8,410 nt of DNA. Origin: a virus (lineage: Duplodnaviria > Heunggongvirae > Uroviricota > Caudoviricetes). The stretch is from IMG/VR virus record IMGVR_UViG_2684622543_000010. The stretch is one strand, 5' to 3'. How positions within the stretch are numbered: the stretch's first letter is position 1; each line of letters opens with the position of its first letter. The position numbers were made by a program, and so were the translations under genes. Below the pieces are notes generated by a model. The model had not been told where the DNA came from. It saw only the letters and a program-made list of their open reading frames with translations, and searched no databases. Below are positions 1 to 8,410 of the stretch, piece after piece.

Positions 1-70
1 TCAATGATCGGAAGTATGCCAAATCGTGATCGATTGTGATGCCAAACTGTGATCGGAGATGGATGCCAAA

Positions 71-875
<805 letters not shown>

Positions 876-971
876 ATATATATGTATTTTCTCTGTTAAG
901 CGTGAGCTACGTGAAAAATAATTTTTGGTGTGGGTATTAACTTTGCTTTATTCACGTAGAACACCGTTAAA

Positions 972-3152
972 TCATTCTTCCTCTGGATAGCTTGAACTTA
1001 AGAGCATATCCTGCGTGAACTGGTCATTAGCTGATTGATTGAAAGTAAAGAAAGATGGTTCATCTGGTCGAACGACAACTTGACCACCAAGTGAAACTTT
1101 CACTGGCTCCTGAATACGCTTACTCAAAGCACTAATTTCATCCCTCAGACCCTGAATATCTGCACTCGTTAATGCTGAATCTTGCTTAATGTTGTTTAAC
1201 TCTGGATGATTGAATCTTGCAATATTCATTGTGGCATTGTTAAACAATTCACCCATTGAACTAAAAATTCTACTCCATCCTTCGTTAATCATATTCGGTT
1301 TATTAGGGTCACCAGAATACACGGGATTAAAGTCACTACCCACACCTACCCCAGACGGATGCATATTAGCGTTTTTGACTACTTCCTGATTCATAAAATC
1401 CAGTGCTTTCTTCAATGCATATAAACCAAGAGTGACGCCTCTGATTTGTGGAATCATTGAAGCTAATGCTAACGCTGTTTCATAACCGTCATCAGCATAA
1501 CCAATTGCAAGAGCACTACCTACACCACCAGCTACACCTTTCAGTTTTCCACCACCTTTACCAGTAGCTACCTGACCAGCCACCTGATTAGCTCTTGTAC
1601 CTAACGTTGTGATTGCTCTTGTCAGGTTCATAACCCCTGTAGTAGCACTGAATAGCGTCTTTGCAGATAACGCTATAGCAAGACCTTTGACGAAGTTGAT
1701 AAAACCATCACCGACTTCATCAAGTAGTTTTCGTTTAGTGTCATCAAGGCTGTAATAGAACTTCTTAGTCTGTAAAATCCAGCCTTCAATGGTGTTATTG
1801 AATACGCGAATATCATCTACACCAGCTTTAAGCATGTCGATAAGTCCACCGATAGCATCACCAGCGATAGAAGAACTCATCCCCATTTCACTAAGCAGGT
1901 TACTCAGGCTGGATAAGAAGCCGTTTAGCTCATCCTGTGAACCTGAGAAGATTTTCACCATCGTATCATCCCAATTGTTTGCTAACTTACCTAAAGCTGT
2001 CTGAGTGCTCTTAGTGACTTCAGCCCAGCCACCCGCTTTATCAATCATCAAGCCCATCTGTTTAGCGACTTTAGGGAGAGTATCAGCGGAAAGTACCTTC
2101 CCGTTTTTCATGGCTGCATCAAGCTCTGTAGCAGTCATACCCAATGCTTCAGCGAATAGCTTAAATGCACCAGCCATACGGTCACCTAACTGCCCACGTA
2201 ATTCCTCAGCCTGAATCTTGCCCTTGCTCGCCATCTGCTCAAATGCTCTCAAAATGCCGTTTAGCTCATCGTTAGAAAGCCCCATTAAGCGACTCATAGC
2301 CGTTGCATTACCAAATAGCTCCTGTGTCTGTTCCTGTGACATAGAACCCTGAGCACCTGCTGCAAACTTAGCGTAGCTTGATAGCCCTTCAGAGATATTA
2401 AGACCTGTCTTGTCTGCTAAATTTCGAATAAATACCTCAGCTTCAGATGCTTTATCACCAAGTACAAACTTAGCGGCTCTCTGTGCGGAATCTCGTTTAA
2501 GACCTGCATTCATAATGGCCTTGTAAGCGTTAAGAGCACCCATCACAGAGTAAAATGCACCAGATAATTTAATCGCATTGCTTGCAAGATTATTAAATGC
2601 GTCGCTTGTATTGTTAATGCTGGCGGTCTTTGTCTGTGACCTGAGTTTATTCAACGTTTCACGAAGAGATTGATTTAATTTTGCAAGTTCAGCGTTAAAC
2701 TTTTCACTTCCAATATTACCAGCCTTACCGCTTAAGCTGTAATACTGTGCTTTAAACATTTTAGCCATCAGCGGATTAATATCACCAAGCTTAGACATAT
2801 TCACGCTATGCGCTGCTGTGATTGCTCTGTTTCCGCTAATTCGTGGTTGCCTTGATTGTTTTGGAGGATTAACAGTGTCATTAAATCTGGTGGCAAACTG
2901 AAATGCTTTTGTGCTTCTTGCTCTCTGCTCAATCTTGTCAAAGGTCTTATTAAACTTCCTTTCAAGCTGCCCTAAAGAACTTGTCAGATTGCTGTCAAGT
3001 TGCTTGGTATCGACCTTAAACGCTCTATTCAAATTGCGTTCAATTCTTTGTGCTGACTGCAAAGCTGCCTTTTCAACTCTTTGCAAGCCCTTAATAACGT
3101 TTTCACTGAAACTAAGTTCAACGATAAAACTATCAACTGTGAATTTGCTCAT
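972..3152 (-). CDS. Phage tail tape measure protein (726 aa)
   Basis: Long ORF; SD AGAGGTG upstream of ATG at 3152. N-terminal coiled-coil-like region, central segment typical of the tape-measure domain (RLMGLSNDELNGILRAFEQMASKGKIQAEELRGQLGDRMAGAFKLFAEALGMTATELDAAMKNGKV), Ala/Gly/Leu-rich helical composition and a glycine-rich stretch (GKGGGKLKGVAGGVGSALAIGY). Family assignment from recalled motif patterns, not a search. Confidence 0.8.
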   Translation of the reverse strand: MSKFTVDSFIVELSFSENVIKGLQRVEKAALQSAQRIERNLNRAFKVDTKQLDSNLTSSLGQLERKFNKTFDKIEQRARSTKAFQFATRFNDTVNPPKQSRQPRISGNRAITAAHSVNMSKLGDINPLMAKMFKAQYYSLSGKAGNIGSEKFNAELAKLNQSLRETLNKLRSQTKTASINNTSDAFNNLASNAIKLSGAFYSVMGALNAYKAIMNAGLKRDSAQRAAKFVLGDKASEAEVFIRNLADKTGLNISEGLSSYAKFAAGAQGSMSQEQTQELFGNATAMSRLMGLSNDELNGILRAFEQMASKGKIQAEELRGQLGDRMAGAFKLFAEALGMTATELDAAMKNGKVLSADTLPKVAKQMGLMIDKAGGWAEVTKSTQTALGKLANNWDDTMVKIFSGSQDELNGFLSSLSNLLSEMGMSSSIAGDAIGGLIDMLKAGVDDIRVFNNTIEGWILQTKKFYYSLDDTKRKLLDEVGDGFINFVKGLAIALSAKTLFSATTGVMNLTRAITTLGTRANQVAGQVATGKGGGKLKGVAGGVGSALAIGYADDGYETALALASMIPQIRGVTLGLYALKKALDFMNQEVVKNANMHPSGVGVGSDFNPVYSGDPNKPNMINEGWSRIFSSMGELFNNATMNIARFNHPELNNIKQDSALTSADIQGLRDEISALSKRIQEPVKVSLGGQVVVRPDEPSFFTFNQSANDQFTQDMLLSSSYPEEE

Positions 3153-3250
3153 TCATGTTTCACCTCTTTAAGTGTTCATATACGAAAAAGGGAAAGACTA
3201 CCGATATCACTCGATAATCTCTCCCGTAGATTTTCACCCAACCAATCTTG

Positions 3251-3457
3251 TTACCTAACCAGATAATAATTACCATCTTCACCAACAATCTGACAATCAC
3301 TTGGTAATTTATCAAGACACCACTTAGCTATTTTCCTGATTCTATTCTTTTGCTTAGAGGAGGTGAATGATTTGATTCGTTTTGGTTTGTTGGGTTGTTC
3401 TTTCAATCGTTCACTAATTGCTTTAATAAGCTCATAGCGTTCTGTTAAATCAATCAT
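3251..3457 (-). CDS. Hypothetical small basic protein (68 aa)
   Basis: ORF with ATG at 3457 preceded by AAGGTGGTGGTG (SD-like); lysine/arginine-rich; immediately upstream of the tape measure gene. No recognisable family. Confidence 0.5.
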   Translation of the reverse strand: MIDLTERYELIKAISERLKEQPNKPKRIKSFTSSKQKNRIRKIAKWCLDKLPSDCQIVGEDGNYYLVR

Positions 3458-3481
3458 TCACCACCACCTTTTAATTATTAA

Positions 3482-4192
3482 TTAAATAGCCTTTGCATAT
3501 TTGCTAGAAATCTTCGTAAGCTGCTCAATATCAGCCTGCATAGCAATCTTCTTAGCATCTTCATATTCTTTCACAAGCTCTTTCATAGCCTGAAGCTCTC
3601 TTGAGAGATACAACTTAACATTATCAAGTTGCTTGTTACGTGATGCCAAGATGTTCTGTCTAGCAATTTCAGCGAGTTCTTCATCGCTCTTATTAGTCAT
3701 GTAAATAAACTGACCAGCACCTCTTGATGCCTTAACCATCTTCACAATTCGATGTCCAGCAGGAAGACTACTAATCACGGCTGCGACGTTTTCTTGAAAA
3801 GTACCAAAACCATCATTATCTTCGTATTGGTAATAGACAAATGGTTTCTGTGACAATTCATCCTGAATCTCAAATTCTGACGGCTCAATAGCTGATTGCA
3901 TCAAGGTAACTTTGCTGTAAGCGTCATCTAATCTAAGGCGCTGTTCTTTCAGCAGTTGGTAATATTTCTTTTCAAGCTCAAGTAATGCTTCACTCTTGCA
4001 AATATCAGGCATCTCTTGAGGCTCAGGAGACACAAAGATGGTTGTTTTTGGTGACATCTTTAGCGATTGCTCAAGCTCAATACGCTTGTCATGCTCTTTA
4101 CGCTGAATAGTGATAGCTGGATGTTCAGTCTGTGGCGACCAGTCACTGAAGCTATCAATCACTTTGCCATTAATGTAAATATCATTTGTCAT
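3482..4192 (-). CDS. Hypothetical protein (236 aa), predicted coiled-coil-rich
   Basis: ATG at 4192 (MTNDIYINGK...) preceded by AGAGGA 6 nt upstream. The track's longer form (start 4240) lacks an RBS and is rejected. No recognisable family. Confidence 0.6.
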   Translation of the reverse strand: MTNDIYINGKVIDSFSDWSPQTEHPAITIQRKEHDKRIELEQSLKMSPKTTIFVSPEPQEMPDICKSEALLELEKKYYQLLKEQRLRLDDAYSKVTLMQSAIEPSEFEIQDELSQKPFVYYQYEDNDGFGTFQENVAAVISSLPAGHRIVKMVKASRGAGQFIYMTNKSDEELAEIARQNILASRNKQLDNVKLYLSRELQAMKELVKEYEDAKKIAMQADIEQLTKISSKYAKAI

Positions 4193-4590
4193 TGCTTTTC
4201 CTCTTCTAAGCGGAAGTGTTTCAGTTTTTAAAAAGCACACCTGACAGCCTATCTAAACTTAGAAGAGACTTAAAAGGCGGTTTGCCAAGTATGCTTTTTA
4301 AAAGCTGAATAGCCCTAGATAATTTCTTATAAAGGGCCATTCATAAGGTGAAGAAATTAAAACATCTAAAGGATTCAAAAAGGATTCAAACGAATGAACA
4401 AGAGTACTTTTCGAGATGACCTCTCAGACTAACCTGAAAGGTCATGTAGCGAAAAGCATTGCACCTTTCAGAATAACTATCATTGATGTAGAATGATTAA
4501 TAGTTTAATTCAGGAAGAGTTGCTCTTCCCTATTACCATCATCTCATGCTTAAGGTTATTTGTCAACAGCTTTTTAACAGATTGGTAACA

Positions 4591-4668
4591 TCAATTCTTA
4601 TTTACCGTATTACCTACCCAGCAACCAACAAATAACCCTAAAGTCATCCAGAGAATAACGAGTGTCAT
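4591..4668 (-). CDS. Candidate 25-aa hydrophobic micro-protein (MTLVILWMTLGLFVGCWVGNTVNKN)
   Basis: Not in the ORF track (too short). ATG at 4666-4668 overlaps the TAA stop of the upstream gene (TAATG), with GAGGTG 5-6 nt upstream; stop TGA at 4591-4593. Sequence is almost entirely hydrophobic (one predicted transmembrane helix). Could be spurious. Confidence 0.3.
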   Translation of the reverse strand: MTLVILWMTLGLFVGCWVGNTVNKN

Positions 4669-4973
4669 TACATCACCTCGCTGTAAGGGTTTAATTCATT
4701 CTGATAGGTCAAGAATACATTCAGCTTCAATAATTGCTCAGGGCTTAAATCAAGTCGATTGCACTCTTCAATGATAAAGCGCTTATTGTATGGGTCTGTT
4801 ACTTCCAGCTTGTGAACATAGTCACCAAGTTTAATTTCGTTGATTATATGCTTGTCAATATACGTTGACGCTTCAAAACAATGCATGAAATAGATATTAA
4901 AGCCCGACCTGTTCAGGTCAATCAACCAATTCATGGTTTCTTGGTCAACCATAATTTGCATTGGGTAATTCAT
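4668..4973 (-). CDS. Hypothetical protein (101 aa)
   Basis: ATG at 4973 with AGGAAGG 9 nt upstream; last gene of the small-gene operon. No recognisable family. Confidence 0.6.
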   Translation of the reverse strand: MNYPMQIMVDQETMNWLIDLNRSGFNIYFMHCFEASTYIDKHIINEIKLGDYVHKLEVTDPYNKRFIIEECNRLDLSPEQLLKLNVFLTYQNELNPYSEVM

Positions 4974-5119
4974 TTTTAAAATCCTTCCTGTATCGCATTC
5001 TAAGACGTTTTAACCCCTTTTTTAGACCACTTAAGGCGATTCCCTAAGTTACCCTGATTAGGGGCTTAAAAACGTTTCTGGTGCGTCTGGTAAAGCCTGA
5101 GAGATATGTTTTGCTGTTT

Positions 5120-5335
5120 TTAGCTCAAGTCTGAGACTAATAGCCCCATCTGGTGACCGTAGTCTTTTAACCAGCTTTGCTTAACCGGAGTCTTCAGAGA
5201 ATAGTTAGGGGCTGACAAGTGAAGATAGATATCATCTTTGCCGTGGATACTTCCCCATCCTTCGTATAACTCAAGCAAGTTTTCAAAATAACGAAATGCT
5301 TTATTAGTCTGAAGTTGTACTGTGATAGTTTTCAT
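5120..5335 (-). CDS. Hypothetical protein (71 aa, start MKTITVQ)
   Basis: ATG at 5335 overlaps the TGA stop of the upstream ORF (TGATG), indicating translational coupling; the track's extension to 5347 is rejected. No recognisable family. Confidence 0.5.
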   Translation of the reverse strand: MKTITVQLQTNKAFRYFENLLELYEGWGSIHGKDDIYLHLSAPNYSLKTPVKQSWLKDYGHQMGLLVSDLS

Positions 5336-5556
5336 CAAGCACCCCATTCAGAAATAAGCTTAATTCCCTGCTCAAGCTGTTCAGGGTCGTTATAGTCGAG
5401 TATTACCAGTGGCTTTAATTCGTGTTTAAGCTGGTGGATTTGAGAGGGTTTTAATCGTTTGTTTGCTTTGAGGGTCACATCTTCAAATTCAGCATCTGCT
5501 AAATTCTGTCTGATTAGGTGGCGGCCAAGTGTGGAATATTGGAACCTATAACACAT
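5335..5556 (-). CDS. Hypothetical protein (73 aa)
   Basis: ATG at 5556 overlaps the TAA stop of the upstream ORF (TAATG), with GGAGG just upstream. No recognisable family. Confidence 0.55.
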   Translation of the reverse strand: MCYRFQYSTLGRHLIRQNLADAEFEDVTLKANKRLKPSQIHQLKHELKPLVILDYNDPEQLEQGIKLISEWGA

Positions 5557-5846
5557 TAAACCTCCAATCTATCCGCCAGTTGATGGACCTTAGCGCTTAA
5601 CACCTGAATCATTGAGCAACCTGCTACTGCGGACTGTGCTTTGAGTAGTTCCAGTTGGCCCGTTGTGATTCTGATGGCCTTAGAACCCTCTGCGACGCCC
5701 TTAACGTTATCGAAAGGGCTAAGGTTTACCGACTCTTTTAAAATCTCCCCAACAAGCGCTGTGTGCTTCATATCGGGATATTTGGCTTTGATTGCTGCCA
5801 GTCGTTCAAATGCCTCTGGCAAAAGGCGCGTAACTGTGTGAGTCAT
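5556..5846 (-). CDS. Candidate ribbon-helix-helix (CopG/Arc-like) DNA-binding protein, 96 aa; first gene of the small-gene operon
   Basis: ATG at 5846 (MTHTVTRLLPEAFERLAAIKAKY...) with GGAG 9 nt upstream; the track start at 5876 lacks an RBS. N-terminus has a beta-strand-then-helix pattern (TVTRLLPEAFERLAAI) typical of RHH regulators; a second similar segment follows (AIRITTGQLELLKAQ). Pattern-based inference only. Confidence 0.5.
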   Translation of the reverse strand: MTHTVTRLLPEAFERLAAIKAKYPDMKHTALVGEILKESVNLSPFDNVKGVAEGSKAIRITTGQLELLKAQSAVAGCSMIQVLSAKVHQLADRLEV

Positions 5847-5876
5847 TGTAAAAATCTCCTTAAATCTCTTACTCAT

Positions 5877-5983
5877 ACTACAATCTTAACATCTATTTAA
5901 CATATTGTCAGTACCTCATTTACATGATACTATGGTTGTAGGGGCTGATACAGGTGCTGTTTCCTTTCACAAAAGGAAAATTA
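5877..5983. promoter_or_regulatory. Divergent promoter region between the minus-strand small-gene operon and the plus-strand small ORF
   Basis: Plus strand: -35 TTGTCA (5905-5910), 17-bp spacer, extended -10 TGaTACTAT (5925-5933). Minus strand: possible -35 CTGACA (5912-5907), 18-bp spacer, -10 TAAGAT (5888-5883). Hexamers read by eye; no experimental support. Confidence 0.35.
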
Positions 5984-6160
5984 ATGCATGATTTTTTCAC
6001 AGCAATTATTGAATCTCATCGTTTTAGCTCGTTGGGCTTTGCGGTATTTATTGTGCTATTGGTGTTTTGCGTTATGAATCGAGTCATTACAAAAAAGACA
6101 AAGCTTACAATTCGACTTAAACTTCTTCGTGTTGAGATAGAGATTTCAGTAAATAAATAG
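5984..6160 (+). CDS. Small predicted single-pass membrane protein (58 aa from ATG; 68 aa if the in-frame GTG at 5954 is used)
   Basis: The only plausible plus-strand gene; sits in an otherwise uncovered gap. AAGGA 7 nt upstream of ATG 5984; promoter-like element at 5905-5933. Hydrophobic core (LGFAVFIVLLVFCVM) followed by a basic amphipathic tail (TKKTKLTIRLKLLRVEIEI). Ends 9 bp from the convergent minus-strand ORF. Confidence 0.4.
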   Translation: MHDFFTAIIESHRFSSLGFAVFIVLLVFCVMNRVITKKTKLTIRLKLLRVEIEISVNK

Positions 6161-6169
6161 CTGGTGGCC

Positions 6170-6466
6170 TTACCGGCACTTTCCCTTGATAATATTGGTG
6201 GCCCTCAGATTACCGGGGTCACCGTCTTTTAATCGTAGCTGGTGGACTGAATCCCATAAATCGTAATGATACAGCACCGCAAACTTCAAAGCGTCAATCT
6301 TTAAATCTGTCACATCATCGACGAAATAATAATCCCTCCCTTCTTTCTTCGGTCGAATCCGGTAAACTTCCCCGTGAGTATCTTTCATCAAGTAACCTTC
6401 ACGAGAAATGCTGTAACGTCTGAGTAAATAGTCACGGTATTTTCTCTCGCCATTATAAGTTTTCAT
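6170..6466 (-). CDS. Hypothetical protein (98 aa)
   Basis: ATG at 6466 overlaps the TAA stop of the upstream replication-initiator-like gene (TAATG), with GGAGG 9 nt upstream. No recognisable family. Confidence 0.6.
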   Translation of the reverse strand: MKTYNGERKYRDYLLRRYSISREGYLMKDTHGEVYRIRPKKEGRDYYFVDDVTDLKIDALKFAVLYHYDLWDSVHQLRLKDGDPGNLRATNIIKGKCR

Positions 6467-7221
6467 TAAAACATTCCTCCACCATAAACACGTCTGACTT
6501 TAACTTTTTCTTTCTTTGGCTCGGTGTGAGTTTTCTTTTTTGGTGTAAAAGTAAAATCATCGTCACTATCATCAAAGTCATCGAGGTCACTAACCTTGTT
6601 CTTTAGCTTCGCATTTCTGAATCTTTCTTTAATTTCTGCTTTACGCTGTTCACGTTTNNNNNNNNNNNNNNNNNNNNNNNNNNNNNNNNNNNNNNNNNNN
6701 NNNNNNNNNNNNNNNNNNNNNNNNNNNNNNNNNNNNNNNNNNNNNNNNNNNNNNNNNNNNNNNNNNNNNNNNNNNNNNNNNNNNNNNNNNNNNNNNNNNN
6801 NNNNNNNNNNNNNNNNNNNNNNNNNNNNNNNNNNNNNNNNNNNNNNNNNNNNNNNNNNNNNNNNNNNNNNNNNNNNNNNNNNNNNNNNNNNNNNNNNNNN
6901 NNNNNNNNNNNNNNNNNNNNGCTCTGTTAAAACCTCCGGTACTTCATCAAGTGAATAAACTTTAATAACACACTGATTGCTTGCAACGTTAGTTTTCTTG
7001 ATTAAACCATGTGCCTCAAGTTGTTTCATACATGCAATCACGGATGTTCTTGTGATTCCAGCATACTGACCAAGATGAGCATATGAAGGGGTATAATATT
7101 GCCCCTTATCGTGATAAAACTTTTGTTCATTCAACATGACAGTGTAAATAATACGGTCGGCAGCTTTAACGCCATTAGTCATCTGATAAATACGGTCATC
7201 AAACATGTGGAATTTTTCCAT
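6466..7221 (-). CDS. Replication-initiator / replisome-organizer-like winged-HTH protein (about 251 aa as given), interrupted by an N-run
   Basis: ATG at 7221 (MEKFHMFDDRIY...) with AAGGAA 7 nt upstream; the track's upstream extension is rejected. N-terminal ~100 aa has the helix-turn-helix pattern of phage O-type / DnaD-type initiators (RIIYTVMLNEQ...YYTPSYAHLGQYAGITRTSVIACMKQLEAHGLIKK). C-terminus is highly charged (KKK..., DLDDFDDSDDDF). The middle of the protein is unknown because of the N-run. Confidence 0.55.
   Translation of the reverse strand: MEKFHMFDDRIYQMTNGVKAADRIIYTVMLNEQKFYHDKGQYYTPSYAHLGQYAGITRTSVIACMKQLEAHGLIKKTNVASNQCVIKVYSLDEVPEVLTEXXXXXXXXXXXXXXXXXXXXXXXXXXXXXXXXXXXXXXXXXXXXXXXXXXXXXXXXXXXXXXXXXXXXXXXXXXXXXXXXXXXXXXXXKREQRKAEIKERFRNAKLKNKVSDLDDFDDSDDDFTFTPKKKTHTEPKKEKVKVRRVYGGGMF
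6658..6920. other. Run of 263 N (assembly gap or masked sequence) inside the replication-initiator-like CDS
   Basis: Seen directly. Flanking coding segments are in the same reading frame across the run as given, so the N-run may replace real sequence of about this length; its content cannot be assessed. Confidence 0.95.
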
Positions 7222-7603
7222 TATATTTTCCTTTTTAAAAATAAAACAAAGAAAGGGCTGACCACGTATAGTGACCAACCCCAGAGGGAGTGAATTAATT
7301 AGAAGATGGACTGATAAAGGAACTCAGAAGCCTGAGCGATTACGCGAGTATTAACAGCAAAAGGAAAAGCCTTGATTGAATAAGAGGCCGTGAAAATCTG
7401 TCAATACCCTGACGCCTCCCAACGTTGTAACCTCTTAATGTTCTGAGTTCTTTTATCACCCCATATAAAAACTATAACAGATGTGATTATAAATTGCAAC
7501 AATTATTTCACAGAATAATTACTGATTGGTCATTTATTGTTCACAGGGATACTTCTTAATATCTGAATCACCTATCTTGTAAATGACCATATTTATGAGA
7601 ATT

Positions 7604-8266
7604 TTAGCTCAACCTTTGAGCAATCCTGTATGACGTGCTCAGAGGCATTCTGAGAGCATCTGCAATGCACTTAATGGGTTTTCCTTGCCTGTATAGTTTT
7701 ATGAAGCTGTCGAGCGTCTCAGGTGGGTAAATGGTGGGTCTTCCTCTCAAGCCTCCTCTGTTAATGATGGTTAACGGTAATAGCGTGTCACCACAGCAAA
7801 CCGTCTGTGTAATTTCGTGCTTACGTGGTTCTTTTTTAAAAACAACGACTGCACTAGGAAACGGTGAACGAATAGTAAGCCCGTTATGGCCTGCTGGTGG
7901 AAGGTATTTAACTGCACGATGAAGAATACGGATTTCATGACAGTGGTTATTGCTGTAAATGTGCCTAAGCCAGTAGCTGGTGTTGGCTCTATGCGGTATC
8001 AGGAAAGCTACTAAATCCGCTTCAGACGCTTTTAAGAGGAACGACGGAATATCGCTGTACGGCAGGTTACAGAAGACCTTTTCACTAACCCATGATTGAC
8101 GGCTTATATCATTGGTGAATCGTGGTAACAGCGTGTCATGCTCAGTTGCAGCACCATCTAGCGTAAAACCAAATTCACGGTGTAAGTTCTTAAATAACAA
8201 CAATGGAGTTCTCCAGTAATCAGAACCCCCATGATGTTTCCCGATTAAAATATGCTCAATTGACAT
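7604..8266 (-). CDS. Phage Dam-family (T1/HP1-type) N6-adenine DNA methyltransferase homolog with a C-terminal resolvase-type helix-turn-helix extension (220 aa)
   Basis: Family hallmarks in order: DYWRTP, FTLDGAAT, a catalytic-motif position reading NLPYS (canonical is NPPYS), and SPFPSAVVVF. The C-terminal ~60 aa (RGGLRGRPTIYPPETLDSFIKLYRQGKPIKCIADALRMPLSTSYRIAQRLS) resembles the GRP-linker plus HTH of serine recombinases (Hin/resolvase type). No SD upstream of ATG 8266 (AT-rich leader). Motifs recalled from memory, not searched. Confidence 0.8.
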   Translation of the reverse strand: MSIEHILIGKHHGGSDYWRTPLLLFKNLHREFGFTLDGAATEHDTLLPRFTNDISRQSWVSEKVFCNLPYSDIPSFLLKASEADLVAFLIPHRANTSYWLRHIYSNNHCHEIRILHRAVKYLPPAGHNGLTIRSPFPSAVVVFKKEPRKHEITQTVCCGDTLLPLTIINRGGLRGRPTIYPPETLDSFIKLYRQGKPIKCIADALRMPLSTSYRIAQRLS

Positions 8267-8296
8267 AAGAAATAAAAAATTTTATTGCAATCACTC

Positions 8297-8323
8297 TTGA
8301 CAAGGTTTACTCTCTTTTAAGAT
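8297..8323 (+). promoter_or_regulatory. Candidate sigma70-type promoter reading rightward out of the window, overlapping the left arm of the inverted repeat
   Basis: Perfect -35 TTGACA (8297-8302), 15-bp spacer, -10 TAAGAT (8318-8323). The spacer is short, so this is weak evidence. Confidence 0.2.
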
Positions 8324-8389
8324 AAGAGATACTTAACAGGCTTTCTAAACGGATATCCTTTCTGGAATATCTATCTCTTATCTTAAAAG
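8314..8389. repeat. 18-bp perfect inverted repeat (CTTTTAAGATAAGAGATA / TATCTCTTATCTTAAAAG) with a 40-bp spacer containing the palindrome GGATATCC
   Basis: Seen directly: arms at 8314-8331 and 8372-8389 are exact reverse complements; spacer 8332-8371 contains GGATATCC (8351-8358) flanked by two CTTTCT copies. Lies 48-123 bp upstream of the methylase-HTH start codon. Confidence 0.85.
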
Positions 8390-8410
8390 TCTTTACAGAT
8401 ACTTTAAAGA

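Follow-up and report, generated by a model that had tools for sequence, protein, structure and literature searches.

Gene content and layout of the operon

The stretch of DNA analysed here (the window; 8,410 nucleotides of IMGVR_UViG_2684622543_000010) contains an operon of five chained genes at positions 4591-5846, all of which are carried on the minus strand. Three small genes (g1, g2 and g3) are followed by a 146-nt hairpin spacer, a fourth gene (g4) and a 25-aa mini-ORF. The initial annotation had listed four ORFs of 96, 73, 71 and 101 aa joined by TAATG at 5556 and TGATG at 5335, which proved exact. The transcribed features, in the order of transcription, and the gene on the opposite strand are:

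5984-6160, plus strand: divergent gene, encoding a conserved single-pass membrane protein of 58-62 aa with the motif ESHRF
5556-5846, minus strand: g1, 96 aa, basic (pI 8.9), predicted single-chain double ribbon-helix-helix (RHH) protein; Shine-Dalgarno AAGGAG 9 nt upstream
5335-5556, minus strand: g2, 73 aa; start overlaps the g1 stop (TAATG); GGAGG 4 nt upstream
5120-5335, minus strand: g3, 71 aa; start overlaps the g2 stop (TGATG); Shine-Dalgarno GGGGTG
4974-5119, minus strand: cassette-specific spacer, 146 nt, with a long imperfect hairpin (inverted repeat 5003-5079); ends with the g4 Shine-Dalgarno AGGAAGGA
4668-4973, minus strand: g4, 101 aa, acidic (pI 4.7), confidently predicted single-chain double RHH protein of a diverse family
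4591-4668, minus strand: mini-ORF, 25 aa, hydrophobic (MTLVILWMTLGLFVGCWVGNTVNKN); start overlaps the g4 stop (TAATG)

One base is common to g1 and g2 in the TAATG at 5556, and one to g2 and g3 in the TGATG at 5335. Overlaps of 1 or 4 nt at the g1/cargo, g2/g3 and g4/mini-ORF junctions are kept in 20 related loci (L001-L020, drawn from E. coli chromosomes, public assemblies and IMG/VR) whatever cargo is present, and the operon is translationally coupled. The coupled chain of four genes described previously is therefore retained across these loci, while the mini-ORF had been overlooked as its fifth member. The mini-ORF is preceded by a GAGG Shine-Dalgarno and is kept in 9-10 loci, at 60-92% amino acid identity and with numerous synonymous changes; its TAATG overlap is retained even where another gene precedes it. 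A search with g1 of a genome-contig collection that holds one genome per species returned one locus only.

Substitution patterns among the related loci were evaluated as pN/pS (Nei-Gojobori count) in the coding frame and in the two off-frames. In-frame values were 0.06-0.43 for g1, 0.07-0.33 for g2, 0.23-0.71 for g3 and 0.17-0.23 for g4, compared with mostly about 0.4-3 in the off-frames, so all four genes are protein-coding and under purifying selection only in their own frame. This includes g2, which is unannotated in both inspected RefSeq loci with this cassette (L001 and L004) and called in other assemblies. Alternative upstream ATG codons would extend g1 to 106 aa and g3 to 75 aa; these starts were rejected on the basis of homologues of 96-97 aa (g1) and 71 aa (g3).

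Neither g1-g4 nor their diverged homologues reached the threshold for any model in Pfam, PHROGs, NCBIfam or PADLOC, and PDB sequence searches with single sequences and profiles gave no match. None of these resources contained a toxin, defence or anti-defence family matching the proteins, and PADLOC recognised only the neighbouring Dam, as an orphan methyltransferase. The host-takeover, anti-defence or toxin-antitoxin roles initially considered for the block thus find no support at the family level. For g2 and g3, to which no family was assigned by any of these searches, the earlier statement that the downstream proteins are unrecognisable still holds; g4, in contrast, is recognisable by its predicted structure as a second double RHH protein (see below). 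No homology to ordinary structural or replication proteins emerged for any of the ORFs, and both the ORFs and their coupling are conserved in relatives, in keeping with the operon as first described.

Island setting and the exchangeable cassette

Contrary to the phage setting assumed in the initial annotation, the element is an integrative, satellite-like chromosomal island of about 11 kb. Only positions 356-3173 of the window match phage records, namely the Felixounavirus tape measure protein (TMP) gene and the adjacent gp119-like gene, at 88-93% nucleotide identity in pieces. No match was obtained by tblastn of g2, g3 and g4 against phage and plasmid collections, by blastn of positions 4300-6200 against phages, or for the window against plasmids. 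Positions 3200-8410, on the other hand, have counterparts of about 90% identity in 501 of 5,426 complete E. coli genomes, where the island sits within yecE, in the wrbA-yccJ interval or in the tonB-yciI interval. The gene order begins with a large serine recombinase, a Dit-like tail protein (Dit_like, E 2.5e-20), the TMP (E 1.7e-15 for the TMP domain) and proteins of 68-72 and ~236 aa, continues with a non-coding stretch of 350-510 nt, the operon, the divergent small membrane-protein gene and a 96-98-aa protein, and ends with an HTH_36 Rep-like protein, a Dam methylase with an HTH tail and sometimes a small resolvase. The serine recombinase (506-547 aa; Resolvase, Recombinase and Zn_ribbon_recom domains) was identified in related loci and lies outside the window. 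As previously proposed, the operon and its divergent promoter region are situated between replication-like and tail modules, flanked by the HTH_36 protein and Dam on one side and by TMP and Dit on the other. This architecture, including the coupling, the promoters and the operator-like trains described below, is conserved across Escherichia and Citrobacter.

The centre of the operon is an exchangeable slot. The cassette formed by g2, g3 and the spacer was found in 20 of the 5,426 E. coli genomes at 97.5-99.8% identity, and g4 is more widespread, with 270 genomes matching some part of a g4/spacer query; most of the larger matches to this query end at the g4 start. In locus L004, g1 is only 69% identical to that of the window, yet g2 and g3 are 99-100% identical, and the cassette must therefore have moved between islands. 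Elsewhere the slot contains g3 alone, a 128- or 141-aa protein with a C-terminal HTH (c128/c141), an HNH_3 protein plus g2 and g3, or an HNH_3 protein together with a g3-like gene. By hhalign, the g2 family matched the N-terminal domain of c128/c141 over 68 columns (P = 9e-5), and on this alignment g2 is likely homologous to that domain. Diverged g2/g3 pairs with 53% and 49% identity are still neighbours. A comparison of genomes had been suggested to reveal whether the block is a variable accessory island; it is the middle of the block that constitutes the variable slot.

The gap between g3 and g4 is exactly 146 nt long (4974-5119), as first reported, and the imperfect inverted repeat noted within it was confirmed, with outer arms at 5003-5018 and 5060-5079 and inner arms at 5030-5036 and 5042-5048. 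The spacer RNA is predicted to fold into one long hairpin (-33.4 kcal/mol, z = -2.0), with 5 of 200 shuffled sequences folding as well. Each cargo type has a different, but always long and imperfect, hairpin ahead of g4 (-31 to -48 kcal/mol). Matches in Rfam were at chance level only. An intrinsic terminator was rejected, as a T-tract after the stem is absent on either strand. Integrons use the tyrosine recombinase IntI and attC sites with the core sequences RYYYAAC and GTTRRRY; an integron attC was likewise rejected, as by inspection the hairpins have no core sites and no IntI is present. Homologous recombination via the conserved g1 and g4 flanks is enough to explain the exchange of cassettes.

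Predicted folds of g1 and g4 and candidate operators

The genes at both ends of the chain encode proteins with predicted paired beta-alpha-alpha units, the hallmark of the RHH (MetJ/Arc/CopG) superfamily, seen in a confident model of g4 and a weak model of g1. The AF2 model of g4, built from a 103-sequence alignment, has a pLDDT of 81.9, a pTM of 0.77 and the secondary structure E-H-H..E-H-H. Its best fold matches in the PDB are three chains of the F relaxosome protein TraY (probability 0.97-0.99, TM about 0.5-0.57), followed by DndE, and its best viral fold matches are proteins annotated as RHH/CopG (probability 0.99-1.0). The g1 model shows the same pattern (E-H-H-linker-E-H-H) but is of low confidence (pLDDT 58), and its fold matches include TraY, DndE and a permuted single-chain Arc. 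Based on these models, g4 is confidently predicted, and g1 is predicted, to be a single-chain double RHH protein. For g1, this is consistent with the RHH-like pattern noticed earlier in the first gene of the block.

At the sequence level, no significant match to an RHH family model was obtained for g1 or g4. Sub-threshold matches were limited to the g1 family, namely 5 of 26 g1 homologues with Pfam Omega_Repress (E 0.034) and the g1b allele with Pfam DndE (E 0.02); g4 gave nothing against RHH family models, not even below threshold. Because hhalign detected no signal between g1 and g4, nor between each half and the other halves, and no internal repeats, the tandem-RHH assignment is drawn from predicted structure only. 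The two proteins differ in charge: g1 is basic (pI 8.9) and g4 acidic (pI 4.7, and 4.2 for the g4b allele). Even g1 alleles of only about 31% identity have the strand residues HT(V/L)TR and IRIT in common. Clustering at 90% identity divides the diverse g4 family into 3,500 clusters; the family has two deep alleles and varies most in the first RHH unit and the C-terminal tail. It is more likely that g4 is suited to binding a protein or antagonising g1 than to binding DNA.

Consensus scans of the regions bordering the operon, together with an inspection of repeated motifs, identified the following promoters and operator-like trains:

5905-5933, plus strand: divergent promoter, TTGTCA, 17 nt, TACTAT; the -35 elements of this and the operon promoter have bases in common
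5887-5913, minus strand: operator-like train O1, TGTTA at 5898-5902 and 5887-5891 and a degenerate third unit TACTG over the -35
5883-5911, minus strand: operon promoter, -35 CTGACA, 17-nt spacer with TG, -10 TAAGAT (consensus scan)
4564-4590, minus strand: operator-like train O2, three TGTTR units 11 bp apart, running into the -35 of the next promoter
4538-4566, minus strand: next promoter downstream, TTGACA, 17 nt, GATGAT with TG (consensus scan)

The operon promoter is conserved in 9 loci, and its -35 is TTGACA in other loci. In related loci, the g1 promoter reads TGTTGACAATATGTTAAATAGATGTTAAGAT in the coding orientation and contains three TGTTR units exactly 11 bp apart. The O1 units are thus spaced 11 bp apart over the -35, the spacer and the -10; the third unit is TGTTG in other loci, and in the window the first O1 unit and the -35 (CTGACA) are degenerate. 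O2 (TGTTACCAATCTGTTAAAAAGCTGTTGACA) begins 1 nt after the stop of the mini-ORF and ends in the -35 of the promoter at 4538-4566, downstream of which a structured leader or sRNA at 4386-4539 is followed by the genes for the 236-aa and 68-aa proteins, TMP and Dit. The pattern TGTTR-N6-TGTTR occurs three times in the window compared with 0.15 expected occurrences, a number reached in none of 200 shuffles. Across the 20 loci, TGTTR pairs are almost restricted to the O1 and O2 positions, both of which are at promoters. The TGTTGACA unit is also simply a good extended -35.

With regard to the protein that binds these repeats, islands with the about 31%-identical g1 allele retain the TGTTR motif but lack the HTH_36 protein. 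Because the motif and the g1 strand residues persist in islands without HTH_36, the sequence data favour g1 over the Rep-like HTH_36 protein as the putative TGTTR binder. Direct repeats with an 11-bp phase are just as characteristic of winged-helix regulators and of iterons, and another island or host protein could therefore be the binder.

Proposed function, alternatives and comparison with known systems

The best explanation, to which we assign a probability of about 0.5, is that the locus is a coupled five-gene control-and-accessory operon of a small, satellite-like integrative island. The gene set, its coupling, the selection acting on it, the predicted folds, the variability of the cassette and the distribution of the motif were established directly; from these we infer TGTTR binding by g1 and the direction in which it regulates, together with the roles of g2, g3, g4 and the mini-ORF and the satellite behaviour, the last being suggested by gene content and by identity to Felixounavirus. 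The basic, TraY-like g1 would bind trains in which TGTTR units recur every helical turn (11 bp). On O1 it would cover the -35, spacer and -10 of the operon promoter as well as the -35 of the divergent promoter, resulting in autorepression, and on O2, upstream of and over the -35, it would set the expression of the structured leader or sRNA and of the tail-gene side of the island (236-aa protein, TMP and Dit). The slot directly behind g1 would accept exchangeable cargo, represented here by g2 and g3. Our guess for the long hairpin after the cargo is an RNA processing or stability element that uncouples the expression of g4 and the mini-ORF, i.e. the acidic protein and the putative 25-aa membrane peptide that close the operon. 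Translational coupling would fix the stoichiometry of the products, and the cargo slot and g4 would supply island-specific functions.

Alternatively, g1 and/or g4 may be architectural accessory factors of DNA processing instead of transcription regulators, either as a directionality factor of the island's serine recombinase or as a marker of a replication origin or packaging site. TraY and DndE, the best matches, would be the models for such a role, the former being a relaxosome accessory protein that bends DNA; in addition, no excision factor was recognised in the island alongside its large serine recombinase, and a conserved structured non-coding region lies right beside O2. The repeats, however, are located exactly on two sigma-70-like promoters and not at the island ends, and we consider an architectural function rather doubtful. 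Architectural and regulatory roles of g1 and g4 are not mutually exclusive. By analogy with PLEs, the satellites of V. cholerae, g2, g3 and/or g4 might instead act as effectors of helper-phage interference or defence, g1 merely controlling them; the model would be Rta, an 80-aa orphan protein of PLE11 which blocks the tape-measure-dependent tail assembly of the helper (PMC12987554). The slot is variable, and its cassette is at least 97.5% identical across islands that are otherwise about 90% or less identical, which suggests recent exchange. The g4 family is diverse as well, and the island has its own Felixounavirus-related TMP and Dit, as PLEs carry the tail genes TMP, TAC and BhuB alongside Rta (PMC12987554). 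Against this stand the lack of similarity of g1-g4 to any defence or anti-defence model and the resemblance of several alternative cargos to DNA binders (HTH, HNH_3), by which regulation is more indicated; overall, an effector role appears rather unlikely.

Considerably less probable still is a toxin-antitoxin or abortive-infection module, in which g1 or g4 would be the RHH antitoxin and g2, g3 or the 25-aa peptide the toxin. It is typical of type II systems that an RHH autoregulator stands at the head of tightly coupled small genes, and the hydrophobic 25-aa peptide is similar in size to small membrane toxins. However, Pfam, NCBIfam and PADLOC revealed no toxin family, g1 is a predicted double RHH protein without an extra toxin-binding tail, and the operon comprises five genes. 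Furthermore, the fixed, co-varying pair with a recognisable toxin that defines type II systems was not found; the gene behind g1 varies by island and is freely exchanged (g2, g3, c128/c141 or HNH_3), which is unexpected for a co-evolving pair. At the far end of the scale, the ORFs could be decaying, functionless remnants of a defective prophage, a reading suggested by the frameshift in the Dit-like gene of the window and by IS insertions in some related islands. It is made very improbable by the purifying selection on all four ORFs, and the conservation of architecture, coupling, promoters and operators across Escherichia and Citrobacter likewise speaks against it.

To our knowledge, the regulatory circuits of satellites exploiting virulent phages are known in detail only for the V. 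cholerae PLEs, which parasitise the virulent myovirus ICP1. The operon described here is a candidate for a compact circuit in E. coli, with two predicted single-chain RHH proteins, phased trains on two promoters and an exchangeable slot, and about a tenth of the complete E. coli genomes carry relatives of the island. More speculatively, and with the odds clearly against it, the operon could be the control and interference centre of undescribed E. coli and Citrobacter satellites that parasitise virulent Felix O1-like myoviruses as PLEs do ICP1. In that event, g1 and g4 might form a repressor/anti-repressor switch acting on the TGTTR trains, and the g2/g3 cassette and the g4 variants might be helper-specific sensors or inhibitors of tail assembly or gene expression analogous to Rta. 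Felix O1-like phages serve in typing, biocontrol and therapy of Salmonella and E. coli, and an island that senses or sabotages them would carry practical weight for these uses. A literature search retrieved no description of such an E. coli island or satellite, which is no proof that it is undescribed. The parts are of known kinds (RHH regulators, phased operators and a satellite-like island), and their combination was not found described.

Among known systems, the island resembles PLEs in being small and in encoding a large serine recombinase, its own TMP and a baseplate/hub-type protein as well as small orphan genes. As in PLE-like satellites, a serine recombinase and an HTH_36 Rep-like module are combined with tail proteins related to those of a virulent myovirus, here the genus Felixounavirus, to which the tail genes of the island match at up to 88-93% nucleotide identity. 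PLEs encode their own TMP, chaperone and hub, giving rise to chimeric tails (PMC12987554). Unlike PLEs, the island has another host and putative helper and a size of about 11 kb, and the likeness is one of gene content. The operon shares with type II toxin-antitoxin loci an RHH protein that heads overlapping small genes, and differs from them by the absence of a recognisable toxin, its exchangeable partners, its five genes and the second predicted RHH protein that closes it.

The closest structural counterpart is F TraY, which is the best fold match for both g1 and g4 and, like these, has about 100-130 aa and two beta-alpha-alpha units per chain that mimic an RHH dimer. Monomeric TraY comprises the entire RHH-dimer fold and lines up on DNA as a train of three units (PMC12117103), an arrangement mirrored by the three TGTTR units that follow one another at 11-bp intervals at the island promoters. 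In contrast to TraY, g1 and g4 show no sequence similarity to it and no match to the TraY Pfam model, g4 is acidic, and the island lacks a relaxase, an oriT and a tra context, the neighbours being Rep-like, Dam, TMP and Dit genes and the repeats lying on promoters. A likeness to Arc and omega is indicated by the sub-threshold Omega_Repress matches among the g1 homologues and by the single-chain Arc among the g1 fold matches. Arc and Mnt of P22, CopG and omega are small RHH autoregulators that act on repeated short operators overlapping promoters. These proteins are homodimers of chains of about 45-70 aa, whereas g1 and g4 are predicted to be natural single-chain tandems, a form that would fit asymmetric direct-repeat sites.

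Satellite-like character of the host island

The window lies within an integrative island of about 11 kb (for example, L001:14607-25700 and L004:2220-13557), relatives of which match in 501 of 5,426 E. coli genomes; a literature search found no published description of it. The island encodes a large serine recombinase together with a Dit-like gene and a tape-measure gene, and the latter two (window 1-3457) share, in parts, up to 88-93% nucleotide identity with Felixounavirus garuso_118/119. Because it combines this recombinase with genes akin to those of a Felixounavirus, the island's gene content suggests a satellite of virulent Felix O1-type phages, similar to the PLEs, the Vibrio cholerae satellites that parasitise the virulent myovirus ICP1. 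The Dit-like gene of the window is interrupted:

122-815, minus strand: Dit-like gene, disrupted by a frameshift at about 667-669

The intact homologue aligns to it in two frames, one for residues 1-49 and another for residues 75-251, and owing to the frameshift this copy of the island may be defective in the gene.

Genes flanking the coupled operon and their variants

The following genes accompany the operon in the window or in related loci:

5984-6160, plus strand: divergently transcribed, conserved gene for a 58-62-aa single-pass membrane protein
6466-7278: HTH_36 Rep-like gene, with a masked run of 263 N (6658-6920)
7604-8266, minus strand: Dam-type N6-adenine methyltransferase with a fused C-terminal resolvase-type HTH (Pfam)
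L005:8683-8907 and L006:4621-4848: extra 74-75-aa gene, present in some islands only
L008:6669-7505, L015:5504-6338 and L020:3453-4290: second island type

The membrane-protein gene has a good Shine-Dalgarno sequence, and its product carries an invariant ESHRF motif; a terminator-like hairpin is located at 6160-6177. The Rep-like gene is only partly readable in the window because of the masked run inside it. The methyltransferase matches Dam (E 1.4e-14) and HTH_7 (E 1.9e-4), and also an orphan methyltransferase model in PADLOC. In the second island type, the HTH_36 protein gives way to an unrelated 185-aa protein, which stands at the head of the operon and is followed by an allele of g1, the first operon gene of the window, with about 31% identity; upstream lie two pairs of the operator-like TGTTR repeat, inverted relative to each other and separated by about 80 bp. 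The extra gene, located between g4 and the 25-aa mini-ORF, encodes a protein with weak similarity to the family of g4b, the second deep g4 allele (E about 0.001, tiny database), which hints that the g4 family has duplicated and diverged.

A conserved RNA or leader

One further conserved element lies directly behind the operator-bearing promoter:

4386-4539, reaching about 4241, minus strand: conserved structured RNA or leader

It comprises three helices, with compensatory changes in 9 of 27 pairs across 11 loci, and most related loci have clean intrinsic terminators between it and the 236-aa and tape-measure genes. The element may represent an sRNA or, alternatively, a leader subject to attenuation; SviR of PLE offers a comparison.

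Follow-up and report, generated by a model that had tools for sequence, protein, structure and literature searches.

Comparative evidence for a predicted single-pass membrane micro-protein encoded at the end of an operon in a satellite-like island of Enterobacteriaceae

Introduction

At least one small membrane protein encoded by phage satellites controls the timing of lysis in infection by the helper phage. LidI, from the PLE satellites of Vibrio cholerae, is expressed on infection by ICP1, collapses lysis inhibition, and accelerates lysis in the helper infection (Hays and Seed 2020, PMC7182436). It is the only transmembrane-containing ORF of these satellites, is 66 or 121 amino acids long, and was overlooked by annotation in PLE1 to PLE3 until it was found by synteny (PMC7182436). 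The locus described here is a 25-codon micro-ORF in a stretch of 8,410 nucleotides that was analyzed as a whole (the window). Like LidI, its product consists of little more than membrane-spanning sequence, is the sole conserved membrane candidate of its element, and is encoded in an island bounded by a large serine recombinase. The two differ in length (66 or 121 residues for LidI versus 21 to 25 here) and in that LidI has experimental evidence, whereas the micro-ORF is known from sequence. LidI appears to be the closest functional precedent by resemblance of context and not by homology, and membership in one family is unlikely given the lengths.

A second group of comparable proteins is found on the chromosomes of enterobacteria, where MgrB, AcrZ, MgtS, KdpF, PmrR, and CydX are single-pass inner-membrane proteins that bind larger membrane proteins. 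Their genes belong to the chromosomal core or to regulons and have promoters of their own, and their partners are known. The micro-ORF peptide shares with them a length below 50 residues, a single helix with a short polar tail, small-xxx-small motifs, and the property of being routinely missed by gene callers. In contrast to these proteins, it is encoded on a mobile island as a coupled last cistron and is shorter than most of them, and no sequence relationship to them was found in Pfam or NCBIfam.

Holins and pinholins also combine membrane helices with glycine-zipper-type packing motifs, and the presence of at least one transmembrane domain, which defines holins, is predicted for the micro-ORF peptide as well (residues 2 to 19). 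However, holins are generally at least twice as long (typically more than about 45 amino acids), end in a charged C-terminal domain, frequently show dual starts, and are encoded beside an endolysin, none of which is seen here. Assignment as a holin or pinholin was rejected: the window contains no endolysin, spanin, or holin family, the neighbors of the micro-ORF are a 101-aa protein and a promoter, and the 25 (or 21) residues end in a 6-residue tail with a single Lys instead of a charged domain.

Results

Position and start signals of the micro-ORF

The coding sequence of the micro-ORF lies at 4591..4668 on the minus strand, with the ATG at 4668-4666 and the TGA at 4593-4591. Its 25 codons plus TGA encode MTLVILWMTLGLFVGCWVGNTVNKN, and the minus-strand letters across it read, 5' to 3', ...CAGCGAGGTGATGTAATGACACTCGTT...AATAAGAATTGA. 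A Shine-Dalgarno (SD)-like GAGGTG (4674..4679, minus strand) is placed 5 nt 5' of the ATG, within the final codons of an upstream 101-aa ORF (4668..4973, minus strand) to which the micro-ORF is coupled in the window. The TAA of the 101-aa ORF (4670-4668) and the ATG of the micro-ORF (4668-4666) have one base in common, giving a TAATG stop/start overlap at 4666..4670 (minus strand), which is the predicted termination-reinitiation coupling junction of the micro-ORF. The sequence-only reading of this DNA, which did not give the strand, had pointed to a hydrophobic ORF of 25 codons, to GAGGTG, and to the TAATG overlap; all three are present as it described, on the minus strand. It had also taken the micro-ORF to be coupled to the last gene of the operon. 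The start/stop overlap with the preceding gene holds, but the last cistron of the operon is the micro-ORF itself.

Among the 45 ATG-initiated ORFs of 18 to 45 amino acids in the six frames of the window, the micro-ORF has the highest hydrophobicity and is the only hydrophobic one with an SD-like motif. Hydrophobicity and an SD-like motif, when taken alone within the window, are weak evidence for a gene. The comparative data are decisive in indicating that the micro-ORF is real, with 108 of 110 loci intact and a coding signature in its frame only.

Two other arrangements at the start site were considered and rejected. A programmed frameshift joining the 101-aa protein to the helix is not supported by the upstream families, none of which shows a slippery heptamer ahead of the overlap (by inspection), and sequestration of the start codon by RNA structure is at odds with a folding z score of -0.09. 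The 101-aa ORF itself has no family in Pfam, PHROG, NCBIfam, or PADLOC. The search for its homologues gave 32 sequence clusters from Escherichia, Shigella, and Citrobacter, and the AF2 model of the protein (pLDDT of 49) is unusable.

Conservation among related islands

Related loci numbered 110 and came from Escherichia, Shigella, Salmonella, Citrobacter, and gut metagenomes; in 108 of them the micro-ORF is intact at the same position. It occurs as two types, type A with 25 codons (86/110 loci) and type B with 21 codons and the sequence MELVIICFVLIGMIAGASIKV (22/110 loci). The first 16 E. coli loci had the micro-ORF at the same site, with its start overlapping the upstream stop in 16/16, and the set was widened via species-representative genomes, IMG/VR, and metagenomes scanned for the conserved promoter motif. 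Sufficient upstream sequence was available for 111 loci, from which L036, a chance pattern match, was left out. The two exceptions among the remaining 110 are L081, where the micro-ORF is cut by foreign DNA, and L111, where an internal deletion shifts the frame. By species, the micro-ORF was found in E. coli, E. albertii, Shigella, Salmonella, and Citrobacter, a taxonomic range drawn chiefly from E. coli genomes, from metagenomes, and from the names of proteins, as the species-representative genomes gave 3 loci only. The copies in Salmonella, E. coli O55:H7, and E. albertii are intact.

The start signals are conserved along with the frame. In 18 of 18 distinct upstream contexts, TA directly precedes the ATG, and at locus L007 an ATGA overlap takes the place of TAATG. 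Each upstream context that was encountered also has an SD-like purine run, in the form of GAGGTG, AAGGTGGTG, TGAGGGT, or TGAGGAT, and as AAGGGA in Citrobacter. Conservation in relatives had been proposed as a check on the ORF and its start codon, and it was borne out for the micro-ORF, the start codon, and the purine run alike. Coupling persists where the upstream gene belongs to a different family. In Citrobacter islands (L118-L120, positions 6546-6620; L117, positions 6325-6549) an extra 74-aa gene lies upstream of the micro-ORF; in Citrobacter braakii it is inserted between a 102-aa ORF and the micro-ORF, which is kept as MGLVIAWALLGLLIGCWINNTINKN and is TAATG-coupled to the inserted gene. 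A Citrobacter freundii lineage has undergone a 12-nt in-frame deletion between GTAAT repeats that removed the ATG and codons 2 to 4 and left the remainder intact. The gene can therefore be lost and is dispensable or decaying in that lineage.

Type B occupies the same site with the same TAATG coupling, and its DNA diverges from that of type A after the first few codons. It again encodes one hydrophobic helix with a GxxxG motif and a C-terminal Lys.

Coding signature of the micro-ORF frame

The type A set comprises 56 distinct DNA sequences that encode 32 distinct peptides, with 13, 11, and 20 variable sites at codon positions 1, 2, and 3, respectively. Pooled Nei-Gojobori estimates give a pS of 0.49 and a pN of 0.15, for a pN/pS ratio of 0.31. 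The micro-ORF frame is the sole sense frame open in 56/56 type A sequences, with zero stops or frameshifts; the other two sense frames have pN/pS ratios of 1.02 and 1.31 and contain stops in 56/56 sequences, and the three antisense frames range from 0.47 to 1.55. Ten positions of the type A peptide are invariant (M1, L3, W7, L10, G11, G15, C16, N20, N23, and N25), of which L3, L10, G11, G15, C16, N20, and N23 are nonetheless encoded by two to four synonymous codons each (four for L10; three each for L3 and G11). The replacements observed elsewhere are conservative hydrophobic swaps of the I/V, A/L, F/L, and W/I/L kinds. The pN/pS ratio and the intact loci show the micro-ORF to be a short ORF under peptide-level purifying selection, as expected of a gene for a small membrane protein. 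From these alignments, the micro-ORF is very probably a real protein-coding gene.

Predicted topology of the peptide

Residues 2 to 19 of type A are uncharged and hydrophobic and form a predicted transmembrane helix, which is followed by the tail NTVNKN. The mean Kyte-Doolittle hydropathy over the first 19 residues is 1.95, compared with at most 1.31 for the other eight window proteins scored, so that the peptide is the sole predicted membrane protein among the nine (Kyte-Doolittle threshold of >1.6). A small-residue motif runs along the helix as G11xxxG15xxxG19 in type A, where position 19 is G, N, or A, and as G12xxxG16 in type B. The single positive charge is near the C terminus, and type B has Glu at position 2. 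Given this charge distribution and the positive-inside rule, the peptide most likely inserts into the inner membrane with its N terminus out and its C terminus in. It is likely, judging from composition and predicted topology, that the micro-ORF product is a single-pass membrane peptide.

Clustering of the variable positions on one helical face was not significant in a permutation test (P = 0.46), and a defined packing interface is therefore not claimed. Either peptide type can be found together with any clade of the upstream and downstream genes, with no co-variation. This free combination favors self-association or a partner outside the island and gives no indication of an island-encoded one.

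The invariance of G15 and C16, which holds in 57 type A sequences despite synonymous changes, would also be expected if the product were a pro-lipopeptide and not a membrane-spanning peptide. Residues 1 to 15 would then function as the signal peptide of a lipoprotein, its lipobox being L-[F/L]-[V/C/I]-G-C16, and removal of this signal peptide would leave the 10-residue CWVGNTVNKN lipid anchored in the outer membrane. Positions -4 to -2 fit the lipobox in 57/57 type A sequences, position +2 is never Asp, and the conserved polar residues N20, N23, and N25 all fall in the putative mature part. Lipoprotein signal peptides normally carry Lys or Arg in their N-terminal region, whereas no variant of the peptide has either residue before position 24, the second residue being G, T, M, S, or A. 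A lipobox is lacking in type B, in which the Cys is residue 7 and follows Ile, and no lipoprotein family or model was matched. A lipid-anchored product is consequently judged improbable. Type A would in that case be the smallest bacterial lipoprotein precursor yet seen, and CWVGNTVNKN, once sorted to the outer membrane, could change how Felix O1-like phages adsorb or how their DNA enters, a scenario to which we assign a low probability.

The operon end and the downstream promoter

A putative sigma-70-type promoter is located directly 3' of the micro-ORF at 4538..4566 (minus strand), with TTGACA at 4566-4561, a 17-nt spacer, and GATGAT at 4543-4538. It scored 10/12 consensus matches in the promoter scan and has TG ahead of the -10 hexamer, which is CATAAT in most relatives and GATGAT in the window, L001, and L002. 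Conservation of the promoter is 0.95 to 1.00 in 79 loci, a value that is in part by construction, since the loci were picked by a pattern from this region. The promoter is predicted to drive the block of genes for a 236-aa protein, a tape measure protein, and a Dit-like protein and to mark the end of the micro-ORF operon; no intrinsic terminator was found between it and the micro-ORF.

Three TGTTR motifs with 11-nt spacing (at 4590, 4579, and 4568; 4564..4590, minus strand) extend from just after the micro-ORF stop into the -35 hexamer. Their conservation is 0.97 to 1.00 in 79 loci, again in part because a motif from this block was used to select the loci, and they may constitute a regulator-binding array. 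A short inverted repeat, GGAAGAGCAACTCTTCC, lies 3' of the promoter at about +1 (within 4513-4590, minus strand). Together, the promoter, the TGTTR repeats one helical turn apart, and the inverted repeat look like a tightly regulated switch for the tail genes.

Further downstream, within the otherwise variable leader of the 236-aa gene, a 20-nt block (GAAAGGTGCAATGCTTTTCG; 4450-4469, minus strand) is 99 to 100% conserved in 79 loci. It may represent a strong SD followed by the ATG of a very short ORF whose length varies (MLFAT* here); alternatively, it may be an RNA element or a protein-binding site. Just 5' of the ATG of the 236-aa gene (4192), an imperfect hairpin of about 90 nt with an A/T-rich stem (TTCAGCTTTTAAAAAGC...GCTTTTTAAAAACTGAA) spans 4220-4309, and in Rfam it was seen solely as sub-threshold matches to plant miRNA precursors.

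The proximity of this promoter bears on whether the product of the micro-ORF or the act of translating it is what matters. The micro-ORF stop is always 19 to 25 nt before the -35 hexamer of the near-invariant promoter, and the micro-ORF travels with the promoter module and not with the upstream gene, as would be expected if translation kept the tail of the operon transcript covered by ribosomes (as a guard against Rho termination or RNA decay, for instance) or modulated the promoter. Purifying selection at the peptide level would be unexpected on such an account, as would residues that stay invariant under synonymous change, a strictly fixed length of 25 or 21 codons, and a GxxxG helix kept in type B, where the sequence has been replaced. 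A role for translation as such is for these reasons considered a distinctly poor prospect.

Antisense strand and comparison with type I toxins

The peptides of type I toxin-antitoxin systems such as Ibs, ShoB, TisB, and DinQ, which have 18 to 30 hydrophobic residues, are similar in size and composition to the micro-ORF peptide. With 25 residues and a hydropathy of 1.95, the latter is a small hydrophobic peptide of the kind that defines these toxins, and the composition of type B presumably resembles that of IbsC. The sequence-only reading had named type I toxins among small single-helix peptides of this sort; in such a module the product would be a membrane-depolarizing toxin curbed by an antisense RNA. 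One antisense frame is indeed open in 56/56 type A sequences, with a pN/pS ratio of 0.47, a result that would be anticipated on the strand opposite a hydrophobic ORF and is hardly informative. However, a consensus scan of the sequence found no antisense RNA gene and no conserved antisense promoter: the only plus-strand site in the vicinity (4467-4494) has 9/12 matches and falls within a stretch that about 47% of relatives have. Nor is the locus a stand-alone one, as the micro-ORF lacks its own promoter and a structured leader, its start overlaps the stop of the preceding gene in all loci, and the predicted RNA fold around the start is at the level of shuffled sequences (z = -0.09). No toxin family (Hok, Ldr, Ibs, ShoB, TisB, Fst, etc.) was matched in Pfam or NCBIfam at E values of up to 10, and there was no Rfam match. 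The toxin proposal was therefore abandoned as very unlikely.

Weakest of all, and extremely unlikely, is a chance ORF conserved at the DNA or RNA level as a promoter upstream element or operator: the last 10 nt of the micro-ORF and the flanking promoter DNA do have a conservation of 0.89 to 1.00, but the body of the micro-ORF is less conserved as DNA (0.63 to 0.89) than the promoter, its variation falls mostly at third codon positions, and the zero stops and frameshifts of its frame contrast with the stops throughout the other two sense frames, so that the coding signature, the retention of type B, and the SD-like run together exclude a chance ORF and argue against conservation purely at the DNA or RNA level.

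Database searches

The description of the micro-ORF as unannotated was confirmed by its absence from the PGAP tables of annotated relatives. Neither peptide type has a family in Pfam, NCBIfam, or PADLOC; the best Pfam or NCBIfam match at E values of up to 10 was a sub-threshold one to PetG (E = 0.14 to 0.2), and a PDB profile search with the peptide gave nothing below an E value of 0.15. By tblastn, no peptide match was obtained in 50,697 phage records, and in 72,556 plasmids there was only a chance match in Streptomyces. Exact look-up of the ten commonest peptide variants retrieved 0/10 from a collection of predicted proteins numbering about 15 billion. When 2.9 million viral contigs (IMG/VR) were scanned with a back-translated motif, nine matches were returned, all of them copies of the same island. 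A literature search with peptide substrings found no paper containing either peptide, and an Rfam scan of the whole window gave nothing relevant, with just sub-threshold matches to eukaryotic snoRNAs and miRNAs. As far as these searches extend, the micro-ORF appears to found a small new family of membrane micro-proteins that is restricted to one family of islands in Enterobacteriaceae.

The host island

About 84% of the window can be matched to E. coli chromosomes, with an identity of about 91%, and no match beyond a few hundred bases was found to sequenced phages or plasmids. In annotated relatives the host element is a chromosomal island of about 10 kb (L001, 1340-12504), most of which is represented by the window. 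It is inserted at several sites, such as wrbA/ymdF or tonB/yciI, in Escherichia, Shigella, Salmonella, and Citrobacter, and the flanking sequence of the island is present in 478 of 5,426 complete E. coli genomes (about 9%). A large serine recombinase is encoded at one end and a small resolvase-type recombinase at the other.

All of the island genes are on the minus strand of the window. The early part encodes, in order, a Dam methylase that has an HTH domain, a replication-initiator-like HTH protein, and several small ORFs, followed by the 101-aa ORF and the micro-ORF; after the micro-ORF come the promoter and genes for the 236-aa protein, a protein of about 70 aa, the tape measure protein, and the Dit-like protein. 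The replication-initiator-like gene is interrupted in the window by 263 N (masked) at 6658-6920, leaving its ORF incomplete. This early region is strongly mosaic in makeup; the 101- to 109-aa protein falls into at least two divergent families, and many copies have a gene for an HNH endonuclease among the small early ORFs (L003, L004, L006, L008-L010, and L012-L014). The 236-aa protein (3482-4192, minus strand) is identical to a Shigella sonnei protein. It has no match in Pfam, PHROG, NCBIfam, or PADLOC, and its roughly 3,100 homologues are without a domain call, for which reasons its RefSeq name, transposase, appears unsupported.

No capsid, terminase, or lysis genes were found in the island. 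By gene content the element is not a phage and resembles a phage satellite, with an architecture like that of the PLE type. A literature search that paired Felixounavirus or Felix O1 with "satellite" yielded no paper describing it. The Dit-like protein of the island is 72% identical to the product of a gene beside the tape measure gene of lytic Felixounavirus phages, and the tape measure proteins are 33% identical. Positions 122-3173 of the window correspond to 77022-80029 of Escherichia phage garuso (L121), and patches with DNA identities of 88 to 93% occur in 213 phage records. This relatedness suggests that tail-tip genes pass between the island and Felix O1-like phages or that these phages are its targets.

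The copy of the island in the window looks to be decaying, as its Dit-like gene (122-815) is a pseudogene that is split over two frames and ends abruptly at base 122. Bases 1-129 match noncoding DNA of Shigella sonnei large plasmids at 98.5% and are probably the end of an insertion sequence.

Discussion

The comparative evidence points to a protein-coding micro-ORF that serves as the last cistron of the regulatory and replication operon of the island. Ribosomes that finish the preceding gene would restart at the overlapping ATG of TAATG, aided by the SD-like purine run. The product would be a peptide of 21 to 25 residues that is nearly all one transmembrane helix and resides in the inner membrane. 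Its small-residue motif is of the kind that packs helices closely and would favor helix-helix association in the membrane, either with itself, as a leaky oligomer that lowers the membrane potential, or with a membrane protein of the host or helper phage. When the operon is switched on, membrane-dependent steps of the helper or attacking phage could be altered, such as lysis timing, holin triggering, or DNA entry.

These proposals differ in strength. A phage-related membrane role is put forward by analogy with LidI and is tentative, a possibility that we consider rather less than even. The earlier suggestion of a small lysis or membrane-modulating factor is plausible, and there is no lysis cassette in the window around the micro-ORF. 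The lack of holin, endolysin, and spanin genes in the island is a point against a link to lysis, and the loss of the gene in the C. freundii lineage, the frameshift in L111, the truncation in L081, and the apparent decay of the island copy in the window are points against the explanation as a whole. Taken together, with most weight given to the gene and the membrane claims, the account of a gene, a membrane peptide, and its role seems reasonably probable.

Taken alone, the micro-ORF is a modest finding, as small hydrophobic proteins on mobile elements are already known. It adds a never-annotated and well-supported gene family to a mobile island with flanking sequence that occurs in about 9% of complete E. 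coli genomes and illustrates that comparative data can validate ORFs below the cut-offs of gene callers. The island may be the more interesting object, because lytic Felixounavirus phages have relatives of its Dit-like and tape measure genes. As the sole predicted membrane component in the window, the micro-ORF peptide is a natural first target for studying how the island acts on the cell envelope or on phages. Felix O1-like phages are used in the biocontrol of Salmonella and E. coli. If the island is a satellite of, or a defense element against, such phages, the peptide could affect the timing of lysis or susceptibility to these phages.

Follow-up and report, generated by a model that had tools for sequence, protein, structure and literature searches.

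We found, by comparing allelic copies, that positions 5984-6160 of the window, by which we mean the whole 8,410-nt stretch of viral DNA that was analysed, are a real, conserved protein-coding gene of unassigned family. The evidence strongly supports that its product is a single-pass inner-membrane protein of 58 residues, that it has its own near-consensus sigma-70 promoter, and that it is a core gene of an integrative, satellite-like element. Toxin, exclusion and lysis functions are possible for this small protein. Our tentative preference, a low-confidence guess, is that it is a phage-facing effector in the membrane, made in the resident state and of the superinfection-exclusion type. The features are collected in Table 1.

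Table 1. Positions of the small gene, its control region and its neighbours in the window
Feature	Position	Strand	Details
First gene of leftward operon, 96 aa	5556..5846	-	ATG 5846 after AAGGAG; tandem ribbon-helix-helix-like
Leftward-operon promoter	5883..5911	-	-35 CTGACA 5911-5906, 17 nt, TG, TAAGAT 5888-5883
TTAACAT direct repeats	5886-5892 and 5897-5903 (5886..5903)		11 bp apart; candidate operator
Small-gene promoter	5905..5933	+	-35 TTGTCA 5905-5910, 17-nt spacer, TG 5925-5926, TACTAT 5928-5933
GGCTGATAC	5943..5951	+	invariant in eight allele types; predicted transcript 5' end
Allelic cassette	5953..6192	+	5'UTR hairpin, ORF, 3' hairpin, last ~7 codons of convergent ORF
SD hairpin TTTCCTTT-caca-AAAGGAAA	5960..5979	+	AGGA (5974-5977) paired with upstream pyrimidine tract
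Small gene	5984..6160	+	ATG 5984 to TAG 6160, 58 aa + stop
N-tail	residues 1-14	+	includes invariant ESHRF, nt 6011-6025
TM helix	~residues 15-32, nt 6026-6079	+	basic stretch then follows
Predicted beta-hairpin	residues 41-56, nt 6104-6151	+	basic C-tail
Weak hairpin	6160..6177	+	overlaps both stop codons; begins with Chi site GCTGGTGG, 6160-6167
Convergent 98-aa ORF	6170..6466	-	last of upstream minus-strand operon (Dam, HTH protein, 98 aa)
G+C-rich hairpin, 10 bp, then UCUUUU	6196..6231 (hairpin 6196-6224)	+	folded in window and L001

An earlier, sequence-only reading of this DNA had proposed an ORF of 58-68 amino acids; of the two forms, the one of 58 residues read from ATG is conserved and the one of 68 residues is not. 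The ORF listing of the window gives 5954..6160 on the plus strand, which is 68 amino acids when read from GTG. The in-frame ATG follows the AGGA at a spacing of 6 nt. Since alleles B, C and D have an in-frame stop codon shortly upstream of this ATG, only the 58-residue form is conserved. We rejected the GTG as a start: it has no SD sequence, transcription is predicted to begin about 14 nt away, and alleles B, C and D have the stops just mentioned. The remaining plus-strand ORFs of the window fall within minus-strand genes, which agrees with the proposal that this is the sole plus-strand gene. Annotated relatives and gene calls likewise show it as the only plus-strand gene conserved inside the element. 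The distance of 9 bp between its stop codon (6158-6160) and the convergent ORF was also as described.

Taken by itself, neither the length of the ORF nor the promoter match is above chance. Plus-strand ORFs of similar length are common in the window as shadows of minus-strand genes, two promoter-like sites were found where 2.5 are expected, and PGAP omits the small gene in several genomes. These observations would fit a chance ORF in an AT-rich intergenic spacer and no gene. We take the ORF and its promoter as real because they are conserved: the protein is under purifying selection, and the divergent promoter pair stands at the same place in diverged elements. The copies fall into eight allele types (A, A2, B, B2, C, C2, D and E) with 33-98% amino acid identity, between which the small-gene DNA has diverged beyond blastn detection. 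All eight keep the reading frame, the motif ESHRF, the TM helix and a C-tail of alternating hydrophobic and polar residues, and the motifs are conserved despite saturated synonymous sites. In every unsaturated within-class pair dN/dS was 0.10-0.30 (NG86). Indels are in-frame only, the natural length variants being 3-residue LLV repeats; the SD sequence, ATG and promoter are conserved; and other genomes annotate the product, as WP_000506009.1. As far as sequence analysis reaches, this refutes the chance-ORF reading, to which we give next to no probability.

Disruption in close relatives, which had been named as counting against the gene, was not the pattern seen: of 129 copies in complete E. 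coli genomes, about 126 have the full length, with ~52/53 intact for allele A and ~74/76 for allele B. The earlier suggestion of a moron-type insertion was not supported. The small gene occupies the same position in every element version examined, the most diverged (D type) included, and a presence/absence comparison found that the allele varies among elements and that presence does not. The gene has a promoter of its own and, in most alleles, also a clean terminator, but the promoter is not an independent module; it is half of a central divergent pair in which its -35 box overlaps that of the leftward promoter.

The hydrophobic helix and basic tail that had been noticed in the product were both recovered. 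The maximum Kyte-Doolittle 19-residue mean was 2.51, at residue 17, and the 15 residues after the TM helix carry a net charge of +6. No other product of the window exceeds a 19-residue mean of 1.6, so that this is the sole predicted membrane protein there. The predicted topology has the N terminus outside and the C terminus inside. An AlphaFold2 model (pLDDT 73) consists of a helix at residues 2-37 and strands at 41-47 and 50-56, which suggests that the basic cytoplasmic tail probably folds as an amphipathic beta-hairpin. The ESHRF motif, strictly invariant and polar, stands at the membrane edge of the predicted protein. We rejected a lipoprotein or signal-peptide reading, since by inspection no lipobox was seen and the Cys is not conserved.

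A consensus scan found TTGTCA-17-TACTAT plus TG upstream of the gene, in keeping with the extended -10 promoter that had been proposed, and transcription is predicted to start near 5940. The same place holds TTGTCA-17-TATTAT with TG in one related element (L001), TTGTCA-17-TAATAT with TG in another (L018), and TTAACA-18-TATAAT with TG in a diverged one (L010). The leftward promoter has TTGACA as its -35 box in relatives and CTGACA in the window. Extended -10 elements stand on both sides of the promoter pair, even in the diverged D-type element, and the two promoters form the arms of an imperfect palindrome (5878-5893 / 5926-5941). The TTAACAT repeats lie in the spacer of the leftward promoter, just upstream of the small-gene -35 box, and the variants ATAACAT and GTAACAT are kept in other alleles. 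We infer that the repeats are a candidate operator for the product of the first leftward gene. For that gene we rejected a 106-residue form, as AAGGAG precedes ATG 5846 and relatives are annotated with 96 residues. AlphaFold2 modelled the 96-residue protein as two beta-alpha-alpha repeats (pLDDT 63), and the best PDB matches were F-plasmid relaxosome chains, DndE and single-chain Arc, none of them significant. From this medium-confidence model and these non-significant fold matches we read the protein as tandem-RHH-like. In seven of the eight allele types examined, its gene is always the one that diverges from the small gene, and in the D type the homologue is second in the operon. The leftward operon runs from this gene through the tape measure and Dit-like genes.

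We compared this arrangement with that of P22 immI, where the ribbon-helix-helix repressors Mnt and Arc are encoded beside the divergent, overlapping promoters Pant and Pmnt. Both have divergent overlapping promoters, an RHH-type gene on one side and short repeats as the likely operator. In the element, the gene on the opposite side is for a membrane protein in place of a repressor or antirepressor, and the RHH-like protein is tandem and single-chain, with a topology nearer to F TraY (a match that is not significant, the DNA binding being putative). Another reading is that the small gene is part of the switch itself, either through the act of transcription (occlusion of the leftward-operon promoter, together with collision with read-through from the minus-strand operon upstream) or through the protein as a membrane tether or sensor by which a regulator of the element is held or released. 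Consistent with this, the overlap of the -35 boxes is conserved across the element family, the unit stands as a head-on block with a minus-strand operon on either side, GGCTGATAC shows no variation where the transcript begins, and the small gene adjoins the operon of the RHH-like gene in every element examined. We nevertheless consider a switch quite unlikely: the dN/dS values and the invariant ESHRF show that the protein is selected and not the transcript alone, the libraries that were searched hold no precedent, and the cassette alleles swap freely against the RHH alleles, which is unexpected if the two proteins bind specifically to each other.

This swapping was evident when elements were compared pairwise. 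Identity in the cassette was bimodal, at either 99-100% or 48-61%, irrespective of the identity of the flanks. Elements L001 and L006 are 73% identical in the RHH gene and 100% identical in the cassette, and L003 and L004 are 98% identical in the RHH gene and 49% identical in the cassette. This indicates that the 5'UTR, ORF and 3' end together are a sharply bounded cassette that recombines independently of its flanks, and the bimodal identity suggests an arms-race-like pattern. We found no co-variation of the small-gene allele with the alleles of the tape measure, the RHH gene or the 98-residue ORF, and alleles A and B each occur with similar and with different tape measure proteins. Given this independence from the tape measure allele, the data point to no partner among the proteins of the element.

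The 3' end differs between alleles. The counterpart of the weak hairpin at 6160..6177, GCTGGTGG-loop-CACCAGC, is perfect in A2, B2, C, C2, D and E, and a T-run follows it in B2, C and C2, which makes it terminator-like. For alleles A and B, the small-gene transcript likely ends at the G+C-rich hairpin listed last in Table 1, among the final codons of the convergent ORF; this hairpin was found by folding, its loop being too long for the consensus scan. These structures support that the small gene has its own terminator in most alleles.

At the 5' end, the SD sequence was less accessible than it is behind shuffled upstream sequences, the counts being 4/300 for allele A, 0/300 for B and 3/300 for E. 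Alleles C and C2 showed a weak effect and A2, B2 and D none, so that three of the eight types were not significant. The hairpin arms, which MAFFT left out of register, vary between alleles yet remain complementary. Fold energies of the whole leader were not better than those of shuffles (z +0.15 to -2.4), and our claim for the leader is limited to local SD pairing in some alleles.

A strong promoter with an occluded SD sequence is commoner with toxic peptides than with exclusion proteins. This combination would fit a peptide like the type I toxins, excess of which would damage or depolarise the inner membrane, with a benefit to the element either in stability (addiction) or through the death of infected cells (abortive infection), and which the SD-covering hairpin together with antisense or convergent transcription would restrain. 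Type I toxins of Enterobacteria include Hok/Gef, Ldr, TisB, ShoB, ZorO and DinQ. Like these, the small protein has fewer than 60 residues, is hydrophobic with one TM helix and a charged tail, is encoded on a mobile element and has a leader that hides the ribosome-binding site; the 5'UTR structure and ORF moving together as a cassette would also fit. It departs from them in its invariant polar motif and in its tail, predicted to be a beta-hairpin; it falls in no described toxin family, and it has no match in Pfam, a library that includes Hok/Gef, Ldr and TisB. The invariant, polar ESHRF also suggests a specific contact over generic membrane damage.

For alleles A and B, an overlap of about 60 nt between the transcript and the 3' end of the convergent mRNA is probable and would fit the toxin reading, but the D, A2 and E types lack the convergent gene, so that 3' overlap is not conserved. 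In L001 and L018 there is a weak promoter-like site on the minus strand, about 110 nt downstream; against it, the site scores 9/12, has no TG and is within coding sequence, and in the window no such site was found in or just after the ORF, the antisense candidate being below threshold. Among the loci examined, two have IS insertions in or at the small gene, and two independent insertions that silence it could be taken to mean that it is harmful. By a rough estimate, two hits in about 130 elements are not above the element-wide IS load, and we therefore rejected the insertions as a sign of counter-selection. Overall we regard the toxin reading as unlikely.

The element itself is chromosomal, integrative and about 11 kb long, and occurs in E. 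coli, E. albertii, Shigella and Citrobacter, and about 2.4% of complete E. coli genomes carry it. The small gene has the same syntenic setting in E. coli, E. albertii and Citrobacter, in one further genome series and in one IMG/VR contig. Its convergent neighbour, the 98-residue ORF, varies in presence and is missing from elements of the A2, E and D types. Felixounavirus phages have a module syntenic with the tape measure/Dit-like genes of the element and in part 88-93% identical to them in nucleotide sequence. The element resembles a satellite of virulent Felix O1-like phages. Sharing this module with Felixounavirus gives the small gene a phage-linked context. In the literature we found no described satellite or defence island with this gene set and nothing on WP_000506009.

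A satellite could use a membrane protein to interfere with the holin or antiholin of its helper and so set the lysis time to its own advantage, as does LidI of the PLE satellites of Vibrio cholerae. LidI is a TM protein without a family, 66 residues long in PLE1 and PLE2, initially unannotated, synteny-conserved in all PLEs and detected only after phage infection (PMC7182436). By this published description (PMC7182436) the two are alike, since the small protein is also a family-less TM protein missed by annotation, its gene keeps its place in all members of a satellite-type element connected with a virulent myophage (here with a putative helper relation), and it is the sole TM protein of an element that resembles a satellite of virulent Felix O1-like phages. 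Unlike the post-infection-only LidI, the small gene has a promoter that looks activator-independent and faces away from the structural operon. We found no endolysin, spanin or other lysis gene in the window or annotated relatives, and thus none of the adjacent genes of a holin or lysis cassette; the protein has no similarity to anything in phages, and the satellite status of the element is itself putative. We consider a modulator of lysis timing very unlikely.

Homology searches placed the small protein in no described exclusion, toxin, holin or defence family. Profiles of Pfam, PHROGs, PADLOC and NCBIfam gave no match (E <= 0.01 for Pfam, NCBIfam and PADLOC), and the PADLOC defence models recognised 0 families among 10 element proteins, the small protein and its neighbours. 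A tblastn search of 50,697 phage genomes also gave no match. An HMM search run exhaustively over 1.84 billion representative proteins yielded just 4 clusters, every one from the same element. Foldseek of the model against viral structures found none better than E = 1.4, and Rfam over 5500-6600 gave one chance-level match and otherwise no family.

Prophages encode membrane proteins for superinfection exclusion, for example HK97 gp15, T4 Imm and P22 SieA. The small protein resembles these Sie proteins in being a small inner-membrane protein of a mobile element with its own promoter, which is directed opposite to the inducible genes; production of the protein in the resting state is plausible, and its allelic diversity is consistent with an arms race. 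It differs in having no sequence or profile similarity to Sie families (PHROGs, Pfam and tblastn of the 50,697 phage records), in having one TM helix and 58 residues, and in being encoded by a gene of the element core, not an accessory one; here exclusion is putative. Against the exclusion reading stand also the lack of a fold match or phage homologue, an SD occlusion that is not found in all alleles, and the modest confidence with which the neighbouring protein is read as RHH-like.

Under the exclusion reading, the divergent promoters would be occupied alternatively, by one polymerase at a time. Binding of the RHH-like protein to the TTAACAT repeats would shut its own promoter and leave that of the small gene free, which would make the small-gene transcript the RNA of the resting, integrated state, with translation kept low by the SD-covering hairpin. 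The protein would then reside in the inner membrane of element-carrying cells, where the ESHRF edge may engage the ejection machinery of an incoming phage, or a host membrane protein that the phage needs. This engagement would block or modify infection by competing phages, and discrete alleles would be shuffled among element backbones as in an arms race. If the element is a satellite, exclusion of its own helper would defeat its purpose, and the target would have to be other phages.

We also considered that the protein might be the membrane gatekeeper of an undescribed class of satellites of virulent Felix O1-like phages. The ESHRF motif at the periplasmic edge would sense the tape-measure/ejection complex of the helper or the membrane perturbation that accompanies it. 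In response, the cytoplasmic beta-hairpin would lift the control on the overlapping divergent promoters, so that the element would leave its resting transcript and express the leftward operon, with its own tape measure and Dit-like proteins. We regard this as a highly improbable extension. Our preference remains, tentatively, an exclusion-type effector.

Small membrane proteins of mobile elements routinely escape annotation, and such proteins are often the interface of the element with incoming phages or with the host envelope. The small gene described here is well defined, with a 58-residue product, a five-residue invariant motif, discrete natural alleles and a compact regulatory region, and for this reason direct testing is feasible with plasmid-borne cassettes and a phage panel. 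It marks the control centre of an apparently uncharacterised element of about 11 kb, whose tape measure and Dit-like genes have been exchanged with virulent Felix O1-like phages. Should this element prove to be a satellite or a tail-interference defence island, the small gene would be the first handle on how it stays quiescent and how it meets phages.

We found that the length of the small plus-strand ORF is not above chance in the AT-rich sequence of the window, and neither is the match of its promoter (two promoter-like sites found, 2.5 expected). Therefore the case for a gene rests on comparison. ORFs of 56–67 aa occupy the identical position in relatives and fall into discrete allele types. 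Allele A occurs in the window and L003 (the related locus of strain E24377A), A2 in E. albertii, B in related loci L001, L002, L004, L005 and L006, and B2 in Citrobacter and E. coli; the others are C, C2, E and D, a distant form of 63 aa. The allele products are 33–98% identical to the window copy. Residues M1, E10-S11-H12-R13-F14, L25-L26 and I35 are kept in every allele type, and I8, L17, G18, K46, E51 and I52 in nearly every one. DNA identity between allele classes is 48–61% with synonymous sites saturated. Within classes, dN/dS (NG86) was 0.23–0.30 for A versus A2, 0.10 for B versus B2, 0.10–0.11 for B versus E and 0.19 for C versus C2. A survey of 5,426 complete E. coli genomes showed the allele-A query region intact in 52 and interrupted by IS5 in 1 more; of 76 genomes with the allele-B cassette, 74 have it in full with an identity of 99% or more. 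In L007, which carries allele B, an IS3-family element is inserted between the Shine-Dalgarno sequence (SD) and the start codon. PGAP annotates the gene as WP_000506009.1 in some genomes and omits it in others. As judged by these sequence comparisons the small gene is a real protein-coding gene; within the limits of sequence analysis, a chance ORF is ruled out.

Features of the window and of related loci (L-numbers)
Feature	Location	Strand	Detail
IS21-family element end	1-129		left end of window; truncates Dit-like gene
Tail module	71-3457; L001 7980-11408; also in L025		small protein upstream of tape measure protein, tape measure protein, Dit-like
Tape measure gene	972-3152	minus	726 aa
First leftward-operon gene	5556-5846	minus	96-aa product
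Leftward operon promoter	5911-5883	minus	C/TTGACA-17-TG-n-TAAGAT
Small-gene promoter	5905-5933	plus	TTGTCA-17-TG-n-TACTAT
TTAACAT repeats			two, 11 bp apart, in minus-strand promoter spacer, directly upstream of plus-strand -35
GGCTGATAC	5943-5951		predicted transcript start
SD hairpin arms	5960-5967 and 5972-5979		TTTCCTTT and AAAGGAAA
SD AGGA	5974-5977	plus	upstream of ATG 5984
Post-stop hairpin	6160-6177		degenerate version
10-bp hairpin + UCUUUU	6196-6231		within last codons of convergent ORF
Chi site	1525-1532	minus
Chi sites	5430-5437, 6160-6167, 6238-6245, 7893-7900	plus
Masked	6658-6920
Dam-family methyltransferase	7604-8266	minus	HTH_7 at residues 175-215
Small serine recombinase	L001 16935-17504	plus
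Small serine recombinase	L003 10313-10861; L004 10258-10806	minus
Region right of small gene, D type	L010 10193-11530		1.3 kb without notable ORF
Strong promoter-like site	L010 11100-11127		TTGACG-16-TATAAT
Terminator-like hairpins	L010 11273-11294

The small protein is the only window product with a hydrophobic segment of transmembrane grade (KD19 maximum 2.51 versus at most 1.31 for every other product). In four alleles the 15 residues after the helix carry a net charge of +4 to +7 and those before it 0 or -1. Since positive charge is concentrated after the helix, the predicted topology is N-out/C-in. An AlphaFold2 model built on a 14-sequence alignment has one long helix at residues 2–37 and a beta-hairpin at 41–47 and 50–56 (mean pLDDT 73; hairpin lower, 55–68). 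ESHRF lies on the helix immediately ahead of the membrane core and, by the predicted topology, at the periplasmic edge. The tail keeps a hydrophobic/charged alternation in every allele despite differing residues. Length variants gain or lose in-frame LLV units within the helix, presumably by slippage at a 9-nt direct repeat, and thus transmembrane length is polymorphic in the population. The allele-B protein occurs at 58, 61, 64 or 67 aa; copies P0003, P0005, P0006 and P0014 have one or two units extra, or one missing.

Searching 5.8 billion clustered proteins with a profile gave 33 matching clusters, and an exhaustive HMM search of 1.84 billion representatives gave 4. All are from Escherichia, Shigella, Citrobacter or other enterobacterial assemblies, and every match looked up sits within the same element, as do the copies in one species-representative genome and one IMG/VR contig. 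Pfam, PHROGs, PADLOC and NCBIfam gave no match, BFVD offered no similar fold, and tblastn against 50,697 phage genomes was likewise negative. By these searches the family is unnamed and without detectable relatives beyond the element; a small bitopic membrane protein on a mobile element is of a familiar kind.

The window is part of an integrative element of about 11 kb in E. coli chromosomes. Relatives (88–92% identity) lie in the interval from wrbA to ymdF or from tonB to yciI, near lpxL/mdtG or near yecN/cmoA, depending on the strain. The genes follow one fixed order: first a large serine recombinase, next a 'phage baseplate'/Dit-like protein, and then the tape measure protein, several small unknowns, the 96-aa protein, the small ORF on the plus strand, either a 96–98-aa protein with an HTH_36 protein or a 260–278-aa protein, often a Dam methylase, and a small serine recombinase at the end. 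The sequence-only reading was accurate in its description of an ORF with a hydrophobic helix and a basic tail, of a promoter-like element whose -10 (with TG) is extended, and of the 9 bp that separate the ORF from its convergent neighbor. Of its range of 58–68 aa, the 58 aa from ATG 5984 stood; the 68-aa form from an upstream GTG was rejected because in-frame stops right before the ATG in other alleles show that it is not conserved. Its proposal of a moron-type insertion was the wrong frame, since the small gene is fixed in the control region of the element and part of its core.

Window positions 1-129 are 96–98% identical to sequence beside istA of ISSso4 on Shigella sonnei plasmids, and the Dit-like gene has 103 aa in the window versus 255–261 aa in relatives. 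The family is often hit by insertion sequences, with ISEc12, IS66, IS3, IS2 and IS5 in other copies. The right-end recombinase (resolvase/invertase type, Mpi-like by NCBIfam) differs among strains in its orientation to the remainder of the element, which suggests an invertible segment. At its C-terminus the Dam-family adenine methyltransferase carries a resolvase-type HTH (E = 2e-4, under the Pfam cut-off), an unusual fusion if real.

The small-gene promoter and that of the leftward operon, which runs to the tape measure and Dit-like genes, stand back to back with overlapping -35 boxes in an imperfect palindrome. L001 and L018 have the same pair with better hexamers, and the diverged L010 has it with -35 boxes adjacent rather than overlapping; the -10 is extended on both sides in every case. 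A2 and E elements have a shorter intergenic region and retain a TG-n-TAAAAT motif. GGCTGATAC is invariant in all eight allele types; sequence on either side of it diverges. The 96-aa protein has no Pfam or NCBIfam match. Its AlphaFold2 model (pLDDT 63) contains two beta-alpha-alpha repeats, and its best PDB matches, all non-significant, were F-plasmid relaxosome chains (which we take to be TraY), DndE, single-chain Arc and RHH antitoxins. With moderate confidence, this model points to a single-chain tandem ribbon-helix-helix DNA-binding protein. Such a protein would bind the TTAACAT repeats, repress its own promoter and spare that of the small gene. That the small gene itself acts inside this switch, as a transcriptional block or membrane tether, is quite unlikely.

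In the window the SD lies inside the second arm of a hairpin, AAAGGAAA pairing with TTTCCTTT. The arms differ in other alleles yet remain complementary: UUCCUU/AAGGAA in A2, AUUCCCUU/AAGGGGAAU in B, CCCC/GGGG in B2 and CCCCU/AGGGG in C. Compared with 300 shuffles of the upstream sequence, accessibility of the SD was significantly reduced in A (4/300), B (0/300) and E (3/300); occlusion was weak in C (33/300) and C2 (49/300) and absent in A2, B2 and D. Occlusion is thus real for the allele of the window; among the alleles it is common without being universal. An occluded SD would suit a type-I-toxin-like peptide; however, we found no convincing antisense RNA candidate and the polar motif is conserved, and we consider this reading rather unlikely.

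Directly 3′ of the stop most alleles have a GCTGGTGG-loop-CACCAGC hairpin, which with its T-run is a textbook terminator in B2, C and C2. The stronger 10-bp hairpin of the window, also present in allele B, leads us to predict a transcript that starts near 5940, ends near 6231 and is about 290 nt long. The convergent gene is not always the neighbor: in the D-type element its place is taken by 1.3 kb free of ORFs. An antisense effect on it therefore cannot be the conserved function. This stretch of L010, the most diverged element, might serve as a replication origin or give rise to non-coding RNA.

In 40-nt windows, the window is 90–100% identical to L001, L002 and L004 up to 5952 and from 6193, and only 32–57% identical in between. 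Across eight loci the identity of this cassette is either 99–100% or 48–61%, whatever the identity of the flanks. Thus, on sequence comparison, 5′UTR hairpin, ORF and 3′ hairpin move between element backbones as one unit. Two Chi sites (GCTGGTGG), at 6160 and 6238, lie at its right-hand edge. By the polarity of RecBCD and Chi these would stimulate recombination to their left, and so, we infer, across the cassette. The 8.4 kb contain five Chi sites, four of them on the plus strand, versus 0.11 expected from shuffles (0 of 200 shuffles had five). In A, A2, B2, C, C2, D and E the post-stop hairpin has a Chi site as its left arm; allele B, which lacks this hairpin, retains a Chi site some 65 nt farther downstream. 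The Chi sites may explain the recombination boundary, and they may shield a linear or rolling-circle form against RecBCD.

The functions offered by the sequence-only reading (toxin, superinfection exclusion, lysis-related) were reasonable. Five features together constrain the answer, and they fit best a membrane effector of the superinfection-exclusion type that faces phages and acts in the resident state, a possibility that we tentatively favor. The small protein is the element's only predicted membrane protein. Its promoter, strong and apparently activator-independent, is directed away from the structural operon and would compete with that operon's promoter, and its translation is probably damped. 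The invariant polar motif at the predicted membrane edge argues for specific contact and against generic membrane damage. The discrete alleles, shuffled independently of every neighbor, argue that any specificity partner would lie outside the element. By analogy the context would also fit a LidI-like lysis modulator, but orientation and promoter do not (PMC7182436), which makes this very unlikely. The probability that remains belongs to something else.

The order of the tail module is that of Felixounavirus garuso gp117-119, and many Felixounavirus genomes are 92–93% identical in nucleotide sequence to window 356-791. The element contains no capsid, terminase or lysis genes. It looks like a satellite of virulent Felix O1-like phages, or a tail-interference island against them. 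An in-silico study described a 544-bp locus associated with the tape measure protein, that the virulent phage vB_EcoM_DE7 exchanged with E. coli chromosomes in which PHASTER sees no prophage (PMC11069274, 2024); the chromosomal partner may be the same element. In the literature searched we found no description of an element with this gene set, and it appears to be undescribed. Much of what makes the small gene interesting is contextual: it belongs to an apparently undescribed element whose tape measure/Dit-like module is common to virulent Felixounavirus phages.

Follow-up and report, generated by a model that had tools for sequence, protein, structure and literature searches.

The open reading frame at positions 7604 to 8266 (minus strand) of the 8,410-nucleotide stretch of DNA that we analyzed (the window) is complete, at 220 amino acids plus a stop codon, and profile searches and a structural model indicate that it encodes a genuine two-domain protein in which a Dam-type methyltransferase core is joined to a recombinase-type helix-turn-helix (HTH). 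Judged by its relatives, this methyltransferase-HTH fusion (MTase-HTH) is real, conserved, and rare, with all placed members belonging to the Enterobacterales, and the unusual N-L-P-Y tetrapeptide at its motif IV is a C-to-T transition fixed in one clone, Shigella sonnei, and thus neither an error nor a family trait. The reading that we favor, with a probability of about 45%, is that the protein would be an active methylase tethered by its HTH to the control DNA of a small genomic island, where it would act as both a regulator and a local modifier, N-L-P-Y being no part of this design. The protein is 100% identical to the copy in S. sonnei CP104423 and is already in the databases under a generic name ("MULTISPECIES: DNA N-6-adenine-methyltransferase [Shigella]"), where it is uncharacterized.

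The assignment of the N-terminal region to the Dam family by the initial annotation was borne out by profile searches. Residues 15 to 145 (positions 7832 to 8224, minus strand) matched the "phage Dam" N6-adenine methyltransferase profile of Pfam (Dam, PF05869; profile positions 9 to 145 of 169) with 54.6 bits and an E value of 1.4e-14, well above the gathering score of 28.1, and the same domain matched PHROG_111, "DNA methyltransferase" (E = 3.5e-23), and the PADLOC orphan-methyltransferase model (5e-13). The NCBIfam equivalog TIGR01712 (phage_N6A_met) aligned to residues 15 to 99 only, at 37 bits compared with a cutoff of 97.05. Two motifs lie N-terminal to motif IV, namely, WRTP (W-x-T-P; residues 18 to 21) and LDGAA (D-x-A-A; residues 36 to 40). 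The latter is part of FTLDGAA (residues 34 to 40; positions 8147 to 8167, minus strand), a putative AdoMet-binding motif in which D37, A39, and A40 are almost invariant in alignments down to 34% identity; the D-x-A-A motif of this family is presumed to bind the cofactor.

The C-terminal region begins with a linker (residues 146 to 174; positions 7745 to 7831, minus strand) that is confined to the HTH-bearing subfamily, carries the motif CC(A/G)DT...INRGG, and is predicted to form a beta-hairpin, with strands at residues 152 to 158 and 164 to 170 in an AF2 model. Its residues C158, D160, T161, L163, L165, and G171 are kept down to 34% identity. In serine recombinases, a G-R-P minor-groove arm precedes the HTH helices, and the same arrangement, G-R-P followed by a predicted three-helix HTH, occupies residues 175 to 220 (positions 7607 to 7744, minus strand). 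The HTH_7 profile (PF02796) matched residues 175 to 215 with 21.9 bits (E = 1.9e-4), slightly below its gathering score of 23.8, and the match starts at profile position 1 and so takes in the arm at residues 175 to 177. HTH_23 was a similarly weak match at the C terminus in the Pfam search, and among precomputed Pfam matches, PF02796 is given for some relatives (P0064), others being weak. In the AF2 model, which was built from a 17-sequence alignment and has a mean pLDDT of 75, a small Rossmann-type core and the beta-hairpin (residues 152 to 170) are followed by helices at residues 182 to 193, 198 to 205, and 209 to 219 (pLDDT, 81 to 92), a confident three-helix bundle which, with the preceding G-R-P arm, has the predicted structure of a resolvase-type DNA-binding domain. 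The HTH proposed in the initial annotation is thus confirmed, although its profile score falls just under the threshold, and we regard the tail as a resolvase-type DNA-binding domain by predicted structure and as a borderline one by profile. A sequence search of the PDB returned nothing beyond a weak HTH match.

The view that an HTH extension is unusual for the Dam family also held. A full scan of 1.84 billion cluster representatives gave 2027 relatives (50%-identity clusters) at E <= 1e-3, only about ten of which reach the C-terminal region (P0121 to P0127, P0129, P0133, and P0148, at 34 to 61% identity or as fragments). The fusion was found in no sequenced phage, as 0 of 865 phage records with a related methyltransferase cover 80% of the protein; the relatives in these records, which include Stx phages, are methyltransferase only. 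Close homologues are uniform, with query coverage of 100% in all 120 that were listed and a length of 220 amino acids in 118 (218 and 224 in the other two), and full-length relatives in species-representative genomes come from "Ca. Pantoea borealis," Winslowiella iniecta, Erwinia typographi, and a Scandinavium MAG. Across a 17-sequence alignment reaching down to 34% identity, D160, L165, G171, G175, D186, and R214 are invariant, and C158, T161, L163, R176, P177, Y180, P208, T211, and I215 are nearly so. We also considered whether the HTH had been copied from the small recombinase encoded next to the gene. The HTH has no detectable similarity to the DNA-binding domain of this neighbor (BLASTP E = 0.73), so it was not recently copied from it.

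Both halves of the protein are under purifying selection, with the DNA-binding half the more constrained. Among six gene copies, the Nei-Gojobori dN/dS ratio was lowest in the linker (0.09), followed by the HTH (0.19) and the methyltransferase domain (0.28), and dN was 0.089 for the methyltransferase domain versus 0.014 for the HTH. These values bear on a more conventional explanation, namely, that the protein is an ordinary orphan anti-restriction methylase, which would modify a short motif in island or cell DNA as a shield against restriction following transfer. As with the C-terminal domain of CcrM, the HTH would then only add to processivity or to the overall affinity for DNA and would play no site-specific or regulatory part. 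The faster evolution of the methyltransferase domain and its multi-state variable sites fit an arms-race gene, and the PADLOC and PHROG matches, which place the core with orphan and phage methylases, together with the methyltransferase-only relatives in phages, point in the same direction. However, the extra domain looks like a complete DNA-binding domain of the sequence-specific type (G-R-P arm plus HTH_7) rather than a generic basic tail, and no other part of the protein is as well conserved. We therefore regard the anti-restriction explanation as rather doubtful.

Motif IV lies at residues 67 to 70 (positions 8057 to 8068, minus strand), and its codons, AAC CTG CCG TAC from 8068 to 8057, were confirmed as originally read. 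They encode N-L-P-Y, and the leucine is an S. sonnei-private P68L substitution (CCG to CTG). The single C-to-T change from CCG that had been proposed is the one observed, as the nearest E. coli copy reads AAC CCG CCG TAC and S. sonnei has CTG; codon 68 is CCG or CCA in five E. coli copies, and six complete S. sonnei genomes are nucleotide identical for the gene, all with CTG. The exact 220-amino-acid protein is indexed in 3022 assembly-collection blocks, many complete genomes among them, and is found on at least 999 contigs, the named members of which are nearly all S. sonnei. Given this recurrence, N-L-P-Y is a fixed clonal mutation, and a sequencing error is ruled out by the contigs and the six identical complete genomes alike. 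An exact-pattern scan of GTDB species representatives gave no match, presumably because S. sonnei has no representative of its own in this one-genome-per-species collection. A more sweeping objection, that either N-L-P-Y or the HTH is an artifact (a sequencing error or a chance profile match), could appeal to the sub-threshold HTH_7 score and to the masked run of N's in the window, but it is already refuted by the recurrence and conservation data, and we give it practically no weight.

Nor does the tetrapeptide look like a meaningful noncanonical design, as the initial annotation had supposed. Position 68 is proline in 118 of 118 full-length (220-amino-acid) close cluster representatives (82 to 95% identity) and leucine in none, and motif IV is NPP[YF] in all 120 listed close representatives (118 by pattern match, with NPPY or NPPF in the other two; P0001 has NPPY). 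Nearly all of 150 distant representatives (50%-identity clusters) have NPPY, NPPF, or NPPW; NLPY occurs in 0 of the 150, and two, judged by pattern match alone and irrespective of alignment to motif IV, lack NPP[YFW] and have an NCPY tetrapeptide. The window copy thus departs from the canonical (N/D)-P-P-(Y/F/W) motif by one recent substitution, and of the two features whose conservation among homologues had been at issue, the HTH is conserved and N-L-P-Y is not. Nothing suggests that P68L was selected.

In M.TaqI-type enzymes, what the first motif IV proline contributes is its backbone carbonyl, a group that a leucine still has. By analogy, the methylase activity of the N-L-P-Y allele may survive, since KsgA/DIMT1 adenine methylases have N-L-P-Y as their native catalytic motif: human DIMT1 has this motif, and TFB1M has NLPF (PMC10915109). 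Rare NLPY variants, of unknown significance, also occur among REBASE gold-standard methyltransferases (bioRxiv 10.1101/2023.12.13.571470). A literature search found no mutagenesis data on the first proline of motif IV.

Another possibility is that the S. sonnei allele alone is a catalytically dead or crippled relic of Shigella genome decay, either inert or only DNA binding. With two exceptions, the masked N run (6658 to 6920) and an IS1 polymorphism, the window and S. sonnei CP104423 share 100% identity. The surrounding island is visibly degraded, as the baseplate-type gene, which lies upstream of the tape measure, has fallen apart into short open reading frames and IS1 and IS21-family elements have inserted. 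Besides losing a proline found in all 118 close representatives, the protein has three more residues that these representatives lack or seldom show, at sites that are conserved or restricted in other copies (L22 in 0 of 118, G159 in 1 of 118, and N52 in 3 of 118), and the central palindrome of the upstream repeat described below has a private mismatch. On the other hand, the open reading frame is intact in S. sonnei and identical in the six complete genomes and on the at least 999 contigs, and its pairwise dN/dS against E. coli copies (0.23 to 0.32) is no higher than that among the E. coli copies themselves. In addition, N-L-P-Y works in DIMT1/KsgA-type adenine methylases (PMC10915109), and the NCPY seen by pattern match in two distant representatives may be a comparable departure. 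We consider decay of this one allele a substantial possibility, albeit one that we would not bet on.

A related suggestion had been that the methylase domain is repurposed as a pure regulator. For the family as a whole, this would make the methylase fold a noncatalytic ligand-sensing or DNA-binding module of a transcription factor, and the gene does lie beside the divergent control region of its island, the usual place for a regulator in mobile elements, with no other obvious repressor seen in the island. Nevertheless, motif IV and D-x-A-A are invariant or nearly so in all relatives but the window copy, which would be unexpected for a dead enzyme, and the methyltransferase dN/dS of 0.28 is in line with this objection. 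We find such repurposing highly improbable for the family, while for the mutated copy it is possible.

The DNA on both sides of the gene is strikingly constant. The control region upstream (8267 to 8410) is nearly invariant and runs about 200 bp past the end of the window; across six islands, hardly any variation is seen in the approximately 200 bp before the ATG, whereas the methyltransferase genes themselves show a nucleotide divergence of about 10%. The 150 bp that follow the stop codon (7454 to 7603, minus strand) are also nearly invariant and hold a promoter-like site for the next gene (TTGCAA-17-TATAGT, with an extended TG). The control region contains an inverted repeat (8314 to 8389; arms at 8314 to 8331 and 8372 to 8389) that lies 47 nt upstream of the ATG and is present in all six islands, although it is perfect in S. 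sonnei alone, owing to a 5-bp insertion. At its center is a second palindrome, GATATCC-N6-GGATATC, which is perfect in E. coli and carries the private mismatch in S. sonnei. That the HTH co-occurs with nearly invariant flanking noncoding DNA is a further point against a domain that only raises general DNA affinity. We found no Rfam match for a structured RNA in the control region, and the upstream sequences of distant relatives, which were compared for covariation between HTH and repeat, are unrelated to it. The repeat array at positions 1 to 120, which had been put forward as a second binding target, has to be dropped, as window positions 1 to 125 are the end of a multicopy IS with up to 34 copies per genome.

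We favor the tethered, active methylase on the basis of this combination of domains and flanking DNA, from which we infer the target DNA of the protein, its part in regulation, and its methylation specificity. The HTH would anchor the enzyme to specific sites in the near-invariant DNA flanking its own gene; the tethered enzyme could control the divergent island promoters, by analogy with the HTH of SsoII-type methylases, which autoregulates; and it might also deposit N6-methyladenine, either locally or throughout the island. A sequence-targeted methylase or an epigenetic switch, which the initial annotation had raised, remains the best candidate function. Several observations count against tethering. 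The candidate HTH motifs AAGTATC, TTAAG, and TACAGAT showed no enrichment beyond chance or were too few to judge, and the HTH_7 match is below its gathering threshold. Neither a clear sigma-70 promoter nor a good Shine-Dalgarno sequence was found before the gene. Likewise, the module is dispensable, and the phage-like promoter and leader in the control region point away from the gene; both of these features are described below.

MTase-HTH lies at one end of integrative islands of roughly 12 kb. In nine islands, its position is conserved: on one side is a slot for a small site-specific recombinase (serine or tyrosine type, in either orientation, or absent), and downstream the other island genes run on the same strand. 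The island of E. coli OkiPb01716 lies between tonB and yciI and encodes, in order, a large serine recombinase (IS disrupted in this strain), a "baseplate" protein, a tape-measure protein, several small open reading frames, an HTH/DnaD-N-like protein, MTase-HTH, and a divergent small serine recombinase. The same layout is found at wrbA/ymdF in S. sonnei and E. coli RM10809-3 and near cmoA/yecN in other strains. Within the window, the gene following MTase-HTH encodes the HTH/DnaD-N-like protein, presumed to be the replication initiator of the island (6466 to 7278, minus strand; interrupted by the masked N run), and the tape-measure gene (TMP_3) is at 972 to 3152 (minus strand). No nuclease neighbor and no PADLOC restriction-modification match were found near the gene. 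Relatives at 34 to 61% identity occupy the same position, with a small recombinase of the serine or tyrosine type beside them and the remaining genes downstream on the same strand. Their islands have a large integrase and carry either a tape measure and a Dit-like gene or a weak capsid-E-like gene and a gene for a protein of about 620 amino acids.

The small-recombinase slot holds one of three unrelated serine recombinases, one of them in the opposite orientation, or is empty. The sight of a small recombinase in either orientation had given rise to the idea of an invertible promoter switch. We rejected this idea, as the slot cassettes are nonhomologous and not one inverted segment, a search for inverted alignments gave none, and the slot is empty in some islands.

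The methyltransferase module itself is optional. Of 5426 complete E. coli genomes, 426 (about 8%) have a match to the tape-measure gene and 141 to the methyltransferase, such that about a third of tape-measure-positive genomes carry the module. Being optional among islands is usual for accessory anti-restriction genes and is thus in keeping with that function. However, in the one gene-less island examined, that of RM10809-3, which is otherwise intact, about 345 bp replace both the methyltransferase gene and the proximal repeat region; the loss of the two together argues against a methylase indifferent to the DNA beside it.

The islands also share several features with Felix-O1-type phages. The window contains no GATC from position 122 to its end, where 25 to 30 sites would be expected, and the five sites in positions 1 to 121 are all in the IS end. 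This GATC-free zone is the whole island, at 11.6 kb in OkiPb01716 and 11.5 kb in S. sonnei; in RM10809-3 it measures 13.2 kb, starting at 2047, within the agp-wrbA flank that lies upstream of the island, and ending at 15245, a little beyond ymdF, and around the 61%-identity relative it extends over at least 10.7 kb. GATC density is normal in the more distant islands, those of Pantoea, Erwinia, and Scandinavium. The Felixounavirus phage garuso has 0 GATC sites in 85,798 bp, and CCAGG, half of the Dcm site, is depleted in both the phage (3 versus 84 expected) and the island (2 versus 14 expected). M.EcoVT2Dam targets GATC (PMC6602927). If MTase-HTH had the same specificity, it would have no target in its own island or in a putative helper of this type and would be redundant with host Dam; the lack of GATC in both therefore argues for, without proving, a different or HTH-dictated specificity.

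Coding and noncoding similarities accompany this shared avoidance. The island tape-measure protein is 33% identical to the Felix-O1-type tape measure over residues 1 to 498, the product of the phage gene that follows the tape measure has 75% identity to the intact "baseplate" protein, and window positions 356 to 791 have about 92% nucleotide identity to many Felix-O1-type phages. In the control region, a 68-bp segment (8332 to 8399, plus strand) that includes one arm and the center of the inverted repeat matches, at 84% identity, the leader that immediately precedes garuso_96; in the phage, this leader sits downstream of a strong TTGACA-type promoter. The island has a matching TTGACAAGG box, and this box and the 68-bp element are oriented away from the methyltransferase gene. 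Another 200 to 280 bp upstream resemble a second noncoding region of garuso, and 254 Felix-O1-type phage records have unannotated DNA that matches the 400-bp control region, most often twice in a record. Taken together, these matches indicate that the upstream control DNA is homologous to, and derived from, Felix-O1-type phage noncoding DNA. We found no homologue of the methyltransferase or its HTH in garuso, and a literature search found no published satellite or island linked to Felix-O1-type phages.

A bolder proposal follows the same lines, namely, that MTase-HTH is the epigenetic or transcriptional control module of an undescribed family of satellite or anti-phage islands that exploit strictly lytic Felix-O1-type myoviruses, in which the island would copy the GATC-free, Dcm-site-poor composition and the noncoding control DNA of the phage and the methylase would mark or lock that control DNA or the helper genome and so time the island promoters. 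We consider this specific scenario unlikely. The GATC avoidance, the phage control DNA, and the tail-gene homologues do point to a satellite or defense relation with these phages, which are widely used for typing and therapy. The host island may therefore outweigh the protein in importance: that N-L-P-Y is private to S. sonnei makes the motif less interesting, and the GATC-free island context that mimics Felix-O1-type phages is the more surprising finding. The P68L allele could still serve as a test, set up by nature, of whether DNA adenine methylases can do without the first proline of NPPY, as KsgA/Dim1 can. If the tethered reading is correct, MTase-HTH would be a natural "DamID-like" tethered methylase or a new methylase-regulator class, and the fusion may be useful for learning how orphan methylases gain specificity or regulatory roles.

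PF05869 methylases are minimal enzymes with no obvious target-recognition domain. MTase-HTH shares a common core with the phage Dam enzymes of this family (T1 Dam and M.EcoVT2Dam), with W-x-T-P, D-x-A-A, and N-P-P-Y/F in the same order, and in both cases the enzymes are orphans on mobile elements. It differs from them in its added C-terminal recombinase-type DNA-binding domain, in the NLPY of the window copy, and in the lack of GATC in its island. Compared with the small serine recombinases (gamma-delta/Tn3 resolvase, Sin, and Hin), it has no catalytic resolvase domain. The KsgA/Dim1/Erm rRNA adenine dimethyltransferases have N-L/I-P-Y natively, but their family and their rRNA substrate are unrelated, and NLPY here is a recent point mutation of NPPY rather than the ancestral state. 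Hia5-type nonspecific methylases were considered as relatives and set aside, as they belong to the EcoDam-like DPPY/FxGxG class and not to PF05869 (PMC3299994).

At the level of the island, the closest parallels are phage satellites such as PICI, P4-like elements, and PLE. Like these, the island is small and integrative, encodes an integrase and a replication-type gene, and carries noncoding signals and tail genes resembling those of a helper phage, together with the oligonucleotide avoidance of a specific phage group. Unlike them, its putative helper is a strictly lytic Felix-O1-type myovirus, its integrase is a large serine recombinase, and its cargo is a tape measure and a baseplate-hub homologue.

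Among methylases with a built-in HTH, the SsoII-type methyltransferases (M.SsoII, M.Ecl18kI, and M.EcoRII) use this domain to autoregulate a restriction-modification operon. Both they and MTase-HTH combine a methylase-HTH fusion with an adjoining divergent intergenic control region that contains an inverted repeat. However, SsoII-type enzymes are C5-cytosine methyltransferases with an N-terminal HTH and a partner endonuclease, whereas MTase-HTH has an N6-adenine core and a C-terminal HTH_7, and its neighbors are a recombinase and a DnaD-like protein, with no endonuclease nearby. Methylase-HTH fusions are thus known from the SsoII type, but in another methylase class, in another domain order, and in another context.

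GATC sites were absent throughout the island, against at least 25 to 30 expected: none occurred in window 122-8410 or in the islands of E. coli OkiPb01716 (L001 16577-28179), Shigella sonnei (L002 7659-19140), E. coli RM10809-3 (L099 2048-15244) and the relative of 61% identity (L013 5895-16591). GATC density was normal in the chromosome flanking the island and in the IS elements inserted there. The Felixounavirus phage garuso likewise had no GATC in 85.8 kb, and CCAGG, the Dcm half-site, was depleted in the island and in garuso alike. More distant islands, in Pantoea, Erwinia and Scandinavium, do contain GATC.

The tandem array at window 1-125, whose ~23-bp units each carry one GATC, is external to the island. 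It forms the end of a multi-copy mobile element that occurs both on chromosomes and on plasmids, with as many as 34 copies in one genome. In S. sonnei genomes the array adjoins an IS21-family istA.

Upstream of the methyltransferase (MTase) gene, the control region is made up of two pieces that each have a homolog in the non-coding DNA of Felix-O1-type phages, a homology that matched 254 phage records. These pieces lie at window 8332-8399 and onward past the window end (L002 9645-10000), and correspond to positions 17723-17788 and 9941-10226 of garuso. One of them is a leader that, in the phage, follows a strong promoter; its island counterpart is oriented away from the MTase gene and toward the small-recombinase slot. 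The slot is a variable stretch between the control region and the island end, just past the end of the window (L002 8916-9485 and L001 27088-27630, as well as L093 1914-2489 and L094 2079-2630 in two further islands). It holds small serine recombinases that are unrelated to each other, one of them in reverse orientation, or is empty; in the distant relatives, it is occupied by a small tyrosine recombinase. Since its flanks are conserved on either side, the slot appears as if it were a place of cassette exchange.

Variation was unevenly distributed along the MTase gene. Among E. coli copies that are otherwise ~90% identical, several positions in the MTase domain had three to five different residues (codons 17, 22, 55-56, 78, 92-97, 131 and 140-145; window about 7830-8218), and the helix-turn-helix (HTH) was near-invariant. 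The HTH part likewise showed far less synonymous divergence (dS of 0.07) than the MTase domain (0.32). These patterns hint either at mosaic recombination or at the 3' end of the gene being constrained at the nucleotide level. The 150 bp past the MTase stop codon (window 7454-7603) were near-invariant across islands as well, and include a promoter-like site, TTGCAA-17-TATAGT (TG-extended), with two direct CTGTGAA-AATAA repeats immediately upstream. This site precedes a DnaD-N-like/HTH gene (ORF 6466-7278), which is interrupted by a masked run at window 6658-6920 (263 N, versus 461 bp in the S. sonnei reference).

The island also carries homologs of phage structural genes. Its tape-measure protein (window 972-3152) shares 33% identity with the tape measure of Felix-O1-type phages, and the gene had matches in 426 of 5,426 complete E. 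coli genomes. The "baseplate" gene (window 122-950 region) is broken down into short ORFs in the S. sonnei window; where it is intact, it encodes a protein with 75% identity to the product of the gene next after the tape measure in the phage. The pair spans L001 17980-21105 in the OkiPb01716 island. Islands with the most distant MTase-HTH relatives (34 to 35% identity) have, in place of this pair, a ~620-aa protein and one of 345 aa that weakly matches a major-capsid profile, Phage_cap_E (L012 13802-14839; L017 14988-16025). This replacement suggests a wider island family whose members bear different phage structural-gene homologs. The tape-measure/baseplate island itself has the look of a satellite, or of a tail-interference island, that has not been described before and is associated with a group of strictly lytic phages.

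Follow-up and report, generated by a model that had tools for sequence, protein, structure and literature searches.

Does a long, perfect inverted repeat beside a methylase gene mark a site at which something acts? The repeat in question lies near the right end of the stretch of DNA analyzed here (the window; 8,410 nucleotides, IMG/VR virus record IMGVR_UViG_2684622543_000010), where a repeat search found two arms, at 8314 to 8331 (CTTTTAAGATAAGAGATA) and 8372 to 8389 (TATCTCTTATCTTAAAAG), complementary at 18 of 18 positions across a spacer of 40 nt. These are exactly the coordinates at which a sequence-only reading had placed an 18-bp perfect repeat, and its view that the repeat is far longer than chance also holds; when the window was shuffled 60 times with dinucleotide content preserved, perfect inverted repeats with spacers of up to 100 nt reached maxima of 8 to 12 nt, compared to the 18 nt observed. 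With up to three mismatches allowed, 0.02 matches to the 18-mer were expected and two were found, both of them the arms themselves. The spacer sequence GGATATCC (8351 to 8358) and a TTGACA box (8297 to 8302) are likewise present as described; the former is centered at 8354.5 and the repeat at 8351.5, so the two are not concentric.

We conclude that the 18-bp symmetry, in its perfect form, arose by recent mutation in one clonal lineage and is not an evolved operator. On the sequence evidence, function resides in the conserved control block around it, the core of which is a small covarying hairpin. We read the region, with moderate confidence, as a structured regulatory RNA or a leader element within the control region of an island of ~11.5 kb that carries a serine integrase.

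The island and its methylase gene

Over 1,110 nt, the window matches Shigella sonnei chromosomes (L004 to L011) at 100% identity, and the whole of it makes up most of an island of ~11.5 kb (L003, ~1000 to 12700; also L001, L002, and L004). From right to left, the island consists of an att-like palindrome, an optional small serine-recombinase cassette, ~450 bp of noncoding DNA with the repeat, the methylase-HTH gene, a lambda-O-like initiator gene, about six small unknown genes, a tape-measure gene, a "baseplate" gene, and a large serine recombinase. Its only operon reads leftward and includes the methylase-HTH, initiator, tape-measure, and baseplate genes, with the repeat block at its head. 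The island is integrated at a minimum of three chromosomal sites (yciI-tonB, yecE, and beside rutG), and 214 of 5,426 complete E. coli genomes (~4%) carry its methylase gene. A megablast search of a phage collection gave no match to the island. A methylase-based search for the locus in 185k species-representative genomes and in IMG/VR found none, and thus the family seems confined to Escherichia and Shigella. We found no capsid or terminase genes and no recognizable repressor in the island, and because all of these are missing, it has the look of a phage satellite or a reduced prophage. A search of the literature turned up no description of this island type, and, to judge from sequence, it looks like an undescribed, phage-satellite-like family.

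Several features of the island were noted along the way. A run of N in the window (6658 to 6920) corresponds to 7389 to 7531 of L004, where the O-like initiator gene contains a lambda-type origin: four copies of the iteron TTACYCAsTsAGTCAA, spaced 22 bp apart, and after them a tract rich in A+T in which TAATAACAA is repeated. A replication origin of this type at the inverted repeat was therefore ruled out, since the iterons and the A+T-rich tract are inside that gene. To the right of the window, two unrelated small serine-recombinase cassettes replace one another after a shared breakpoint (...GCCAAATATCA). One encodes a leftward, Hin/Mpi-like protein of 183 aa and the other a rightward protein of 189 to 191 aa, and (A)TGTGACC repeats bound both (L001, 10200 to 10930; L004, 4900 to 5660; L012, 1 to 520). 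Near the 5′ end of the leftward cassette is a hix-like palindrome, GTCTCAAAAGG-AAGT-CCTTTTAAGAC, and in L012, a methylase gene and repeat of the S. sonnei type are combined with the other cassette. At the right end of the island, adjoining the chromosomal flank, is the palindrome CCTGT(A/T)AT(T/A)AACAGG (L001, 11336; L002, 11294; L004, 4611), which probably belongs to the site where the large serine recombinase attaches the island. Just inside it are several TGCATAG and TATATAG repeats, together with leftward matches to a TATAGT-type promoter.

The island appears to be decaying in S. sonnei. In some S. sonnei genomes, IS1 separates the methylase and initiator genes (L009, 6948 to 7645), and in L008 (6664 to 8053), the initiator open reading frame (ORF) is no longer called. 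The window also encodes, on the minus strand (5556 to 5876), a 106-aa protein without a hit in Pfam or PHROGs, the N-terminal pattern of which (…HTVTRLLPEAFERLAAIKAK…) resembles ribbon-helix-helix by eye; it could be an unrecognized regulator of the island.

The methylase gene, the first of the leftward operon (7604 to 8266, minus strand), encodes a Dam-family N6-adenine methylase (PF05869; E = 1.4e-14). As had been surmised from the sequence, the enzyme ends in an HTH, preceded by a GRP arm (~7607 to 7759, the last ~50 residues). Its best matches, to the resolvase domain HTH_7 (E = 1.9e-4) and to HTH_23 (E = 5.6e-4), both fall below Pfam cutoffs. The GRP arm and recognition helix are nearly invariant across clades. 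In PADLOC, the methylase receives no label beyond that of an orphan methyltransferase. In what we call type A, the group to which the window belongs, the start codon (8264 to 8266, minus strand) is without a Shine-Dalgarno sequence (…TTTTTTATTTCTTATG; window 8240 to 8290), and in the diverged clade, GAGGGG is found upstream of a GTG start. The type-A methylase may be translated weakly, or its translation may be coupled to some upstream element.

The perfect repeat is young and specific to S. sonnei

The left arm is 18 nt in the window but 13 nt (CTTTTAAGAGATA) in its relatives; five bases are missing from it in L001, L002, and every other relative examined (CTTTTAAG^AGATA). Matches to the region in E. 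coli span 166 nt, not 171 nt, in 114 of 114 genomes. The short arm is found in 33 of 36 type-A sequences, and the long arm only in the window and in L004 and L012, both of which are copies of the S. sonnei type. In a neighbor-joining tree built from the methylase gene, with types B and C (the diverged ones) as the root, the long form falls deep among short forms, next to L018 and L002. Because of this nesting, the five bases must have been gained in the S. sonnei lineage.

The gain can be written either as an insertion of ATAAG or as a second copy of TAAGA (TTT-TAAGA-TAAGA-GATA), and the resulting tandem TAAGA-TAAGA lies at 8318 to 8327, one of its units being the S. sonnei-specific addition that perfects the repeat. 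The gained ATAAG/TAAGA is the exact complement of CTTAT/TCTTA, which is otherwise bulged in the right arm. The ancestral outer repeat had 13 pairs and a 5-nt bulge, and its longest perfect run, 9 bp, is inside the range of the shuffles. The short form of the left-arm region also has a local 14-bp palindrome of its own, TCTCTT-TT-AAGAGA, which the 5-nt gain destroyed. The right arm is itself polymorphic; among relatives, it reads TATCT[C/T]TTATC, with 12 C and 23 T (22 TATCTTTTATCTTAAAAG and 1 TATCTTTTATTTTAAAAG), and one further C variant that ends in AAAAA brings the count to 13 C and 23 T. The C-to-T change in most relatives is not compensated in the left arm. The 18/18 repeat is thus a young, S. 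sonnei-specific feature, an older imperfect palindrome that was recently perfected. Since islands of the same gene order do not have the 18-bp symmetry, the idea of an operator, as it had been put forward for the repeat, is weakened; the sequence-only reading had itself named such an absence as grounds for refutation.

That the inserted bases are dictated by the opposite arm is a signature of quasipalindrome template switching or of slippage. An imperfect repeat is present in the related sequences, and the added bases, complementing the opposite arm, raised its complementarity to 18 of 18. The mechanism itself is inferred only, because an exact tandem duplication of TAAGA by plain slippage would yield the identical product. 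In either case, the 18-bp repeat is a clean natural case of a quasipalindrome perfected and fixed in a clonal pathogen.

The structural effect predicted for the change is large. In predicted RNA ensembles, the outer helix has a probability of 0.97 to 1.0 in the S. sonnei form, compared to 0 to 0.07 in the E. coli forms; the fold z-scores are -3.98 and -2.31, respectively, and, with DNA parameters, the hairpin has an energy of -14.5 kcal/mol in the former and -8.4 kcal/mol in the latter. In the S. sonnei lineage, moreover, a G has become A on the 3′ side of the inner hairpin (window 8364 to 8371; GGGATATC to GGAATATC), which weakens that hairpin from -11.4 to -6.6 kcal/mol, concurrent with the strengthening of the outer helix. 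From the sequence, we predict that the 5-nt gain would lock the domain into a single long hairpin. It would also add half a helical turn to the promoter-proximal spacing and place a TAAGAT box 15 nt 3′ of TTGACA. The gain is probably neutral or degenerative in an already decaying island.

The new box bears on a rightward promoter that the sequence-only reading had suspected at the left arm. A consensus match is indeed there, TTGACA (8297 to 8302, plus strand) followed after 15 nt by TAAGAT (8318 to 8323), but the latter was created by the 5-nt gain, so that the candidate exists only in the S. sonnei lineage. A second candidate, from consensus scoring only, reads leftward, with a -35-like TTTAAA box at 8403 to 8408 (minus strand) and, in TTTAAA-17-TAAGAT spacing, a -10 formed by the TAAGAT that the complement of the right arm carries (8380 to 8385); its predicted start is at ~8373. 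Strict promoter and terminator scans found no convincing promoter at the repeat, the candidates coming from relaxed scoring, and in the common, short form, no promoter near the repeat reaches strong consensus.

The conserved block and its inner hairpin

If the perfection of the arms is recent, what surrounds them is not evolving freely. Upstream of the methylase-HTH gene is an ORF-less block of ~200 bp in total, of which the window contains 8267 to 8410. Past the right arm, a second palindrome (TACAGATA-N9-TATCTGTA, plus strand) starts at 8394 and is cut by the window end at 8410; in L004, it is followed by CTGTACAG and then by TTTTCAGAATCTGAAAA with TTTTT, the end of the conserved block. Across 28 type-A islands, identity in the first ~200 nt upstream is 96 to 98%, compared to 90% for the methylase gene and 86.6% for its third codon positions, and identity falls to 55 to 80% right after the TTTTCAGAnTCTGAAAA hairpin and TTTTT. 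The ~200-bp block is therefore more constrained than the neighboring gene. In our view it outweighs the repeat, being better conserved than the gene beside it and standing at the head of the one operon of an uncharacterized island without a recognizable repressor. The block is without a start codon, which rules out both a small ORF there and an extension of the methylase at its N terminus; a cluster of Dam sites was ruled out as well, with zero GATC in the 520-nt control region.

Within the block, the inner hairpin (8351 to 8371, plus strand) consists of GGATATCC, a TTTCT loop, and GGAATATC. In E. coli relatives, it reads GATATCC-TTTCTG-GGATATC (-11.4 kcal/mol). In the diverged clade (type B), the methylase of which is 64 to 69% identical in protein, ACACTC-TTTCTG-GAGTGT is found at the equal position and register, with an identical loop. 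Between types A and B, three of seven pairs of the inner stem are changed on both sides, and the helix is paired in 99% of cells. Type C has an unrelated hairpin at the equivalent place, ACTACCT-24 nt-AGGTAGT. The CTTAACAG motif (8332 to 8339, plus strand) is kept in all three types of upstream region and, in the diverged clade, is predicted to pair with a downstream CTGTTAAG. TTAAGAG-like boxes flank the hairpin in types A, B, and C, inverted in type A and direct in type B. The possibility that types B and C are inversions of each other was ruled out. Nor did the hairpin type covary with neighboring protein sets; L014 and L015/L016 share type B and differ in gene sets. We infer that selection preserves the inner hairpin with its UUUCUG loop and the flanking CTTAACAG and TTAAGAG, not the 18-bp arms. 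However conspicuous, a perfect repeat seen in one genome can be more recent, and carry less meaning, than the modest hairpin that it encloses.

In the diverged islands, as much as 1.6 kb to the right of the methylase gene is free of ORFs (L013, 3164 to 4750; L015, 3171 to 4880; also the upstream regions of L050 to L064 and L068). The stretch is assembled from hairpin modules that reassort and show compensatory changes; it also contains C(UUCG)G loops, the CU-rich CUCUUCCUCCCGUUAAAC, and the extended -10 box TGGTAAGAT, and it has no match in Rfam. It may be a long structured noncoding RNA.

Function of the control region and known parallels

The most likely reading of the control region is one of RNA or structure, and an operator is a serious rival to it. 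We propose that the region acts at the RNA level, as the 5′ stem-loop domain of a short rightward transcript (plus strand of the window) that would end at the TTTTCAGAnTCTGAAAA-U5 hairpin; alternatively, it may be a leader element that controls expression of the island genes. For the diverged clade, RNAalifold gave a nested consensus of 36 pairs, including a long-range CUUAACAG/CUGUUAAG helix. Compensatory change is seen in 3 of 7 pairs of the inner helix and in 12 of 36 pairs in the diverged clade that are changed on both sides yet still paired. Alternative hairpin modules of this clade have C(UUCG)G caps, readable as such on the plus strand only, and an extended -10 box (TGGTAAGAT) lies upstream of the structure. 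Consensus folds favor the plus over the minus strand in both clades (-17.4 versus -11.5 and -31.2 versus -26.2 kcal/mol), a preference that is moderate only. In type A, the block ends in a hairpin and U-run that look like a terminator on the plus strand only, and in a natural hybrid, L054, a type-C 5′ domain is joined directly to the TTTTCAGAnTCTGAAAA hairpin.

Other observations count against a role as RNA. The promoter candidates are weak, as is the terminator-like hairpin at the block end (-4.2 kcal/mol); the compensatory changes trace to few module swaps between types, and so to few independent events; and palindromic protein sites would covary likewise. Single substitutions inside type A divide 3:2 in their compatibility with the plus versus the minus strand. 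A search of Rfam 15, including the C4/CI-type immunity RNAs, gave nothing at gathering score and only chance-level matches at E values up to 5, so the predicted RNA has no independent precedent there. Given the leftward promoter-like site near the right end of the island, the region could also be a long leader of the leftward operon. More specifically, and only as a tentative suggestion, the repeat region might be the 5′ domain of an undescribed RNA without an Rfam relative that serves as a control or immunity element of an undescribed island family. If so, the S. sonnei allele would be a natural mutation that locks an RNA structure. For the explanation as a whole, with a young perfected repeat, a constrained block, and a function at the RNA level, we consider the chances of being right or wrong to be about equal.

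The rival that deserves most attention makes the arms, or the TTAAGAG and TCTTAAAAG boxes within them, a cluster of DNA sites for a resolvase-type HTH. The binder would be the C-terminal domain of the methylase, in an autoregulation like that of SsoII/Ecl18kI-type methyltransferases, or the neighboring small serine recombinase, and the overlapping promoters would be repressed. The methylase is a fusion to an HTH, as for known operators of this class, and its GRP arm and HTH, with the weak match to HTH_7, align with the DNA-binding domain of the neighboring invertase. CTTTTnAGA is enriched in L001 (19 matches versus 7.6 expected) and clusters both in the control region and beside the invertase of the L001 type, where it makes up a hix-like palindrome. 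The -10 of the best candidate for a leftward promoter is inside the right arm, and TTAAGAG-type boxes are found around the hairpin in all three types. What still speaks for the earlier proposal of an HTH binding site is the shared boxes and the resolvase-like HTH; the proposal is weakened in that the recognition helix is invariant across clades and yet the inner palindrome and most of the arms differ by type, leaving the short TTAAGAG boxes alone in common. The 18-bp symmetry is missing from all relatives, the boxes change from inverted in type A to direct in type B, and, in types B and C, the predicted fold makes them opposite strands of RNA helices in which changes are compensated. In addition, the hairpin type tracks no neighboring protein set, and the HTH_7 score is under the Pfam cutoff, with no solved relative of known DNA site found. 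A sequence search of the PDB with the HTH domain returned only an uncharacterized two-HTH protein, and for that reason no known site can be transferred to the methylase HTH. On balance, we consider an operator cluster unlikely. Less likely again is that only promoter elements matter, each arm being a -10-like TAAGAT box and the symmetry itself functionless. The ancestral leftward TTTAAA-17-TAAGAT would then serve the methylase operon, and the S. sonnei duplication would have made the facing TTGACA-15-TAAGAT by accident. The relaxed promoter scoring, the derived nature of the left-arm TAAGAT, and the decay of the island in S. sonnei (IS1 in L009 and the lost rep ORF call in L008) all fit. These are consensus matches alone, however; none of them came up in the stricter scan, 15 nt is a poor spacing for sigma-70, and the compensatory conservation of the inner hairpin and the 98% identity over 200 bp are left unexplained.

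A crossover or inversion site for the small serine recombinase, or the terminal repeats of a miniature mobile element, both of which had been raised for this repeat, we consider very improbable. A small resolvase or invertase gene does lie 300 to 450 bp to the right in many islands, and the outer 9 nt of each arm resemble hix-like half-sites. These motifs face outward, though, across the 40 bp between the arms (58 bp between the half-site-like ends) and without a 2-bp core between them, and L013, L015, and L016, islands devoid of a small recombinase, retain the region. Only one orientation of the spacer was seen in 114 genomes and 36 sequences, which speaks against inversion. The miniature mobile element can be ruled out, because the unit is single-copy (a median of one place and a maximum of two per E. 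coli genome) and always island-linked, beside the methylase gene in 114 E. coli genomes; the dispersed copies expected of terminal repeats are absent, and among the loci examined, the 18-mer occurs at the arms only. The repeat is not an intrinsic terminator either, as the sequence-only reading had already judged, because no U-tract follows it 3′ on either strand; its stem is A+T rich.

We return to the conserved block as the element that matters, under either an RNA or an operator reading. If it encodes a regulatory RNA or an array of operators, it would give a handle on how the island is silenced and on its inducer. The more interesting leads are the uncharacterized island and its unannotated structured noncoding region. 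The kinds of elements involved are known ones, a stem-loop or operator region that regulates a mobile element combined with a textbook-style quasipalindrome correction, and the comparison can be made for each.

The P4 CI RNA and the C4 antisense family of P1/P7 are regulatory RNAs of phage satellites and prophages. As in those systems, a short structured noncoding element heads the replication or early operon of an integrated element, and no protein repressor is evident. Unlike those RNAs, the region described here has no match in Rfam, and it is predicted to run divergently from the operon or antisense to it. Crossover sites of Hin and Gin consist of two ~12-bp inverted half-sites around a 2-bp core, ~26 bp in all, and are found in both orientations among genomes; neither that geometry nor a second orientation was found here. 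With an A-tract and TCT-type half-site sequences (TCTTAAAAG), the repeat resembles the half-sites of the hix-like palindrome by the invertase of sister islands. It differs in that the half-sites face outward, inversion was not observed, and the region is retained even where the recombinase is missing.

The SsoII and Ecl18kI methyltransferases are C5-cytosine enzymes of restriction-modification systems, with an N-terminal HTH and an intergenic operator of ~15 bp (PMC2760811, PMC3978073). The likeness to these is in the fusion of a methyltransferase to an HTH and in a palindrome that lies in the adjoining noncoding DNA and overlaps candidate promoters. In contrast to them, the enzyme here is an orphan of the Dam family with a C-terminal, resolvase-like HTH, no restriction gene accompanies it, and the long symmetry is not conserved. 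For the symmetry itself, the closest parallel is quasipalindrome template-switch mutation, established in E. coli with thyA and lacZ reporters (PMC7202029). As in those mutations, an imperfect repeat was perfected by a short insertion dictated by the other arm; unlike the reporter mutations, the change described here is a natural polymorphism that became fixed in one clonal lineage.
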